A stretch of 64,000 bases of DNA from an uncultured delta proteobacterium (GTDB taxonomy: Bacteria > Myxococcota_A > Polyangia > Polyangiales > Polyangiaceae): the NCBI GenBank assembly GCA_963841435.1, contig CAWJCS010000005.1:1056001-1120000 (forward strand), written 5' to 3'. Below the pieces are notes generated by a model. The model made no database searches, had not been told where the DNA came from, and worked only from the letters and a program-made list of their open reading frames with translations. Below are positions 1 to 64,000 of this stretch, one piece after another; the stretch's first letter is position 1; each line of letters begins with the position of its first letter. The position numbers were made by a program, and so were the translations under genes.

Positions 1-1005
<1,005 letters not shown>

Positions 1006-1029
1006 GCCTGTCGCGAAAGGAAACGCGCC

Positions 1030-2776
1030 GTGAACGTCGCGAGCCTACTCGCCGAGCGCGTGCGAAAGGCCATCGTCAACGCGTTCGGCCCGGAGCACGC
1101 GGGCGCCGAACCCGCCGTGCACCGCTCGAGCTTCGCGGATTTCCAGGCCGATGCTGCGCTACGCCTCGCCAAGCCGCTCAAGAAGCCTCCGCTCGAGATC
1201 GCCAAGGCCATCGCCGGCGCGCTCGACGTTTCCGACCTCGTCGCCGAGGGGGGCGTCACCGTCACGCCGCCCGGCTTCGTGAACTTCGTGCTCGGTCGCC
1301 CTTTCCTCGAGGGCTCGCTCGCGCACGTGGCCGCCGGCGAGCGCGCGGGCGTCGGGCGCCTCGAGCAGGGGGAGGTCGTCGTCATCGACTACTCGGGGCC
1401 GAACATGGCCAAGGAGATGCACGTCGGCCACATCCGGAGCACCATCATCGGCGACGCGCTCGCGCGCGTGCTCGACTTCCTCGGGCATCGCGTGATTCGC
1501 CAGAACCACGTGGGAGACTGGGGCACGCCGTTCGGGATGCTCATCGAGCACCTCACGGACGTGGGAGCCGACACCGCGGCGCGCGAGCTCGGCCTCGGCG
1601 CGCTCAACGATTTTTACCAGGCAGCGCGCAAGAAGTTCGACTCCGATCCGGCATTCGCCGATCGCGCGCGGCGGCGCGTGGTCCTCCTGCAGAGCGGCGA
1701 TGCGCCGACGCTCGAGCACTGGCGCGTTCTCGTCGACGCCTCGCGCCGCTACTTCGACGGCGTCTACCGACGGCTGGGCGTGCTGCTCGTCAACGCCGAC
1801 GTGCGGGGCGAGAGCTTCTACAATCCCATGCTGCCCGAGATCGCGCGCGATCTCACGGAGCGCGGCATCGCGCGGGTCGAACGACGGCGCGCTGTGCGTG
1901 TTCATGGAAGAATTTCGGGGGCGCGACGACACGCCGCTGCCGCTCATCGTGCAGAAGAAGGACGGCGGATTCGGCTACGCCGCGACCGATCTCGCCGGGC
2001 TGCGTTTTCGCACCAAAGACCTCGGCGCCACACGCTTGCTCTACGTGATCGGCTCCCCGCAGGAACAGCACCTTTCGATGTGCTTCGCCGCCGCGCGCCG
2101 CGCGGGCTACCTGCCGGAGAGCGCGCGCGCCGAGCACGTACGTTTTGGTTCGATTCTCGGCAGCGACAAGAAGATGTTCCGCACGCGCGAGGGCGAAACC
2201 GTGCGCCTCGCCGCGTTGCTCGACGAGGCCGTCGCACGCGCGACGAGCGCCATCGCCGCGAAGAATCCGGATTTGCCCGTCGATCAGGTGGCGTCCGTGG
2301 CGGCCATGGTCGGCATCGGTGCGCTCAAGTACGCCGACCTCTCGAGCGACCGCACCAAGGACTACGTGTTCGACTGGGATCGCATGCTGGCGTTCGAGGG
2401 CAACACGGGGCCGTACCTGCAGTACGCCCATGCGCGGATCTGCTCCATCGAGCGGCGCGCGGCCGACGCCGGTATCACGCTCGAAGCGTCGCAGCCGTTC
2501 TCGCTTGCCGCCGAGGCGGAGCAGAAGCTCGCCGTCGAGCTGTTGGAGCTCGAGCCCACGCTGCTTTCGGTCGCCGACACGCTGCACCCGCATCGCCTTG
2601 CCGGGTACCTCTTCTCGCTGGCGACGGCGTTCACGACGTTCTACGAAAACTGCCCCGTGCTCCGTGCCGAAAGGCCCGAAGAAAAGCGCTCGCGCCTCGC
2701 GCTCTGCCAGGCGTCGCGGCAAGTCCTCGGCCAGGGGCTGCACCTGCTCGGCATGGAAGCCCCCGAGCGCATGTGA
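1030..2776 (+). CDS. argS: arginine--tRNA ligase, one +1 frameshift near 1880 (probable sequencing indel)
   Basis: DYSGPNMAKEMHVGHIRSTIIGD and NHVGDWGTPFGMLIE lie in the 1030 frame; PLIVQKKDGGFGYAATDLA, FEGNTGPYLQYAHAR and C-terminal ERM lie in the 1700..2776 frame. Confidence 0.92.
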
Positions 2777-2778
2777 CG

Positions 2779-3957
2779 ATGGAACCCGTGACGCTCGACG
2801 CGCTGTCGGCACGGGAGCACGAGCTTTCGGACGAAGAACGGCTGGTCCAAGGCAGCGTGCGGCGCTTCGTGCGCGAGCGCTACCTGCCGCGTGCAGCCGA
2901 GCTCTTCGAGCACGAAACGTTTCCGCGCGACCTCGTGCCGGAGCTCGCCGAGCTCGGCCTGCTCGGGGCGAGCATCAGCGGGTACGGCTGCGCCGGCATG
3001 GGGCCCGTGGCGTACGGCCTCGTGCTCGAGGAGCTCGAATACGGCGACAGCGCGCTCCGGAGCTTCGTGAGCGTGCAGGGCTCGCTCGCGATGAACGCCA
3101 TCGCGTTCTTCGGCACCCCCGACCAGAAAAAGCGCTACCTCCCCGCGATGGCGAGCGGCACGCTCGTCGGCTGCTTCGGCCTCACGGAGCCCGACAGCGG
3201 CTCCGACCCGGCGTCGATGCAGACGCGCGCGCGGCGCGACGGCGCGGGCTGGGTGCTCGACGGCACGAAGATGTGGATCACCAACGCGCCCATTGCCGAC
3301 CTTGCCGTGGTCTGGGCGAAGGTCGACGGCGGCGAGAGCGAGAGCGTGCGCGGTTTTTTGGTGGAGCGCGGCGATCCGGGCTTCGAGACGCCGCGCATCG
3401 CCGGCAAGCTGAGCCTTCGTGCCAGCGAAACCGGCGAAATCGTGCTCTCCGACTGTCGGTTGCCAGGCGAGCGCGCCCTCGAGCACAAGCCGGGCCTGGG
3501 CGCGGCGCTTCGCTGCCTCAACGAGGCCCGCTACGGCATCGCGTGGGGCGCGGTCGGCGCGGCCAAAGCCTGCTTCGAATGCGCCCGCGACTACGCGCGC
3601 GAGCGCCGGCAGTTCGACGGCCCCATCGCGAAAAAACAGCTCGTGCAAAAGGAGCTGGCCGACATGGCGACCGAGATCGTGAAGGCCGAGCTTCTCGCCC
3701 ACGCGTACGGCAGGCAAAAGCAAGCGACGGGTCACCTGTCACCCGAGCAAGTCTCGCTCGCCAAGCGCAACAACGTGGCCATGGCTCTCGACGTAGCGCG
3801 TAAGGCGCGCGCCCTGCTCGGCGCGAACGGGATCCTCCTCGACTACCCCGTCATGCGGCACCTCTTGAACCTCGAAAGCGTCTTCACCTACGAGGGCACG
3901 CACGAGATCCACACCCTCGTGCTCGGCAAGGCCCTCACCGGCGAGAGCGCGTTCTGA
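2779..3957 (+). CDS. acyl-CoA dehydrogenase, glutaryl-CoA dehydrogenase-like
   Basis: GCFGLTEPDSGSDP, GTKMWITN, KLSLRASETG, NLESVFTYEGTHEIHTL; start is GTG 2773 or ATG 2779, next to the argS stop. Confidence 0.88.
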   Translation: MEPVTLDALSAREHELSDEERLVQGSVRRFVRERYLPRAAELFEHETFPRDLVPELAELGLLGASISGYGCAGMGPVAYGLVLEELEYGDSALRSFVSVQGSLAMNAIAFFGTPDQKKRYLPAMASGTLVGCFGLTEPDSGSDPASMQTRARRDGAGWVLDGTKMWITNAPIADLAVVWAKVDGGESESVRGFLVERGDPGFETPRIAGKLSLRASETGEIVLSDCRLPGERALEHKPGLGAALRCLNEARYGIAWGAVGAAKACFECARDYARERRQFDGPIAKKQLVQKELADMATEIVKAELLAHAYGRQKQATGHLSPEQVSLAKRNNVAMALDVARKARALLGANGILLDYPVMRHLLNLESVFTYEGTHEIHTLVLGKALTGESAF

Positions 3958-4028
3958 GCGGTCCGCAGGGTGGTGTGCAAGCGGGGACGGCGCGTGGTAC
4001 GTTCGAACCCTTGGTGGTGGAGGGAACG

Positions 4029-5141
4029 ATGCTCGTCAGGCAAATCGGTTCGCTTTCGGTGGTGGTGGCAGCGCTCGGCTTTGCTGCGTGCGGGGGTGAT
4101 TCGCACGCTCCAGCTTCGGTGGGCAGCGGCGGCGCCGGGCAGGCGTCGGGCGGAACGGCCGGCAGCTCGGCGGGCCAGGGCGGCAGCGCCGGCAGCGCGG
4201 GCGGCGGTCGCGGAGGGTCCGACGCGGGCACCGGCGGCACGAACGCCGGGCGCGGCGGCTCGGATGCGGGAACCGGCGGCGCGAATTCGGGCAGCGGCGG
4301 CGGCTCGGGCGAAGCCGGCGCGGCGGCGGGCGACGGCGGGAGCGCCGGGCTCGGCGGCGGCGCGGGGACGTCGGGAGCCGGTGCGGGAGGCAGCGCCACG
4401 CTCGCGGACCTGGAAGACACGGTGTCCGCGTTTTGCGCGGCAGCGGCGACCTGCTGCTCGGAGCGCGGCGTCGCAACGGACCTCGTCGATTGTGAATCGA
4501 TGTACACGATGTATCAGACGGCCCTGCCGTCGCTGTCGACCGGCGCCATCACGCTCGACGCGGCGGCGCTCGCGCGCTGTCGCGCCGCGTACGCGAACGG
4601 CCCGGACCAGTGCAACCTCAACAAGGTCGTCGCCGCCTGCGAGGGTGTCTTCATCGGTCACCAGGGCGTCGACGAGCCGTGCATCGGCGGCTACGACTGC
4701 GACCGCTCCGAGGCCGCGATGACGTGCCTGATCACCGACACGACGGGCGACATGCCCACGGGCGTGTGCCGCACGGTGCCGCACGCGGGGCTCGACGAGC
4801 CGTGCAACTTTTCCTGCCGCTCGGGCGACAACTGCTCGAGCACGACGTTCGGCGGCGCCGACGCGAGCCCGCTCTGCTTCGAGGACGACGGGCTGTTCTG
4901 CGCATACGTCGGCCCGGACTCCGCGTGCCTTGCCATCGTGCCCCTGGGCGACCCGTGCGATAGGTTCAACGTCTGCGGCTCCGACGCTTACTGTGACACC
5001 ACCTGCAAGCCGCTGAGCGACCTCGGCGAGCCCTGCAGCAACGGTTGCCGCCACCAGTACCAGTGCGGCGACGGCGGCAACTGCGTGGATCCGAACTGGG
5101 CCACGGAGTCGGCGTGCATGGGCTACGCGCCCGGGCCGTGA
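4029..5141 (+). CDS. Cys-rich lipoprotein with long Gly/Ser/Ala linker
   Basis: GGAGGG RBS before ATG 4029; lipobox FAAC; ~100-aa G/S/A tract; many Cys in the C-terminal half. Confidence 0.8.
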   Translation: MLVRQIGSLSVVVAALGFAACGGDSHAPASVGSGGAGQASGGTAGSSAGQGGSAGSAGGGRGGSDAGTGGTNAGRGGSDAGTGGANSGSGGGSGEAGAAAGDGGSAGLGGGAGTSGAGAGGSATLADLEDTVSAFCAAAATCCSERGVATDLVDCESMYTMYQTALPSLSTGAITLDAAALARCRAAYANGPDQCNLNKVVAACEGVFIGHQGVDEPCIGGYDCDRSEAAMTCLITDTTGDMPTGVCRTVPHAGLDEPCNFSCRSGDNCSSTTFGGADASPLCFEDDGLFCAYVGPDSACLAIVPLGDPCDRFNVCGSDAYCDTTCKPLSDLGEPCSNGCRHQYQCGDGGNCVDPNWATESACMGYAPGP

Positions 5142-5171
5142 GCGCGCGGACGAGCGCGCCGCGGAGGAGAC

Positions 5172-6149
5172 TTACGGCGCCGTGACGCCGATCGTGATGA
5201 TGACGTCCGTCGGAGCGAGCAGAGGGTCGTTCGCGCCCTCCCGGCGCACCTTGCCCGTGCCCTGATCGGTGACCTCGACGACGACCTCGAGCGCGATCTT
5301 CGGGGCGGCCGGCGTGTCGGGAGCAAGACCGGGCCCCTCGCCGCGGTCGCTCGTGCGGATGCCGATGTCGACACCGGTGAGGGCCGCCACCGTGCTCGGC
5401 ACCCAGCGGTGAACGAGCGGGTCGTTTTCCGAGCGATTCTCGAAATGGAAGGCGTGGTTCACGTAGCTCGGTAGCGGATTGTCGCCGGGCTCGAGCGCCT
5501 GACCGTTGAGGCCCGTCGTCGGCGGGAACTTGATGAGGTTCATCACCGTCGCGAAATCGCGCGCGACCTCGTCCATATCGTCGTAGGTGAGCGTCCCATG
5601 GCGGCGCGAGGCCTCACCCGCGCTCGCCGGCTCGAGCGAGTAGTAGTATTCGTAGCCCGAGCGGTTCGGCAGGTACTCGCCGTTCTCGGCGTCCACGAGC
5701 GTGAGCCCGGGCCAGTAGCGTCCGAACTCCGTCCACGGATCGACGAGCAGCCACACGTTGTGGCGCTCGTTCTCGAGGTTGCTGAGCGTCCAGGTGAGCT
5801 GCACGCGGACGTCCGAGAGCGTGACCCACGGCATGCGGCCGTACGGCTCGACGACGCCGTCCTGCGGCGCGGGGACCGCGGAATCGGGCGCGAGGATCGG
5901 AAACGGGATGCCCTTTTTCACCTCGAACAGCGTGGTCTCGTCATCGCTGAAGATGGCGGGCGCCGTCGCGTCCATCGCCACCTGCTCGGGCGGCAAGATG
6001 CGCGTCTCCTCGGCGCCGCCGCACGCCACGCTCGTGAACGCGACGAGCGCCACCGACGCGGCGAGGGTTCTGGACCCCACCCAAGACCCCCGTGCGGGGC
6101 CGCGCCACCCCGGGCCGGAGAGGCCGTTCACAAGGATTTTTCGCATCAT
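5172..6149 (-). CDS. hypothetical lipoprotein
   Basis: Hydrophobic stretch ending SVAC-GG; GC3-biased frame; co-oriented with the AgmX/PglI-like gene. Confidence 0.75.
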   Translation of the reverse strand: MMRKILVNGLSGPGWRGPARGSWVGSRTLAASVALVAFTSVACGGAEETRILPPEQVAMDATAPAIFSDDETTLFEVKKGIPFPILAPDSAVPAPQDGVVEPYGRMPWVTLSDVRVQLTWTLSNLENERHNVWLLVDPWTEFGRYWPGLTLVDAENGEYLPNRSGYEYYYSLEPASAGEASRRHGTLTYDDMDEVARDFATVMNLIKFPPTTGLNGQALEPGDNPLPSYVNHAFHFENRSENDPLVHRWVPSTVAALTGVDIGIRTSDRGEGPGLAPDTPAAPKIALEVVVEVTDQGTGKVRREGANDPLLAPTDVIITIGVTAP

Positions 6150-6193
6150 CGCCGTCTTTCGCGAGATCCTAACCGGGATCCCCAGTCTGTCGC

Positions 6194-6209
6194 TTCAGTT
6201 TCCATGCCA
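6194..6209 (-). promoter_or_regulatory. possible variant sigma54 promoter (TGGCATGGAAACTGAA)
   Basis: Good -24 TGGCA with correct spacing, but the -12 reads TGAA rather than TTGC. Confidence 0.3.
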
Positions 6210-6229
6210 GGGGTGTCACACCCGGCACC

Positions 6230-7615
6230 TCAGCGCTTGCCCTTGAACACGAAGGGGAACGACGCGTTCGTCGGCTTGTCCGCCGTCGGGAACTTCAGGC
6301 GATTGAAGGTGCGCAGCATGCAACCCTCGACGCGCGGATTCCCGAGCGAGCTGTGCGACACGCTCGCAGACGCAACGCTGCCGCCGGGCGTCACGCCGAA
6401 CGATACGGTCACGCCACCCTTCGCGCCCGGGTCCTTGCCGAGCGCGATCTCGTAGCAAGCCTGGAAGGCGCCCATGCGCGACATCACGACGCGCCGGATC
6501 TGCTCCGGCGTGAGGCCCGAGCCGGGCTTGCCGGAGTTCGCGCCGGCCACCTTGCGCTCGCCGCCGCCCTCGCCCGTGCCTTCGCCGCCGCCGGGGCCGC
6601 CGCGACCGGGGCCGCCCAGGCCACGGCCGCCGGGACCGCCGGAGCCGCTGCCGAAACCAGCGCCGCGACCGGGGCCCCAGCCCGTGTCGAGCGTGCCTGA
6701 CCCGAACGGCACGCCACCTTCCTCGGTGCCGCCGCCGGCGGGTCCACCGCCGCGAAGTCCCGTGCCCGAGCCTTGCCCGAGCACGATCGAATCGGAGCGG
6801 AGGCCGCCGAGCGCGTCAGCCACCGAGCTGATCGTGCCGAGCGTCTTTCTCACTTCCTCACCGACGTCGGAATTGAGCGCCTCGGCCATGCCGCCGAGGC
6901 CCGCCGCGGGGTCACCGGTCTGCTTGGTCTCCTTCTCCGGCCCCTGCTTGCCGAGCTTGCCTTCGGCACCCTTCACCTTCTTGCCGCCACCCTGCGGCTT
7001 CTTGTCTTTGGCACCGGGGTCCGGCACGCCGCTGCCCTTTTCCTTCTCGGCGGCCTGGGGCGGCTCCGGAATGTCCTCGGGCTTGAGGTTCAGCTGCGCG
7101 AGCAGGTCGGCCTGCGTCGTGAGCTCGAGCGGCTTCGGGATGCCGCGCGGCGTCGTGATGGCCCACATGAGCGCGAGCCCGCCGCCCACGGCGATCATCG
7201 CGAACACGAATGACAGGAAGAATCCCCAGTCGAAGCGGCGTCGGCGCCGCATCGCGGGCACGGCCTCGGTAAACTGGAAAAAGACGCTGAAGTTGCCGTA
7301 CTGGATGAGGCCGTAGTCGCCGGCAACGATCGGAATGGGGGCGCCGGTCGCTGCGAGCGCGGCGGGGTTCTCGCGCCGCCCACGCAAGACGACCTCGCCG
7401 CTCGTGGCTCCACGCGCGTCGAGCTCCCAGCCCTGGGCGACCGCGCGGATCGGAAGATCGGCCATCATCGAGCCCTCGGGCTTGGCGACGACCGAATCGA
7501 GCGACTCGCCGAGCCTGAAGCTCTGACCACTCGCGAGCGCGCGAACCGTGAGCACCGTGGTGCCCCACACGGCGGCAGCGCGCAAAAGGACGGGTTGCGG
7601 CGCCGGTGCGCTCAT
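6230..7615 (-). CDS. AgmX/PglI (GltG-like) membrane protein with TonB-C-like C-terminal domain
   Basis: One TM helix, Pro/Lys then Gly-rich linker, C-terminal LTPEQIRRVV...FQACYE...LGNPRVEGCM...FP...FPFVF pattern. Confidence 0.8.
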   Translation of the reverse strand: MSAPAPQPVLLRAAAVWGTTVLTVRALASGQSFRLGESLDSVVAKPEGSMMADLPIRAVAQGWELDARGATSGEVVLRGRRENPAALAATGAPIPIVAGDYGLIQYGNFSVFFQFTEAVPAMRRRRRFDWGFFLSFVFAMIAVGGGLALMWAITTPRGIPKPLELTTQADLLAQLNLKPEDIPEPPQAAEKEKGSGVPDPGAKDKKPQGGGKKVKGAEGKLGKQGPEKETKQTGDPAAGLGGMAEALNSDVGEEVRKTLGTISSVADALGGLRSDSIVLGQGSGTGLRGGGPAGGGTEEGGVPFGSGTLDTGWGPGRGAGFGSGSGGPGGRGLGGPGRGGPGGGEGTGEGGGERKVAGANSGKPGSGLTPEQIRRVVMSRMGAFQACYEIALGKDPGAKGGVTVSFGVTPGGSVASASVSHSSLGNPRVEGCMLRTFNRLKFPTADKPTNASFPFVFKGKR

Positions 7616-8057
7616 TTCAGGGCCGGGCTCCGGCGCGTATCGGAAAGCTCGGGCATGAACGAGCGATGGCCGAGATCACCGGCCTCGAACTCGGCGCGGA
7701 CGCGCCGCAAGAAGTACACGATCTGGGGCGACTTGAGCCGGCCTTCGACCTCGACGGCGCTGAACTTGTACGTCTTCACGCCTTCGTCCTTTTTCGATTC
7801 CTCGACGGCCGTCACCTTGGTCCCTTTGCCTTCTCGGTTTCCTTGGTGACGCTCGTGCCGGCTGCCTTCACGGCGGGCTCGGGACCTTCCCCTTCGAGCT
7901 CGGTGCCTTTTTCGGGCTCCTTGCTCGCGCTCGTTTCCGTCGCGGCCTTGGGCGCTTTCTTGGGTGCACGCTTTGGCTTCGCGAACGTGGACGAGGCGAA
8001 GAAGAGCGCCACGAGCCCCACGAATCCGAGCAGTCGCAGCCGACGGCGAGGACGCAT
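7612..8057 (-). CDS. secreted GltF/CglF-like small protein, frameshift near 7828
   Basis: Signal peptide MRPRRRLRLLGFVGLVALFFASSTFA in one frame; YKFSAVEVEGRLKSPQIVYFLRR...RSFMPEL in the next; adding one G gives EKGKGTKVTAVEE. Confidence 0.6.
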
Positions 8058-8277
8058 CGAATCCCGGAGCATAATCGAAACGCCGGAGCGTCGCACGCGT
8101 CCTTGGACGCTCGGACGACCGGTCGGAGACGAAAGCATCTCTCCAGGCGACGATCGCGCACCTTCGCCCACACGGGCGCTACGCGTCACGTGGGGCGAAA
8201 GCGGGCTCCGACGCTGCGAGCGTTACACTGATGACAGACGCGGAGCGCCGACGACCGACACCTCGAACGCCACGCAT

Positions 8278-8847
8278 TCAGTGCCGCGTGAGCCTTGCGC
8301 CGTACACGAGGCCGCCGCGCGCCCTGTAAAGCGAGAGGACCCCGGCGGCGTGATCGGCGAGCACGCCGTCCACGACCTCGACGCCGCGCTCGGCGAGCTC
8401 CTTCTTCCAGCTCGGGCTGCGCGGGCCTTCGTCGAAGCCCACTGCTTGCGCCTGCTCGAGGCGCGCCCCGCAAACCAGGCGACTGACGCCCGACCAGTAC
8501 GTCGCGCCCAGGCATTGGACGCAAGGCTCGGAGCTCGTCACGAGCTCGTACGAACCGATGTCGAGCGTGTAGTTTTCGACGGTCGCCTGCGCGAACGCGA
8601 TCGCCACGATCTCGGCGTGCAACAGCGAAGAGCCTTGCTCCACGACGAAGTTCGCGCCCGGCGCCACGACGCGCCCCGTTTCACGCTCGAAGACGGCGGC
8701 TCCGAAGGGACCGCCGCCGTGGTCGATGTTCCGGCGCGCGATCTGGATGACAAGCTCCATTTTGGCGGTGTCGCTCGCGCGCGGCGACGCGAGATCGAGC
8801 TCGGCAAATATCCACGCGGGAAGTTGGAAGCTGAGTGAACGTTTCAT
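8278..8847 (-). CDS. nucleoside deaminase (cytidine/guanine deaminase-like Zn fold)
   Basis: GGPFGAAVF, HAEIVAI, EPCVQC, GFDEG motifs. Confidence 0.88.
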   Translation of the reverse strand: MKRSLSFQLPAWIFAELDLASPRASDTAKMELVIQIARRNIDHGGGPFGAAVFERETGRVVAPGANFVVEQGSSLLHAEIVAIAFAQATVENYTLDIGSYELVTSSEPCVQCLGATYWSGVSRLVCGARLEQAQAVGFDEGPRSPSWKKELAERGVEVVDGVLADHAAGVLSLYRARGGLVYGARLTRH

Positions 8848-9029
8848 GCTTGGCGTCGTCAGGGGCCAGCCTCGAACGGCGGCTCTCGCGAGACTAGCGC
8901 TGCGGGCGTTTCCGGCGAAAGTCTCCGGTCCTTCCGGAATCCGAGTCGCGAAGGAACCCCCCCAAGACCCGGTCGCCCCATGTCGGCTCGTCACGTCCCG
9001 CTGCGCCGCGCGCCTCCCTCGCACCGGCG

Positions 9030-10226
9030 TCAGAAGAGCTGGCCCGCAACCAAATAGAGGCCCACGGGGTGGGCGTCGGGCGACCAGGCGGCGTCAGCGC
9101 GTAAGACGAAGGAGTCGCCGGCGTGCCAGCGCGGCCCGCCACCGATACCGTATTTGAGCCCGAGGCCGTGACCGTCGAACGCGGGATTCTTCTTGTAGTC
9201 GAGCCACAGCCGGCCCGCGTCGAAGAAGCCCGTGAGGCCGAGGACGTTGTCCTTGCTGAAAGCGTGAAACCGAAAGAGCTCCGTCCGAAGCTCGAGGTTG
9301 CCGAAGAGCTTTGCCTTGCCGTAGTAGCGCTCGGCCGGCACGCCGCGAACGCCCTTCACGCCACCGATGGCGTAGGTATCGTCGTAGTGCGAAAGCTCGT
9401 AAAATGGCGGATCCCCGAACAGACCATCCGCGATGATCCGCACGGCGAGCGTGACGCGCCGTTCGAGCGGCACGTAGCCCCGAAGCGCCAGGTTCACGCG
9501 CGCGAAGCGATAGGGAAAGCCGTCCCAGCCGCCGGGCGACAGCTCGACGCGCAGGATGTGGTACTGCCCCGAGTGCGCGGACACCTCGTGATCGCGGCTG
9601 TCGAAGCCGACGCCATAGAAGGTCGTTGCGACGCCGTGTCGCTCACTCGGGTGCAGGTAGCGGCGTACCTCGGGCGACCCATGGTACATGTCGTCGTACA
9701 GCACGCTGCCTGGGCGGATCGTCATCCAGTTGTAGGATGCCCATAGGCCCCACGTGAGAAGCACCTGCTCGCTCGCGTGATAGCGACCCTGGAAGTCGAG
9801 CCGCGGGTGGGTCCAGCCGTATTCGTAGCGCTCGGCGATCGGATTCGTGCCAGCGGGGATTTCGGAAGCGTTGCCGAGACCGTAGTACGTGAGGTTCTGT
9901 TCTCGTGAGAAGTCGGCGACGAAGCGAACGCCGAAGCGTCCCTTGATGACGTGCGGGAATTCGATCACGACGTAGTCGTTGGCATACGGCACCTCGAAGT
10001 CCCCGTGCCCCGACTTGAAGGTGATCGATCCGGCGTTCTCGACGCGAAACACGTACGGCTCGTACCCCTCCACGACGCGCGCGAGGGACATGAGATAGCC
10101 GCCACCGAAACCGATGTCGCTCGTACCACCCACCGCGGGGACGATCGTGAGCTCGTTTCGTGGCTCGGCGGCGAGCGCGCTCGGTGCCAAGCTGGCGCAC
10201 AAGAAGAACCAGCGGAGCGACTTCAG
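9030..10226 (-). CDS. Omp85 (BamA/TamA)-family outer-membrane beta-barrel
   Basis: GGVKGVRG..ERYYG, NLELR, FFDAGRLW, terminal GQLF; CTG 10226 gives a signal peptide (first canonical start is TTG 10202). Confidence 0.8.
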   Translation of the reverse strand: MKSLRWFFLCASLAPSALAAEPRNELTIVPAVGGTSDIGFGGGYLMSLARVVEGYEPYVFRVENAGSITFKSGHGDFEVPYANDYVVIEFPHVIKGRFGVRFVADFSREQNLTYYGLGNASEIPAGTNPIAERYEYGWTHPRLDFQGRYHASEQVLLTWGLWASYNWMTIRPGSVLYDDMYHGSPEVRRYLHPSERHGVATTFYGVGFDSRDHEVSAHSGQYHILRVELSPGGWDGFPYRFARVNLALRGYVPLERRVTLAVRIIADGLFGDPPFYELSHYDDTYAIGGVKGVRGVPAERYYGKAKLFGNLELRTELFRFHAFSKDNVLGLTGFFDAGRLWLDYKKNPAFDGHGLGLKYGIGGGPRWHAGDSFVLRADAAWSPDAHPVGLYLVAGQLF

Positions 10227-12077
10227 AGCGAGACCCCCGAAAGCCAGCGATCGCTCACGAATGGCGTCACGTCGGTCAACCCGTTCGCGAGGGCGATTCC
10301 GACGTTGGCCATCTCCGAGGACAGGAGGAATGCCCCCCGGGGCGGGTGGGGCGCGAGCTCGACGTACCCCTTTGCTTCGAGGCGTCCGCTGCGCGCCTCG
10401 GGTACCTCGAGGCGTTGCTCGTCTTCGACGCGGCGCAACCGGACGCGCCCGTCGAGCGCACCGAGGCCCAGCGCCTCACCCGCGAGGGCCCGCAGCCACT
10501 TGGGGCCAATGAATAGGGAAAGCGCCGCATCGGCGTTCTCCGCGTGCAGGCGCATGTCCCCTGCCGCGCGGAATGGCCCCTTGGTCCACACGCGAAGCAT
10601 TTCGCTCAGCAAGGTAGCCGAGAATCCGGCCGTGCGCGCGTTTCCTGCGTCCAAAATGACCGATCCGAGCTCGATCCGCGGATGCTCGAAGATGAGCTCG
10701 TCGGGCACCGCCCCTGCTCTGCGCACCCGACTCGAGAGTTTGCCGCTCGCCGCCAGCGAGAACGAGGGGCGCGCGTAGCTCACGCCCTCGAGCGTCGCCG
10801 CCAGCGAGCCCCAGACCGACCCGTTCGCAGCCCGCGTGAGCTCGAGGCGGGCGCAAGCCGCACCGGCGAGACGACCGCCCGCGACGCTGGGCTCGGGCGT
10901 GAGCCATCCGAGCTCCGGGGCGCAAAGCCGGTGGAGCATCAAGGCGGCCGCGCCGAGTACCCTTTCGCGAGTGAGATTCTGCGGGGCCGACGCCCAAGAG
11001 AACGGCGATCGCCTCCACGAACGGCGGGTCCCCCGCGCGGTCTCGTGCTGACGCGGCCGTGAGCCGCGCGGCGCTCGAGCGGAGCTCGACCACGTCGGGG
11101 TCGTTCGACGGGACGACGAGCGACGCCTCCAACGAGCCGCCGACGCCCAGGCCCGCAGCGCCCGCCCGCACGCCGCGCGCGTGGAGCTCGACGTGCGACC
11201 CGGGACTGAGGACGCCGCGCTCGAGCGCGAGGTCGAACGCGAAGCTCGCGTCGCCCAGCAGCGACGCACCGAGCGCGGGCACGAGATACGCGTCGGCCGC
11301 TTCGAGACGCCCGCCGTCGAGCCTCCCGCGCACGCCGCCACTCACGTTGCGGAGCACCGCGAGACCGTCGAACTTGCGGATGTCGTGGTCCGCTACCCCG
11401 CAATCAATCGTGAGCTTGGTCTCGGCGGCGACCACGACGTTGCCGAGCGAAAGACGCCCCGGCCCGAGCTCGAGGCGAGCGGCGTCGACGCGGAGACGAC
11501 GAGCGGGCTCGAGGCGAAAGCCGCCCGTCGCCGTTCCGGCGCCGCGATACCGATACTCGAGAAGCCAGAGCTCCTGCAGGTGGGCCACAACGTCGTCGAG
11601 CTCGACCTGCCAGAGCGCGTACTCGGAGTCGGGGACCGGAGCAGGAGGGGGCCCCTCATACAGAGGCGGGTCGGAGAAGCCCGGAATACGCGGGAACGCC
11701 GCGAGCCGACGCTCGTTGCCCGCCACGGCGTGAACCTTGTGACGCATGCGAAAGCGCGTCCCGTCGGCTCGCACGGTGAGGGCGTGAAAGCGCCTCGACA
11801 CGAGCTCGTGAAGCGACACGTCGAGCTCACCGTGCGCGACCGCGACCTCGACTTGTACGTTGTAATCCTGGATGCGAACCACCAGGTTCTCGACCACGAC
11901 GCGACCCGGCCAGAGGCTATGCGCCGAGTCGAAGGTCACTTCCACGTCGCCGGACGAGCTCGCCAGACGCTGCACGATGCCAGTGCCGAGAATGGTGTTC
12001 ACGACCGCGAGGTACGCGAGCGTGAGCGAGGCGAGCACGAACACCAGTCGAATCGCGACCTTTTGCGCGAACTGCAC
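10223..12077 (-). CDS. membrane-anchored beta-rich hypothetical protein (AsmA/TamB-like), frameshift near 10985
   Basis: N-terminal TM (IRLVFVLASLTLAYLAVVN) then beta-strand-rich sequence; the coding frame switches at a C run; stop overlaps the Omp85 gene start. Confidence 0.6.
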
Positions 12078-12225
12078 CCGGCGCCCGTGAACGACCTCTC
12101 GCGCGAGCGGCCCTCGGCACGCGCCAACGACCGCGTTGGACCCCTCGCGGGAGCGCCACCTGGTTAGCGCGGCAATCCTCTGCCCGAACCGGCCTCCCAT
12201 CTTCCTCGTTGCTCTTGCGGCGACG

Positions 12226-12456
12226 CTAGTGGCGCAGCGAGTAGGCCGGCGGATCGCTCGCAGGAGGCGATCCCCACGAAGAGTCGTCCACCCTGTCGCG
12301 CTCACTCGAGGAAGGCAGAAAGCCTCGCGGCCGCCGTCCGAGGGCGCCGAGCGCCGAAAGCCCGACCCAGCCCGCCCTGATCCGGCGTCTTCGTGCCATG
12401 CGGCTGTCCACGCGTCGCGACATGGCGAGCAAATCGAACGTCTCGTTGGCGGTCAT
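12226..12456 (-). CDS. small hypothetical protein with PASDPP motif
   Basis: C-terminal DRVDDSSWGSPPASDPPA resembles the recurring SFPASDPP small-protein motif; GAAGG RBS upstream. Confidence 0.5.
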   Translation of the reverse strand: MTANETFDLLAMSRRVDSRMARRRRIRAGWVGLSALGALGRRPRGFLPSSSERDRVDDSSWGSPPASDPPAYSLRH

Positions 12457-12510
12457 GACTTACCTTCGATCTCGATCTTGCTTCGGCGCTCGGACGCCTT
12501 TCGACGCCGA

Positions 12511-12708
12511 TCAGAGCCCCGAAATGAACGTGTTGACTTCACGCTCGGCGCGATCCCTCTGGTAGCCGTAGTGCTGCTGTAGTCAACCTACGAGCTTTTC
12601 TCGTTCGCCGCCGATGACCTCGAGATCGTCGTCCGTGAGCTTGCCCCACTTGGTCTTTACCGTCCCCTTGAAGACACGCCACTGACCTTTGATGTTGTCC
12701 CAGTTCAT
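12511..12708 (-). pseudogene. csbD: CsbD-family stress protein with in-frame TGA at 12583-12585
   Basis: MNWDNIKGQWRVFKGTVKTKWGKLTDDDLEVIGGEREKLVG*LQQHYGYQRDRAEREVNTFISGL; family similarity continues past the stop. Confidence 0.85.
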
Positions 12709-12765
12709 GCTCTTCCTTCCTGGTTGTCGACGATCGCCACGATGGCGACCGATGGGACGTCTCGG

Positions 12766-12781
12766 TGCACCATCCATGCCA
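12766..12781 (-). promoter_or_regulatory. sigma54 -24/-12 promoter for csbD
   Basis: TGGCATGGATGGTGCA = GG-N10-GC, ~60 nt upstream of the ATG. Confidence 0.6.
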
Positions 12782-12797
12782 TCAAATCAGCTGCTTC

Positions 12798-12852
12798 TCG
12801 GAGCAGACGAGGGACACCGAACGGGCATCGTCGCCTCGATGGGATCATCTGC
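12798..12852. repeat. 55-bp imperfect direct repeat, copy 1 (copy 2 at 17694-17748)
   Basis: Core 12821-12852 matches 17717-17748 at 31/32; ungapped 46/55 overall. Confidence 0.85.
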
Positions 12853-13873
12853 CCCGAGCGACTTGCTGCGGCTTGCCCCGAATGGCGTCGTGGACGAAGG
12901 CGAGCTTGTCGCGAACTCGGTTCGTGACGGCAAAGGGGTAGGCGTCCCGCTGCCCGAGGCTGCGATTCATCTCGTTGAGCGCCACCGAAAGCGCCTGAAA
13001 GTCCACGAGTATCGCGTCGAACGACCGTTCGCGGGCAGCGTCGGGCGGCCCGTCCAGCAAGCGCTGAGCGAACGCGGTTTCGAGGGCGTCGACGACGTGA
13101 AGGTAGTGCGCGAAGACCTCCGCCCAGTCTTCGAGCGGGTGAGCCGAAGCATAGGAGCTGATGAACTCGTTCTGCCAGCCATCGGGTGGTCCGGCGTCGT
13201 ACTGGCGTGCAAGGGCGGCCGCGTAGTCTTCGCGCTCGTCACCGAAGCAGGCACGGAAGGCAGGCCGGAGGGCCTCACCGGTGAGGACCTCGAAGTAGTA
13301 GTGGCCGATCTCGTGGCGGAAGTGACCGAGCAACGTACGATAGGGCTCGTTCAGCCGCGTGCGTGCCCGCTCGCGCTCGACGGGGTCTGCCTCGTCGATG
13401 TTCAGAGTGATGAGACCAGCGGCGTGACCGGTGAGCACGGGCGCGTCGGGTCGCGGGGCCACGAAGTCGAACGCGAGGCCGTGCTCGGCATCGTCCGCCT
13501 TGCACTGCAGCGAAAGTCCCAGGAAACCGAGACCGTAGAGCAAGCGCCGCTTCGCGGCTTCCACGTTGGCCCAGCGCGTCCGATTCTCGTCGCTCGCAAG
13601 ATTCGGGATCGTTCGATTGAGAGCGCACGCGCTGCAGCGCGCGACTCCGGCATCGACGCCCACGAGCCAGTTGCAACCCGCGCCGAGCGCGTGGTTCTCG
13701 CAGCGCCGGAGGCGCGTTTGCGCGTGCTCCCAGACCGGGGCGTCGCCCTCCCGCGTGGCGGTCGAGAGCATCGTAGCCGTCTCGGAAACGTATCCGAGCT
13801 CGTTGCCACAAGCGACACAGCGCTGATCGTCGAAGAAGACCCGAGCCCCACACCGACATTCGAAATTTCGCAT
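12845..13873 (-). CDS. putative zinc-binding metallopeptidase (zinc ribbon + DUF2248/Peptidase_Mx-like)
   Basis: N-terminal CxC..CxxC; EPYRTLLGHFRHEIGHYY; YASAHPLEDWAE. Confidence 0.88.
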   Translation of the reverse strand: MRNFECRCGARVFFDDQRCVACGNELGYVSETATMLSTATREGDAPVWEHAQTRLRRCENHALGAGCNWLVGVDAGVARCSACALNRTIPNLASDENRTRWANVEAAKRRLLYGLGFLGLSLQCKADDAEHGLAFDFVAPRPDAPVLTGHAAGLITLNIDEADPVERERARTRLNEPYRTLLGHFRHEIGHYYFEVLTGEALRPAFRACFGDEREDYAAALARQYDAGPPDGWQNEFISSYASAHPLEDWAEVFAHYLHVVDALETAFAQRLLDGPPDAARERSFDAILVDFQALSVALNEMNRSLGQRDAYPFAVTNRVRDKLAFVHDAIRGKPQQVARGR

Positions 13874-13885
13874 ACCGGCAAGGAG

Positions 13886-13901
13886 TGCAGAGAGCGTGCC
13901 A
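13886..13901 (-). promoter_or_regulatory. sigma54 promoter
   Basis: TGGCACGCTCTCTGCA; predicted +1 near 13875, 2 nt before ATG 13873. Confidence 0.7.
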
Positions 13902-13921
13902 GGCGAGATCCCCGCCCGACC

Positions 13922-15061
13922 TCAGCGTCGCATGAGCTGCGGAATGAGCGCGAGCCGGGGGCTGTGCTCGCAGACGATCGTCACCAACATGAGGAGGGGC
14001 ACGGCGAGCACGGCGCCGGCGATGCCCCAGAGCCACGCCCAGAACACGATCCACAGGAAAACCACCAGGGGACTTACCCGAAAGCGGTGGCCCAGCACGA
14101 GCGGCGTGATGAAGTTGCCCTCGATCGTCGTCATGGCGAGATAAACGAGGGGAGGAGTGACGCACGCACCCAGGGTGTCGAAGCTCACGAGCGCCGCGAC
14201 CCCGACGATACCAATCCCGACCGCGGGTCCGAGGTACGGCACGAAGTTCACGAGGCACGCCATGCCGCCCCAGAGCACGGGATTCGGCATGCCCACGGCG
14301 TAGAGCGAAACCGCGAGCGCCACCCCGAGCCCGAGGTTGATGAGCGTCACGGTCCCGAGGTAGCGCGCCATCTGGCGCTCGACGGCATTGATGAGGGAAC
14401 CGGCACGCGTCCGCTCCTCGAATTCTGGCAAGAAATGGAACAAGCGGCCGAGCAGAACGTCGCCGTCGAGCAAAAGGAAGTAGCTCGCGACGAGCGTCAC
14501 GACGAGGTGCGCGAGGAAGCCAGGCGCACCGTCGAGCAGCGTCGCGAACGGACCCGGCGCGGACAGCGTGACCTGCGGCAGCGCGGCGTCGGGCTCCTTC
14601 ACGGCCGTGGCGCGCTCGAGCTTGGTGGCGAGGATGGAAAGGCGCTCCATGGGCGCCTTGAGCGCACGGCTCTTGAATTCGACCTGCCGCACCGCAACGG
14701 GCAAGCGTTCGGCCCACGTCAACGCGGGACCCGAGAGCCCGAACCCGGCGACCGCGAGCGCGCCGACCGCCAAAGCGAGCACGAGCACGCCTGCGAGCGA
14801 CTTGGGTACACCTGCGCGGCGAAGCCCACGCACCGCCGGACGCAGCATGAGATAGAGCATCATGCCGAACGCCAGTGGAACCACGACACTTCGAGCGGCA
14901 TAGAGCGCCGCGAACAGCGCGATGAGGAGCACCACGCCGAACCCGCCCGTGCTCCGACCGCGCGGCGAAGGGCGGCGACGTGGGCCCGTGGGCAACGGCG
15001 CGTCCTCGGACACGGGACGCGCGCGGGGCGTCGGGGCAAGAGAGTTGACGGAGGAGATCAT
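13922..15061 (-). CDS. AI-2E family transporter
   Basis: Multiple TMs; NFVPYLGP, IEGNFITPLVLG, WLWGIAGAVLAVP. Confidence 0.9.
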   Translation of the reverse strand: MISSVNSLAPTPRARPVSEDAPLPTGPRRRPSPRGRSTGGFGVVLLIALFAALYAARSVVVPLAFGMMLYLMLRPAVRGLRRAGVPKSLAGVLVLALAVGALAVAGFGLSGPALTWAERLPVAVRQVEFKSRALKAPMERLSILATKLERATAVKEPDAALPQVTLSAPGPFATLLDGAPGFLAHLVVTLVASYFLLLDGDVLLGRLFHFLPEFEERTRAGSLINAVERQMARYLGTVTLINLGLGVALAVSLYAVGMPNPVLWGGMACLVNFVPYLGPAVGIGIVGVAALVSFDTLGACVTPPLVYLAMTTIEGNFITPLVLGHRFRVSPLVVFLWIVFWAWLWGIAGAVLAVPLLMLVTIVCEHSPRLALIPQLMRR

Positions 15062-15076
15062 GGGGCGGCCGCGCGC

Positions 15077-15589
15077 TCAGCGGTCGACGGAATGGGAAGA
15101 ACCCAGCGCCATCTTCTGGTGATATCGGGCATCAGCATCGTCCGAGGCCCGTTCGCCCTTGACGAGCGCCTTCGCGGCATGGGCTGCATAGAAAAGCCCG
15201 TTCACTCCGTGCAAATCCCAGAGCTCGGCGGCGAGCGGCGACACGCGCAGTGCGACCGCGTGCGGGTCCTGCGCTCCGTCCGGAAACCAGGGCCGGAGCT
15301 CCTCGCTGAACAACCGCTCCAAGAGCTCGGGTGAACGCTCGAGCGATGCCGCACCCGTGATGGACACGAATCGTCTGCCGTCTTGAAAGACGACGCCCAC
15401 CCGCTGGTCCGATTCGATCTCGAGCGCCTTGCCCGAATCGGCAGCCGTAAAGAACCACAGCGTCCCATCGGATTCGATCTCGGCGACACGCAACGGTCGG
15501 GCTCGCAGACCACCATGCGCGTCGTGCGTAACGAGCATGGCGGTCTTGAAGCTGGAAAGGACGTCGAAAAGCCGCGATCCCTCAGGCAT
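15077..15589 (-). CDS. pyridoxamine 5'-phosphate oxidase-like general stress protein
   Basis: TAMLVT..LRARPL..LWFFT...FVSITG...WFPDG..DP...AELWD. Confidence 0.85.
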   Translation of the reverse strand: MPEGSRLFDVLSSFKTAMLVTHDAHGGLRARPLRVAEIESDGTLWFFTAADSGKALEIESDQRVGVVFQDGRRFVSITGAASLERSPELLERLFSEELRPWFPDGAQDPHAVALRVSPLAAELWDLHGVNGLFYAAHAAKALVKGERASDDADARYHQKMALGSSHSVDR

Positions 15590-15601
15590 GACACGGCTCC
15601 A

Positions 15602-15617
15602 AGCAAGGCCCGGGCCG
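15602..15617 (-). promoter_or_regulatory. sigma54 promoter
   Basis: CGGCCCGGGCCTTGCT = GG-N10-GC with TTGC; predicted +1 near 15591, 2 nt before ATG 15589. Confidence 0.55.
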
Positions 15618-15824
15618 AACGCGACGCCTCCCATGATCCTGCGCTTTCCGCGTGCGAGCCTTGCGTGCGGAGCGCGCGTGCGTCGCCGCACAATGTCGCG
15701 ATGTGACAACTTGCCACGCCGAACGCCGCTCGCGACACGCGACACAGGGGCGCCGGGCACGGATTCTGCACCCCTCAGCCTGGAAATCGGAACTGACCAT
15801 TCCCACACCCGGTCGAGTTGGCTC

Positions 15825-17777
15825 ATGCATGAAGGCCTAGCGGAGAACGCCGGACTCACGGTCGCCGTCGCGCTCGTCGGGGGCGTGCTCGTCCAGGCGC
15901 TCGCCCAGCGCGTGGGTGTCCCCGGCATCGTACCGCTGCTCCTCACGGGCATCCTGCTCGGTCCCGACGGTCTCAACGTCGTCCAGCCGGCCACGCTCGG
16001 ACGCGCCCTGCCTTCGCTCGTGAACGTCGCAGTCGCGGTGATTCTGTTCGAGGGCGGCCTCAATTTGAAACTGACACGCATCCGGCGCCTCGCCCGGCCG
16101 ATCCGGCGGCTGCTCACGCTCGGAGCGCTCGTCACGTTCGCAGGCGCCACGTTGACGATTCGCTGGTGCATGGGGTGGACGTGGTCGCTTTCCGTCGTAG
16201 CCGGATCGCTGATGATCGTCACGGGGCCCACGGTGATCCATCCGCTGCTCCGGCGAATCGGCGTGGAGCGCCGTGCGGCGACCGTCCTCGAAGCGGAAGG
16301 CGTGTTCGTGGACGCTGTCGGCGCCATCGTCGCCGTGGCGGCCATGGAAGTGGTCCTCAAGGAGACCCAGCCGACGGCGGGGCCATTTCATCTGGCGTTG
16401 CGGCTTTCGGCCGGCGCGGCACTCGGCGCACTCGGGGGCGCGGTCATCGCGGCCATCTTTCGTCTGCGCCCGCTGGTCCCTCGCGAGCTCGAGAACGTGA
16501 CGGCACTCGCGCTGGCGTTGCTCCTGTTTCAAGTGTCGAACGCGGTCCTACCCGAGAGCGGACTCGCCGCCGTGATCGTCGCCGGCATGGTCGTGGGCAA
16601 CCTCGAAAGTCGGCTCTGGCGGGAGCTTCACGATTTCAAGGGTCAGCTCACGGTTCTGCTGATCGGCATGCTCTTCGTGCTGCTCGCCGCGGACGTGCGC
16701 CTGGCGGAGCTCGGGTCGCTCTGGCCGCGCGCGCTCGCCTCGGGCCTCGTTTTGATCCTCGTCGTGCGCCCTCTCGCCGTTCTGGTCTCCACGGTCGGCT
16801 CCGAGCTCGCTTGGCGCCAACGTGCGTTCATCGCGTGGATCGGACCGCGGGGCATCGTTGCGGCGGCGATGGCTTCGGTATTTTCCACGGAGCTGGCGCG
16901 CCACGGAATGGCGGGGGATCGCGAGCTCAGAGCGCTCGTGTTCTCGATCATTGGCCTCACGGTGCTCGCGGCCGGACTGAGCGGCGCTCCGCTCGCGCGC
17001 TGGTTGCGCCTGCGGCTCGAGCGCGACCGGGGCTTCCTCCTTTTGGGCGCCAACGCCCTCGCCCGCACCGTGGCTCGTGAGATCGAGCTCGCGGGCAGCT
17101 CCGCGTTGTGCCTCGAGCACGACCCCGCCGACTGCCGCAAAGCCGAGGAGATCGGCCTCGGCGTGATCTATGCGGACGGCCTCGACGAGCTGGCGTTGCA
17201 GCGCTCGGAGCTCGAGACGAGGCGCGGCGTCATCGCGCTTTCCCTGCGCGGCGAGCTAAATCTTCTGTTCGCGTCGCGCGCGCGGGCGTTCGACGGGGAG
17301 GTCGAGCTCTGGTTGTATCTTGGGGATCTCGATGCGCGTGCCGCGCACGAGATGGCGGAGGATCTGCGCGCACGGCACTTCGCCCGGGGGCACGACGCCG
17401 CGCGCTGGGCCCGGCGTATCGACGGCGGTGAGGCCGCCGTGGAGTATTTCGCCCGGCGAGCGGGCGAAAGCGGCGCCGCCTCGGAGGTCGACGGCCATGG
17501 CGCCGGAGGGCTCTATCTTCCGCTCCTGGTGATCGGAGCGGACGGGCCGGCACTCGCCAACGGAGTGCTCGCGCTCGGAGAAGGCGAAAGGCTCGCCGTG
17601 CTCACTCACACGCCGCGGCGCGGCGACGCACGGGCTCACTTGCTCGAACGTGGCTTCGCGCCGTTCGACGAGCCCGCGCCCCGAGTCGGACCGTCGGAGC
17701 AAACGGGTTGTACCCGACGGGCGTCGTCGCCTCGATGGGATCATCTGCGCGGAGCGGCCAAACCCTCGAGCTTTTGA
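15825..17777 (+). CDS. cation:proton antiporter (CPA1/NhaP-type) with C-terminal RCK/TrkA-N-like domain
   Basis: AVILFEGGL, VTGPTVI, LEAEGVFVDAVG, WIGPRGIVAA, LLGANALAR. Confidence 0.88.
   Translation: MHEGLAENAGLTVAVALVGGVLVQALAQRVGVPGIVPLLLTGILLGPDGLNVVQPATLGRALPSLVNVAVAVILFEGGLNLKLTRIRRLARPIRRLLTLGALVTFAGATLTIRWCMGWTWSLSVVAGSLMIVTGPTVIHPLLRRIGVERRAATVLEAEGVFVDAVGAIVAVAAMEVVLKETQPTAGPFHLALRLSAGAALGALGGAVIAAIFRLRPLVPRELENVTALALALLLFQVSNAVLPESGLAAVIVAGMVVGNLESRLWRELHDFKGQLTVLLIGMLFVLLAADVRLAELGSLWPRALASGLVLILVVRPLAVLVSTVGSELAWRQRAFIAWIGPRGIVAAAMASVFSTELARHGMAGDRELRALVFSIIGLTVLAAGLSGAPLARWLRLRLERDRGFLLLGANALARTVAREIELAGSSALCLEHDPADCRKAEEIGLGVIYADGLDELALQRSELETRRGVIALSLRGELNLLFASRARAFDGEVELWLYLGDLDARAAHEMAEDLRARHFARGHDAARWARRIDGGEAAVEYFARRAGESGAASEVDGHGAGGLYLPLLVIGADGPALANGVLALGEGERLAVLTHTPRRGDARAHLLERGFAPFDEPAPRVGPSEQTGCTRRASSPRWDHLRGAAKPSSF
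17694..17748. repeat. 55-bp imperfect direct repeat, copy 2
   Basis: Matches 12798-12852; lies in the last codons of the antiporter ORF. Confidence 0.85.
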
Positions 17778-17810
17778 CGATCAGGCAAAACCACCGGAGA
17801 ATGCACGCGC

Positions 17811-19004
17811 GTGCGGATCTTCGGTCTGCGGGACCTGCTCGAGCGCGCTCGGCAGCTGGGTCGGCGAGCGGGAACCTTCGGTTTCATCGCAGCGGTCGTC
17901 ACGCTGTACGTCGCGAGCGCAGCGCTTCGGACTCGGAGCTACGGCGACCACGTCTCGGCGCTCGTCGGCTTCGGCTGCTCGCCCGAGAACTGCTACGCCG
18001 CGCAGAACGAAGCCAGCCTGCCGCGCCGCGCGGTGGTGTTCCGCACCGGCGGCTACGACGGACAGTTCTTCTACTATCTCGGCCGCGAGCTCTTCGGCGG
18101 GCCACGAGCATCGGTCGATTCCGACCCATTCCGGCGCGCTCGCATCGGCCTGCCGCTGCTCGCCGGTCCGCTACTCGCCGCGGGCGACCTCGGACGCGTG
18201 CTGGGTTTGCCCATCACGCTCCTGCTCCTTCACCTCGCGTCGGTGTGGGGGCTCGCTCGATCGCCCGCGCCACGCCTGCTCGTCGCGACGTTCGCGCTGA
18301 ACCCCTTCTCGCTGCTCTGCTTCCTGCATTCGGTCGCCGACGGCGCGGCGCTCTCGCTCGCCGTGCTCGCTGCGCTGGCCGCGCAGGCCCGGAGCCCTTG
18401 GCGCCACGCAGGGCTTCTTCTGCTCGCGCTCTCGATGCTGACCAAGGAAGCGATGCTGCTCGTTGCCGTGGCGCTCGGCGCCCGGGCGCTACTCGACGGG
18501 GCCGCCTCGCCGCGCGCCCGTGCCGTACGCGTCGCCGGCTACGCGGCGAGCCTCGTGCCCATGCTCGTGTGGTGGCAGCGAGTGGGCTTTTCGCCGGGGC
18601 TCGCCGCGCGGCACGGCGGCTTCCCCTTCTTGGGCCTTGCCACCTACGCCCCCCACGCGAAGTTGCAACAGGTCGTGCTGATCGTCGTGCTCGTGCTTGC
18701 CGCCGGTACGGGCCTGAGCGCGCTCAAGGACGCTCGCACCCGGCCACCCGCCCTCCTCGTGCTCGGCACTCTCGCGCTGGTTTCGGCCGCCACGGCAGGC
18801 GAATACTGGGCAACGTTCGCGAACGTCGCCCGGCTCTTCACGCCCCTCGTCGCCGCGCCGGCGCTGCTCGAAGAGGCTCCGGTCTCTCCCGCCATCCGCC
18901 GCTGGGTGCTCGCACTCTGTAGCTCCCTGCTGCTGCTCACGTCGATCCTCCTCGTGCGCGAAGCGACGGTCCCGCCGCTGCCGTACTTCGTCATGGGCGG
19001 GTAG
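17811..19004 (+). CDS. multi-pass GT-C-like membrane protein (AZOBR_p60025-like cell-surface glycopolymer family)
   Basis: GYDGQFFYY...RRARIGLPLLA, LTKE motif, about ten hydrophobic segments. Confidence 0.65.
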   Translation: MRIFGLRDLLERARQLGRRAGTFGFIAAVVTLYVASAALRTRSYGDHVSALVGFGCSPENCYAAQNEASLPRRAVVFRTGGYDGQFFYYLGRELFGGPRASVDSDPFRRARIGLPLLAGPLLAAGDLGRVLGLPITLLLLHLASVWGLARSPAPRLLVATFALNPFSLLCFLHSVADGAALSLAVLAALAAQARSPWRHAGLLLLALSMLTKEAMLLVAVALGARALLDGAASPRARAVRVAGYAASLVPMLVWWQRVGFSPGLAARHGGFPFLGLATYAPHAKLQQVVLIVVLVLAAGTGLSALKDARTRPPALLVLGTLALVSAATAGEYWATFANVARLFTPLVAAPALLEEAPVSPAIRRWVLALCSSLLLLTSILLVREATVPPLPYFVMGG

Positions 19005-19143
19005 ACCGCCGCGGGTCGGGAGCCCGCTGCCCCCGGTGGGCGGGTTGCTCGAAAACGGACGCAACTTCGCCGTGCCCCGCCCGACCTTGCATCTCGACCA
19101 CGCGAAGCGGCCTCGCCGCTCGCACTAGCGAAGGGACCAGCAC

Positions 19144-19860
19144 ATGACACAAAGTGTGGGATCGAGCGCAGTCACCGCCGGCGGCTACGAGTATGGCTTC
19201 GACGCGACCGCCGAAGGACCGGCCGGCTACATCAGCGACGACGAGCTGACGCTCTGGATGCAGGAAAAATCCACCGAACAATACGACCGCGTGCGGAGCA
19301 TGATGGAGATGTTGACCACGCGGGGCAAGCTCATGCGCGATCTCGCGCACGTGCAAGCGGCCCTCGATAAAGTGGGTGACGATCCGCAGGCGGCGCTCGA
19401 TGCCGTCAACGCAATCCAGACGGCCTACGCGGACACCGAATACGCCAAGGAGCTCGAGTCGACCCTCGCTCCCATTCACGATCAGCTGACCGTCTACGTC
19501 GCGATGGAACAGACGCTCGACGCGTACTTCGCCGGACGGCCGACTGAAGGAGGCGGGCCGGTGGGCGACGAGCTGGAGGCCATGTTCGCGGCTGTCACGG
19601 GGGACACGGTCAACCTCGAAGACCCGATGGACATGACACGGAAGAAGAGCGCGCTCCAGACGAGCATCCAGTCGAGCTGGAGGGTCGCCTCGGGCGAGGT
19701 CAAGGCGATGCTCGACTCGCTCGGTCGCGATGACCAGCTCGCTCTCACCGAGATCCAGGGCGCCATGGCCGATGCCCGGGAAACGGCCCAGCTCGCTTCG
19801 AACATCATGTCGAGCGAGCACCAGGCGCTCCAGGCGATCGTCGGCAACATTCGCGCGTGA
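19144..19860 (+). CDS. T3SS tip/filament-like protein (SctA; EspA/SseB/LcrV-like C-terminal helix)
   Basis: Helical, hydrophilic, no signal peptide; ends DQLALTEIQGAMADARETAQLASNIMSSEHQALQAIVGNIRA; GAAGGGA RBS. Confidence 0.6.
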   Translation: MTQSVGSSAVTAGGYEYGFDATAEGPAGYISDDELTLWMQEKSTEQYDRVRSMMEMLTTRGKLMRDLAHVQAALDKVGDDPQAALDAVNAIQTAYADTEYAKELESTLAPIHDQLTVYVAMEQTLDAYFAGRPTEGGGPVGDELEAMFAAVTGDTVNLEDPMDMTRKKSALQTSIQSSWRVASGEVKAMLDSLGRDDQLALTEIQGAMADARETAQLASNIMSSEHQALQAIVGNIRA

Positions 19861-19864
19861 GATC

Positions 19865-20662
19865 ATGAGCCCCGTCGCAAGCGCACCCATGGAACCGGAG
19901 CAGGGCGCCGCGCCCCAGTTCGGCATCGGTCCCACCGCGGACGCCCTGCCGAACGACCTCTCTTCGGCACTGCTCGCCCTGGTCATGCAGAGCCGCACGA
20001 GCTTGAACGAAGCCGCTCGCTCCGAGGTCGAGCACGCCCAGGATCTGATGGAGTGGGCCAAACACCAGATCGAAGCCGCCATGGAGCGCGCCCGGGAAGC
20101 CGAGAAGCACGCAGGCTTCTTCGGCTCCTTGAGCGACGTGCTCGGGGTCGACATCGCGACCGTCGCGAGCGTCGTGGCGAGCGCCGCCATCATCGTCGGG
20201 ACGGGGGGCGCGGGCGCGCCGGCCGTCATCGCCCTCGCTGCCACGGGTCTCTCGGTGGCCAGTGAGGTCGGCGAGCGGCTCGGCCTCGATCCGAAGGTCT
20301 GCGCGTTGCTGGCGGCGGGCGGCGCGGTCGCGGGGGTCGCAACGGGTAACCTCGCGGCCCCGGCCGGCGTCTGCGGTAGCGTCGCGACGACGGCCAACGT
20401 CGTCCGGGCGGGCGCCACGGCCGCAGGCGGCGCCGCTCACGCCGTCGAAGGGCAGTACCAGGCCGATGCGCTCGATGCCCGAGCGGAAGCGCAGGCCGGA
20501 AAGAACACCGACCGGAGCGCCGAGCAGCGCTTCGACAGCGCCATCGAGACACTCGAGAAGGTCGCGCGCGACCTCGAGCGAGCGCGGAGCACGACCTCGG
20601 CCATCGAGCGCATCCGGAGCGAGACGGCAATGTCCGTCATTGCCGCGATAGGAGGAGCATGA
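19865..20662 (+). CDS. T3SS major translocator-like protein (SctE; SseC/YopB/EspD-like)
   Basis: Coiled coil ending AREAEKHAGFFGSL, then hydrophobic hairpin IATVASVVASAAIIVGTGGAGAPAVIALAA, second hydrophobic segment, C-terminal coiled coil. Confidence 0.68.
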   Translation: MSPVASAPMEPEQGAAPQFGIGPTADALPNDLSSALLALVMQSRTSLNEAARSEVEHAQDLMEWAKHQIEAAMERAREAEKHAGFFGSLSDVLGVDIATVASVVASAAIIVGTGGAGAPAVIALAATGLSVASEVGERLGLDPKVCALLAAGGAVAGVATGNLAAPAGVCGSVATTANVVRAGATAAGGAAHAVEGQYQADALDARAEAQAGKNTDRSAEQRFDSAIETLEKVARDLERARSTTSAIERIRSETAMSVIAAIGGA

Positions 20663-21204
20663 TGAGCGACATCCAAGTCACGTCGAGCGATCCGTTGATC
20701 CAGCTCGCCGCGTTGATGATCGAGAACGATTCGGTCCAGGACGAGGCCAATCAGCAAGCGCTCGATGCCGCGCGGCGCGCCGAGGAGCGCGCCGGCGCCG
20801 AACAGGTCGCGGCGCTCCGCGACGCCGCGTCGGCCGTTGCCACGGGGGCGCTCGTGGAAGGTGGCCTTCGGGTCGTCGGCGGCGTCACTTCGGGCATCGC
20901 CATCGGAGAAGGTGGCACGAGCGAGACGGGCCCCGCGGACATGAAGGTGCTCGCGCGCTCGGGCGACGCCGTGACGAGCCTGGGCGCCCCGCTCGGAGCG
21001 CTCACGGGTGAAGCGCCCAAGCTCCGCGCCCAGGCGGAAGCCACGCGCGCCGAGCACGCGGCGAACCTCGCCTCGAACGACATCGAGACGGCGCGCGAGC
21101 GACTTTCGCACGGTGATCACCACGCGAGCGCGGTGCTCGATCTGCTGGAGAAGTGCCTCGAGACCGAAGCACAGGGCACCGCCGCCGTTCTCGGCAACTT
21201 TTGA
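20659..21204 (+). CDS. T3SS minor translocator-like protein (SctB; SseD/YopD/EspB-like)
   Basis: Coiled coil, one Gly/Ala-rich hydrophobic segment, amphipathic C-terminus ending AAVLGNF; ATGA overlap and GGAGGA RBS. Confidence 0.58.
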   Translation: MMSDIQVTSSDPLIQLAALMIENDSVQDEANQQALDAARRAEERAGAEQVAALRDAASAVATGALVEGGLRVVGGVTSGIAIGEGGTSETGPADMKVLARSGDAVTSLGAPLGALTGEAPKLRAQAEATRAEHAANLASNDIETARERLSHGDHHASAVLDLLEKCLETEAQGTAAVLGNF

Positions 21205-21297
21205 AGGATTTTGCAGCCGGGCGAGCCGCGGCGGTAAGATGGATGTTCGGGGTGAGCGGCGCCGCTGGGCGCGCCCGCGGGCAACGTGTCGCGCCGC

Positions 21298-22203
21298 TTA
21301 CGAGAAACGCCGCGCCGCGACCTCGTCGAGCCACTCGACGTTCTCGTCGCGCAGCCAGGTGCGCTGGCGCCGCGCGAAGACGCGCGTCGCGCGCCGGATC
21401 GAATCGCCGAGCGCGGGCTCGTCGAGCGAAGCGCCCGACTTGATCGCGGCGAGAATTTGCCGGTAGCCGACCGAGCCCATCGCGCGGGCGTGCTCGTAGC
21501 CGCGGGCGCAGAGCGCGCGCACCTCGTCGATCCAGCCGGCTGCCAGCATCGCGTGCACGCGCGTCTCGATGCGCCGGTCGAGCTCGGCGGGCTCGCGCCG
21601 CAAACCGACGAGGCGCACTTCGTAGCGCGGGGTCCGAAAGCCGTGACCTTCGTGGAAGTGAGCGAGCGGCGTGCCCGTGAGCTCGAAGACCTCGAGCGCC
21701 CGGCTCACGCGCACGAAGTCGTTCGGAGCAAGCTTCCCGGCCCCCTCCGGGTCGACGCGGGCAAGCATGGCGTGGAGGGCCGAGCGCCCCTCGGAGTCCG
21801 CGAGCGCGCGGTGCCGCTCGCGCAGCGCGGCGTCACCGGGCGGCGCCGGTGCAAGCCCGTAGAGCAACGCCCGCACCCACAGGAACGACCCGCCGCACAC
21901 GATCGGCTCGCGCCCGCGCTCGAGCACCTCGGCGACGGCGCGCGACGCGAGCTCGGCCCAGCGCGCGGCGTCGATGGGCTCCATCGGGTCCAAAAGGTCG
22001 ACCAGGTGATGGGCGGCGCGCGCTCTCTCCGCGGCGGTCGGCTTGCCCGTGCCGACATCGAAGTGCCGGTACACCTGCACGCTGTCGGCGCCGATGATCT
22101 CCCCGCGGCGCCGCTCCGCGAGCTCCAGGGCAAGCTCGGTCTTCCCGGAAGCCGTGGGCCCGACCACGACGACGAGCGGCGGCAGGCCCGCTTCCTCCGT
22201 CAC
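21298..22203 (-). CDS. miaA: tRNA dimethylallyltransferase
   Basis: VVGPTASGKT, ADSVQVYR..DVGTGKP, RVSRALEV, FARRQRTW. Confidence 0.95.
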   Translation of the reverse strand: MTEEAGLPPLVVVVGPTASGKTELALELAERRRGEIIGADSVQVYRHFDVGTGKPTAAERARAAHHLVDLLDPMEPIDAARWAELASRAVAEVLERGREPIVCGGSFLWVRALLYGLAPAPPGDAALRERHRALADSEGRSALHAMLARVDPEGAGKLAPNDFVRVSRALEVFELTGTPLAHFHEGHGFRTPRYEVRLVGLRREPAELDRRIETRVHAMLAAGWIDEVRALCARGYEHARAMGSVGYRQILAAIKSGASLDEPALGDSIRRATRVFARRQRTWLRDENVEWLDEVAARRFS

Positions 22204-24050
22204 TAGCGCCGCCCGACCTTGCGCTCGAGCTCGGCCCAGGAAAGGAATGTCACCACGGGCCGGCCGTGGGGGCAGTGACCGGCAAAGTCGGCCTCGTCGA
22301 GCGACGTGAGCAGCGCCCGAGCTTCGCTACCGGTCAGGGGATCGCCGGCGCGCACGGAGCCGTGGCACGCCATGGTCGCAAGCGCCAGATCGACCGCATC
22401 CGAGAAGCCGCGGCCGCCACTGCGCGACACCTCGCTCAGCAGATCGCGCAGCAGCCGCTCGGCACTTGCTCGAATGAGAAGCTTCGGCACGGCGTGCACG
22501 CTGACGCTCTCGGAGCCGCGCACGCGCACGTCGAGGCCGACTTCGGCGATCTCGCTCGCGTGCTCGGCGAGGATGTCGGACTCGGCGGGCGTCACGTCGA
22601 AGACAATCGGGAAAAGCAGGGCCTGCGACGGCACGGAGCGCGACTGGTAGGCGCGCCTGAGGCGCGTGAAGGTGACGCGCTCGGCGGCGGCATGCTGGTC
22701 GAGCAGGTAGATCCCCTCCTCGCCCTCGCAACAGAGGAAGGTCTGACGGAGCTGGGCGACGAACGTCAGGCTCGACCAGCGGACGGCAGGGCTCGGCTCG
22801 ATGCGCGCCGCCGCGGAATCGCGCACGGCGATCAGCGTGCGCTCGGCCGCGGGGTCGTGAGGATCCGGCCCCGTGACGCCTCCCGTGATCGCCGTGAGCA
22901 CCGCGTGGCGCGTGTGGCTCGTGTCGGCGGGCGCGCCGGCGTCGAAGAGCGCACCGGGTGACGGCGAGGCTGCCGGGCGTGGCTCGAGGGGCTCCCTCGT
23001 CGTGACGCTCGTGGGCTGCGCCGGTGCCGGGCGGCGTCCCCAGCTCGCGCGCTCGGGCGTCGGGAGGGAAAACGCGCTCGAGAGGGCACGAGAGAGCAGC
23101 GCGTAGACGGCATCGTTGACGGCGCGCGGGTCGGCGAAACGCACCTCCGCCTTCTGGGGATGGACGTTCACGTCGACGAGCTCCGGCGCGAGATCGAGGT
23201 ACACCACGCCGCGCGGGTAGCGGCCGCGCTCGAGCACGCTGCCGTAGGCCTGGGCCACGGCCACGTTGAGCGCCCGGTCGCGGATGGAGCGGCCATTGAC
23301 GAGGAGCCGAAGACCACCGGCTCCGGCCCGTGCTGCCTCCGGTCGCGACAGATAAGCCTCAACGGCGAGCGGTCCCCGCTGCCCGCCGCAGGGCGCGAGC
23401 TCTTCGTCGGGGACGAGCTGGCGAACGCGCTCGGCGCGGTCGGCGGCGCGCAGAAGCTCACGAACGCGGCGGCCGTCGCGCGTGAGCGTGAAGGTGACGC
23501 CCGGGCGAGACAGCGCCGCCGCCTCGACGACGTCCGTCACGTGCCCGGATTCGGTTCCGCTCGAGCGCAAGAACTTGCGGCGCGCCGGCACGTTGAAGAA
23601 GAGCTCCCCGACCTCGACCAGCGTGCCCGGCGCCATGCCCGCTGGTCGCACGCTGCGCTCGCTTCCCGGATCGGCGCGCACCTCGGTGCCCGACTCGGCA
23701 CTTCGCGCCCGCGTGCGCAGGCGAAACCGACTCACCGAAGCGATGCTCGGCAACGCCTCACCGCGAAAGCCGAAGCTCGCGAGCCGGTCCAGGTCCTCGA
23801 AGCTCGCGAGCTTGCTCGTCGCGTGCCGCTCGAGCGCGCGCTCGGCGTCCTCCGCGTCCATGCCGCTGCCGTCGTCCGAAACGAGGATGCGCTGGATGCC
23901 GCCTCCTTCGATCTCAACGTCGCAGCGCGTGGCCTCCGCGTCGAGCGCGTTTTCGACGAGCTCCTTGACCACGCTCGCCGGTCGCTCGACGACCTCGCCG
24001 GCCGCGATCTGGCTGGCAAGCTCCGGGGAAAGGACGAGGATCCGGGGCAC
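22203..24050 (-). CDS. mutL: DNA mismatch repair endonuclease MutL
   Basis: IAAGEVVERPASVVKELVENALDA, GFRGEAL, DVNVHPQK, DQHAAAER, ACHGS, CPHGRP. Confidence 0.97.
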   Translation of the reverse strand: MPRILVLSPELASQIAAGEVVERPASVVKELVENALDAEATRCDVEIEGGGIQRILVSDDGSGMDAEDAERALERHATSKLASFEDLDRLASFGFRGEALPSIASVSRFRLRTRARSAESGTEVRADPGSERSVRPAGMAPGTLVEVGELFFNVPARRKFLRSSGTESGHVTDVVEAAALSRPGVTFTLTRDGRRVRELLRAADRAERVRQLVPDEELAPCGGQRGPLAVEAYLSRPEAARAGAGGLRLLVNGRSIRDRALNVAVAQAYGSVLERGRYPRGVVYLDLAPELVDVNVHPQKAEVRFADPRAVNDAVYALLSRALSSAFSLPTPERASWGRRPAPAQPTSVTTREPLEPRPAASPSPGALFDAGAPADTSHTRHAVLTAITGGVTGPDPHDPAAERTLIAVRDSAAARIEPSPAVRWSSLTFVAQLRQTFLCCEGEEGIYLLDQHAAAERVTFTRLRRAYQSRSVPSQALLFPIVFDVTPAESDILAEHASEIAEVGLDVRVRGSESVSVHAVPKLLIRASAERLLRDLLSEVSRSGGRGFSDAVDLALATMACHGSVRAGDPLTGSEARALLTSLDEADFAGHCPHGRPVVTFLSWAELERKVGRR

Positions 24051-24059
24051 CGCCCGATG

Positions 24060-24908
24060 CTACAGGAGCCCGGCGCGCTCCGCTGCTTCGGCGAGCGCGC
24101 CGCCTTGCTCGTCGTCGGCGTCGAGCACGTGGTCGGCCGCTTCCTGGACCTCTTCGGGCGCCTGGGCCATGGCGAACGACAGGCCTGCCCGCCGCAGCAT
24201 GGGAATGTCGTTCACCCAGTCGCCGACGGCCACCACTTCGTCGACGCGCACGCCGTAGTGCTGCGCCAGCCAGGCAATCGCCGTTCCTTTGTCGAAACCG
24301 GCGGCTCGGACGAGGATCGCCCAGGGGGCGCGGCCGTGCTCGTCTTCTACACCGTACGATTCGAAGCACACGCACTGCAGCGCGTGCGCGCCGCGATCTT
24401 TGAGGGCGCGCTCGGCTTCGTGGATACGCTCGCGGTCGGCGAGGGCAAGCACGGCGGGGATGTCGTGCTCGTCGCTCCAGCCGGGCTTCGTCAAGAGGTC
24501 GGCCACGCGGCGAGTTCGGCGGGACCAGGTGCGCACGTAGCCGAGGTACCGATCGCCGTCGTCGTCGTGAAAGAGCTGCTCCGACGAGAAGGCGAACGAC
24601 GTGGCTTCGTGCTCGTTCAGGATCCCGAACAGAAGCGCGAGCGCCGGGGCGTCGAGCGCGGCGCAGGAGAGATCTCGTCCCGTGATCGACGCCGCGACGT
24701 GGCTGCCGTCGACGCAGGCAAGCGGCGCGTCGAGGCCGAGCTCGAGGGCAATGGGCTGGGTCCCCGTGAACATCCGCCCGGTGCAGAGCGTGACGTGGAT
24801 CCCGCGCTCGAGGAGCAGCCGCACGGCGCGCCGATCGGTTTCGCGAAGCTCCCCCTCCGGGCCGAGCAGCGTCCCGTCGATGTCGCTGACGAGAAGCCGA
24901 GGTGAAAT
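24060..24908 (-). CDS. Cof-type HAD-IIB hydrolase (start codon non-canonical or affected by an indel)
   Basis: SDIDGTLL (upstream of the first GTG), CTGR, DKG, GDWVNDIPML. Confidence 0.88.
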   Translation of the reverse strand: MSPRLLVSDIDGTLLGPEGELRETDRRAVRLLLERGIHVTLCTGRMFTGTQPIALELGLDAPLACVDGSHVAASITGRDLSCAALDAPALALLFGILNEHEATSFAFSSEQLFHDDDGDRYLGYVRTWSRRTRRVADLLTKPGWSDEHDIPAVLALADRERIHEAERALKDRGAHALQCVCFESYGVEDEHGRAPWAILVRAAGFDKGTAIAWLAQHYGVRVDEVVAVGDWVNDIPMLRRAGLSFAMAQAPEEVQEAADHVLDADDEQGGALAEAAERAGLL

Positions 24909-24914
24909 CGGCGC

Positions 24915-25178
24915 TCAGTTCGTCGCGGCCGGATCCACCGACACGCGCTTCTTGGTCTTGCTGTCGTGCTCGTACTTCACGAGGCCATCAACGAGCGCGA
25001 ACAGGGTGTAGTCCCGCGCAACGCCGACGTTACGTCCGGGGTTGATGGTCTGGCCGACCTGCCGCACGAGGATGCCGCCCGCGCGCACGAACTCACCGCC
25101 GAAGACCTTCACTCCGCGAAACTGAGCGTTGGAGCCGCGCCCGTTCCGGGTGGAGCCGCCACCTTTCTTGTGTGCCAT
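24915..25178 (-). CDS. rpmA: 50S ribosomal protein L27
   Basis: [14 protein letters not shown]...GVK...ILVRQ...DYTLFA. Confidence 0.97.
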
Positions 25179-25182
25179 CGCC

Positions 25183-25494
25183 CTATCCCTCGACCTTGGT
25201 GATCTTCACCGCCGAAAAGCTCTGCCGATGCCCGGCCTTGCGCCGAGAGCGCTTGCGCTTTCGGAACTTGAAGACGATGAGCTTCTCGCCCTTCACCTCG
25301 CCGACGATCTCGCCTTCGACGGAAGCGCCTGCCACTTTGGGCGTGCCGATCTTCGGCTCATCGCCGCCGATCGCGAGGACGTCGTCGAAAGTGACCTTGT
25401 CGCCGGCGTTGCCGGTCAAGAGGTCGATCCGGACGGTCTCGCCCTCGGCCACCCGGTATTGTTTGCCGCCACTGCGGATCACTGCGTAGGCCAT
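25183..25494 (-). CDS. rplU: 50S ribosomal protein L21
   Basis: [13 protein letters not shown]...GHRQ; directly upstream of rpmA. Confidence 0.97.
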
Positions 25495-25600
25495 TTGGGG
25501 CGGCGGAACCTAGCCGAACATCCCAACGCACGCAAGGAAGGCAGCCTGAACGGACGAGGGGCTTGCGCCTCGGGGGCGAAACAGGGGAGATTCCCGGGGC

Positions 25601-26197
25601 ATGGCATCGTCCGACTCGATGCGCCCGCTTCCCCCGCCGTCCCTCCCGCCCGCCCGGCCGGGGATGCCCAGCATTCAGCCCGACTCGGGGACGCGCACGG
25701 CCGAAGAGGTCGAGGTGGACGCCCTCACCCGCTTGCCGGCAGGCTTTGCTCCCGAGACCGCCATCGACGATCAGATCGAGGACCTCGAGCGCTGGGCCGC
25801 CGTCAACCTCCGTCAGGATCGCAACGAGCGCATCCGCTTCTGGGTGCTCCGCGGCATCACCTTCCTCGGAGCGAGCGGCGCGGCCGTCGCCGCGGGGCTC
25901 GTCTTGCCGCGGCTCGCGGCAGGGCTCGGCGCAGCGGCGGCGCTTGCCATCGCCATCGACTCCGCCTGGCCCGTCGCGTTCCGTAACCCCGCCGTTCGCG
26001 CGGTGCACGAGCTCCGAGAGCTTCAGAACATGCTCCGGCTCCGCTGGGACAAGGTGCGGCTCGCCCATCCCGATCCTACGGCGCCCCAGCGGGTGGCCCA
26101 CGCCATGGCCATGCTCGACGCCGTGCAGGCCAAGCGCGAAGAGATCGGCAAGTATCTCGTCCGGTCCGAGCCGTCGCACGGCATCCTCAGGCGCTGA
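25601..26197 (+). CDS. two-TM membrane protein, SLATT/DUF4231-like architecture
   Basis: Helix, TM hairpin, then C-terminal helical region; GC3-biased frame. Confidence 0.55.
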   Translation: MASSDSMRPLPPPSLPPARPGMPSIQPDSGTRTAEEVEVDALTRLPAGFAPETAIDDQIEDLERWAAVNLRQDRNERIRFWVLRGITFLGASGAAVAAGLVLPRLAAGLGAAAALAIAIDSAWPVAFRNPAVRAVHELRELQNMLRLRWDKVRLAHPDPTAPQRVAHAMAMLDAVQAKREEIGKYLVRSEPSHGILRR

Positions 26198-26252
26198 GGC
26201 CGGGGGCAAGCCTCCGAAACACGAGAAGCGCCCCGTCCGACGGCGCCCGGGC

Positions 26253-27209
26253 TCAGAGGCCCAGCGAGCGGTCCAGCGCGTCGACGAACGTCGCCGCGCT
26301 CGGCGCCTTGCCGAGCACGACTCGCGTGACCTCCGCACCGCCGAGCTCGGGGCGCACGGCCCGTTCGGGCCCGGAGCCGCCCGACGCGGGGGCCGGCACG
26401 ACGGGCGGCACCTGCGCCGTGGGCGACGGCGGCGACGGCGCCGTCGGCACGATGGGCAGGTCGTACATGCCCGAGGGCATCTGCGTGCGCGGCAATGCCA
26501 CTTCGAGCTCCTCGGGCGGGCGCTCGGCGGGCGACTCGGGCTGGCCCGCGCTCACGTCGATTTCGAGCACGGGGCCGCGCGGCGGCTCGAGCTCGATCGT
26601 CTCGCCGAGCTGCTCTGCGGTCGGGCCCATCGACGGGGGCCCGGTGAGATCCGCTTCGAGCTCGTCAACGTCGGGGATGCGGGGCGCCTCGATGCCGGTC
26701 GGCAAAGGCGCGGCCGCTTGCGGTCCCGACTCGGGCGGCGGCGTCTTGACGGGAACCTCGCGCTCATCCTCGGCTTCCGTCGCGCTCGCGATCGCCTCGT
26801 CGATCGTCTGGGCCACCTTCGTGCGGCTGGACGAGATCGGCGGCTCTTCGTCGTCGGGGACCACGACGGGCTCTTCGACCGTGGCAGGTGCCTCGGCTTC
26901 GGGCGGAATGGTCGTCACCTCGAGGAGGTCGTCGTCGCTGAGCTCCTCGGGCGGCAGGCTCGAGGGTCGCGGCTGCACGGCGGAGCCGGGCTCGGGTTGC
27001 CACGACGGCGGCTGGGGCAACGGCGACGGCGGCGCCGCGACGGCGGCGACCGGAGCCGGCTCCGACCGGGCGACCTCGACCGCGACGTCCTCGGGGCCGG
27101 GCGGCGGCGGCGCCGAAGTGTGCGGCGCGGGCTCGCGCGCGAGCCCCGCGTTGCGACGCACGCGGTCGAGCAAGACCTCGAGGCGCGCAACGCGCTCGCG
27201 CGGCGTCAT
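26253..27209 (-). CDS. Pro/Glu-rich disordered hypothetical protein
   Basis: Ordered termini (RLEVLLDRVRRNA; TFVDALDRSLGL) around a low-complexity core; ATGA overlap with the upstream gene. Confidence 0.7.
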   Translation of the reverse strand: MTPRERVARLEVLLDRVRRNAGLAREPAPHTSAPPPPGPEDVAVEVARSEPAPVAAVAAPPSPLPQPPSWQPEPGSAVQPRPSSLPPEELSDDDLLEVTTIPPEAEAPATVEEPVVVPDDEEPPISSSRTKVAQTIDEAIASATEAEDEREVPVKTPPPESGPQAAAPLPTGIEAPRIPDVDELEADLTGPPSMGPTAEQLGETIELEPPRGPVLEIDVSAGQPESPAERPPEELEVALPRTQMPSGMYDLPIVPTAPSPPSPTAQVPPVVPAPASGGSGPERAVRPELGGAEVTRVVLGKAPSAATFVDALDRSLGL

Positions 27210-27757
27210 GACGGCACCGTTTCGTTGAGGCGGGCGAGCGCTTCGCTCCAGCCCACACCGGTGCCGAGCCAGCCGCGCACCCGATCGGCCGTCTGGGGGC
27301 TCACGACGAGCAACCGCACCGTCGCGTCGTCGCGCACGAGCACGACCACGCTCGCATGACGACCGAAGGCGCGCTGCACGGCACCCTCGAGCACGCCGGC
27401 GAGCAGCTCGTCGCCTTCGCCCCGCAGCGGGGACGCCTGCACGTTCGCCACGAGGGCGGCACCCCAGCGCTCGAACGAGAGCGAGCCCAGACCCATCAGG
27501 GCGATCTCACCGCCCAGGTGCTCGACGACGGCTTCGAGCCCGGCGCCGGAATCGAGGCGCTCGGCCACGCGCCGCCCCGCCTCGGTGCCCAGGCGGCGGG
27601 CAAAGTCCCGGCGCGTTTCGACGTCGGCGCCGCGCATGAGCGCCGTCAGCGCATCGGCAGGCAAGACGATACGATCGAGGGAGCCGCTCAGCCTGACCGT
27701 CCCGCGATCGAGGTTGAACTCCAAGGAATGCGTCGGGTCGAAGCGCGGCGTGCCCAT
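27206..27757 (-). CDS. hypothetical protein, V4R-like fold possible
   Basis: LEFNLDRGTV...RIVLP...MGLGSL...LAGVLEG pattern. Confidence 0.65.
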   Translation of the reverse strand: MGTPRFDPTHSLEFNLDRGTVRLSGSLDRIVLPADALTALMRGADVETRRDFARRLGTEAGRRVAERLDSGAGLEAVVEHLGGEIALMGLGSLSFERWGAALVANVQASPLRGEGDELLAGVLEGAVQRAFGRHASVVVLVRDDATVRLLVVSPQTADRVRGWLGTGVGWSEALARLNETVPS

Positions 27758-27825
27758 GGCTTTGTGCCGGAGAGGAAGGCTCAGTATAGGGTCCCCTGCT
27801 GGAAGCGTGTCAAATTCGTCCCGAA

Positions 27826-29244
27826 GTGAGCGCGCGCTTCACCCCCAGGCCGACGCTCCGCCGCCTCGCGCTTTTGGCCGCGGCGGCCGGCCTCTACCCT
27901 TGCGTGCCCTCGGCTGCGCTCGGCGCTCCCGCCGAGCGACCGATCTTGCTCGGAGGGGCGCCCGACGAGGCATCGCACGAGGTCACGACCGATCCACGGC
28001 TGCCGGTCGGCGCGCCGTTCGAAACGCCGGCGCGCCCGCCGAGCTACGACCGAGCCTGCAGCGCTCGCTTGCCCGTCTGCGTCCACGCGGTGGCGCCGAA
28101 GATCGACGCCGAAACGGTCGGTACGGCGCTCGACGCGCTCGAGAGCGCGTACGAGCGGATCGTCTACGGACTCATGCTGCCGGCACCGCTCGCCGACTGG
28201 GGTGAGGGAGGCAGCGACGCCCTCGACCTCTACCTGACGCCGCCCGACGCCACCTCCGCGAGCTACGAGCGCGTGAGCGTTCACGCCACGGCACGCCGCC
28301 CCGGTGGCTTCGACCGGAGCGCGGCCTTTTGCGAGGCCATGGCCGACGGCGGTGCGCTCATCGAACGCGCTGCGACGCTTTGTGTCGGCGAGGCGCTGGG
28401 CCTCCGTCTCGATCCCGCCGAAACACCCGACCTTCGGCGCGCGTTCGCCACCGAGCTCTGGTGGATCGTCGGCCTGCCCACCGCCTTCGACTTCGAGGCG
28501 CTCGCGAGCGTGCAGTCACGACCCTTCCGCGCGATCGCGGGGCGCGACCTCGGGCCGACGAGCGAGGGCGGCGCGCTCTTCTTCGAGTACCTCGAACGGC
28601 GGCTCGGTCGGACCGACGACGGAACGCTGTCGACCGCGCTCCTCGCGGCGTCCGCGCAGACGACGCCCGCCGCGGCCGCCACCTGGCAAAACGAGCCCGA
28701 CACGTTCGACGTGCTGCGCCACACCCTCGACGAGAGTGAAGCGAAGCTCGCTAACCTGCTCGGCGCCTTCGGGGTCTCACGCGCGTTCGTCGGCAGCCGG
28801 GACGACGGCGAGCACCTGCCGGATCTCGGATGGTCGGGCACGTTCGGTGCGGCGACCATGGATTGGACGCTGCCGTTCGCCTCGCTGCCCCGCCGCGTGC
28901 GGCTCACGCCGGTCGAGCCCACGGGCACGGCGCTCGTCTGGGTCGACCTCAGGGGTGCGCCGCGGGGCGCGCCGCTCGGCTTCCAGGCGGAGTGGGAGCC
29001 GCCCGCAGAGTTTCAGTGGGTGCTCGTGCGCGTCGACAGCGCGGGTCGCGAGCTTGGCAGGCTCGAGGTGCCGTTCCAGGAGCGCGAGACACACGTGGAG
29101 GCCCGGCTCGTCAACATCGGTGACGCCGCAGGCGTGCTCGTTGCCGGCACGCACCTCGAGCGCGTCGACGGCGACCACCCGTTCGACCCCGACGTGGCGC
29201 CGTTCGAGCCGCACGGCGCCATGTTGTACGTCGTCGAGCTGTGA
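27826..29244 (+). CDS. secreted hypothetical protein, degenerate metallopeptidase-like
   Basis: Signal peptide; CVH, LPAPLADWGEGGSDALDLYL, GGALFFEYL; no HExxH. Confidence 0.65.
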   Translation: MSARFTPRPTLRRLALLAAAAGLYPCVPSAALGAPAERPILLGGAPDEASHEVTTDPRLPVGAPFETPARPPSYDRACSARLPVCVHAVAPKIDAETVGTALDALESAYERIVYGLMLPAPLADWGEGGSDALDLYLTPPDATSASYERVSVHATARRPGGFDRSAAFCEAMADGGALIERAATLCVGEALGLRLDPAETPDLRRAFATELWWIVGLPTAFDFEALASVQSRPFRAIAGRDLGPTSEGGALFFEYLERRLGRTDDGTLSTALLAASAQTTPAAAATWQNEPDTFDVLRHTLDESEAKLANLLGAFGVSRAFVGSRDDGEHLPDLGWSGTFGAATMDWTLPFASLPRRVRLTPVEPTGTALVWVDLRGAPRGAPLGFQAEWEPPAEFQWVLVRVDSAGRELGRLEVPFQERETHVEARLVNIGDAAGVLVAGTHLERVDGDHPFDPDVAPFEPHGAMLYVVEL

Positions 29245-29247
29245 GCG

Positions 29248-31740
29248 TCAGCGCTCGCGCCGTCCGGAGGCCCTGCGTCGCGAAAGACCGAGCGCGAGCG
29301 CTCCCGCGACGAGCACCCAGCCGCCGGCGTGGCGGCCGCTGCCGGCGACGAAACGACAGCCGCCGAGCGCCGACGGCAGCGACGCCGCGAGCGACGGGTC
29401 AACGGCGATCGGGACGGTCGTTTCCGAAAGCGTGTGGCCGTCGAAAACCAGCGACACCGTGAGCCTGCGACCGCCGCTCCCCGAGGGAGTCACCACGCCG
29501 AAACGATAGAGCCCCGGCGCGACACGCCCGAGCCCCGGCGCCGCGCTGCCGCCGTCGAGCGCGAGGGTGAGTCGCCTTTCGTCGAAGCCGTCGGCGATGC
29601 GGCCGCCGTCGTCGCGCAGCACGGCCAGGCCCGTCAGCGGCCACGCAGGATCGGGGTGAGCCAGCGCGTCACCGAGCACGAGGCGGCTCTCGGAGCCGGG
29701 CAAGCGCGCGGGGGCGTCCCCCGAGCCCGCCTCGGCGACTTGGAGCGTCTGCTCGAGGTCGAGCGCGCCCGGACCGACCTGCTGCGCCGTGAGCACGACC
29801 CCGCCGAGCGGCCGAGTGCCGGCCTGCAACAACGCGCGCGCCCCGTCCTGATCCAGCGTGGGATCGCGCTCGAACAGGAGCGCGATCGCGCCCGTGACGA
29901 GCGGCGCTGCCATCGACGTGCCCGAGGTCACGGCGTAGAGGTCGCTCACGACCGAACAGGCCGCCGTGAACCCGGCCTCGGTGCAACGCTCACCGTCGTC
30001 GAAGAGCCCGCCCGCCCCTTCGGCGCGCGGATCGGCACCGTGAGCGAGCGCGCCGATGAGGTTGCCCCCCGGTGCGACGAGGTCGGGTTTGAGCGTGCCG
30101 TCCGCCGACGGTCCCGCTCCCGAAAAATAGGCGCTCGTGTCGGGAGGCGCCGGGTCGAGCGCGCCGAACGCGGAAAACGTCACGGCCTCGCCCGCGTAGT
30201 CGATCCAGTCGGTTCGATTGAGCGTCGCTCCCACGGCAATGAGCCCGGCCGCGCTCGCGGGGATCGACACCGTGCCCTGGCGCTCGGCGCGCGGCAAAAG
30301 CGGGCCGACGCTGCGCGCAGGGCTGAGCGGACCGTCGCCCTCGACCCAGAGGCTGGCCGTACCGGGCCCTTCGAAACGCAGACCGAACAGATTGCTGCTC
30401 GGAAACGTCCCCGAGATCATGATCGCGGCGCCGTGCGTTCCCCGCGGGACGACGCCTGCTTCCGACGCGAGGTCGTTCACGATCGTGATCTCGACGTCGT
30501 CGTGCGAAAATTGCCCGCTCGTGCCCGGCCGGACGAGCGAGGTCACGGGGCCCGACCGGTCGTCGACGCCGATGGCGAGTGCATCGCCGGCGCGCGTGCC
30601 CACCCACGCGTAGATGGCGCCCTGCGTGATGCCCCGCGAGGTGGGCGGCGTGACGATGGGGACGAGCGCGCTCGCCCCGTCGGGCACGTGCACCGACGTG
30701 TGGATACCGAGTGGCTCCGGAACTCCGGTGTAAAGTCCCGTGTACAGGCCCGCGCTGTTGCCAGCGGCCACGACGATGGCTCGCCCCGGGTGCTCGGCGC
30801 CGACCAGGCTCGAAAGGCCCCGCTCGAGGCCGGAGCTGCCGTCGTGCCCGCCGAAGTCGCCGCCAAGGCTCAAGTTGAGCACGGCAGGCATGCCGAGCTC
30901 GGCCGCCCGCTCGAACACGAAGCGCGCGGCCTTGAGCACGTCCGTATCGAAAATCCCGCCGCCGCGCCGCGTGACTCGCGCGACGACGAGCGTCGCCTCG
31001 GGAGCGACGCCGACGAACCGAGCCGGGCTCTCGGAGCGCCCGTTGCCGGCGGCGAGCGAAGCGACGTGCGTCCCATGGCCGATCGGATCGTTCGGGTCGT
31101 CGTCGGGGTCACCGTTGGCGAGCAGCTCGTCGACGTCGGTGCCCGTCAGGACCGCGCAAGGCACCGCCGTATCGTCGTCGGGGTCCGTCCGGCAGCCGAG
31201 CTCGTCTTCGAGCTCGGGGTGCCGCTCCATGCGCTCGCGCGAAAAATCGAGCCAGTAGGCGACGCGCGTCCCCAGGCTGCTCTCGCGCAAGTCGGGGTGC
31301 GTCGGGTCGATGCCGGTGTCGAGCAGGCCGACAACGACGCCCCGGCCGCTCAGGCCGGTGTCGTTGCGGAAGGCGGATGCCCGCACGAAGCCGTCGGCCC
31401 GATCGAGCATCAGGCGGCGCGGCGGGGCCCAGGTAAGCCCCAGATCGGGGTGCGTTCCGGCGAAGTCGGCGAGCGCGTCCGCGCCGAGATCGAGCACGCC
31501 GAGCCGCGTTCCGGCGCTCGTCGTGCCGATCGACACGAAGCCGGCCGGAGCCTCGCGCCCCTCGGGCAGCTCCGTGACCACGCCGACGCTCGGGCCGAGC
31601 ACCCGGGGAAGCGCGCTCTCGGTCGAGCGTGAAAGCGCAGCGAGGTCGATGTCGGCCCGCGCCGGACGACCGAGCAAGAAGAGCAGCGCGAAGAGCGCGA
31701 GCCCGGCGCTGTGACTGCGACACAGGCGCTCCCGTTGCAT
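29248..31740 (-). CDS. S8 subtilase-family serine peptidase with MYXO-CTERM-like tail
   Basis: LLDTGID, GHGTHVA, AAGN, SGTSMAAP; tail GGC...WVLVAGALALGLSRRR. Confidence 0.93.
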   Translation of the reverse strand: MQRERLCRSHSAGLALFALLFLLGRPARADIDLAALSRSTESALPRVLGPSVGVVTELPEGREAPAGFVSIGTTSAGTRLGVLDLGADALADFAGTHPDLGLTWAPPRRLMLDRADGFVRASAFRNDTGLSGRGVVVGLLDTGIDPTHPDLRESSLGTRVAYWLDFSRERMERHPELEDELGCRTDPDDDTAVPCAVLTGTDVDELLANGDPDDDPNDPIGHGTHVASLAAGNGRSESPARFVGVAPEATLVVARVTRRGGGIFDTDVLKAARFVFERAAELGMPAVLNLSLGGDFGGHDGSSGLERGLSSLVGAEHPGRAIVVAAGNSAGLYTGLYTGVPEPLGIHTSVHVPDGASALVPIVTPPTSRGITQGAIYAWVGTRAGDALAIGVDDRSGPVTSLVRPGTSGQFSHDDVEITIVNDLASEAGVVPRGTHGAAIMISGTFPSSNLFGLRFEGPGTASLWVEGDGPLSPARSVGPLLPRAERQGTVSIPASAAGLIAVGATLNRTDWIDYAGEAVTFSAFGALDPAPPDTSAYFSGAGPSADGTLKPDLVAPGGNLIGALAHGADPRAEGAGGLFDDGERCTEAGFTAACSVVSDLYAVTSGTSMAAPLVTGAIALLFERDPTLDQDGARALLQAGTRPLGGVVLTAQQVGPGALDLEQTLQVAEAGSGDAPARLPGSESRLVLGDALAHPDPAWPLTGLAVLRDDGGRIADGFDERRLTLALDGGSAAPGLGRVAPGLYRFGVVTPSGSGGRRLTVSLVFDGHTLSETTVPIAVDPSLAASLPSALGGCRFVAGSGRHAGGWVLVAGALALGLSRRRASGRRER

Positions 31741-31744
31741 CGGA

Positions 31745-33274
31745 TCACATCGGGGGCACGAGGTGCTTGCGCGCGACCCTCGGCGCGCGCCGGCCGCCCG
31801 CGTGCGCAAAGCGCGTGGCAATCTCGTCGCGTAGAGCGTCCCCGGAAACGACGGCGTCGAGCACGAGCTCGCTCGCCAGCTTCTCGAGGCTCACGTCCTT
31901 CTTGTATTCGTCGCGCAGCGAGGCCACGAGCGCGTCGCGCTCAGCGCCTTCGGCCGCCTTTTGGATGCGGTGAAAATGGACGGCGTTGACGGCCGCCTGC
32001 GCCCCCATCACGGCAATCGAGGCCGTGGGCAGCGCCAGACACGCGTCCGGCTCGAAGGCTGGGCCACACATCGCGTAAAGGCCGGCGCCGTAGGCCTTTC
32101 GCACGATCACGCTCAGCTTCGGCACCGTCGCTTCACTGACGGCCGCCACCATCTTCGCGCCCGCACGGATGATGCCCTGGCGCTCCACCTTCGTGCCGAT
32201 CATGAAGCCTGGCACGTCGGCGAGGAAGAGCAGCGGCACGTTGAACGCATCACAGAGCCAGACGAAGCGCGCCGCTTTGTCCGCGCTGTTGACGAACAGC
32301 ACGCCGCCGAGGTGCTTCGGCTGATTGGCCACGATGCCGACGACACGCCCCTCGATGCGGCAAAAACCCGTGATGAGCTCCTTGGCGAAGCGCGCCTTGA
32401 GCTCGAGAAAGCTATCCTCGTCGACGAGCGCGTCGATCACCTGGCGCATGTCGAACGCCTTGTTTTCGTCGACGATGACGACGTCCTCGATACGCCGTGC
32501 GTCGGGCTTCGGGGCCCGCGCCGGGGCCACGGGCGGGTCCGCGTCGCAGGTCTGCGGCAGGTAGCCGAGGTAGGCGCGACCGAACGCGATCGCCGCGTCT
32601 TCGTCGGGCGAAAGCACGTCGCCACAGCCCGAAACGGCCGTGTGCATCTTCGCTCCCCCCATCTCCTCGAGCGTCACTTTTTCGCCGATCACCATCTCCG
32701 CCATGCGCGGCGACCCGAGGTACATGCTCGCATTGCCGTCAACCATCGCGACAACGTCGCAGAAAGCCGGAATGTAGGCGCCGCCCGCCGCCGATGGTCC
32801 GAACAGCAGGCACACCTGCGGGACGCGCCCGCTCAGCGCGACCTGATTGAAGAAGATGCGCCCCGCGCCGCGCCGGCCGGGAAACATCTCCGCCTGGTCG
32901 GTGATGCGTGCGCCCGCCGAGTCGACCAGATAAAAGAGCGGGCAGGCGAGCCGCGACGCGGTCTCCTGGATCCTCAAGATCTTTTCGACGGTGAGCTTGC
33001 CCCAGGAGCCGGCCTTCACGGTCGAATCGTTCGCCATGACGGCCACGGTGCGCCCCTCGAGCGTGCCGGTGCCGGTGATCACGCCGTCGGCGGGCAGCTC
33101 GCCGTCCATCGTGCGCGCGAGCAGCCCGTCCTCGACGAACGAGCCGGGGTCGAACAGACGGGCGATACGCTCGCGCGCGAAGAGCTTGTTCTGTGCGCGG
33201 TTCTTGTCATGGTACTTCGCCGCACCGCCGGCGCGGGCCAGAGCAGAGCGCTCGCGAAGCTTGGCGTCATCCAT
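31745..33274 (-). CDS. acyl-CoA carboxylase carboxyltransferase (beta) subunit
   Basis: ADGVITG, VDSAGARI, SAAGGAY, ADVPGFMIG, RKAYGAG. Confidence 0.93.
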   Translation of the reverse strand: MDDAKLRERSALARAGGAAKYHDKNRAQNKLFARERIARLFDPGSFVEDGLLARTMDGELPADGVITGTGTLEGRTVAVMANDSTVKAGSWGKLTVEKILRIQETASRLACPLFYLVDSAGARITDQAEMFPGRRGAGRIFFNQVALSGRVPQVCLLFGPSAAGGAYIPAFCDVVAMVDGNASMYLGSPRMAEMVIGEKVTLEEMGGAKMHTAVSGCGDVLSPDEDAAIAFGRAYLGYLPQTCDADPPVAPARAPKPDARRIEDVVIVDENKAFDMRQVIDALVDEDSFLELKARFAKELITGFCRIEGRVVGIVANQPKHLGGVLFVNSADKAARFVWLCDAFNVPLLFLADVPGFMIGTKVERQGIIRAGAKMVAAVSEATVPKLSVIVRKAYGAGLYAMCGPAFEPDACLALPTASIAVMGAQAAVNAVHFHRIQKAAEGAERDALVASLRDEYKKDVSLEKLASELVLDAVVSGDALRDEIATRFAHAGGRRAPRVARKHLVPPM

Positions 33275-33353
33275 CGGAGCGACGAGGGTAGCGAAGGTCC
33301 ATCGCGAAGGACAGGGCGCGGGGCGATCGGCCCGGAACGCTCCTACCGCGCTC

Positions 33354-34271
33354 TCAGGACCCCGCCGCCATCAGCTCACGGAGCTTGGCCTCCACCTCGG
33401 CGAGGTGATCCGAGGAGTAACCCACGCTGACGTCGCGCACCGTCCCCTGCCGATCGAGCACGAAGAGCGTGGGCAAGGCCATGGCGCGGTAGGCGCGGCT
33501 CGTCCCTCCGTCCGGATCGGAGGCCACGGCGTAGTCGATGCCGAGCTCGACGCTCGCCTGAAGCGCGGACTCGGCCGGGTCGGTCGTGATGCCGATGACC
33601 GTGAGCCCACGCGCGCCGTAGCGATCGTGCCACGCGTTCAAGGTCGGAATCGCGAGGCGACAGGCGACGCACCACGACGCCCAGAAGTCGATGACCACGA
33701 CGCGCCCGCGCAGCTCGGTGAGATCGCTCGGCAAGCTGCCCTTGACGGTAGCGAGCGTTTGCCAGCGCGGCGCCGGTGCTCCGAGAAACTCCGAGCGCAT
33801 GAGCGCGTTCTGGTCGGGCCGTGCGTCGAGCGGCACGGCGAACAACCGCTCCGTCCCCGCGCGCAAAAGGCCGACGGGAAGACGCTCGCCGGGGTGGTGG
33901 AGCGACACGATGCGCACGACGTCCGCCGGGCCGAGCACGTTCTCGGCGGCCACGCTGACGATGACATCACCCGCCTGCAGACCGGCGCGTTCGGCGGGCG
34001 AGCCGCGAAGCACATCGCGAACGAGGACGCCCGGCTCACCGGGCGGGACGGCCGCGAGCTCGACGCCGAGCCATCCCGGCGCATCGGGATCGACCGCAGC
34101 GGCACCGGGCGCCGACTCGGGCGCCCTCCCGGCAGACATCGACGCCATCGGCATCGGCGACGCCGCGGCCACGGGTGGCGTCGCCCGACCGGCGCTGCAG
34201 CCGAGCGTGGCACCGAAGAGCGCGAAGAGCGCCGGCATGCGTTCGAGCCCGGCGACGACGCGATGAGCCAC
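33354..34271 (-). CDS. PDZ + TlpA/ResA-type thioredoxin lipoprotein
   Basis: Lipobox LGC; GWLGV..GSPAERAGLQAGDVI (PDZ); IDFWASWCVAC; start is GTG 34271 or ATG 34238. Confidence 0.85.
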   Translation of the reverse strand: MAHRVVAGLERMPALFALFGATLGCSAGRATPPVAAASPMPMASMSAGRAPESAPGAAAVDPDAPGWLGVELAAVPPGEPGVLVRDVLRGSPAERAGLQAGDVIVSVAAENVLGPADVVRIVSLHHPGERLPVGLLRAGTERLFAVPLDARPDQNALMRSEFLGAPAPRWQTLATVKGSLPSDLTELRGRVVVIDFWASWCVACRLAIPTLNAWHDRYGARGLTVIGITTDPAESALQASVELGIDYAVASDPDGGTSRAYRAMALPTLFVLDRQGTVRDVSVGYSSDHLAEVEAKLRELMAAGS

Positions 34272-34293
34272 GCCTTCGTGGTACCATGTTGGC

Positions 34294-34800
34294 CTGATCC
34301 GCGCAGCCCGACACCACGTTCTGCGCGGCGTCGCCACCGCCACCGTGCTCGCCGCGTGCAGCCCAGCCCCGGCGCCGCCACCACCGGTGCGAGCCCCGGT
34401 GGCGCACCCCGCGCCGCGCCCGACGTACGCTCGATTCGAAGAAGCGCTCGCGTGGCCGCCGATCGACAGCGCTCCGTTCGAGGTTCAAGGTCACCCGCGC
34501 GCGCAGCCGCTCGCCCTCACGCACGTGAGCCCCGACGCTCGCGAAGCGTACGGAGCGCTCGTCACCGACGGCGCCCTGCCCGACGGTTCCGTCGTGGCGA
34601 TGGAGCACCGCGGCGCCGACGGAGTCACTCGCGGCACCGTCTACGTCATGGAGAAGCGCGACGGCGCGTGGAGCTACCTCGAGGTCGATGCGCGGGGCGG
34701 GGTGCTGGATCCGGCCCCCACGCGGTGCCCGATCTGCCACGCCGGCGCCGTCGCCGATCACCTCTTCGGACCGCCGCGTCGGAAACCGCCGCGGGAATGA
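34294..34800 (+). CDS. cytochrome P460/c'-beta family lipoprotein
   Basis: LAAC lipobox; LPDGSVVAME, VMEK..W.Y, C-terminal CPICH..DHLF; start uncertain (CTG 34294 or GTG 34345). Confidence 0.7.
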   Translation: MIRAARHHVLRGVATATVLAACSPAPAPPPPVRAPVAHPAPRPTYARFEEALAWPPIDSAPFEVQGHPRAQPLALTHVSPDAREAYGALVTDGALPDGSVVAMEHRGADGVTRGTVYVMEKRDGAWSYLEVDARGGVLDPAPTRCPICHAGAVADHLFGPPRRKPPRE

Positions 34801-34872
34801 CTCTCGGCCTGAGGGCGTTTTCCCGAAGAGACCGGCTGGCGCCCATGGCGACCCCGGGCGGGCGGTCTTACG

Positions 34873-35055
34873 TACAAAAAGAGAAGGCCTGATGGCTGTA
34901 CCCATCAGGCCCCAAGGACCGATCCAGCGGAAAAGAAGCGGAAGGAAGACGAAGCAGTAAGGAAGCGAAAGGGAGGCGTCTTTGTGGGGCGCCTCATACG
35001 GGATCTCGCAGCGCACGGCGAGAAAAGAAGCGAGGCTTGCACGCCTCGATAAGTG
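34873..35055 (-). ncRNA. candidate sigma54-dependent small RNA (~180 nt)
   Basis: No credible ORF; sigma54 promoter upstream; three 6-bp hairpins, a CU-rich stretch and an intrinsic terminator. Confidence 0.6.
34876..34911 (-). terminator. intrinsic terminator
   Basis: Perfect 10-bp stem GGCCTGATGG/CCATCAGGCC with a 6-nt loop, followed on the minus strand by TTCTCTTTTT. Confidence 0.75.
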
Positions 35056-35065
35056 CCCCACTAAC

Positions 35066-35081
35066 TGCAGGGTCCGTGCCA
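35066..35081 (-). promoter_or_regulatory. sigma54 promoter
   Basis: TGGCACGGACCCTGCA, near-consensus. Confidence 0.7.
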
Positions 35082-35336
35082 CCCTGGAAGGGTTTCGCAT
35101 TTCCCTAGTATTTTCAGCGAGATGTACCTGGAACCGGTGCCGGATGGGCACTCTTCGATCGCTCGGCCCCTGGTTCTCGTGTCAGGGGGGTCCAGGGGGG
35201 CATGAAATCTTTTCCGAGCCCGCTTGCAGTGACGCTGGCGCGCGCCCCCTGCGCGCCACCTGGGGATAACCACCGGCCCCCCCGCGGAGGTGAGCCCCCA
35301 GCCGAGCGCACCGTGCTATGAGTCGCCCCCTTCCGA

Positions 35337-35410
35337 GCGCCCGTAGCTCAGCTGGATAGAGCACCGGTCTACGGAACCGGTTGTCGAAAGTTCGAATCTT
35401 TCCGGGCGCG
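35337..35410 (+). tRNA. tRNA-Arg(ACG), CCA not encoded
   Basis: Acceptor GCGCCCG/CGGGCGC; D arm GCTC/GAGC; anticodon arm CCGGT-CTACGGA-ACCGG; T arm GAAAG-TTCGAAT-CTTTC. Confidence 0.96.
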
Positions 35411-35830
35411 CCCGTAGCCACCAGGTGCGGCAGAGTCGACCCCCGTTGGCTCGACTCCTCGCCGATTCGACCTCCGTTCCGATCCGTGCGGCTCCGCAGC
35501 TCGACATGCGGTGACCACCGTCAGCGGGCCGACGGTTTCGAATCTTTCCGGGCGCGCCAGGCCACAGGGTCCGGCAGGGGCGGCCTCTGCAGCTCGACTC
35601 CTCGCCGATTCGACCTCCGTTCCGATCCGTGCGGCTCCGCAGCTCGACATGCGGTGACCAGCGTCAGCGAGCCGACGGTTTCGAATCTTTCCGGGCGCGC
35701 CAGGCCACAGGGTCCGGCAGGGGCGACCTCTGCAGCTCGACTCCTCGCCGATTCGACCTCCGTTCCGATCCGTGCGGCTCCGCAGCTCGACATGCGGTGA
35801 CCAGCGTCAGCGGGCCGACGGTTTCGAATC
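35391..35830 (+). repeat. tandem array of three 143-146 bp units plus an 8-bp stub, each beginning with the tRNA 3' end
   Basis: TTCGAATC starts at 35391, 35537, 35680 and 35823; units 2 and 3 are nearly identical. Confidence 0.95.
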
Positions 35831-35901
35831 GCGGGCATCGGCGTCGCGGCGTGTGGCCTCGCCGTCGAGCAATGCGGCTTCCCCCGCGTACCGCGACTTC
35901 G

Positions 35902-36927
35902 CTAGTTTTTCGGCAGCCAGGCCTCGATGAGACCGACCTCCGCGTCGGTGAGAACGCTGGCGGGAATTGCGGGCATCCACTCGGTTCGCTCCGACACGGG
36001 GATGGTGCCGTTGTTCGTGTGCCCGTCGCGAATGACGGCGAGAAACGCAGCGCCCTGCACATCGAAGGGCACCGAGTGGGCTACCATCACATAAGCATTC
36101 GTCGTTCCGCCGCGGCCTTCGGGACCGTGACAGTACCCGCAGTAGTCGGCGTACAGGTCCGCCCCCGTGGTCGGCTGGGGGAAGCCGCCGAGCCAAGTAT
36201 AGATGTCGTCGAGGATCGCGCTGGAGATGAGCTTCGGATCGACGGCCGGCATCGGATCTTTGTAGGGCACGATGGGCGTGTCGTCGCCGTTCTTCACCAT
36301 GAAGTCGAAGAGCTCTCGATTGGGGTGCCGGATTTCCGGCCCTCGGTCCTCGATGCCCTCGCCGTTGTCGCCGTGGCAGTTGCCGCAGCCGTAGTCGGGA
36401 TCGTTCCAAGCGCTCGTGCGATCCGTCGCGGGTTGCGCGCCGGCGGCACCCGCCGCGGCGGTGCCGGCGGCACCCGCCGCGCCTCCCGCCGCCAGGCCGC
36501 CCGAAGCGCCAGCGCCCGCCCCGCCGCTGGTCGCTCCGCCGCTGTTGGCTCCGCCGCTGCCGGCCCCGCCGCCGCTGGCCCCGCCGGTGCTGGCTCCGCC
36601 GGTGCTGGCTCCGCCCGCGGCCGCCCCAGTGCCCGCCGAGCCGCCGAGCCCACCGCTGTCACCACCGTTCGAGCCGCCAACGCCTGCCGCGGCGCCGGTC
36701 GCTCCCGTGAAGTCGCCAGCGGTGCCCGCCGTCGCGCCGGTGCTCGACCCCGCCGCCGCTCCGCCCGCGCCGCCGATCGCCGCCGCTCCCGCGCTCGCGC
36801 CCGGGGGCTCGGTCACTGCGTCGTCGCCCGAGCACGCGGGCAAAGCGCCGACGGCGAGTGGCCCGAGCGCGAGCAAGGCGGCGCGCAGCGAACGACGGGA
36901 GATCGGTCTCGGGGCGGTATCCTTCAC
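35902..36927 (-). CDS. di-heme c-type cytochrome lipoprotein with Gly/Ala linker
   Basis: AGGAG RBS + GTG; LPAC lipobox; CGNCH and CGYCH, each followed by an MP motif. Confidence 0.85.
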   Translation of the reverse strand: MKDTAPRPISRRSLRAALLALGPLAVGALPACSGDDAVTEPPGASAGAAAIGGAGGAAAGSSTGATAGTAGDFTGATGAAAGVGGSNGGDSGGLGGSAGTGAAAGGASTGGASTGGASGGGAGSGGANSGGATSGGAGAGASGGLAAGGAAGAAGTAAAGAAGAQPATDRTSAWNDPDYGCGNCHGDNGEGIEDRGPEIRHPNRELFDFMVKNGDDTPIVPYKDPMPAVDPKLISSAILDDIYTWLGGFPQPTTGADLYADYCGYCHGPEGRGGTTNAYVMVAHSVPFDVQGAAFLAVIRDGHTNNGTIPVSERTEWMPAIPASVLTDAEVGLIEAWLPKN

Positions 36928-37172
36928 GGTGGCTCCTGGCCTCGCTCGCGAGCGGGAGCGGTCGCTGCGACGGAAGCTAGCACGCCGATCCGTCACGGCC
37001 CGGCTTCATCGCGATCGATGGAGTGTCACGACGGGGCAGGGATCAGGCTGCGCGTGATGCACCCGGCCGCTCGTTGCCGCTCGTTGGAAAAGTGAGAACG
37101 GCAACGGAAGGTCAGCGCGCGCCGTTCGGTGGTGGAGGCGCTTTCCGCCAACGCTGTCCTCCCTTGTATTCC

Positions 37173-37435
37173 GTGAGGCAAATCGGCAAGCTCCCGCCGC
37201 CGTCCCGACTCTCGCGGGGGGCGCGCGTCGAGCCGCGCGAGCTCCCCTCGCGGCGCGACGAGAATGCTCACGCGCCCGACGAGGATGTCGGGGAACAGCC
37301 CGCCCGGTCCGTCCCCGAAATCGTCCACGACCTCGCGCGGGGACGCCCTGTCGGCCGGCGACTTACGACGGCGTGTTGCAGATGGGCGTGCCGCCGCTAC
37401 GCATCGACAAGCCGAACGCGGAGAGCGCGCGATAA
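37173..37435 (+). CDS. possible small hypothetical protein with a frameshift near 37358
   Basis: GC3-biased codons switch frame (...RPVGR / ATYDGVLQMGVPPLRIDKPNAESAR*); weak support. Confidence 0.25.
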
Positions 37436-37472
37436 ACGAGTTTCGCCTTCGCGTTTGCGGTACGGTCGCCCC

Positions 37473-37812
37473 ATGGCAACCAAGGCACAGGCCTTCCGCA
37501 GCAAGCAGCAGAGGAACGCGAAACCACCTCGGGCAAAGCGCCCGAAGCCGCCGAGGCGCGACTTGGTCGTCAACACCTCGAAGCCGGGGGTGAGCGCGAC
37601 CGACCGCAAAGCGCGCGGCACTGCCACGGGGCAAAGCAACGTGTCTGCGCGCGCGGAGCGCAAGGGCGGAGCGAAGCTCGAGCCGTTGAACGGGCGGCAA
37701 GCCCTCGCGAAAGTCGACGCGCAAGAGCGCGGGACGCTCCAAGCCTGTCGCAAGCCTCGAGCGGCGCGCCATTCGCCGCGCCCACGCCCCATCCAAGCGG
37801 GCAAAGCGCTAG
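37473..37812 (+). CDS. small Lys/Arg-rich basic protein, +1 frameshift near 37692
   Basis: MATKAQAFRSKQQR...GAKLE continues as GKPSRKSTRKSAGRSKP...KRAKR* after removing one G. Confidence 0.65.
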
Positions 37813-37896
37813 CCGCCACTCGGCGTTTTTCGAAAGAGCACGACGCGCCCTCGCCGGGTGCGAATCACGCGAAAGCCGTGTGCGCTCGCGAGCCGC
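37812..37896. repeat. 85-bp exact direct repeat, copy 1 (duplicate of the glycosyltransferase 3' end)
   Basis: Identical to 39423-39507. Confidence 0.95.
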
Positions 37897-38117
37897 CATC
37901 GCCTTGGCTCCTCCGTTGGACCCCCGTTTTTTCGAGGAGAAGCTCCGCGGTGAGGCGATTCGGGTTTCGGGGACTGTCGGGCTGGCTCCGGGCGCGCTCC
38001 TTACCTCGTGAGCTCCACCAGCGCTCAGACCAGCAGCCACGCCTGCAGCCCGTGAGGCAACCAGGCGGGCGCGTCCGCGAAAGCGCAACGTGCTTCGCGA
38101 CCTTGGCAGAACCGAGA

Positions 38118-39104
38118 TCAGGGCACGTCGTAGACGCAAAAGTAGTAGTCCGCGTGGCAGGCGTCTTCGATGCACACGCCGCAGTCGCAGTCGGCGTCCG
38201 ATGCGCACGCGCGCGCGGTGCAGCCGCGGTCGTGGTCGCACACGCGATCGACACCGCATGCCGCGTCGGACGCGCAGTGGCAGCCGTGAAGGTCGGCCCA
38301 TTCGGTGTCGGTCGCGCAGCGCAAGCCCTGGGGACAAGTGAAGGCGCCGTCGTCGCAGCGCTTGTAAACGCAGCCGTTCGGGTCCTTGTTGGGACCGGAA
38401 CCGCCGCAGACACGATCGTCCGGACAGCTGAAGCGGTCGATCGCGCAATCGGCGAGGGCGCAGCCGTGCGGGTCAACCGGCGGCCGGTCCGGCGCGCAGA
38501 CCCGGCCTCCGGGGCACGCGTAGCCGTCCGTGCAGGGCCGTGGTGAGCAATGACCGTCCTCTCCACAGACCTCGTCCGGCCCACAGGTCTCGTCGGCGCA
38601 ACGCGGCTCGCACATGGCTCCCGGACAGGGCCCCGGAAAGACGCAGAAGCCCTCGCCGCAGTCGGTGTCGGCGTGGCAGAGGTAGGTGCCGGTGCCACAG
38701 TTCCCGAGCATCGGCGGGGGCTCGGTCTGCGCGCAGCCGCGGACGTAGGAAGTGCCGCAATCTTCGGTCGTGCGACAGCGTTGCGCGGGCAGAGCGCTGC
38801 CCTTCTTGCAATCTCCGGTGCCCCCCTGCCCGCCTCGCGGCGCGACCGCCCCGGAGCCAGCCGTGCTCGAAGCGCCGGACCCGCCCACAGAGGCGGAGCC
38901 CGCGACCTCTCCCGAGCCCCCAGCGCCCGAGCCGCCGACTCCGGCCAACGCTCCCGCACCCGTGCCCGCCTGAACGACCGAGCCTCCTTGTCCGCCGTCG
39001 CCTCCGACATCACCGGTGGAGCCCTCGTGCGAGGAGGCCCCGCACGCCGCGACGAGCAGCAGGGCGACCGGGACGGCCCAGCGACGGGATGCTCGGGCGG
39101 TCAA
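38118..39104 (-). CDS. Cys-rich repeat lipoprotein with Gly/Ser/Ala linker
   Basis: VAAC lipobox; repeated C..D..C modules; start placed at TTG 39104, downstream of the sigma54 promoter. Confidence 0.8.
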   Translation of the reverse strand: MTARASRRWAVPVALLLVAACGASSHEGSTGDVGGDGGQGGSVVQAGTGAGALAGVGGSGAGGSGEVAGSASVGGSGASSTAGSGAVAPRGGQGGTGDCKKGSALPAQRCRTTEDCGTSYVRGCAQTEPPPMLGNCGTGTYLCHADTDCGEGFCVFPGPCPGAMCEPRCADETCGPDEVCGEDGHCSPRPCTDGYACPGGRVCAPDRPPVDPHGCALADCAIDRFSCPDDRVCGGSGPNKDPNGCVYKRCDDGAFTCPQGLRCATDTEWADLHGCHCASDAACGVDRVCDHDRGCTARACASDADCDCGVCIEDACHADYYFCVYDVP

Positions 39105-39180
39105 CGGACCCCCCGACCGACGCGGCCACGCAGGACGACCCTGGCCCAAGTTGGCACACGCAACAGCATCCCTTGGGCCA

Positions 39181-39196
39181 AGCAAGAGTCCTGCCA
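39181..39196 (-). promoter_or_regulatory. sigma54 promoter
   Basis: TGGCAGGACTCTTGCT. Confidence 0.7.
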
Positions 39197-39416
39197 TTCT
39201 CTCGAGCGTGAACCCGCGCTCAACTCTCGCTCTCGGTTCGGCGGCGGGAGGACGACGGCGCGACAGAAGGCTCTCAAAACTCCCGGTGCCCGCTCGGTCG
39301 CTGGACCCGAGAGGCGAAGGACTCAGGGCAAATAGCGCTGAACGACCAACGCGCCTCGCCCGCGCGGACCGGTGTGAACCCTTGGCATCGGGCCGTCCGC
39401 GACCCGATGAGCCGAG

Positions 39417-40847
39417 TCAGCCGCCGCCACTCGGCGTTTTTCGAAAGAGCACGACGCGCCCTCGCCGGGTGCGAATCACGCGAAAGCCGTGTGCGCTCGC
39501 GAGCCGCGCCTGCCCCGAGCCCCGGCGCGTGATGACGTAGTTGTAGAGGGGGTTTTCGAGCAGCTCCTGATCGAAGAACGTCATCGGAATCGATGTTCCG
39601 AGCGCGAGGTACCCGCCCGTGAGGTAGGGGTCGTCGACGAACAGGCCAGTGGCGTCGGCGCGGTGACCGACCCACGCCTGCGCGTCGAGCACTGCCTGAC
39701 TCTGGTCGAAATCCCGGAGCCGGAGCCGCGCCCAGCCATCCGCGACCACGAGCCCGAGCGCGAGCAGCGCCCCGATGACGCGCGCTTCGGTTCGCCGCCC
39801 GCTCGCGAGCATGAAACGCGACCATCCGGCTGACGCTGCGATTAGCAGGTACGCCCAGGCGAGCACCACGAAACGCTCCTCCTTGTGCGGCTGACTGCTC
39901 AGCACGACGACCATTCCGAGCCCGGACACCACGAACGGCCAGGTCACGCGCAGCGCCGCCAACGCCGGAACGACGAGCAGCGGCAGAGCGAACGGCAAGC
40001 GCTCGAACGCGCGTACGAAATAGAAGGCAAAGGGCTCGACACCGAACTCGGTCGCCCGCGCCTCTACGAAGTTGAACTTCAAGTAGGCGACGAAGGAAGA
40101 CAGAAAGCCGCCCCACGTCGCGAGATCCAAAAGGCCGAATGCAACGACGGGGACCAGCGCCAGGCCCGCGAGTGTCGCAGCGTCGCGAAAGCGCCGCTTG
40201 GCGACGAGCCATACGAACGGCACGAGCGCGAGCGGGCCGTTCGCGATGCGAAGGCAAACGCCGAGGCCGAGACACAGGCCCGCGTAGCCCGCGCGGCGCC
40301 GGGACTCGACGCCGCGCTCTTCGATGGATTCGGCGGAAAACACGAGCCCCCAGACGAGCGCGAGCATCGAGCCGTTTTCGCTGAGCGTCTGCGGCGCGAA
40401 CTTCACGAGCAGGGGGAACGTCGCCACGAGCGCCGCGGCGACAAGCCCACCAACGAGCTCTGCGCTCTCGCCCGACACGGCGAGCTCGTTCGGTGACGCT
40501 CTCACCATCCAGGCGCCCGCCCTGCGCGCCGCGAAGACCAGGAGAAGGCTCGCGAGCGACCAATTGAGAGCGAGGAGACGCCCGAGCGTGCGACCCTCGC
40601 GAACGCCGACGAGCTCGAAGAAGGCGAGCCAGGCGCCGTGATACCCCGGCAACGCCCAAGACCGTAGGCCGTCGGCCCACTCCCACGTGCCGTACGCCAG
40701 GCCATGGAGGCGCTGCCAGGCCGGCTCGACGTACTGGAAGAACTGGTCGGCGTGCACGGGCGGCGCCTCGAACGCCGCAACGACGCGTACCCCCGCCGCC
40801 AAGAGCACGATGGCCCAGAAGAGTCGGTCGGCAACCGCGCGCTTCAT
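39417..40847 (-). CDS. Alg9/PIG-B-like (GT22, GT-C fold) mannosyltransferase
   Basis: HADQFFQYVEPA, TWEWADGLRSW, YLKFN, QPHKEERF; multi-pass membrane protein. Confidence 0.82.
   Translation of the reverse strand: MKRAVADRLFWAIVLLAAGVRVVAAFEAPPVHADQFFQYVEPAWQRLHGLAYGTWEWADGLRSWALPGYHGAWLAFFELVGVREGRTLGRLLALNWSLASLLLVFAARRAGAWMVRASPNELAVSGESAELVGGLVAAALVATFPLLVKFAPQTLSENGSMLALVWGLVFSAESIEERGVESRRRAGYAGLCLGLGVCLRIANGPLALVPFVWLVAKRRFRDAATLAGLALVPVVAFGLLDLATWGGFLSSFVAYLKFNFVEARATEFGVEPFAFYFVRAFERLPFALPLLVVPALAALRVTWPFVVSGLGMVVVLSSQPHKEERFVVLAWAYLLIAASAGWSRFMLASGRRTEARVIGALLALGLVVADGWARLRLRDFDQSQAVLDAQAWVGHRADATGLFVDDPYLTGGYLALGTSIPMTFFDQELLENPLYNYVITRRGSGQARLASAHGFRVIRTRRGRVVLFRKTPSGGG
39423..39507. 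repeat. 85-bp exact direct repeat, copy 2
   Basis: Last codons of the glycosyltransferase; identical to 37812-37896. Confidence 0.95.
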
Positions 40848-41443
40848 CGTCCGAACGCCTCGATCTCGTAGAGCACCACTCTGCTTCCCGGCTCGTTGGG
40901 AACGAAATCCACGCGGACCCCGAGCGCGTCCGGGCAATCGAGCGCGTGGGTCGAACGCTTCTTTCGATTCTTCCGCACGCGGATCGAGGGACCATGACCG
41001 CCTGAACGCAAGCAAGTGATCCGGAATTTTCGCACGGGTTGCTCTTCCTTTTCAACGTCGCTCACGTGCCTGAGGACGACCCGCTCGAGGTGGTGTGGCT
41101 CGCGAAAATCGAGCTCGACCCAGGGCACGGCATCGCCGACCTGCGACGCCCATTTTTCGTTCATCGTCGGCCGCGCCCGGCCGTCAACGAGGTAGGCAAC
41201 GTGGTGAAAGGCGTGCACGTCACGCTCCATCGAGCTCGCACGCAGCGTCGGGCCCGAAGCAAGCACGGCGAGGTGCGGATCGCCCGGCGACCAGCCCGCT
41301 TGGCGCGGGAGCGTCAGCTCGACGCTGGGCCGCGCGACGATGAAGCGCGCCAAGCCCACGAGCCAGCAGAATGTCAGGAGCGCGCCGGCAGCCGGCGCGA
41401 GAGCACCGGCCGTGCAGGGCCACCGGAACGTCGTCATCCGCAC
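40844..41443 (-). CDS. membrane-anchored discoidin/F5-8 type C-like protein
   Basis: N-terminal TM; ASS...LVDG...W.S...PWVELDF...LYEIEAFG; ATGA overlap with the glycosyltransferase. Confidence 0.65.
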   Translation of the reverse strand: MRMTTFRWPCTAGALAPAAGALLTFCWLVGLARFIVARPSVELTLPRQAGWSPGDPHLAVLASGPTLRASSMERDVHAFHHVAYLVDGRARPTMNEKWASQVGDAVPWVELDFREPHHLERVVLRHVSDVEKEEQPVRKFRITCLRSGGHGPSIRVRKNRKKRSTHALDCPDALGVRVDFVPNEPGSRVVLYEIEAFGR

Positions 41444-41493
41444 CCAGTATCACGATCGACCCACGCAAGCGTGAGCAGTGCGCTGCGACCGGC

Positions 41494-42399
41494 TCAACAG
41501 ACGGGGCAGGCACAAGCGACGTAGTCCTCGGTCTCGGTACAACCGTAGGAGCAGGCCGCGAGGCAGCTACAGTATTTTCCCGCCGCGCATCCGTTTTGGG
41601 GCACGACGCAGGAGTATGACGCGAACTGGGCCTCGAAGACGATGCACACCGTGCCGTCGGGACACGCGGAGCAGTCGGTGACCTGACCGCAATCGGTGGC
41701 GTCGATGCAGGGCCCCCAGCACGGAACCGCAATGCCCTGCGAGACGACGCTCGGCACCTGACCCGGCGGGCAGCTGGGCGGCGCTGCTTCGCACCCCACC
41801 CGCCCGCGATCACAGCTAACGTCGAATCGGCAGCGACCCATGTCGCACGTCGGATGAACCTCGGTGAGACCAAGCTCGACGCAAGCGTCGCGCTCGCAGT
41901 CGAGAGCGCAAAAGGAGGGAGTTTTTTGGGGCTCCGAACGGCACCCGCAGCAGTCGCTGACGCGCACGCAATCCTCGGGCCCTTCGCACTCCCGTTCACC
42001 CGGTGGTGGCGTGATCACGCCGCCCGTGCCGCCCCCGGCCTGGCCACCGGACGCGCCGGCGTCGCCGCCGGTCGCTCCTGACACGCCACCCATGGCGCCC
42101 GCGCTACCGCTGCTTCCCGCTGTGCCGCCCGCCGTTCCCGCTGTGCCGCCCGCCGTTCCCGCGGTGCCGCCCGCCGTTCCCGCTGTGCCACCCGTCGTTC
42201 CCCCGGTGCCACCTCGGCCTGCGGTGGCGCCTCCAGAGCCGGCACCCACCGCGCCTGCCGTCACGCCGGCGGTGCCGCCCGACGCGCCGCTTCCCCGCTC
42301 GCTCGTCGACTTGCCGGCGCAGTGGAGCACGAGCGCGGCCAAGACGACGGCGAGGGCCAAACCCCGCACCCGTCGGTTCGATTGTCGCGCGCTCTCCAT
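41494..42399 (-). CDS. Cys-rich lipoprotein with Gly/Thr/Ala linker
   Basis: GGGAGG RBS; hydrophobic signal ending LHC; Cys-rich C-terminal half. Confidence 0.8.
   Translation of the reverse strand: MESARQSNRRVRGLALAVVLAALVLHCAGKSTSERGSGASGGTAGVTAGAVGAGSGGATAGRGGTGGTTGGTAGTAGGTAGTAGGTAGTAGGTAGSSGSAGAMGGVSGATGGDAGASGGQAGGGTGGVITPPPGERECEGPEDCVRVSDCCGCRSEPQKTPSFCALDCERDACVELGLTEVHPTCDMGRCRFDVSCDRGRVGCEAAPPSCPPGQVPSVVSQGIAVPCWGPCIDATDCGQVTDCSACPDGTVCIVFEAQFASYSCVVPQNGCAAGKYCSCLAACSYGCTETEDYVACACPVC
42114..42202. repeat. 21-bp coding tandem repeat, ~4 copies (GGTAGTA)
   Basis: TTCCCGCTGTGCCGCCCGCCG repeated with minor changes. Confidence 0.9.
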
Positions 42400-42537
42400 C
42401 GCCTCCCACTTTTCAGATTACCACACCGGCGCTCGGCGCCGGCGCACACCCGGCGGAAAACATCCATTATTACAGCACGTTGGCGCCTTTCGCGAGGCCG
42501 GTCGTCTAACCACCGAACCCCCGAAAGGAGACGATCC

Positions 42538-43119
42538 ATGACCACACCGATCCGCATCTTGGGCTTCGCCGGCAGCACCTACGTCCGCACCGCGCGCCTC
42601 GTCTGTCTCGAGAAGGACGTGCCCCACGAGCTCGTGCCGCTCGAGTTCGGCGCAGCGTCGCACGTGAAGGAGCACCCGTTCGCGAAGATGCCCGCGCTCG
42701 TGCACGACGACGTTCGCCTCTTCGAAACGCTCGCCATCGGCAGCTACGTGAACGATCTGGGCTCGGCGCCGAGCCTGCTCCCGGCGGCACCTAGAGAGCG
42801 CGCCGTCGCACTGCAATGGATCAGCGCCGCCATCGACTACGTCTACGACGACCTCGTGCGGGCCCTCCTCGCCGACACGCTCCCGGACGGCGCGCGGGCG
42901 AACGTCAATCGGACGCTCGCCGCGCTGGATGCGGGCATCGCATCGCGGCCGTTCTTCGCAGGGCGTGAGCTCTCCCTCGCGGATTTGTTTCTCGCGCCCA
43001 TGGTGGACTTCGCCGCGCGGAAGGAGCCCGAGCTCGCGCCACGCGAGCAGAAGAACCTCACGCGCTGGCTCGATACCATGCGCGCCCGCGCGAGCATGAA
43101 AGCGACGGCGGGCTCGTGA
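42538..43119 (+). CDS. glutathione S-transferase family protein
   Basis: STYVR, HPFAKMPAL, LFETLAI, FFAG..LSLADL; AAAGGAG RBS. Confidence 0.9.
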   Translation: MTTPIRILGFAGSTYVRTARLVCLEKDVPHELVPLEFGAASHVKEHPFAKMPALVHDDVRLFETLAIGSYVNDLGSAPSLLPAAPRERAVALQWISAAIDYVYDDLVRALLADTLPDGARANVNRTLAALDAGIASRPFFAGRELSLADLFLAPMVDFAARKEPELAPREQKNLTRWLDTMRARASMKATAGS

Positions 43120-44069
43120 GCCAGGCCGTCGCGCGTCCGCTCGAGGAGCGGCGGGCCTCACGGCCGCGGGGAGCTTCTGCGTCCCGCGGCCGGATGCTAC
43201 GGTCCGAGCCCTTGAACGGACCTTCCGCACCCGGATCCAGCGAGGCCTCGCTCGTCGAGGCCGCACGCAGCGGCGATCGGGCGGCATTCGAAGCGATCTG
43301 TCGCGATGCCCGACCGAAGCTTCGCGGCGTTTTGAGAAAGCTCGTCGGGGATCCCGAGCAGACCGACGATCTCACCCAGGAAGCTCTGACCAAGGCGTGG
43401 ACCTCGCTCGCGAGGTTCGACGGGCGCTCCGCCTTTTCCACCTGGCTCTGCCGCATCGGCGTCAACCTCGCGCTCGACCTGCTGCGCGGGGAGAAGCGCT
43501 GGCGCGACCGCGCACAGGTCGCCTACGCGAACGAATGCACGCGCTCGCCAGAGCTCGGCATGGAGGTCGGCGGCACGCTCATGGCGCCGGACTTCCACTA
43601 CGACGTAAGCGAGCACATCGCCTTCTGCTTCCAATGCGTCGGACGGTCGCTCGCCCCCGAGCTCCAGGCGGCGCTCGTGCTGCGCGAGGTGCTCGAGCTC
43701 GGAAACCAGGAAGCGGCCGACGAGCTCGGCATCTCCGAATCGGTGCTCCGGCACCACCTCACCGAAGCGCGCGCCACGATGCACGCGTCGTTCGACGGCC
43801 TGTGCGCCCTCGTGAGCAAAACGGGCGTCTGCTACCAATGCAAAGGTCTACGGGAGGTGATCCCCGACCCCGTGAGACAGGGTGAGCCGGCGCCGGACGA
43901 ATTGCCCTTCGCGCGTCGATTGCAGATTTGGCGCGAAGCACCCATCGATCAGGGAAGATCGCAAGCCTTGCATGATCTTTTCTGGCGTCGCATTCGAGCA
44001 CAGGAACGCGACGGTGTTGGCTCGACCGAGCCCAGCTCCGACTGCGCGCCAGCTTCCGACAGTCGCTGA
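43116..44069 (+). CDS. ECF sigma-70 factor with Cys-rich C-terminal extension
   Basis: DDLTQE, FDGRSAFSTWLCRI, region 4 HTH; tail CALVSKTGVCYQC. Confidence 0.88.
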   Translation: MSQAVARPLEERRASRPRGASASRGRMLRSEPLNGPSAPGSSEASLVEAARSGDRAAFEAICRDARPKLRGVLRKLVGDPEQTDDLTQEALTKAWTSLARFDGRSAFSTWLCRIGVNLALDLLRGEKRWRDRAQVAYANECTRSPELGMEVGGTLMAPDFHYDVSEHIAFCFQCVGRSLAPELQAALVLREVLELGNQEAADELGISESVLRHHLTEARATMHASFDGLCALVSKTGVCYQCKGLREVIPDPVRQGEPAPDELPFARRLQIWREAPIDQGRSQALHDLFWRRIRAQERDGVGSTEPSSDCAPASDSR

Positions 44070-44169
44070 CACATTGCGCTCTTTGCTGCGACCGCCGGTG
44101 GGGTGACGATTTTGCCGCTGGCCGGCGACACGTCTCGTCGTTGCAATGGCGTTGCAAACGGCAGAGCAC

Positions 44170-45378
44170 ATGCGCAACCAACACGGCGGCAGGACGCTTC
44201 GAACATCCACCTCGCTCGGCCTGCGAAAAGTCGGGCTATTCGCGGCGAGCATCGCCTTCGCGCTTTCGTGCGCCAGCGCGGACGATACGCCGGGCGGCTC
44301 GGGCGGGACGCAGGCGGCGGCGGGAGCGGCGGCGGTCGCGGGCGCCGGTGCGGGCGGTTCGCTTGCCGGAGGCAGCGGCGGTACCGCGGGCACCGGGGCG
44401 CCGCCAACGGGCGGCTCATCGGGCACCGCCGGCACCTTCGCGGGCAATGGTGGCGCTGGCGGCGCGGGCGCGGGCGCCGGTGGCGCGGGCGCGACGGGTG
44501 CGCTGGGCGGCACGGCCGGGCTCAGCGCGGGCCAAAGTGGGCAATCGGGGGCGGGCGCCGGGGGAGCGTCAGGGGGCACCCCGGCAAACGGCGGCAGCGC
44601 TGGTGCAGGTGCCGGCGGGGCCGGGGCGGGCGGCGTCGGCGGCGTCGGCGGCGCTGGAAACGGAGGCGCGAGTGGCGCCGGTGCGGGCGGCGCTGGAAAC
44701 GCCGGCGCGAGCGGCTCGAGCGGCAGCGGCGGCGCTCAGGGTTACGAGCCGTGCCCGACCACGGGCCCCTGCAAGATCCTGCCGCTCGGCGACTCGATCA
44801 CCTGGGGCATTCAGTACGACGGGGCGTACCGCGTCCAGCTCTTCACGCGCGCGGTCAACGACGGCCATTCGATCACCTTCACGGGCTCGCTCAGCAACGG
44901 GCCGAGCATGGCCGCCGGTCAGACCTTCCCCAAGAGCAACGAGGGCCACAGCGGCTGGACCATCGACCAGGACGCAGGGCTCATTCCGTCGCCGGCGCTC
45001 AACACGATACCGAACATCGTCACGCTCATGATCGGCACCAACGACGTGTACGCGCAGTCGGGACAGTCCACGATGCCCAATCGTCTCGGTAGTTTGATCG
45101 ACAAGATCACGGCCGCCGCGCCCGACGCGCTGCTCGTCGTGGCGAAGATCACACCGCTTGCGAACGCCAGCTGGAACGCGACCATCAAGACGTACAACGA
45201 CGCGATCCCCGGCGTCGTCGACACGCGCGTCGCCGCGGGCAAGCACCTGATGGTCGTCGACATGAACACGGGCTTCACCTCCGGGATGTTGAGCTCCGAC
45301 TCCATCCACCCGAACAAGTCCGGCTACGACTTCATGGGCAACGTCTGGTACGAGGCCATCAAGGACTTTTTGCCGTAG
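44170..45378 (+). CDS. SGNH/GDSL esterase lipoprotein (CE3-like) with Gly/Ala linker
   Basis: LSC lipobox; PLGDSITWG, EGHSGWTI, IGTND, DSIHP. Confidence 0.9.
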   Translation: MRNQHGGRTLRTSTSLGLRKVGLFAASIAFALSCASADDTPGGSGGTQAAAGAAAVAGAGAGGSLAGGSGGTAGTGAPPTGGSSGTAGTFAGNGGAGGAGAGAGGAGATGALGGTAGLSAGQSGQSGAGAGGASGGTPANGGSAGAGAGGAGAGGVGGVGGAGNGGASGAGAGGAGNAGASGSSGSGGAQGYEPCPTTGPCKILPLGDSITWGIQYDGAYRVQLFTRAVNDGHSITFTGSLSNGPSMAAGQTFPKSNEGHSGWTIDQDAGLIPSPALNTIPNIVTLMIGTNDVYAQSGQSTMPNRLGSLIDKITAAAPDALLVVAKITPLANASWNATIKTYNDAIPGVVDTRVAAGKHLMVVDMNTGFTSGMLSSDSIHPNKSGYDFMGNVWYEAIKDFLP

Positions 45379-45394
45379 CCGGGGCGCGAGCCGG

Positions 45395-46461
45395 TCAGTA
45401 GCCGGCGATGCAGCGCCGCCCCAGCACGTCGAACACCGCGGCGGCGGCGGCCACAGCGCCGGACGCGCTGAAGACGAGGCCGTCCGCCGCGGCGTACTCG
45501 GGGTGGGCGGTAAAGACCGGGCGCAGGTCGATGAAATGGCACGGGAGCGGGGCACGACCGCACGCGTTTTCGACCTGCGGTCGGAGCACATCGAGGCCGG
45601 CCTTCACGTCAGCGTTGCCGACGGGATCGGCGTAGAAGAAATAGACCACCTGCTCGACGCCGTCGGCAGCGGCGCGAGTGAGCAGCGCCTCGAAGCCCGC
45701 AACGGCCGCGGTCACCGCGGGGCAGGTGGCGGTCGGCGCCGAGCCGCAGGGAACGTTGAGCACGTCGGTTTCTCCCCCGTCCATGACGATGAACCGCATG
45801 GCACCCTCGCCTCGAGCGGTCGCGTACTGGTTCTCGATGGAGAGCGACCCGGTCGCCAGGACGGACATCAGGTACGAGGAGTAGTCCCGCAGCTGCTCAC
45901 CGGACGCGAGAACGCCCGCGTCGACGAGCAGCTGCTCGAGCTCGGTGGTGAACGGACTCAGCTGGATGATCGAATCGCCCAAGACGACGAGCTCGGACGG
46001 GGCAGGCTGTGTCCCTACGCAGCTCGAAGGATCGCCCGCGTCGGGCGGAGGCAGCGGATCGCGCCGGCAAAAGCCGGATTGGCAGGTGAAGGCGCCCGCG
46101 AGGGGTCCGCAGTCCGCATCAGTGAGGCAGCTCACGTCGCAGACGCTCGCAACGTGCCGTCGCCGTCGCCGTCGAGACAGCGCCCCTCTGCGACGCGCGG
46201 CGCGAGCGGGGTGCACGCCGCGTTGGACGCGAGCGCCGCACATTCGGCGCTTCTCGCGCAAGGCGTCGTGCACACGCTGCACACGCAGCTCGCCTCCTCG
46301 CCGCAGGTTGCCTGACAGCTCGAAAGGAAGTGCGTTTCGCTGCCGTCGGGCGAGCCCGTCTCCTCCCCGCACGATGCCGTGGCAAGGAGGGGCGAAAGTC
46401 CGAAGAGCAGGCGGAACAGTGCTCGAGTGGCACCGGCACGAAAGCTAGTCGCCGCTGCCAT
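45395..46461 (-). CDS. Cys-rich lipoprotein with C-terminal SGNH-like domain, frameshift near 46150
   Basis: TASC lipobox and Cys-rich N-terminus in one frame; VLGDSII, DGGETD, ADGLVF in the next; the usual catalytic His (DxxH) is absent. Confidence 0.7.
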
Positions 46462-47434
46462 CGCTCTCCTCCTCGATGAGGCATTGACCCAGGTAGACGA
46501 TGACCTGCGTGGCCTCATCGGGGCTCCGATGCTCGGCATTGTAGCGCTCGATCTTCTCGCGCAGCTTGCCGACGCGCTGGCGCAGCTCGCCGAGCGTCTC
46601 GAACGCCTCGTCGGCGTGGGGGTGCCCCTGCCACACGTCGAGCGTATAGGTGCTGCCCCCGATGCGATCGGCCAGACTCGCGCTCGACCGTGCGAGCCCC
46701 AGGCGCGCCGTGACGGTGTTCACGAGTGCCCGGTAATGGTCGAACACGGCGGCTTCCCAGCCCACGGGCGCACCGAGCGGGACGAGCAGCGAGCTTGCGC
46801 GATACAGGCCGTCAGCGCTCGAAAGCACAATCCGACCCGCTTCCTCGAGTCGCACGAGCGCCAGCGAAAGCTCCCCCTGGTCGATGGCCTGGCTGGCGAG
46901 GTCAGCGAGACCCGTGGGGCCTTCGCGGTAGATGAGCGCCCACAAGAGCTCGTCGAGCCCCTCGTTTTTGCGCGTCTGACGCAGCCGCTCGAGCTCCTCT
47001 TCGGGCGTGATGCGATAGCTCACGGCCACGCCCCCGCCCGAAGCGGTGATGAGCCCGCTCTCGCTAAGGTCGTGGAGCACGGCACGGACTTGACCGTCGT
47101 CGTCCCCCGAAAAATGCCCGAGCACCTCCGTACGCGTCACGGTGCCACGGCCACCCACGTAGTCGAGCACGGCCACCCAGAGCGAGCGACCCTTTTCCGT
47201 CGAGCTCTCGGTGAAACGCTGGATCTTACGCTGGTAGGTGCGAAGGCCCAGCCCGAACATGTCCGCGCTGACCTTGCGGCTCACGCCCTGCCGCTCGAGC
47301 TCTCGCACGAGGTCGAGAAAAACCTGATTCGCGACGTGAGCGAGCGGCGCGCGCGTGCCGCCAGCGGTCGCAAGCTGAGCTATCAGGATCGTGGTCTGCC
47401 GGACGATGGCCTGAATCAAAAGCTCGACGGTCAT
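46445..47434 (-). CDS. HTH-containing hypothetical protein (putative regulator)
   Basis: HTH-like GVSRKVSADMFGLGLRTYQRK; winged-helix-like repeats; overlaps the downstream lipoprotein start. Confidence 0.7.
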   Translation of the reverse strand: MTVELLIQAIVRQTTILIAQLATAGGTRAPLAHVANQVFLDLVRELERQGVSRKVSADMFGLGLRTYQRKIQRFTESSTEKGRSLWVAVLDYVGGRGTVTRTEVLGHFSGDDDGQVRAVLHDLSESGLITASGGGVAVSYRITPEEELERLRQTRKNEGLDELLWALIYREGPTGLADLASQAIDQGELSLALVRLEEAGRIVLSSADGLYRASSLLVPLGAPVGWEAAVFDHYRALVNTVTARLGLARSSASLADRIGGSTYTLDVWQGHPHADEAFETLGELRQRVGKLREKIERYNAEHRSPDEATQVIVYLGQCLIEEESDGSGD

Positions 47435-47661
47435 ACGCGCGGCAGCGGTCCCAAGGGGTACCGCTTATTTTTTTTGCCACGCCTGAAACATGGAAGCGAC
47501 AGACTTGTCGCCCTCTCGTGGAAACTTGTCGCTTTCGGGGAATCTCTTGCCTTCCCGGCTGCATGCCGGGCGAGTCGCGGCCAAAGCGCGCGCCTCCGCG
47601 CCAGTTCGAAGAGCGTTCCCGCGGGCCCGGCGCGTCGCCAAAGCGCTCTAAGGCCGCCCGC

Positions 47662-48436
47662 TCATGCCGAGGGCGCTGCGCTGGTCCGAAACTCCCGCCA
47701 CCAGGCGCGCGCCTCGTCGAGCGTCCAAGGGGAGCGCCGCGCGCAGTCGGCCAGCGCGTCGTGGAGCTCTCGTGCCGACTGCGGTCGCTCGCCGGGAGCC
47801 TTGGCGAGACAGCGGAGCACGAGCGCTTCGAGCTCTTGGGGCAGCGGCGTGCCGAGCACCTCGCTCGGAGGAACCGGCGGCGTGTGGAGGTGATGGCCGC
47901 ACACGGCGAGCACACTATCGGCCTCGAACGGCGGTCGCCCCGTGAGCAGAAAATAGGCAACGCCACCGAGCGCGTAGATGTCGACGCGGTGGTCCCCCGC
48001 GGCGGGCGACACGATCGACTCCGGCGCCAGGTACTGCGGCGTGCCGGTGATGGCGTCGGTATGGGTGAGAGCGGGACCGGCCTCGGGCTCGAGGCTCTTC
48101 ACGAGGCCGAAGTCGACGAGCTTGACGGTATCGGGTGCCCCGCCACGTTCACAGAACAGCATGTTGGCGGGTTTCACGTCACGGTGAATGAGCCCGAGCG
48201 AATGCGCCTCCGAAAGGGCCCCGGCCGCCTGGAGCAAGATGTGGATCACGCGCGCCCCTTTCGGGCATCATCGCGAGCGTGAGCAGCAGGCCGAGCACGT
48301 ACAGACCGCCGAAGATGAGGAGCAGCACCCGCGCGTAGTCCGACACCCGCTGCGCGTAGAAGCGCTGCGTCTCTTCCTCGCTGGGGGCCGCGCCGGCTCG
48401 CAGCAGGGCGCGCTCGGCTTCGGGACGGCTGCTCAT
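47662..48436 (-). pseudogene. Hanks-type Ser/Thr kinase with an internal deletion
   Basis: HRDVKPAN, DFGL, GTPQYLAPE, DIYALG present; Gly loop and AxK lysine absent; N-terminal TM fragment joined out of frame near 48258. Confidence 0.82.
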
Positions 48437-48443
48437 CCACGCC

Positions 48444-49262
48444 TCAGTCGGTGATCGTCACGTTTTCGACGCAGAGCGGTGCCTGGCGGTGCGGGCAGCG
48501 GATGCGCACGTGAAAGTGATCGTCGTGGTCGCTCGCATTGCGTGGTTGATGCAGGAGCGCCGCGGCGTCGTCGACGTATTTGGCAAACAGGCGGTGGGAC
48601 GCGGCAAAACGCAGGAGCCTTCGGCGCAGGTGCGTGGCCACGAACACGTGCTGGATGGTCGCACGGTGGTCCTTGAGCCAGAGCTGCACGAGCAGCCAGT
48701 TTCGGTAGTCGTCGAACACGAGCCCGCTATCGTCCTTCGCCTTGCCGTTCTCGTCGAAGGCGACGAAATGATCGAGGGTTCTTGGCCGGTCGCGCCGGTC
48801 GCGGACGAAGAACCCGACGTCCCCGTCGCGACCGCTCTCGTGCGAGCGATGTCCGGCGATCGGCCCGCCGTATTTGTGCGACAAATCCCCCACGAGCAGC
48901 ACGGAGCCCGGCGACTGACGGGCGAGCTGGCGCGCGCTCCGCTCCAGCATGAGCACGAGCGCCGGGTGACCGTACGAGGCGCTGCCGCTGCCGCGCTTGA
49001 CGTGCAGCACCGTGTTCGAGCGCAGGCGCTTGCTCCTGAGCTGCCAGCCGTTGGTCGGCGACCCCACCGAAAGCGACATCAAGGTGTACGGGGAGCGACG
49101 GAAGGGCTGAGGTAGATCGAGGTTCGAGCGCGGGCTCGCCAGCGCCGGGCGAGGCGAAAGGCCCATCGAAAGGAGCAGGCAGAGAGCGAGGAGCTTCTGG
49201 AGCACGGAACGGAAACGCTTCGGGCTTCTCCCTCTGAAACCCGCGACACGAGCCCAAACCAT
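48444..49262 (-). CDS. penicillin-insensitive murein endopeptidase (MepA family)
   Basis: GDLS..GG...HRSHESGRDGD, HDDHFHVRI.C; signal-like N-terminus. Confidence 0.88.
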   Translation of the reverse strand: MVWARVAGFRGRSPKRFRSVLQKLLALCLLLSMGLSPRPALASPRSNLDLPQPFRRSPYTLMSLSVGSPTNGWQLRSKRLRSNTVLHVKRGSGSASYGHPALVLMLERSARQLARQSPGSVLLVGDLSHKYGGPIAGHRSHESGRDGDVGFFVRDRRDRPRTLDHFVAFDENGKAKDDSGLVFDDYRNWLLVQLWLKDHRATIQHVFVATHLRRRLLRFAASHRLFAKYVDDAAALLHQPRNASDHDDHFHVRIRCPHRQAPLCVENVTITD

Positions 49263-49406
49263 GCCCTAGGGGTTTTCCTCCAACAACCCCCAATTCGCGC
49301 CCCTTTTTTGTGCTTCTTTCGCGCTTCCTTCGCCATTCGGCGCCCCGCCCGCGTGCCCCGACGAGGCGACCTCGACGCTGACCCCGTGGCGTGCTGTCAT
49401 TTCAAC

Positions 49407-49820
49407 GTGAGGTCACGCGCGCCCCGCCGACCGCCCGCCGTCCCGGCGTGGCTCCGCGCGCTCGCGGCATTGGCGCTCGCACTGATCGGCGGCGAGCACG
49501 TCTTGCCGTCACTGCACTACGCGCTCGTGCGGCACGAGGTGTGCCCCGAGCACGGTGAGCTCGTGCACGTCGGGGAGGTCCACCACACGACGGCACGGCA
49601 CGGCCGCTCGACCCACCTCGACCGTGGCTTCGCCGAGGGGAGCGAGCACGCGCACTGCGGTTCACTCCCCGCGTCACATCAGCGCGCCGGCACCGTAGCG
49701 GTCGCCGCGGGGCGTCCGCTTCCCACGCTGCCCGTCGTCGGTGTCGTCGCCGTCGAACAAGAGACCGGTCCGTCCGCTCGCGTCCTTTCGTTCGCCCCCA
49801 AGCAGTCGCCGCCCGCCTAG
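49407..49820 (+). CDS. His-rich exported small protein, DUF2946-like
   Basis: Hydrophobic N-terminus; HYALVRHEVCPEHGELVH, EHAHC; ends APKQSPPA. Confidence 0.7.
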   Translation: MRSRAPRRPPAVPAWLRALAALALALIGGEHVLPSLHYALVRHEVCPEHGELVHVGEVHHTTARHGRSTHLDRGFAEGSEHAHCGSLPASHQRAGTVAVAAGRPLPTLPVVGVVAVEQETGPSARVLSFAPKQSPPA

Positions 49821-49946
49821 CCGCGCGTCGTTCGCTCCGTTGCCGAGCTCTCGGGCCCAGGCCCTGACGAGCCGGCGCGCCGTGTGACGTCGTTCGTGCC
49901 TTTCATCGCTCGGAGCCGTGCTCCGAGCCTCGACTGCTGGGTCCCC

Positions 49947-51309
49947 ATGAAATTTCACCTCAATGCTTCGATCGTCGTCGCGCTCGCGGCGTGCGCGCGC
50001 CCCGCGTTCGCCGAGAGCGCGCCGCAGGACGACGTCTGGCCCGAGCCCGAAGGGCCGAGCCCCAAGCCCGCACCCGCGCTGCGACCGCCCGGCACGTTGC
50101 CGGCGAACGGGTCGCCTCCGGGGCCCGCCAACACCCCGCCGCCCTCCGACGATCTTTCGGATCTCGAGGCGGCGCTCGCTGCTGACCAGACCGAGGGCCC
50201 GCCACCGAGCGCGCCGGCGAGCGCGTCACTCCGGCGGAGGCGGCGTGCAATCGCTCAACCCCGATCTCTCGCTGATCCTCGACGCGGCGGCCGCGTGGTT
50301 CTCCGAGCCCGATCCACTCGAATCAGGCGATCACGACCCCGATCACACGGGGTTCGACTTCCTCGCGCTCGAGCTCTCCGCCGGAGCAGCGGTCGACCCC
50401 TACTTTCGCTTCGACGCCAACCTAGTGTTCGGACCGGACGGCGCCGAGGTCGAGGAAGCGTACGGCACGACGCTCGACCTGCCGCTCGGGCTGCAGGCGC
50501 GCTTCGGGCAAATGCTGAGCCGCTTCGGCCGCACCAACGCCACGCATCCGCACGCCTGGGACTTCGTCGATCAACCCTTCGCGCTCGGCAGACTGTTCGG
50601 CAGCGAGGGAAACCGCGGGCTCGGCCCCGAGCTCTCGTGGCTCACGCCGCTTCCCTGGTACGTCGAGCTCGTCGGCTTCGTCACGGAAGCGACGGGCGCG
50701 GACACGGCGCGAAGCTTCTACGGCGCGACCGATCACCGCGTGAGCTCGCTCGGCGACCTCCTGTCGGTCGCGGCCATCAAGCAGTTCTTCCCGCTCGGGG
50801 ACGACCTCTCGCTGTTCTTCGGCCTCTCCGGAGCGTTCGGCCCCAACGCCACGGGGCCCGGCAAACGCAGCGAAATCTACGGCGTCGACGCGTATCTGAA
50901 ATACCGCCCCATCAGCAGCGCGAGCGAGAGCGCAGGGTCCGTCAGCGTCGCGCTCACCAGCGAATGGATGTTTCGCCGTCGCGAGCTGCCGGGAGACGTG
51001 CTCGTGGACCTCAACGGCTACGCCCAGCTCGCGGCGCACGTGTCCAAGCGCTGGGGCATCGGCACGCGCTACGAGCTCGGCACGCCGAGCTACGGGCGCG
51101 ACGGCCACGTGTCGCTACGCGATCCGGTCGATCCCGACTGGACGGAGCGACGCGAGCGCATCGCAACCAACGTCACCTACTGGCCGACCGAATTCTCACG
51201 CTTCCGGCTGCAGGCATCGCGCGATCTGCCGGGGTTTCGCCCGCCGGCAAGCGCGCTGTTCTTCGCCGTGGAGCTCGTCACGGGCGCTCACGGTGCCCAC
51301 CCGTTCTGA
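49947..51309 (+). CDS. outer-membrane beta-barrel linked to zinc uptake, frameshift near 50229
   Basis: Signal peptide in the first frame; SLNPDLS, VDPYF, EEAY, HPHAWDFVD, EFSRFRLQ and terminal GAHGAHPF in the second. Confidence 0.8.
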
Positions 51310-51327
51310 TCCGTCGAGGACAATCCC

Positions 51328-52233
51328 ATGAAACACATCGTCGTCTTCCTGCTCACGCTGCTTTCGCTCTTCGTGACCGGCGCCGCACACGCGACGCTCA
51401 ATGTCGTGGCCACCACACCGGACCTGGCCTGCGTCGCCAAGGCGGTCGGCGGCTCACGCGTGAAGGTGACCGCGCTCGCCCTGCGCACGCAGGACCCGCA
51501 CTGGGTCGATGCGAAGCCGAGCCTCGCGCTGGAGCTCTCCAAGGCGGACCTCTTGGTGTTGACCGGAGCGGACCTCGAGATCGGCTGGTTGCCGGTTTTG
51601 CTCACGGGCAGCCGCAACGGCAAGATCCAGCGCGGCGCCCCCGGATACCTCGACGCCGCGACGCTCGTGAGCTTGCTCGAGGTACCGACCGGCAAAATCG
51701 ATCGGAGCATGGGGGACGTGCACCCGCTCGGGAACCCTCACTTCATGCTGGATCCACGGCGAGTCGAGCGCGTGGCCGTGGGCGTCGGCAAGCGCCTCGC
51801 CGAGCTCGACCCCGAGGGCCGCAGCACCTACCTCGAAGCCACGAAGCGCTTCGTCGCGGAGCTACGCGCGACCACCGCGGCACTCGGCGGGTCGATCCAG
51901 CGCCTCGAGGGAATGAAGATCGTGAGCTACCACCGCTCGCTGTCGTACCTCGCCGACTGGCTCGGCATGGTCGTGGTCGCGGAGCTCGAGCCGAGGCCCG
52001 GCATTCCGCCGAGCCCCAGCCACGTCGCTCAGGTGATCGAGCTCGCGCGGGCTCAAGGGGTCCGCGTGATCGCCCAGGAGAGCTGGTTCCCGACGAACGC
52101 GTCGAATGTCGTCGCCAGCAAGGTCGGTGCGCACCTGGCGCGACTGTCCGGCATGCCCGACTTCGCGGCGGGCCAGAGCTACGCCGCGTTCCTGCGCGAA
52201 ATCGTCGCACAGCTCAGAGGAGCGGGCGGGTAA
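51328..52233 (+). CDS. Zn/Mn ABC transporter substrate-binding protein (ZnuA-like)
   Basis: QDPH, GDVHPLGNPHFMLDP, YHRSLSY, PGIPPSPSH. Confidence 0.92.
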   Translation: MKHIVVFLLTLLSLFVTGAAHATLNVVATTPDLACVAKAVGGSRVKVTALALRTQDPHWVDAKPSLALELSKADLLVLTGADLEIGWLPVLLTGSRNGKIQRGAPGYLDAATLVSLLEVPTGKIDRSMGDVHPLGNPHFMLDPRRVERVAVGVGKRLAELDPEGRSTYLEATKRFVAELRATTAALGGSIQRLEGMKIVSYHRSLSYLADWLGMVVVAELEPRPGIPPSPSHVAQVIELARAQGVRVIAQESWFPTNASNVVASKVGAHLARLSGMPDFAAGQSYAAFLREIVAQLRGAGG

Positions 52234-52234
52234 C

Positions 52235-52990
52235 GTGCCCGGCGACGCGACGAACGGCGCCGGCGTGCGCCAGCCCCTGGTTCAGTGCCATGGGCTCGAG
52301 ATCGGCTTCGGCGAGCGCGCGCTGTTGCCCGCGTTCGACCTTTCGCTCGGACGGGGCGAGCTCTGGGTCGTGCTCGGGCGCAACGGCGCAGGAAAGACGG
52401 CCTTTTTGAAGACGATCCTCGGGCTTTGCCCGCCAGTCTCGGGCCGCGTCGAGCACCCGGGCGCGGGGTCGCTCCGGCTGTCCTACGCTTCGCAGCGAAG
52501 CGCCCTCGACGAGCTCTACCCGCTGACCGCCATCAACGTCGTAGCGCTCGGTGTCGAACGCGGCTGGTCGTTTCTCCGCCCGCGCTCGCGAAAGGAAGCG
52601 GCCCGCCGCGCGCTCTCGTTGCTCGACGCCGAACGGCTCGCCGAGCGACCGTATCGCCAGCTGTCGGAGGGCGAGCGCCAGCGCGTGCTTCTCGCGCGCA
52701 TCGCAGCCTCCGATGCCGAGCTCGCGTTCATGGACGAGCCGACCTCGGCGCTCGATCTCGTGGCGGAGCGCGCGGTCTTCCGCCTCATGCAGACTCTGAC
52801 GCGCGAGACCGGCGTCACGCTCGTCGTCGTGACCCATTCGGTGCGCTTTGCCATCGAATGCGCCGATCGCGCGCTCTTGCTCGACCGGGACACGCCCGCC
52901 GTCGTTTCGGGCACGCCGCGCGAGGTGCTCGCGCACGCCTCTTTCGAGCAAAGCTTCGGGACGACCATCGTGGAGCACCGCCATGTCTGA
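52235..52990 (+). CDS. metal ABC transporter ATPase (ZnuC-like)
   Basis: GRNGAGKT, LSEGERQR, MDEPT, VTH. Confidence 0.92.
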   Translation: MPGDATNGAGVRQPLVQCHGLEIGFGERALLPAFDLSLGRGELWVVLGRNGAGKTAFLKTILGLCPPVSGRVEHPGAGSLRLSYASQRSALDELYPLTAINVVALGVERGWSFLRPRSRKEAARRALSLLDAERLAERPYRQLSEGERQRVLLARIAASDAELAFMDEPTSALDLVAERAVFRLMQTLTRETGVTLVVVTHSVRFAIECADRALLLDRDTPAVVSGTPREVLAHASFEQSFGTTIVEHRHV

Positions 52991-53993
52991 CGGCACTCGG
53001 GCAAGCGCGGCGCCGGCCGCGCCCGCGTCTGGCGGCGACGACTTCGACGCCATCCTCGCGGCGCCGCCCCCATCGACAGGCGCCCGTGAACGCCCGGGGC
53101 TGGCCGCCCAGCGGGCAAAGGTCGGGGAGCCGGCAGCACCCGCTGCACGCGCCTTCGTCGAGGCGGCGCCGAGCCTGCGCGACTTCGCGGAGCATTGGGA
53201 TCTGTATCGCGACCCCGTGCTCTCCGGCACGCTCGCGGGGCTCGGGCTCGGGCTGCTCGGCGTGTTCGTCGTGCTGCGCCGCGCGGTGTTCGTCACGGCC
53301 GCGATGAGTCAGGCGGCCGGGCTCGGTGTGGCGCTCTCGTTCTTCCTCGCCATCCACGCCGGGCTCGAGGTGCCGCCCGTCGTCGTGGCGCTGCTCTTGA
53401 GCTTGCTCGTCGCGGCGAGCCTCGGGCGCTTTGGTCGCGCTCCCCGGGAGCTCGTCGTGGGTTTCGCGTACCTGGCCGCATCGGCGCTCGCCGTGCTGGT
53501 GGGCGCCGGCATCGGCCAGGAAGCGCACGACATCGCCGCCATCCTGTTCGGGACGGCCGTGCTCGTGCGACCCGAGGACGTGGCGCTCGTCGGCGCGGTG
53601 GGTGCCCTGACGGTCGCGTTCACGGTGGTCGCACGCCGCGGCCTCTTGTTCTCCGGTTTCGATCCCGACGGAGCTCGCGTGCAAGGTGTGCCGGTGCGCA
53701 CGCTCGAGCTCGGATTGTGGACGTTGCTTGCCGCGGAGGTGGCCGTCACGACGCGCGCGCTGGGTGCGCTGCCCGTGTTCGCGTTCGCGATATTGCCGGC
53801 CGTGGGGGCACTGTTCGCCGCTCGGCGCGCGCATGAGGCGCTCATCGTCGCCGCGCTGCTCGGGGCCATCTCGGGCGGCGCGGGGTACCTTGCGGCCTTC
53901 GTGCTCGATCTCCCCGTGGGCGCGGCGCAGGCGACGGTCGCGGTGGTCGGGGCGCTCTTGCTCGGCGCCGCCGGCAGGCTGCGCCGCGCCTGA
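52983..53993 (+). CDS. metal ABC transporter permease (ZnuB-like)
   Basis: GVFVVLRR, ILFG, FDP.GA..G, LDLPVGA; multi-TM. Confidence 0.9.
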   Translation: MSDGTRASAAPAAPASGGDDFDAILAAPPPSTGARERPGLAAQRAKVGEPAAPAARAFVEAAPSLRDFAEHWDLYRDPVLSGTLAGLGLGLLGVFVVLRRAVFVTAAMSQAAGLGVALSFFLAIHAGLEVPPVVVALLLSLLVAASLGRFGRAPRELVVGFAYLAASALAVLVGAGIGQEAHDIAAILFGTAVLVRPEDVALVGAVGALTVAFTVVARRGLLFSGFDPDGARVQGVPVRTLELGLWTLLAAEVAVTTRALGALPVFAFAILPAVGALFAARRAHEALIVAALLGAISGGAGYLAAFVLDLPVGAAQATVAVVGALLLGAAGRLRRA

Positions 53994-54001
53994 CGCGACG
54001 C

Positions 54002-55120
<1,119 letters not shown>

Positions 55121-55138
55121 TGCCCGAGCTCGCCCTGG

Positions 55139-55585
55139 CTAGGCCTCGGTGGGCGAGGCCATGCACTGCTTGACGGCCGCCGAGAGGTCAGCAAGCGAAA
55201 AGGGCTTGGCGAGGAGCCGAGCCCCGAGCGCCGTCACCCGTTGCTCGAGCACGGTATCGGGGAATGCCGTCATCACGATCAGCTTCGAGCCGAGCCGATT
55301 TTGTCGCCACGCCTCGACAACGTCGAGGCCGTTGTACGCGGGCATGTACACGTCGGCGACGACCAGCGTCGGCTCGGTTCGTGACGAGGCGGAATGTGCT
55401 TCGAGGGCCCAGAACAGCTCCCGCCCGTCGCTGACCTCCTCGACCTCGAAGCCCATCATCGAGAGCGCCAGGCGCAGCGTCCAGCGCTGCTCGGCGGAGT
55501 CATCGGCGAGCAGGACGGTGGGGCGAACGGCCGCACTCCGAAAGCGATCGCGACTCGGCGAGGATTCTTGAAAATCTGGAGCCAT
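55139..55585 (-). CDS. single-domain response regulator
   Basis: LLADD, ADVYMP..NG, MTA, KPF. Confidence 0.88.
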   Translation of the reverse strand: MAPDFQESSPSRDRFRSAAVRPTVLLADDSAEQRWTLRLALSMMGFEVEEVSDGRELFWALEAHSASSRTEPTLVVADVYMPAYNGLDVVEAWRQNRLGSKLIVMTAFPDTVLEQRVTALGARLLAKPFSLADLSAAVKQCMASPTEA

Positions 55586-55661
55586 GCGAGAACAACTTTT
55601 CTTTGTGAGCGAGTATTCCGATCTGCGGCGACGTTCCTCTCCGAAATAAATGCGCTTTGAA

Positions 55662-55677
55662 GGCAAGCTGCCTGCCG
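55662..55677 (-). promoter_or_regulatory. sigma54 promoter for the regulator-kinase pair
   Basis: CGGCAGGCAGCTTGCC = GG-N10-GC with TTGC. Confidence 0.55.
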
Positions 55678-55696
55678 AGGAAACAGCTCGGGAACC

Positions 55697-56581
55697 ATGT
55701 CGTTAATGCTCGTCTCCTCGCGGGTCGGCTCACGCTGGCAACTTGCAGTCGCAGCGTGCACGACTCTTTTGACCGCGTGCGGCGCCTCCGTCGACACCGT
55801 GCCTCCGCCTTTCGACTACGGCATGCCGTCCGGGTCAACCTCGGTCGGTGCGGCCGCGGGCGCGGGCGGAGCGGGCGGAGCGTCGGCGGGCGCGGGCGGC
55901 GTCTCGGGAGCGGCGGGGAATTTTTCAGCCGCAGCCGCAGCGGGCCTGGGCGGAGGGGGCGTGAGCGGCAGCGGCGGGCTCGGCGGAGCAGGCTATGCGG
56001 GGGTCGCCGGCTCCAGCGGCCTATCGAACGGCGGGCTCGGCGCGGCGGCGGGTAGCGCCGGCCTGGGGTCGAGTGGCGCGGGATTCGGCGGCAACGCGGG
56101 ATTCGGCGGCAACGCGGGATTCGGCGGCAACGCGGGATTCAGCGGCTCTGCGGGTTTTGGTGGGCCCACGGGCGGCGCCGGCCTCGGCGCGGGTGGGATC
56201 GGCGGTGCCGGCGCGGGGGCAGGTGGCGCGTCGGGCGCGAGCGGTGCCGGCGGCGCGACCGTGACGTTCGCCGAGGTCGCCGCGATCGTCGCGGCCAATT
56301 GTGCAACGACCACGTGCCACGGCGGCCGCGAGCGACCGAGCTTGCTCAACACACCGGCCCTCTACAATACGCTCACCGCGACGGTCGTGCGCCAGTGCGG
56401 CAGCATGCAGCTCGTCAAGCCGGGCGACGCCGCGAACAGCGCAATCATGGCGCTGCCTGCCCGTCAGTGCGGCACCTTCGTGATGCCCGAGGACTGCACG
56501 CCGGGTCAGAACCCCTGTCTTTCCGCCGCCGACATGGCGACGATCCAAGCTTGGATTGCGGCCGGGGCACCGAACCCGTAG
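55697..56581 (+). CDS. lipoprotein with Gly-rich linker and cytochrome c-like domain (CX4CH)
   Basis: LTAC lipobox; CATTTCH, VKPGD...S, MP, IQAWIAAGA. Confidence 0.75.
   Translation: MSLMLVSSRVGSRWQLAVAACTTLLTACGASVDTVPPPFDYGMPSGSTSVGAAAGAGGAGGASAGAGGVSGAAGNFSAAAAAGLGGGGVSGSGGLGGAGYAGVAGSSGLSNGGLGAAAGSAGLGSSGAGFGGNAGFGGNAGFGGNAGFSGSAGFGGPTGGAGLGAGGIGGAGAGAGGASGASGAGGATVTFAEVAAIVAANCATTTCHGGRERPSLLNTPALYNTLTATVVRQCGSMQLVKPGDAANSAIMALPARQCGTFVMPEDCTPGQNPCLSAADMATIQAWIAAGAPNP
56077..56146. repeat. 18-bp coding tandem repeat, ~4 copies (AGFGGN)
   Basis: CGCGGGATTCGGCGGCAA x3 plus a degenerate copy. Confidence 0.9.
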
Positions 56582-56691
56582 CGCACGCCCTCGGTGGAAC
56601 GGCGCGCCTCGATTCCTCATTTCGGCGATGGACCGAGGTCGCCTCAACCTGCTCCTGCCAAAGTCTGGCGGAGTAGGACTAGTCTCGCCGG

Positions 56692-56910
56692 GTGTCATTC
56701 GAGCCAGCGTCGCTGTTCGCCTCCTTTGCGGTGTCGGGCCTCGGCTTCGTGCTTTTCACCTACGGCAAGCGCATGGGTCGCCCGCCCCACCTGCTCGGCG
56801 GCATCGCGCTGATGATCTTCCCCTATTTCGTAGCGAGCGTCGGCTGGATGCTCGGCATCGCCGCGCTCCTTTCGGCGCTCGTCTGGCTCGGTTCGCGCGC
56901 CGGGCTGTGA
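56692..56910 (+). CDS. small membrane protein
   Basis: Three hydrophobic segments; YGKR and FPYFV motifs. Confidence 0.65.
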   Translation: MSFEPASLFASFAVSGLGFVLFTYGKRMGRPPHLLGGIALMIFPYFVASVGWMLGIAALLSALVWLGSRAGL

Positions 56911-56926
56911 CGCCGACCGGGGCGGC

Positions 56927-58505
56927 TCAGGGGGCGTGCGCTTCCATCTCGCTCGCTGCGAGCAGGATCGCGCAGAGACCGTGCGGCGAGTTCGTGAGCA
57001 GCGGCAGCTGGTTCAAGTAGGCGGCATAGTTGTCCTGCACCCCCATGCCGTGAACGGCTGCCGTGATGTTCGGTCGATTCTGGCCATCCTCGGTGACCTT
57101 GGTCTTCAACCCTTGCCAACCCTTGTCGGCGACGTCGAGGTAGGAGGCGTCGAGGTAGCCGCGCACGACACCTAGCTCGAGGGCGTAGACGAACATGCCG
57201 CTGCCCGACGACTCCAAGAAATCGTTCGTATCGCTGCCCTTGTCGACGACCTGGTGCCACAGCCCGGTCGCCGAGTCCTGAGTGTTCTCGAGGCCCTGCG
57301 CGAGGTCGACGAGCATCGTCAGCATCTCGTCGCGACGCGCCGTGCTCGTAGGCAGGTCGGCGAGGGTGTCGACCAGCGCCATCGCGTACCAACCGAGGGC
57401 TCGCCCCCAGATCTCGGGCGAGCGACCCGTCGTGGGATCGGCCCAAGTCGCCTTCTGACCCGACGTGGTGCCGTCCCACGCGTGATAGAGAAGGCCCGTC
57501 TGGGTATCCCGCACGTGCTTTGCGATCAGCAGCGTCTGCTCGACCACCGTGTCCGCGCAAAAGCTCCCACAGGTGCCAATCACGGCGCCGTAGCGGGCGA
57601 GGAACGGCTCGCCCATGTAGATGCTGTCGAGCCACATCTGGTTCGGGTAGGTCTGCTTGTGCCAGAAGCCTCCCTCCGAGTTGCGCGGAAAACCGTCGTA
57701 GAGGGCGCGCACGTTGTCGGCGGCCGTCTTGTACTTTTGGGCGCCCGTCTCGGCGTAAAGGAAGGGCAGGAGCACCGACGGCTGGATGTTGTCGAGGCTG
57801 TAGCCACTCGTGATCGTGATGGCACCTTGTGCGTTCACGAAGTTATCGACGTAGGCCCGAATGTAGTCGAGGTACTTTTGCGCGCGCGTGTAGCGGTAGA
57901 CCTGCTCCATCCCACGCAGCACGATGCCGTGGTTGTACTCGAAGCCCTGACTGGTGGTGATGTTCGACCGGATTGGGTGCGCGCGCGATGATGGCGTCGG
58001 CGAATCGCACCGCAAGCGAGCTCGTGTCGAGCACGCGCGTGTCGGCGGGCATGCCCGCCGCGCCCGAGGCTCCGCCGTCACCGGCAGCACCCGCCCCGCC
58101 CGAAGCGCCCGCTCCGCCGGCCGTGCCACCGCCCGAAAGATCGCCCGCGGATCCACCTGCCCCACCATCACCGGCACCTCCACCCGCAGCGCCGCCCCCA
58201 GCGCCGAGTCCGGCCGCACCGCCCTCTCCCCCCGCGGAAGCTCCCGCCGCGGAAGCTCCCGCTGCGGAAGCTCCCGCTGCGGGCGTACCCCCCGTTCCGG
58301 TTCCGGCTGCGCCTACCCCTCCCGTCGTGGCGCCGGTCCCCGCAGCACCCCCCTGGGGGCTCGCCCCCGCTGCGCCGGAGGTGGCTGCAGTCGCTGCGCC
58401 TCCGGCCACGGCTGAATCGTCACCGGTGCAAGCGGGGCTCAGTGTTCCGAAGAGGAAGCACGCGGCGAGCCACGGAGCTCCCACCCAGCGAATACCCGAG
58501 CTCAT
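56927..58505 (-). CDS. GH105/GH88 unsaturated glycuronyl hydrolase lipoprotein, frameshift near 57975
   Basis: SLDNI, GGFWHK.TYPNQMWLDSIYM, LLYHAWD, WGRALGW, ESSGSGM; signal and linker are in the 57843..58556 frame. Confidence 0.88.
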
Positions 58506-58698
58506 TTCCGCCTCGTCCAAGCTGCATGGATAGTTGCCAGGGGCCGCGCGGGGCAATCACGAACCGTCGGAGCGGACGGCGCCGCGCGTCCAAGTGCCGC
58601 GACGTTTTCCCCGCGCCTATCGCCAGGAAGCCCCAAAGCCCGCTTGGCGCGGCTGGCCGGAGTTTGGGCGCCCTGGGGAGCGTGATAGGGTCGAATGG

Positions 58699-59103
58699 AT
58701 GCCGAGCACGGACAGGCTCCGCGTGCTGATCGTCGACGACGACGCAACGGCCGTCATGACCGCGTCGGCGCTGCTCGAGGACGAGGGGCATACCGTCACC
58801 TCGCGCACCGAGGTTTTCGGGACGCTGGCGGTGGCGGTCCGCGAGCAGCCCGACGTGATTCTGATCGACATCGGCATGCCCGGCTTGCGCGGGGACCACC
58901 TGGCTCGCTTGATGTTCTCGGAGCAGCGCCTCCAGGGCACGTCCCTGGTTTTGCACTCGTCGCTGCCGGAGGCCCAGCTCTCCAAGCTCGCGAAGGAATG
59001 CGGTGCCACGGGCTTCATCGTGAAGACGGCCGACGGCCAAGAATTCTTGCGCGCTTTCCACACCCTGCTGTCGCGCCACACCGCTCGCCCCCAGAGTCGC
59101 TAG
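58699..59103 (+). CDS. single-domain response regulator
   Basis: [21 protein letters not shown]. Confidence 0.88.
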
Positions 59104-61556
59104 CCACCCTGGGCGAGGCGCTCGAGCTCGCGTCGTGCCCGGGCGAGCTCGTCCGCCACCCGCGCCACGGCGGGGCCAGCGCCCTCGATCGCGCCCGCGC
59201 CCGCGCTGCGCTCGAGCTCCTCGCAGAGGGCGCTGAGCGGCTTGGCACCAAGGTTTCGGCTGCTGCCCTTCAACGCATGCGCGGCCTGCCGCAACCGCTC
59301 CGCGTCGCCTTGGCCCGCCGCCTCTCGCAGCGTCAACACCAGGCCGTCGGCGTCCGACGAGAACCGCGCCACGAGCTCGCGCACGAAGTTGGGCCGCGCC
59401 GGCGTCTGCAGGCGGAAGAGCTCGGCCGCGCGCGCCGGATCGACGGCCACGCGCGCCGGATCGACGGCCACGCGCTCGCGTTCCCCCGCGCACCAGCGCC
59501 TGAGCGCCACCTTCAGCGACTCGAGGTCGATCGGCTTGGCGAGCACGTCGTCCATCCCGGACGCGAGCGCCTCGGCGCGCACTTCCTGCGGCGTCCCCGC
59601 CGTCACGGCAAGAATGGGCACCCGGGCACGCCCCGAGCGCCCTTCGACTTCCCGCATGCGCCGAGCCGCTCCGTAGCCGTCGAGCTCGGGCATGTGGCAG
59701 TCCATGAGCACCGTGCAGTAAGGGCCGCCGGCCTCGAACGCTTGCACGACCTCGACACCGTTGCGACAAAGCTCGAGGGTGTAACCGAGCTCGTCGAGAA
59801 GCGCGCGCAACACCTCCTGATTGGTCGGGTTGTCCTCGGCGGCGAGCACCGTGCCGCGCGGCCCCGGCAGCGACAATCGATCGCGCCCCGACAAAAGCGG
59901 TGCGTGCGACGGTCGCCCCGCATTGCCCACGAGCTTGTGCAGTGCGCGCAGGAGCGCGCCGCGGCGCACGGGCTTCACGATCACCTCGATGCCAGGGTCG
60001 GCAGATTCCTCGAAGTCCTGAGCACGCACCAACAGCGCGATGCCGAGCTCCGAGAACCGCTCGCGTAGCGTCGAGGCAAGCTCCAGGCTCACCCCCGGCA
60101 CGTCAACGTCCAGCACGGCGGCATCGAAGGCACCGGCGCGCTCGAGCGCCGCTGCGACGCCAGCGCCCGCGTCGAGCGTCTCCTGCTCCACGCCCAACCC
60201 ACCGAGCGTGGACACGAGCTCGCCCCGATACGCGCTCGACACGAGGATCGCCACACGGGAGCCCGAGAGCTCGCGGCGTAGATCCACCGGCGGCTCGATC
60301 ACGTCGGTCTCGAGCTCGAACGAGAACTCGCTGCCGCGGCCCGTGTCGCTGTCCACCTCGATGCGCCCGCCCATACGGCGCACGAGCTCCTGGCTGATGG
60401 ACAGCCCGAGACCGGTCCCGCCGTAGCTCCTCGAGGAGTCGGCCACCTGATAAAACGACTGGAACAGACGAGCCTGAGCGCCCTTGGAGATGCCGATGCC
60501 GGTGTCGCGAACGCCGAACCGCACTCGGCAGCGCTCGGCCGTGCTCTCGATGACGCTCGCCGACAGGCAGATTTCCCCTTCGCTCGTGAACTTGGTCGCG
60601 TTGCCGAGGAGATTCGAGAACACCTGAAGCAGGCGCTGCGCGTCGCCGCGCACCGCCGCCGGCAAGCGCGAGTCGATGCTCGTGAAGAGCTCCACGCCCG
60701 GACGCACCTGCGTGGCAGCGAGCTCCGCGGCATCCTCGAGCACGTCGACGGGATCGACACGCTCTGATTTCAGCTCGAGCTCCCCAGCCTCGATCTTGGA
60801 AAGATCCAGGATGTCGTTGATCACACCGAGCAGGTGCTTGCCGGAACGCTGGACCGTTCGCACGAGCGATCGCTGCCGCGCCGCGAGATCGGTCCTCAGC
60901 AAGAGGTTGACGATACCGAGCACGCCATTGAGCGGCGTGCGGATCTCGTGGCTCGCGCGAGCCACGAACTCGCCCTTGGCCCTGCTGGCCGCTTCGGCTC
61001 GCTCGCGGGCGAGCTCGGTCCGGTGGTGTCGCTGCGAGAGCACGACGATCCAGAATGCAACGCCGGCGCCCAGGCCCGTGATGCCGAGCGCGATCTGCAA
61101 CGCCGTGCGACGGTTCTCCCGACTCTGCGCGCGAATGCCCTCTTCGGAATAGCCCACGACGACGGAGGGAAACTCCGACGCTGGCCGGACCGGCGCGACC
61201 ACGTGCAGGTCGCCGCCCTCGTCGAGGAGCGTCGTGCGCGGGGCGCCGCGCAGCGCGCCGAGCGGCTTTCCACTGCGCCGGATGGCCTCGAACAGGGCGC
61301 CGTCCGCGTCGAACACCGCCACGTAGGTCAGTCCCCGGTCGCGCGCTGCGCCCGTCAGGTACTCGCGCACGACCGCGTGGTCGTCGAACTCGAGGGCCGC
61401 TCCCACGCTGTACGCCGTGAGCTCCGCCACCGCGACCGCCTTGGCCTCGAGCGAATCGCGGAGTGCGCGCTCGCTCCGCCCCGGAAAATACAAGAACTCG
61501 AGAAGTGCGAGGCTCGCAAAGGCGGCCGAGATCAGGAGAAAGACGACGAGCCGCAT
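59100..61556 (-). CDS. hybrid sensor kinase (periplasmic sensor, HisKA, HATPase, REC-like, REC, Hpt)
   Basis: [49 protein letters not shown]. Confidence 0.94.
59429..59475. repeat. 21-bp exact tandem duplication in the REC-Hpt linker (RVAVDPA x2)
   Basis: CGCGCGCCGGATCGACGGCCA occurs twice. Confidence 0.9.
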
Positions 61557-61650
61557 GCGAGCCCCACGCGGGGTAAAGCGATGCTACTCCGAGCGCCCCG
61601 CGGCGGACAGGCCGCCGCGCTCTAGCCCCAAAGGACTGCCAAAGTCGAGC

Positions 61651-62079
61651 CTAGAACGATCCCGCTGCGACCTGCGAGCGGAGCGCCGACCGATGCAGCG
61701 CTGTGAGCCGCTCGAAGCTCGCCAGGAACTCGCGCACGTTCGCCGTCTTCTGCACGGCACCGAGCGCTCCGGTCTTGGCGACCAAGAAGTCGAGCGCGCT
61801 GCTGTCGATGCTGGAGTGCAGAATCACCGCGGCGCCCAGCGTTCGTTCGTGCCGGCGCATGAGCTGGGCGAGCTCGCCGCCCGACAGCGCGGGCATCTGC
61901 ACGTCGAGCAAGACGAAGTCGGGTCTGACGGCAGCGACGTACTCGGTCGTGCCGAGCGCCTCCTCCCGCGTGTGCACTTCGTAGCCAGCGTCGGTCAGGC
62001 AGTCCTCGATGACGGCGAGCACCACGGGGTCGTCGTCGACGACAAGCACCTTCCCCCGGGAGTCACTTTGCTTTTCCAC
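61651..62079 (-). CDS. single-domain response regulator
   Basis: VLVVDDD, LDVQMP..G, LHSS, VQK; AGGA RBS + GTG. Confidence 0.88.
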   Translation of the reverse strand: MEKQSDSRGKVLVVDDDPVVLAVIEDCLTDAGYEVHTREEALGTTEYVAAVRPDFVLLDVQMPALSGGELAQLMRRHERTLGAAVILHSSIDSSALDFLVAKTGALGAVQKTANVREFLASFERLTALHRSALRSQVAAGSF

Positions 62080-62171
62080 GTTGCTTCCTACGAGAACACA
62101 GCCGTTTAGCACGGCAGATGAAACGTGGTACTTAAGCCCCGGGCTGGGTGGGACGTTCCTTTTCGAGGCTA

Positions 62172-63659
62172 GTGCCCAAACTCCGCACCTCCGCTTTGCT
62201 GCTCGTCCTCGGGTTAGCGCTGCCCGCGCGTGCCCAGACCCCGGGCGCGCCACACCCCGGGACCGACGGCTCGACGCCTCCCACTGAGGATTCCGCCCCG
62301 AGCGCATCCCCCGTGGCCGGCTCGCCCGCTCCCGGCGTGGCTCCGGCATCCGATCGGACACCGCCTGATTCGCCCGCCGCCACCTCGATGACCACCGAGG
62401 ACAGCGAGGCGCGAGCGCGTACCGAGGCGCTGCGAAAGGAGGTCGAGCTGCTCCGGGCGCGCGTCGACGAGCTCGCCCTCTCGGGCGCCGAGAGCGAGAC
62501 GTTCGAGAAGCGACTCGAGCTCTACGGTTTCATGGACATGGGTGCGCAGCGCGTTTGGTCGGGCGCACGGGCCGCGACGACGGCGACGGGGTCTCCCCGC
62601 GCGCTCACGTTCGTGCTCGGCAATCTGAACTTCTACATCGACGCCATGCCGACGGCGGGTTGGCGCGCGCTCACGGAAGTGCGCATCACCAATTACCCGG
62701 ACGGTGCGCTCTACCACCCGGCAGTGCCCGCGCTCGGAGTTGACGAGGATCGCGGGGACACCAGGGTGTTCGACGTGACGGCGCCGGACCCCGGCTGGAA
62801 CGAGGTGCGCTGGGGCTCGATCGTTCTCGAGCAAGCGTGGATCCAGGGCACGGCGAGCGATCTCCTGAGTGTGCGTCTCGGCTACTTCCTCACGCCGTTC
62901 GGCATCTGGAGCATCGACCACGGTACGCCGACGCTGATCGCGCTCAATCGGCCGCAGTTCACGCGGGGCCGCTTCTACCCCGACCACCAGCTCGGCTTGC
63001 AGATCCTCGGCCAAAGCAGCGTGGACGCGTGGACGCTCGCCTACGTGGGCTACGTTTCCAACGGCAAGACCAAGGGCCAGCTCGACATGACCGACGACAA
63101 GTCGTTCGGCGGGCGCGTCAGCCTTTCGACGACGCGGCCCGTGCGGCTCTCGCTCGGCCTCTCCGGCTACGGCGGGCGCTACGGCGAGGTCACGACGAGC
63201 TCCCTCCCGACCGATCCGCTCGGCGTCGCGACCAAGGAGACCATCGCCTACCACCAGTGGGACGGTGGGCTCGACGTGTCGCTCGACATCGATGAGTTTC
63301 GCATGCGCATGGAGGCCGCGATCGATCGCGTGGAGTACGTGCCCGGTAAGCGCGAACAGGTCTACAACCTTCCGAACGTGTTGTGGCCGGATCGCACGAA
63401 TTTCGGGGTCTACTTGTTGGCGGCCTACCAGCTGCCCTGGCTCGGCCTCGAACCGTACGCCTCGGGCGCGCTGTTCCGCTTTCCGACGCCGCTGTCGGAA
63501 GCGGCCGTCATCCCTAGCGTGGGGCTCAACATCCACCTGAGCACCGAAGTGCAGGTGAAGACCGAGTTCGCGAGTGCCCACTTCTTCGACTTCGACGGGA
63601 CGAACCACTCCCAGCACGACACCTCCACGCTGGCGGCTCGTCTGGTCTTGGCGTTCTGA
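62172..63659 (+). CDS. outer-membrane porin-like beta-barrel with N-terminal coiled coil
   Basis: Signal peptide, Pro-rich linker, coiled coil, LELYGFMD, GYFLTPFG.W..DH, terminal Phe. Confidence 0.78.
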   Translation: MPKLRTSALLLVLGLALPARAQTPGAPHPGTDGSTPPTEDSAPSASPVAGSPAPGVAPASDRTPPDSPAATSMTTEDSEARARTEALRKEVELLRARVDELALSGAESETFEKRLELYGFMDMGAQRVWSGARAATTATGSPRALTFVLGNLNFYIDAMPTAGWRALTEVRITNYPDGALYHPAVPALGVDEDRGDTRVFDVTAPDPGWNEVRWGSIVLEQAWIQGTASDLLSVRLGYFLTPFGIWSIDHGTPTLIALNRPQFTRGRFYPDHQLGLQILGQSSVDAWTLAYVGYVSNGKTKGQLDMTDDKSFGGRVSLSTTRPVRLSLGLSGYGGRYGEVTTSSLPTDPLGVATKETIAYHQWDGGLDVSLDIDEFRMRMEAAIDRVEYVPGKREQVYNLPNVLWPDRTNFGVYLLAAYQLPWLGLEPYASGALFRFPTPLSEAAVIPSVGLNIHLSTEVQVKTEFASAHFFDFDGTNHSQHDTSTLAARLVLAF

Positions 63660-63664
63660 GGCAA

Positions 63665-64000
63665 ATGACGAGCGGGCGTCGCGAGCTCTTGGTCTGGCTA
63701 GGCAGCCTGGCCTTTTCGGCGGTGGCGAAGGCCGCCACCCGGGACCTCGTCGTGGTCGTCCACCCGCGCGCGCCGACCGGCGATCTGTCCGACGTCGAGC
63801 TCGAAGGGATCTTTTTGACGCTGAGGCGCTTCTGGCGGGGCTCGCAAACCATCATTCCCTTCAATCTCGCGCCCCGCAGCGAGCCACGCGTGACGTTCGA
63901 CCAGGTGGTCCTGCAGATGGACGCCGACGAGGTCGCCCGCTACTGGCTCGATCGTCGTGTGCGCGGCGGCCCGCCACCCCCGCGTCAGGCACCCGATCCC
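63665..64000 (+). CDS. periplasmic PBP/PstS-like small protein (3' end outside window)
   Basis: Read manually: signal peptide, LVVVVHP...LS..EL..IFL...W...R..F...L......YW....G...PP. Confidence 0.7.
   Translation, partial: MTSGRRELLVWLGSLAFSAVAKAATRDLVVVVHPRAPTGDLSDVELEGIFLTLRRFWRGSQTIIPFNLAPRSEPRVTFDQVVLQMDADEVARYWLDRRVRGGPPPPRQAPDP

Follow-up and report, generated by a model that had tools for sequence, protein, structure and literature searches.

Relation to described translocon operons and myxobacterial secretion systems

In Yersinia enterocolitica, the genes lcrG-lcrV-lcrH-yopB-yopD encode, in this order, a small protein, a protein in tip position, a TPR class II chaperone, a two-hairpin translocator and a one-segment translocator. 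The pcrGVH-popBD and acrGVH-aopBD operons are of the same kind (Ysc family). Like the locus described here, LEE4 of Escherichia coli O157 (espA-espD-espB) holds a run of three genes with no chaperone between the first and the second, but it has a separate needle protein, EscF, and sits in a complete type III secretion system (T3SS) island. EspA forms filaments, polymerising by way of its C-terminal coiled coil, and the SctF needle proteins are of approximately 70-90 residues.

The T3SS* of Myxococcus xanthus (Myxo family, Abby and Rocha 2012) belongs to the same phylum as the organism studied here, is non-flagellar and has likewise yielded no dedicated secretin, according to the parts of the two sources drawn on here (PMC3459982, PMC10849154). 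In that material it is clustered in one or two loci and has no needle, tip or translocon homologues, whereas the present genome holds a putative tip/translocon operon together with core genes scattered singly. Abby and Rocha (PMC3459982), in the portions used, treat the T3SS of myxobacteria as basal among non-flagellar systems, and argue that it is without needle, tip and translocon and that the translocon may have come after the secretin. Later reviews, as represented by sections of PMC10849154, describe a Myxococcus system without needle or translocon homologues, and part of a 2026 preprint (10.64898/2026.07.10.737566) has T3SS mainly restricted to the class Myxococcia. In the open-access literature, no paper was found that combines Myxococcota, T3SS and a translocator, and Abby and Rocha was the only one found that combines myxobacteria, YopB and T3SS.

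Three coupled genes and the operon in relatives

The window is a stretch of 64,000 nucleotides from an uncultured member of the Polyangiaceae (assembly GCA_963841435.1, contig CAWJCS010000005.1), and its ORF listing includes three coupled genes, all on the plus strand, at 19144-19860, 19865-20662 and 20659-21204. The tight coupling described by an earlier reading made from the letters of the window (the sequence-only reading) can be read directly from the coordinates: the last base of the gene 1 stop is 19860 and the ATG of gene 2 begins at 19865, leaving a 4-nt gap, and the TGA of gene 2 (20660-20662) forms an ATGA overlap with the ATG of gene 3 (20659). AAGGGA stands about 10 nt before the ATG of gene 1, and AGGAGG precedes gene 3. 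The 139-nt gap after the upstream gene (19005..19143, plus strand) is an intergenic leader and likely the promoter region of the operon, although no sigma-70-like site emerged when 18800-21500 was scanned for the consensus. A search for sequencing runs that cover the triad, RNA included, found none. On the 5' side lies a multi-pass membrane protein (17811-19004) with a sub-threshold match to NF046093, a surface glycopolymer formation family, and on the 3' side miaA, mutL, a HAD hydrolase, rpmA and rplU follow on the minus strand. None of the three N-termini is hydrophobic by inspection, in line with the earlier statement that no signal peptide is present.

A gene 1 homologue lies 5' and a gene 3 homologue 3' of gene 2 in all of the 18 related loci, with gene 3 directly downstream of gene 2 in each of them. 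Co-occurrence in relatives had been proposed as a check on the sequence-only reading, and the three genes are indeed found together and in the same order throughout. Because homologues exist and keep this ordered co-occurrence, the triad is, on sequence grounds, made up of real genes and not of chance ORFs. An LcrH/SycD-like TPR gene stands between genes 1 and 2 in 10 of the 18 loci and is absent in 8, and a small ORF stands ahead of gene 1 in 9. The full form, common in the order, has five genes (small ORF, gene 1, LcrH-like TPR, gene 2, gene 3) and shares its order with lcrGVH-yopBD of Yersinia. The likeness extends to the chaperone, which is LcrH-like by both NCBIfam and tblastn. TIGR02552 (LcrH_SycD) was the best NCBIfam match for all eight TPR proteins tested, with E values from 1.3e-10 to 1.5e-18 and alignments that span almost all of the model, though below its cut-off. 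With one of these proteins, tblastn against 72,556 plasmids gave 47 records; a SycD/LcrH/AcrH chaperone annotation is found on 24 of the best 30 of them, and the other six of the best 30 comprise two from Yersinia enterocolitica with no feature listed (H5 and H6) and others that are unrelated or uninformative. An LcrG-like identity for the small upstream ORF was considered and set aside as too weak (hhalign E 0.0067, probability 5.7%, 22 columns).

The window lineage evidently has the three-gene form, without the small ORF and the LcrH/SycD-like chaperone held elsewhere, and differs in this from the Yersinia operon. Its proteins are also shorter (238, 265 and 181 aa, compared with 326, 400 and 305 in Yersinia), the operon lies outside any T3SS cluster, and the host is an uncultured member of the Polyangiaceae and not a known pathogen. 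What had been taken for a stand-alone module is instead the chaperone-less form of a five-gene operon common in the order. No class II chaperone is present in the window operon, in which genes 1 and 2 are only 4 nt apart. Within the genome, which is 95% complete, tblastn and profile searches found only generic TPR proteins, at no more than 33.4 bits, and an HMM built from the chaperones of nine relatives matched nothing but large TPR proteins. The earlier observation that no chaperone lies nearby thus holds for the operon and extends, at the level of detection, to the rest of the genome.

The missing chaperone and small ORF could also be read as signs of decay, the triad then being a functionless or decaying remnant of a complete tip-translocon operon, kept by chance where the T3SS has other roles. 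Two further observations agree with such a history: an LLPxP motif in gene 2, of a chaperone-binding-like kind, occurs in none of seven chaperone-less operons compared with five of nine chaperone-bearing ones, and gene 2 of one relative (L036) is split over two frames. Nevertheless, we regard decay as quite improbable, given that all three frames are open in the window as well as in its syntenic relatives without the chaperone (L027, L052, L054, L055 and L063), and that gene 3 retains a strong ribosome-binding site and translational coupling. Between syntenic relatives the identity of the triad has fallen to 29-35%, compared with 71% for their MutL, with order and coupling kept, a pattern that fits selection on function over decay. 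Tip and translocon proteins evolve rapidly, as stated in the part of Abby and Rocha (PMC3459982) drawn on here, and the fast divergence of a triad that is nonetheless kept was therefore counted in favour of a tip and translocon function.

Family assignment of the three proteins

Pfam and NCBIfam scans were made for all three families. WXG100 and phage-tail proteins, which the sequence-only reading had named as the kind of family whose better scores would speak against it, appear in none of these scans and were rejected as candidates.

Gene 2 (19865..20662, plus strand, 265 aa) is a putative SseC/SctE-like major translocator. A longer ORF, 19730-20662, contains it; the in-frame ATG at 19865 gives the 265-aa protein, and the N-terminus from this ATG aligns with 11 homologues. 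PF04888 (SseC) matches residues 36-135 of the window protein at E 9.5e-5, short of its cut-off, and matches 7 of 12 family members at E<=0.1 (best 3.4e-9); a precomputed PF04888 label is carried by 3 of 11 homologues. Gene 2 of the relative G168 matches NF011901 (SipB/IpaB type) at E 1.2e-10 across the hydrophobic region. A direct PF04888 search of the whole genome gave nothing at E<=1, and a gene 2 alignment run against the genome contigs gave 284 pattern matches, none of them confirmed. The protein has the SctE layout of an N-terminal coiled coil and then a central pair of hydrophobic helices: EAEKHAGFFG is followed by a hydrophobic stretch at 85-131 that is broken by TGGAGAP (maximum KD 2.16), and then by a second at 139-173. 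The coiled coil, the EAEKHAGFFG motif and the TGGAGA-centred hairpin that had been pointed out earlier are visible in the sequence, in the hydropathy and in the helices of an AF2 model (32-112 and 118-138). This model is weak (pLDDT 66, pTM 0.36), and for that reason little weight is given to its VIA-align result, in which the IpaB N-terminal domain is tied among generic long coiled coils at Z 11.4, the gene 2 values (up to 12.2) being within the range that the tool describes as common for helical proteins. Prediction of a gene 2 and gene 3 complex gave a median of 0.27 against a mark of 0.32. That gene 2 is SctE-like, belonging to a diverged SseC/SctE-type family, is largely supported by the Pfam SseC match, sub-threshold in the window and much stronger in the best relative.

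The homology of genes 3 and 1 is weaker than the family-level homology of gene 2. Gene 3 (20659..21204, plus strand, 181 aa), a candidate SctB-like minor translocator, has the one hydrophobic segment that the earlier reading had described, a weak one at 64-83 (KD 1.34), and a helical C-terminal tail; the C-terminal third is the conserved part in the family alignment. NF038055 (SctB) reaches only E 0.96 in the window protein, for which a Pfam scan gave no match at E<=1, and weak matches to SctB or SseD (NF038055, NF052420) are found in 6 of 9 relatives at E 7e-4 to 0.044. Hhalign places gene 3 on residues 85-139 of YopD at E 0.0065. Among its ESM Atlas neighbours (recognition 2355) are clusters of SctB2, at 0.96 with 21% of members and at 0.95 with 18%, and a YopD cluster (79% of members) at 0.90. 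The SctB2 clusters, which we take to be of the EspB/SseD type, are a further point of likeness to LEE4. Gene 3 appears to resemble SctB, weakly by profile and clearly by its language-model neighbours.

Gene 1 (19144..19860, plus strand, 238 aa) may be secreted as a tip protein, a filament protein or a long needle subunit, judged from its ORF and from the SctF-like C-terminus of its family. It is hydrophilic, as had been stated, with no hydrophobic segment (maximum KD 0.56), and its C-terminal end is ...TEIQGAMADARETAQLASNIMSSEHQALQAIVGNIRA. The family is large and unnamed, with 3495 clusters at E<=0.001 by family profile A2 and lengths mostly of about 190-250 aa (range 157 to 299). The window protein itself has no family match in the Pfam or NCBIfam scans. 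The sole recurrent Pfam signal in the family is PF09392, the SctF needle, which matches 4 of 16 members (lowest E 7.3e-4) and, in a set of 148 representatives, 7 (the strongest with E 1.3e-6 and 28.9 bits, the cut-off being 29.4). Every match lies at the extreme C-terminus, where approximately 55 residues align with needle model positions of about 9-71; hhalign places the gene 1 C-terminus on EscF 32-64 at E 0.031. In contrast to SctF, gene 1 is three times longer, well outside the size of a needle protein, and carries about 180 additional residues at its N-terminus; the scores of its family lie just under the cut-off.

The sequence-only reading had called gene 1 SctA, a name that the profiles do not bear out. 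Those for tip and filament proteins (LcrV PF04792, IpaD/SipD, EspA PF03433) gave no match to the window protein, and the LcrV, IpaD and EspA profiles gave none among the 16 family members at E<=5 or among the 148 representatives at E<=0.01; the recurrent family signal is that of the needle family alone. Hhalign found no match of gene 1 to LcrV or to EspA. Gene 1 differs from LcrV in being without similarity to it, with a needle-like C-terminus instead, and from the first LEE4 protein in having no detectable EspA similarity. The position and general features of an SctA-type protein are present, in that gene 1 lies directly 5' of the translocators in 18 of 18 loci, is hydrophilic and is predicted to have long N- and C-terminal helices (32-75 and 161-237 in an AF2 model with pLDDT 73.7). 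VIA-align of this model ranks flagellar axial proteins best at Z 8.3-10.5, again within the range common for helical proteins, with FlgL-like proteins, FliD, flagellins, the hook-filament junction and a Shigella inner rod protein as top matches. Foldseek of the same model against the PDB gave nothing at E<=0.001, with BAR domains, ClyA and designed bundles on top, and the Atlas neighbours include clusters with EspA or LcrV in 12% of members.

None of the three proteins of the triad reaches a curated family cut-off in the window (22.6 against 30.2 bits for gene 2, E 0.96 for gene 3, no match for gene 1), and the hhalign comparisons with single reference sequences, including those above, are of low probability throughout (0.1-20%). 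The PDB sequence set, searched with profiles A1 and A2, yielded no T3SS protein; all that matched, with E above 0.01, were coiled coils such as syntaxin and myosin light chain. Such mostly sub-threshold single-sequence scores and generic helical structural matches, in proteins rich in alanine (23% in gene 2, 20% in gene 3), are what might be expected if the triad consisted of unrelated helical proteins whose T3SS likeness is a coiled-coil or low-complexity artefact. This explanation is very improbable in our view, since the SseC and SipB-type matches fall on the hydrophobic region and not on the coiled coil, the LcrH-type chaperone of the relatives is exactly where expected, the needle-family matches are confined to the gene 1 C-terminus, and the Atlas neighbours of gene 3 are SctB2 and YopD clusters. 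In order and features the triad agrees with the proposed succession of a tip or filament protein followed by the major and then the minor translocator, as indicated by the needle-like C-terminus of gene 1, the SseC match of gene 2 and the SctB/SseD matches of gene 3.

Distribution and core T3SS genes

Of 201 genomes of the order, 69 have the gene 2 family, which is hardly found elsewhere. A sample of the phylum (301 genomes) has it in 19 genomes of the order (G000 included), and the 3 matches in the rest of that sample are weak, all of them lying within ORFs longer than 1000 aa. In contrast to the Myxococcus T3SS*, the family is almost confined to the window's own order. Three cultured Sorangium genomes gave no gene 2 match. 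Of the earlier description of the host as a probable predatory myxobacterium, it is the myxobacterium part that stands, the relatives being Polyangiaceae. The SctV family is present in 168 of the 201 genomes, including all 14 that match the first gene 2 profile; since SctV is nearly universal in the order, this co-occurrence is weak evidence.

The sequence-only reading had found no injectisome nearby and had suggested a search of the genome for sct genes. That search recovered sctV, U, R, S, T, N, J and Q, one copy of each, solitary and in separate loci far from the window, so the absence is one of linkage and not of the genes. All eight reading frames are open, none being interrupted by a stop within the match. 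For V, U, R and J, NCBIfam clearly ranks the non-flagellar family first (SctV 659 bits compared with 539 for FlhA, SctJ 127 compared with 30 for FliF, SctR above cut-off). The scores for SctN are near-equal (SctN 558, FliI 548), and therefore SctN does not discriminate; sctS, T and Q were recovered by Pfam models that also cover flagella, and the non-flagellar typing rests on V, U, R and J. For a dedicated secretin SctC, the best TIGR02516 score in the 95% complete genome is 119.6 bits against a cut-off of 238, and PF09392 gave nothing there at E<=1; a custom profile, and no other search, picked up one more needle-like candidate. In the relative G168, sctV lies 1.5 kb from the operon. The failure to detect a class II chaperone, a secretin above the SctC cut-off or a PF09392 match in this genome counts against the tip-translocon reading, and a working injectisome is at most putative.

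A T3SS-independent function must also be weighed, in which the triad would be a stand-alone contact-dependent or secreted pore-forming module of T3SS-translocon descent, gene 1 serving as a scaffold and the products of genes 2 and 3 entering target or own membranes by another export route. The loss of chaperone and small ORF in this lineage, the 8 of 18 loci with no TPR gene, the failure to find a chaperone orthologue, a secretin above the SctC cut-off or a PF09392 match in the genome, and the position of the triad among housekeeping genes are all compatible with it. However, every one of the eight core T3SS genes sought is present as a single open frame, and the triad has no hydrophobic N-terminus to serve another export route; the presence of SctV alongside gene 2 adds a little to the same side. 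We consider such independence unlikely.

Interpretation and significance

The triad probably encodes secreted distal parts of a non-flagellar T3SS that, in the sampled genomes, are found almost only in the window's order. This tip-translocon reading is preferred because several signals converge on it: the SseC match of gene 2, the operon order, the LcrH-type TPR protein of the relatives, the likenesses of genes 3 and 1, the core genes, and the linkage seen in G168.

The gene structure, the homologies, the operon architecture of the relatives, the core genes and the distribution are observed here; we infer that the dispersed apparatus secretes the proteins, that they polymerise and that a pore is formed, as well as what kind of target is met. 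The three proteins, having no signal peptides, would be exported by the dispersed SctRSTUV together with SctN, SctQ and SctJ. Gene 1 would be an axial protein (tip, filament or long needle subunit) that polymerises or caps through its needle-like C-terminal helix, a behaviour like that of the EspA filament. Gene 2 would be the major translocator of SctE type, with its hydrophobic hairpin, and gene 3 the minor translocator of SctB type, with its one segment; on contact, the products of these two genes would enter the membrane of the target cell and make a pore there, underneath the structure built by gene 1. Tentatively, and with rather less assurance than the reading of the triad itself, we suggest that the Polyangiales possess an unrecognised non-flagellar T3SS with a needle-like tip, a two-protein translocon, eight scattered core genes and no dedicated secretin.

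The presence of an operon like lcrGVH-yopBD in roughly one third of the sampled Polyangiales genomes would alter the needle-less and translocon-less picture of the myxobacterial T3SS, as would a core machine split into single genes. If the reading is true, translocon-bearing, contact-dependent injection exists in myxobacteria, and a T3SS need not have its own secretin to be accompanied by a translocon, a point relevant to the order of steps proposed for injectisome evolution. In that case gene 1 would define a new class of long needle or tip proteins, whose members in metagenomes number in the thousands. The operon and the scattered core would together offer a new system in which to ask what soil myxobacteria inject into, how a scattered T3SS is co-regulated, and how translocators manage without a class II chaperone.

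Operon structure and conservation

The three genes of the triad lie on the forward strand, with gene 1 at 19144-19860 (an ORF of 238 aa) and gene 3 at 20659-21204 (an ORF of 181 aa). Gene 2 occupies a longer ORF (19730-20662, +) with an in-frame ATG at 19865, to which the N-termini of 11 homologues align in the family alignment; from that ATG the product is 265 aa. The spacing described in the sequence-only reading (4-nt gap, then ATGA overlap) and its quoted peptide strings are all present in the sequence, confirming that observation. By hydropathy, gene 1 has no hydrophobic segment, gene 2 has one stretch at residues 85-131 that is interrupted by TGGAGAP and a second at 139-173, and gene 3 has a single weak segment at 64-83. 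The opposite-strand neighbours are miaA, mutL, a HAD hydrolase gene, rpmA and rplU. Upstream, a multi-pass membrane protein gene (17811-19004, +) scores 119.7 bits against NF046093 (the AZOBR_p60025 family of surface glycopolymer formation), under the cut-off of 150; this gene is absent beside the triad in the relatives examined. The window spans C5:1056001-1120000 in a genome of 7.78 Mb (six contigs, 95% complete), whose nearest MutL relatives among public genomes are titled Polyangiaceae.

A survey of 18 loci with gene 2 (the window and 17 related loci) revealed a gene 1 homologue upstream and a gene 3 homologue downstream in every case. The gene 3 profile was built from sequences of 10 of these loci plus one metagenome homologue, and gene 3 in the other eight, outside the profile, was matched at E 1e-34 to 5e-8. 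More specifically, 10 of the 18 loci carry a TPR gene (86-157 codons) between genes 1 and 2, frequently with an ATGA overlap, and 9 of the 18 have a small ORF (64-88 codons) ahead of the operon. TIGR02552 (LcrH_SycD) is the top NCBIfam match for all eight TPR proteins tested (E 1.3e-10 to 1.5e-18, 41-67 bits, below the equivalog cut-off of 104.8), covering most of the 136-position model. When one of the TPR proteins was searched by tblastn in 72,556 plasmids, 47 records were found, and 24 of the best 30 carry a SycD/LcrH/AcrH chaperone annotation (Yersinia, Aeromonas, Rhizobium, Bradyrhizobium). Homology of the relatives' TPR protein to class II chaperones is well supported. The five-gene order of the relatives is that of lcrG-lcrV-lcrH-yopB-yopD on a Yersinia enterocolitica plasmid; the three-gene order is that of espA-espD-espB in E. 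coli O157, a likeness proposed earlier and borne out by this comparison.

Identity of the three proteins

Gene 2 is the most readily placed as a major translocator, SctE, at the level of its family. The window protein itself falls below threshold against Pfam SseC (PF04888; E 9.5e-5, 22.6 bits, cut-off 30.2) and has just 11 homologues that share words with it in a set of 5.8 billion proteins. Seven of the 12 aligned family sequences match SseC (best E 3.4e-9), and gene 2 of one relative (G168) matches NF011901, a SipB/IpaB-type NCBIfam model, at 1.2e-10 across the hydrophobic region. Weak hhalign matches of the family to single sequences of EspD (residues 145-180, E 0.0011) and YopB (residues 127-178, E 0.029) fall, as expected, on the coiled coil directly ahead of the first hydrophobic helix. 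Family-level homology to SctE-type translocators is well supported. In one relative (L036) gene 2 is broken across two frames (9766-10293 and 10269-10646), possibly through a frameshift or because the draft assembly contains an error there.

The gene 3 protein of the window matches the SctB profile only at E 0.96; weak SctB or SseD matches occur in gene 3 of six of nine relatives, and the family aligns by hhalign on YopD 85-139 (E 0.0065). Its ESM Atlas neighbours include two clusters with 21% and 18% SctB2 members (scores 0.96 and 0.95) and a further one with 79% YopD members (0.90); the recognition value, 2355, is over the stated mark. Homology to SctB-type translocators is moderately supported. 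Gene 3 is picked up by the gene 2 profile as well, both in the window (20380-21201) and in relatives, with E 9e-6 when the genome was searched and E 5e-7 across the locus set, which suggests distant paralogy between the two translocators.

For the gene 1 protein of the window, neither Pfam nor NCBIfam gave a family match. A profile from 16 sequences (A2) retrieved 3495 cluster representatives at E<=0.001, 1362 of them at E<=1e-10, in a family mostly of about 190-250 aa that matches end to end. Among Pfam families only that of the T3SS needle (PF09392) recurs; each of its matches lies at the very C-terminal end, in 4 of the 16 members and 7 of 148 representatives (best 1.3e-6, 28.9 bits, cut-off 29.4), and hhalign places the gene 1 C-terminus on EscF 32-64 (E 0.031). 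Homology is thus supported for the C-terminal part only. Residues 32-75 and 161-237 form long helices in the AF2 model (pLDDT 73.7), for which Foldseek gave nothing significant. VIA-align ranked a FlgL-like hook-associated protein (Z 10.5), FliD (10.2) and FlgL (9.7) at the top, followed by flagellins (9.6), the hook-filament junction (9.4) and a Shigella inner rod protein (8.3); because the tool calls this range of Z values common among helical proteins, the apparent enrichment of axial proteins is suggestive only. Atlas neighbours include clusters with 12% EspA or LcrV members, with a recognition value (2143) below the mark. Of the earlier assignment to SctA, the operon position stands and a similarity to LcrV or EspA was not recovered by hhalign. 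Gene 1 is read as a member of the axial family whose C-terminus is needle-like and whose place in the operon is that of a tip protein; it is a candidate tip, filament or long needle.

Two side observations concern this family. In a locus of the window's genus (L027) gene 1 occurs in two tandem copies (1689-2396 and 2619-3509) with 75% mutual identity across 202 residues. A 153-aa ORF of the window's genome at C1:230425-230886 (-; L149:4428-4886; GC3 0.93) matches the gene 1 C-terminal profile with its C-terminus (E 0.004) and the full profile at E 0.0013; it has no Pfam or NCBIfam match, its neighbours are a gene for an M23 peptidase and an ORF of 110 codons, and it is a possible needle or inner-rod protein.

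A lineage without the chaperone gene

The three-gene form beside rplU-rpmA-HAD-mutL-miaA is found in the window, in the same-genus L027 and in four syntenic Polyangiaceae (L052, L054, L055, L063); the block is inverted in the window. Identity between the window and these relatives is 29-35% for the triad proteins, 71% for MutL, 63% for MiaA and 86-93% for L27. The absence of a chaperone nearby, noted from the sequence alone, extends further: no orthologue was detected in the window's genome. An LLPxP motif near residue 30 of gene 2, which resembles the class II chaperone-binding motif, is present in five of nine operons with the chaperone and none of seven without it. This pattern is just a lead, because its five carriers are probably close kin.

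Scattered core genes

The triad had been taken for an orphan without injectisome genes. This view is overturned by eight core T3SS genes elsewhere in the genome, each in single copy at its own locus: sctU (C6:1049936-1050913, 1.050 Mb), sctS (C6:1518708-1518923, 1.519 Mb), sctV (C6:1570330-1572315, 1.570 Mb), sctJ (C6:1805923-1806762, 1.806 Mb), sctR (C3:1004384-1005220, 1.004 Mb), sctN (C3:1078366-1079646, 1.078 Mb), sctT (C4:379196-379834, 0.379 Mb) and sctQ (C5:1555685-1555888, 1.556 Mb). Neighbours of sctV, U, R, N and J with a Pfam match are housekeeping genes, none of them T3SS; several others matched nothing. NCBIfam favours non-flagellar families for SctV (659 bits vs 539 for FlhA), SctU, SctR (over its cut-off) and SctJ (127 vs 30 for FliF); SctN is not discriminating, since it scores nearly the same as FliI (558 vs 548 bits). 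No secretin in the genome attains the SctC cut-off, and a PF09392 needle search of it found nothing.

Two relatives whose assemblies have few contigs show sctJ and sctV 250-700 kb apart, and the scatter of these genes is therefore conserved. The core genes of the window's genome are more dispersed than the four loci that Abby and Rocha (PMC3459982) give for Chlamydia. The sole locus seen with the operon touching a core gene is that of G168 (L137:9013-14764), where sctV (-), exceeding the TIGR01399 cut-off, is followed by an Omp85-family gene, a small ORF, gene 1 and gene 2, the operon lying 1.5 kb from sctV with the Omp85-family gene between. A second, flagellar-looking export cluster occurs in a relative from the window's genus (L139, G196:C94:4000-17434), with ORFs read by eye only as MotA, MotB, FlhF, FlhA, FliR, FliQ, FliP and FliO. 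High-scoring PF00771 matches of this type are found in many genomes of the order and are absent from the window's genome.

Distribution and biological meaning

A wider gene 2 profile from 21 sequences (A3) matches 69 of 201 genomes and 49 of 94 genera of the order, tallies that take in one genome flagged unpublished (G123). In the phylum sample 22 of 301 genomes matched, 19 of them from the window's order (the window's genome included); the remaining three matches are weak and within ORFs >1000 aa. Abby and Rocha (2012, PMC3459982) describe myxobacterial systems without secretin, SctF, LcrV or YopB/YopD, confined to Cystobacterineae, and allow that tip and translocon homologues were possibly missed owing to fast evolution. 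Among other sources, a 2024 review (PMC10849154) describes the Myxococcus system without needle or translocon homologues, a 2024 paper (PMC11509652) reports that Polyangia have copies of sctV and sctR, a 2026 preprint (10.64898/2026.07.10.737566) has T3SS mainly restricted to Myxococcia, and PMC11821767 compared bins against M. xanthus genes only. Searches of the open-access literature, main texts only, found no paper combining Myxococcota, T3SS and translocator, and Abby and Rocha alone for myxobacteria, YopB and T3SS; a description of a Polyangiales tip/translocon module was not found there.

Most likely, the three genes make up the tip/translocon module of a non-flagellar T3SS, and a T3SS with this module is most likely almost confined to Polyangiales among the sampled genomes. 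The triad proteins would be exported, would assemble and would form a pore in a putative target. The window most likely holds a chaperone-less form of the module, served by a scattered core machine.

Follow-up and report, generated by a model that had tools for sequence, protein, structure and literature searches.

A probable sigma-54-dependent small RNA with a repeated GCUU-type motif, conserved in position across the Polyangiaceae

Myxobacteria have dozens of sigma-54 activators, and the Polyangiaceae among them include large-genome, natural-product-rich soil bacteria. Pxr alone turned up as a sigma-54-linked small RNA of myxobacteria in literature searches, and it belongs to another suborder; no described small RNA was found in the literature for the Polyangiaceae. 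In other bacteria, GlmY and GlmZ have sigma-54 promoters with GlrR as the activator, and CrcZ of Pseudomonas is sigma-54 dependent through CbrB. RoxS/RsaE, LhrC and the actinobacterial 6C RNA act with several pyrimidine-rich unpaired motifs on G-rich ribosome-binding sites, in hosts that can do without Hfq or do not have it.

Pxr is described as a 108-nt RNA with a predicted sigma-54 promoter and three stem-loops, encoded between nla19, the gene of a sigma-54 activator, and a NADH dehydrogenase gene, and its origin is reported to lie within the Cystobacterineae (PMC5568312). M. xanthus is described as being without Hfq, and Pxr and MXnc1 are reported to contact multiple mRNAs near their Shine-Dalgarno (SD) sequences (10.1101/2025.09.11.675593). 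Qrr1-5 of Vibrio are described as transcribed by LuxO-P with sigma-54, and CsrB/CsrC and CrcZ as decoys with multiple binding motifs (PMC13501541). GlmY and GlmZ are described as small RNAs of the Enterobacteriaceae (PMC3045617).

The locus presented here lies in a window of 64,000 nucleotides from an uncultured delta proteobacterium. The predicted Polyangiaceae RNA and Pxr are alike in being myxobacterial, in a predicted sigma-54 promoter, in a multi-stem-loop fold and in a host in which Hfq was not found. The Polyangiaceae RNA differs in its length (~181 nt), in an extra repeat tract and a separate terminator, and in its neighbours, which are a haem-lipoprotein gene and tRNA-Arg; a search of the 64-kb window with Sigma54_activat gave no match and thus no activator gene. 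The comparison with Pxr, which the first-pass annotation had drawn, holds as an analogy but not as membership; locus, length and host group differ from those described for Pxr.

Qrr and GlmY/GlmZ resemble the Polyangiaceae RNA in being sigma-54 small RNAs with an activator bound upstream, for which there are only candidate sites here. They are linked to Hfq or RapZ and rely on a single conserved seed or decoy fold, whereas the Polyangiaceae RNA has a repeat tract and no Rfam match. CrcZ and CsrB/RsmY/RsmZ share with it a working part in which short single-stranded motifs recur a variable number of times, but the decoy motifs are CA/A-rich (Hfq) or GGA (CsrA) and those here are GCUU/CUUAG. The tract is only 3% A and Hfq was not found, which differs from the CrcZ type; there is no PF02599 match, and the promoter, U-run and wobbles are off the GGA-rich strand, which differs from the CsrB/RsmZ type. 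RoxS/RsaE, LhrC and 6C have runs of C (CCCC, UCCC) as motifs, for the most part within hairpin loops, in contrast to CUUCC/GCUU in a long linear tract, and these Gram-positive RNAs also differ in promoter type and phylum. An own promoter and intrinsic terminator in an intergenic region, a conserved structure and no conserved ORF were found, as in a stand-alone small RNA.

The predicted RNA occupies an intergenic gap of 536 bp, which extends from the stop of a 151-aa ORF (34800) to the start of tRNA-Arg(ACG) (35337). The GC content of the gap is 0.58-0.63 compared with 0.70-0.78 in the flanks, and no codon-position GC signal was found within the 536 bp. This agrees with the low-GC gap of ~530 bp without a credible ORF that had been noticed in the first-pass annotation, and the minus-strand promoter, hairpins, pyrimidine tract and 10-bp stem proposed there were each found again in place (Table 1). 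Searches of Pfam and NCBIfam gave no match for the 151-aa haem lipoprotein.

Table 1. Features of the locus and its neighbours (positions in the window)
Feature	Position	Strand	Remarks
151-aa protein gene	34345..34800	+	convergent neighbour; lipobox (LAAC) and C-terminal CPICH haem motif; context, search anchor
Predicted transcript, ~181 nt	34874..35056	-	both ends predicted
Intrinsic terminator, 12-pair stem (10 perfect, GGCCUGAUGG/CCAUCAGGCC), loop GUACAG, then CUCUUUUUGU	34874..34913	-	stem 34913-34884
Pyrimidine-rich tract with repeats CGCUUCC, UGCUUCG, UCUUCC, CGCUUCU; CUUCCUUA	34914..34972	-	59 nt
Hairpin H3 (GAGGCG/CGCCUC)	34973..34995	-	88.5% of cells paired; 2 pairs changed on both sides
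Hairpin H2 (UCUCGC/GCGAGA)	35004..35023	-	96.8% of cells paired
Hairpin H1 (CGAGGC/GCCUCG), then U-rich run	35031..35048	-	flagged as terminator-like by terminator scan
Sigma-54 type promoter TGGCAC-N5-CTGCA, TGGCACGGACCCTGCA	35066..35081	-	GG at -24 (35080-35079), GC at -12 (35068-35067)
ACCGGT-centred palindrome CGGCACCGGTTCCAGG	35127..35142	-	between upstream sites and promoter
Candidate upstream activator site P2, CTGACACGAGAACCAGGGG (CCCCTG...CAGGGG inverted repeat)	35167..35185	-	~104 nt upstream of promoter
Candidate upstream activator site P1, CGGAAAAGATTTCATG, palindrome-like	35201..35216	-	~120-134 nt upstream of promoter
tRNA-Arg(ACG)	35337..35412	+	divergent neighbour; context, outside RNA

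The promoter departs once from the TGGCAC-N5-TTGCW consensus, with C for T before the GC, and the departure is common to the relatives, among which the consensus is TGGCAcGga..CTGCT with unconserved flanks. The 7.78-Mb genome has 68 TGGCAY-N5-YTGC sites on both strands, and the expectation is 0.004 per 900 nt of one strand. The genome encodes rpoN (Sigma54_DBD match, 220 bits) and has 52 matches to Sigma54_activat, 40 of them with E <= 1e-35. Promoter geometry would place the 5' end of the RNA at 35056-35054, the start of a conserved GGCACUUAUCGAGG, and the 3' end is predicted within the U-run 34883-34874.

A covariance model of the RNA, R1, matches positions 34872-35058 (G000:C5:1090872-1091058) with an E value of 6.2e-38, as a single copy in the genome. 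The model was built without promoter columns; the promoter is invariant in the first six homologues and lies 8-10 nt ahead of the model match in 18/18 strong homologues. Copies were found in 10/47 genomes of the genus, all with the promoter at the same distance, and in 0/150 genomes outside the genus, a search of low sensitivity in which the filters were strict and 16 candidates were scored in each genome. Among the 68 sigma-54-like sites of the genome, no other one leads to a comparably pyrimidine-rich stretch or has the upstream elements.

Outside the genus the covariance search was replaced by anchoring on the 151-aa neighbour protein, the gene for which is present in 43/47 genomes of the genus and in 55/201 genomes of a family draw. 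This gave 58 loci in 17 Polyangiaceae genera, from hosts titled Polyangiaceae, and the promoter is on the RNA strand in 55/58 and on the other strand in 1/58. The putative RNA locus shows itself to be much wider than the covariance-model matches, and family-wide; the three body types are taken as homologous from their synteny, promoter, motif content and terminator rather than from a full-length alignment. In relatives the promoter, hairpins, tract and terminator are conserved, and tRNA-Arg adjoins the RNA locus in 27/29 loci of the genus; it does so in 12/28 further loci of the family draw. Rfam 15 has no match at E <= 10 within the RNA in the window and none at E <= 1 within the RNA in 8 divergent loci, in keeping with the word "undescribed" used earlier. 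A weak YrlA match (E 0.04, below gathering) overlaps the tRNA and not the RNA, and was rejected.

The predicted secondary structure is well kept. H1 folds in 18/18 homologues with five stem sequences (GAGGC/GCCUC, GAGGCU/AGUCUC, GAGGCC/GGCUUC, GACGCG/CGCGUC and GAGACG/CGUCUC), and the closing pair of H2 is of four types (UA 6, GC 5, CG 2, AU 1). In the terminator stem 98.1% of cells are paired, U-G wobbles are frequent and one compensatory change replaces A-U by G-C; a terminator lies 3' of the promoter in 50/55 loci. Two terminator-like sites occur in 34300-35800, both on the minus strand, compared with a mean of 0.7 in shuffles. Over all stems together the paired fraction of cells is 92.6%, and it falls to 33-46% with the partners slid; double changes, on both sides of a pair, occur in 6 pairs of the alignment. 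The covariation that was to be looked for among relatives is thus present, and its extent is modest because the alignment was fitted to the covariance model and the stems are well conserved.

With z-scores of -2.04 (minus strand) and -2.36 (plus strand), folding energy alone does not tell the strands apart. The wobbles speak for the minus strand (40 G-U vs 13 A-C), and a U-run 3' of the hairpin occurs on this strand only. Purines and GGA abound on the plus strand, which equals the minus strand in folding, features on which a CsrA/RsmA sponge, the alternative given in the first-pass annotation, could rest. It also has a 22-aa ORF (MAVPIRPQ...) that begins within the terminator hairpin behind a purine-rich stretch and might encode a small basic peptide. 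However, CsrA (PF02599) was not found in the 95%-complete genome, the anchored promoters run almost without exception in the opposite sense, and a search of 34300-35800 found no sigma-70-like promoter. The ATG of the small ORF sits at a terminator stem pair that is U-G, not U-A, in 6/18 homologues, where it therefore becomes ACG, and an ORF of at least 20 aa from the MAVPIRPQ start is present in 6/19 homologues only. ORFs of at least 20 aa are missing from both strands in 4/19 homologues, and none is common to all. A plus-strand product, whether sponge or peptide, is highly improbable, and the sponge is not supported.

The 151-aa gene keeps its convergent order in every locus tested (23/23, with the gene adjoining the RNA) and in 55/58 anchored loci across 17 genera, and no plus-strand U-run follows the shared hairpin, so the neighbour mRNA may run through the RNA region. 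The region might then be a cis element of the 151-aa gene, acting through transcriptional interference or through base pairing to a read-through 3' UTR, with the repeats incidental. Against this, the strong and widely kept terminator would end the RNA at least 74 nt before the stop codon of the neighbour, and the conserved unpaired repeat array is left unexplained. In a second family with the 151-aa protein gene, a coding gene occupies the place of the RNA, and the promoter or GCUU clusters were found in 0/6 loci; thus the protein does not need the RNA. A role as a cis element of the neighbouring gene is considered very improbable. It is also very doubtful that the segment is conserved DNA without an RNA of its own, that is, a regulatory region of tRNA-Arg or a relic promoter. 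It does precede a divergently oriented tRNA gene in many loci, but the promoter, compensatory stem changes, strand-specific wobbles and U-run terminator are conserved together, and the tRNA is absent from 16/28 loci of the family draw (~1.5 kb on each side of the 151-aa gene), 13/16 of which keep the promoter.

Comparison of the loci thus brings out a predicted RNA with a defined promoter, strand, hairpins, tract and terminator, with no conserved ORF and with family-wide conservation. We consider it highly probable that it exists as a sigma-54-dependent non-coding RNA, and very probably it is a small regulatory RNA of soil myxobacteria that had not been described before.

Candidate upstream elements ~100 and ~130 nt from the promoter are kept in position among relatives. 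Counterparts of P1 have the form CTGAAA-N3-TTTCAG or TGCAA-N4-TTGCA, and a loose P1 palindrome precedes the promoter in 32/53 loci, by 119-157 nt and mostly by 119-134 nt; it may be bound by an enhancer-binding protein. P2 in its strict form occurs once genome-wide, at the RNA locus, and its loose form, GACW-N6-9-CCAB, is found in 44/53 loci at 65-126 nt upstream (mostly 88-113), where it could serve as an activator site. The ACCGGT palindrome is limited to G000, the genome of the window, and one subgroup of relatives, in which it was seen in the upstream regions of L015, L068, L093, L067 and L059; of the 68 promoter-like sites of G000, only that of the RNA locus has it.

The pyrimidine-rich tract, counted over 61 nt (34972-34912), is 79% C+U, and both the minimum-energy and the centroid fold leave most of it unpaired. 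Twelve species of the genus share a 22-nt block, AGCUUCGCUUCCGCUUCCUUAG, with almost no variation. Across the family the core is GCUU and CUUA, in other genera often as GCUUGGCUUAA or GCUUAGCUUAG; it includes G and A and is not SD-complementary there. In 50 homologous RNAs GCUU occurs 320 times vs 160.7 in dinucleotide shuffles, and CUUA 187 times vs 61.8, an enrichment of ~2-3 fold; the median is 6.5 GCUU per RNA compared with 1.3 expected from composition. Copy number and order of the repeats shift quickly, with 3-13 per RNA and spacing peaks at 5-6 nt, and the motif bases are unpaired more often than the remaining bases in 44/50 RNAs. The predicted family-wide working part of the RNA is an unpaired array of GCUU/CUUCCUUAG motifs. 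The relative L128 has a slippage-like expansion in which GCUUCGCU is repeated.

The proposal that is preferred for the mode of action, tentatively and at somewhat below an even chance, is Hfq-independent trans pairing of the repeats with purine-rich ribosome-binding regions. For transcription, for the precise ends of the RNA, for the activator and for how the RNA acts throughout, we infer the following. Transcription would start on the minus strand from the -24/-12 promoter and yield a stand-alone non-coding RNA of ~181 nt; the promoter being of the sigma-54 type, an activated enhancer-binding protein would be required, and it probably sits at the conserved elements ~100-130 nt upstream. Transcription would stop at the strong intrinsic terminator, giving three 5' hairpins followed by the unpaired tract, which would show several copies of GCUU(C) and CUUCCUUA(G). 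These repeats would act in trans, without Hfq, as redundant seeds on AAGGAAG or AAGGAGG (one G-U) of several mRNAs, and initiation would be blocked when an upstream signal turns on the sigma-54 activator.

The 3' end of the 16S rRNA is CACCUCCUUUCU, and the repeat motif is thus an imperfect copy of the anti-SD. At the genus level CUUCCUUAG is able to pair with AAGGA(A/G)G; searches of the genome gave no Hfq, CsrA or ProQ, and the contacts of Pxr and MXnc1 described above offer a myxobacterial parallel. On the other side, CCUCC, the true anti-SD core, occurs 11 times compared with 87 for CUUCC in the 50 RNAs, the family core with its G and A does not match the SD in other genera, and the fast turnover of repeat number and order is more typical of protein-binding arrays. 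A trans-acting anti-SD RNA had been put forward at the outset: the undescribed sigma-54-promoted, terminator-ended minus-strand RNA divergent from tRNA-Arg stands, but its anti-SD character stays conjectural, with CCUCC scarce and a family-wide GCUU/CUUA core.

Searches for pairing partners gave little. The 16-nt complement of the invariant block has an exact match at the RNA gene only, among the matches listed (G028, G002 and G070), and with up to 3 mismatches it is rarer than a backwards control, e.g. 50 vs 214 in G070. Complementarity to the 5' regions of two neighbour genes is not above control (7.5 vs 6.9 nt and 8.0 vs 7.8 nt), and a genome-wide RNAduplex scan of purine-rich windows was uninformative, since long pseudo-duplexes, full of G-U pairs, with G-rich repeats in coding regions prevailed. 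Two other roles were set aside. The rRNA leader, when compared with the boxA consensus, has a boxA-like AUCCUUGAAAACU with only UCCUU in common with the repeats, and mimicry of boxA was rejected as weak. Pairing with the pre-16S 3' trailer, where CUAAGGAGC across the 16S 3' end complements GCUUCCUUAG with one G-U, was judged a by-product of SD-likeness.

Alternatively, the RNA might be a protein-titrating decoy like CsrB/RsmZ or CrcZ, in which a sigma-54-driven GCUU/CUUAG array sequesters many copies of an RNA-binding protein and frees its mRNA targets. Candidate partners would be a cold-shock-domain protein, ribosomal protein S1, a KH-domain protein or Rho. A short motif that recurs at close spacing, is preferentially unpaired and is kept while its number and order vary between genera is consistent with such a role, as are the slippage-like expansion in one relative, the failure of the searches for extended complementary targets and the example of CsrB/CsrC and CrcZ, which consist of multiple binding motifs. 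However, any partner is conjectural; Hfq, CsrA, ProQ and TRAP were looked for in the 95%-complete genome and not found, a genome scan for GCUU clusters gave mostly repeats in coding regions and no obvious set of target leaders, and most characterised bacterial small RNAs base-pair. The decoy is therefore possible but rather unlikely. A bolder form, somewhat more doubtful, makes the RNA, switched on by a sigma-54 activator, the decoy arm of an undescribed Polyangiaceae post-transcriptional system; its GCUU/CUUAG array would capture a global RNA-binding protein from a class that has so far had no tie to small RNA decoys. If true, the system would correspond in function to Csr/Rsm or Crc/Hfq but consist of different parts, where Hfq, CsrA and ProQ were not found.

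Under either mode of action, trans pairing or titration, the locus is a well-defined family-wide candidate with a clear predicted promoter, ends and working motif. It makes riboregulation testable in a lineage in which Hfq, CsrA and ProQ were not found. If the repeat array binds a protein, a new decoy system would be defined. The locus also gives a handle on which of the ~40 activators would control the RNA and hence, once that activator is found, on the controlling signal.

Between the stop codon of a 151-aa open reading frame (34800, plus strand) and tRNA-Arg(ACG) (35337-35412, plus strand) lies a gap of 536 bp, with a GC content of 0.58-0.63 against 0.70-0.78 in the flanks and without the third-position GC signal that the flanking genes show. 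The gap contains a candidate sigma-54-driven small RNA on the minus strand, and a re-reading of that strand found all coordinates of the first-pass annotation correct (see table). The RNA has no match to any Rfam family at E <= 10, the check which that annotation had named, and the RNAs of eight divergent loci gave none either. The order carboxyltransferase (minus), PDZ-peroxiredoxin (minus, 33354-34343), 151-aa protein (plus), RNA (minus) and tRNA-Arg (plus) is maintained in 23/23 loci tested.

Features of the RNA locus, in order along the minus strand
Feature	Position	Strand	Remark
GACW-N6-9-CCAB element, CTGACACGAGAACCAGGGG	35185-35167	minus	
Sigma-54 type promoter, TGGCACGGACCCTGCA	35081-35066	minus	
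Conserved start, GGCACUUAUCGAGG	~35056	minus	predicted 5' end
Hairpin 1	35048-35031	minus	
Hairpin 2	35023-35004	minus	
Hairpin 3	34995-34973	minus	
Pyrimidine tract	34972-34914	minus	79% C+U, 3% A (61 nt counted)
Terminator, 12 pairs, then CUCUUUUUGU with the predicted 3' end	34913-34884	minus	

The neighbourhood has features of its own. The 151-aa protein (34345-34800, plus) carries a lipobox-like LAAC close to its N-terminus and, C-terminally, CPICH, a haem c motif of the CXXCH type; it has no Pfam or NCBIfam match. Its sequence suggests a periplasmic haem lipoprotein that is so far uncharacterised. Its gene stands head to head with that of the PDZ-AhpC/TSA protein (33354-34343, minus), with almost no intergenic space. 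Directly after the tRNA is a 143-nt tandem repeat in three copies (35449-35877, plus; 100%, 98% and 73% identity), and the 22 nt that close the tRNA (TTCGAATCTTTCCGGGCGCGCC) are found at 35391, 35537 and 35680 (plus; region 35391-35877). Together these repeats could be integration or excision scars, or a local duplication. Beyond them a minus-strand ORF (35902-36996), with a cytochrome c domain at its end, contains a GC-rich repeat (36481-36723; 15-nt period, eight copies in register; local GC up to 0.87).

BLAST found the region in 5/36 other genus genomes and 0/24 genomes of other families. A covariance model, R1, made from six sequences spanning predicted start to terminator with the promoter columns left out, detected a single copy in the window's genome, copies in 10/47 genus genomes (the window's included) and, under strict filters with 16 candidates scored per genome, copies in 0/150 other family genomes. 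Pattern scans gave model-positive records in the species genome collection (7/29, all titled Polyangiaceae bacterium) and in metagenomes (14/56). In all 18 strong homologues TGGCAY-N5-CTGC ends 8-10 nt before the model match; in a weak nineteenth, G022, the motif is 78 nt upstream.

The locus itself is far wider than the covariance model shows, as judged by anchoring on the 151-aa protein and counting the promoter motif downstream in antisense orientation. The protein occurs in 43/47 genus genomes, and 28 of the 30 loci fetched carry the strict motif, the remaining two reading TGGCACGGA-GGTGC. (One unpublished genome, G033, enters only the genus tallies of BLAST, R1 and this protein.) A draw from the family found the protein in 55/201 genomes and 30/89 genera, and the motif in 25/28 fetched loci from 16 further genera. 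In this as in the other sets most genomes were assembled from metagenomes, and related ones are non-independent samples. Combined, the motif lies on the RNA strand in 55/58 loci and on the opposite strand in 1/58, and 50/55 have a terminator in the next 420 nt. The tRNA-Arg(ACG) adjoins in 27/29 genus loci and 12/28 others. At least three body types of the RNA occur, with no end-to-end alignment between them; the case for their common descent is built on synteny, on promoter and terminator and on motif content, and G022 forms a weak bridge. A second family of the order has the protein in 6/9 genomes and the promoter in 0/6 loci, a convergent coding gene sitting where the RNA would be. That the RNA acts in cis on its convergent neighbour is unlikely. 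In the commoner body type (L114, L118, L121 and other genus relatives) a second conserved hairpin, GCGAAAUGCACGCGCAUUUCG, stands between the RNA's terminator and the 3' end of the neighbour gene, where it may serve as another terminator or as a bidirectional one.

The promoter consensus is TGGCAcGga..CTGCT with unconserved flanks. TGGCAY-N5-YTGC has 68 sites on both strands of the 7.78-Mb genome, which gives an expectation of 0.004 in any 900 nt of a single strand. Two further elements hold their place upstream, counted with loose patterns set after viewing the same sequences: GACW-N6-9-CCAB, at 65-126 nt (mostly 88-113) in 44/53 loci, and a palindrome (CTGAAA-N3-TTTCAG or TGCAA-N4-TTGCA), at 119-157 nt (mostly 119-134) in 32/53. 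The strict form of the first is found at this locus and nowhere else in the genome. The genome contains rpoN and 52 Sigma54_activat matches, 40 with E <= 1e-35. None lies within the window; thus the RNA, unlike pxr, has no adjacent activator gene.

In an alignment of 18 sequences, standard pairs make up 92.6% of cells; shifting the partners by 1-3 columns brings this down to 33-46%. Both sides have changed in six pairs, and the closing pair of hairpin 2 shows four pair types. This covariation is real but modest, since the model guided the alignment and most positions in the stems do not vary. Hairpin 1, folded sequence by sequence because some rows misaligned it, forms in 18/18 homologues with five different stem sequences. 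With this structure and the terminators, an element acting only as DNA is an improbable reading. Followed by CUUCUUUUCU (35030-35021), hairpin 1 also makes a terminator-like site ~25 nt after the predicted start, with the U-rich run kept in 18/18 close homologues; conceivably this yields a short product, abortive or attenuated. The terminator loop is GUGCAG in most close homologues and GUACAG in the window's genome. The GUGCAG loop also caps the 5' hairpin of the genus's other body type (CUCGAGG-GGUGCAG-CCUCGAG; L114-L129), and the loop shared by both types contains the palindrome UGCA.

Folding energy did not tell the strands apart (z -2.04 and -2.36). Wobble pairs are informative: read as minus strand, the alignment has 40 G-U against 13 A-C cells (31 against 10 without hairpin 1). 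The first-pass annotation had offered as alternative a plus-strand, CsrA/RsmA sponge-like product. Such a product is very improbable given these wobbles, the U-run after the terminator on the minus strand only, the strand of the promoter and the failure to find CsrA in the genome. No ORF is conserved among the homologues, 4/19 having none of >= 20 aa on either strand. A recurring plus-strand ORF begins inside the terminator, and in 6/18 homologues its ATG becomes ACG, the stem position being U-G instead of U-A. Comparison shows that promoter, structure, repeat array and terminator are conserved as a unit, all on the same strand.

The array was examined in 50 predicted transcripts, each delimited by promoter and terminator. 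Counted on the sequences that defined the motif, there are 320 copies of GCUU where dinucleotide shuffles give 160.7, and 187 of CUUA where they give 61.8. GCUU numbers 3-13 per RNA (median 6.5; base composition predicts 1.3), with spacing peaks at 5 and 6 nt, and motif bases are unpaired more often than the rest in 44/50 RNAs (0.53 vs 0.42). A block, AGCUUCGCUUCCGCUUCCUUAG, is almost invariant across 12 genus species; the tract in the window's genome reads CGCUUCCUUACUGCUUCGUCUUCCUUCCGCUUCUUUUCC. Set against the 16S rRNA 3' end, CACCUCCUUUCU, the repeat CUUCCUUA is an imperfect anti-SD copy, predicted to pair with AAGGAAG, or with AAGGAGG via one G-U.

We infer the action of the RNA in its entirety. 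The majority of bacterial small RNAs work by pairing. For that reason, and given the SD-complementary genus motif, pairing of the repeats with purine-rich ribosome-binding regions of mRNAs is ranked first, as a tentative reading somewhat short of even odds. Two further points enter this ranking: searches of the window's genome turned up neither Hfq nor CsrA nor ProQ, and in Hfq-less M. xanthus the small RNAs Pxr and MXnc1 contact several mRNAs near the SD, according to the part of a preprint consulted (10.1101/2025.09.11.675593). The anti-SD mechanism of the first-pass annotation agrees with the genus motif, but the exact core CCUCC is seldom seen (11 occurrences, CUUCC having 87) and the repeats of other genera, GCUUGGCUUAA or GCUUAGCUUAG, are not SD-complementary. 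Second-ranked, and doubtful, is a decoy whose motif array binds a protein. The short motif, its 5-6-nt spacing, varying copy number and turnover between genera are reminiscent of CsrB and CrcZ (as excerpted from PMC13501541), and searches for complementary targets found nothing; however, none of the candidate partner proteins looked for in the window's genome was found, TRAP included.

Like Pxr, the RNA is myxobacterial, apparently sigma-54-driven and multi-hairpin; it differs from the locus, size and taxon features in the portion of the Pxr description consulted (PMC5568312). It has its promoter class in common with CrcZ, Qrr and GlmY and its motif-array design with CrcZ and CsrB, but motif, partner and model match with none of the four. 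Full-text literature on Sorangium and Polyangiaceae small RNAs, a coverage outside which most subscription journals and supplements fall, contained no description of such an RNA. On these comparisons it is filed, from sequence, as a putative new family of a known kind, the sigma-54-dependent stand-alone small RNA; it may turn out to be a decoy of a new kind.
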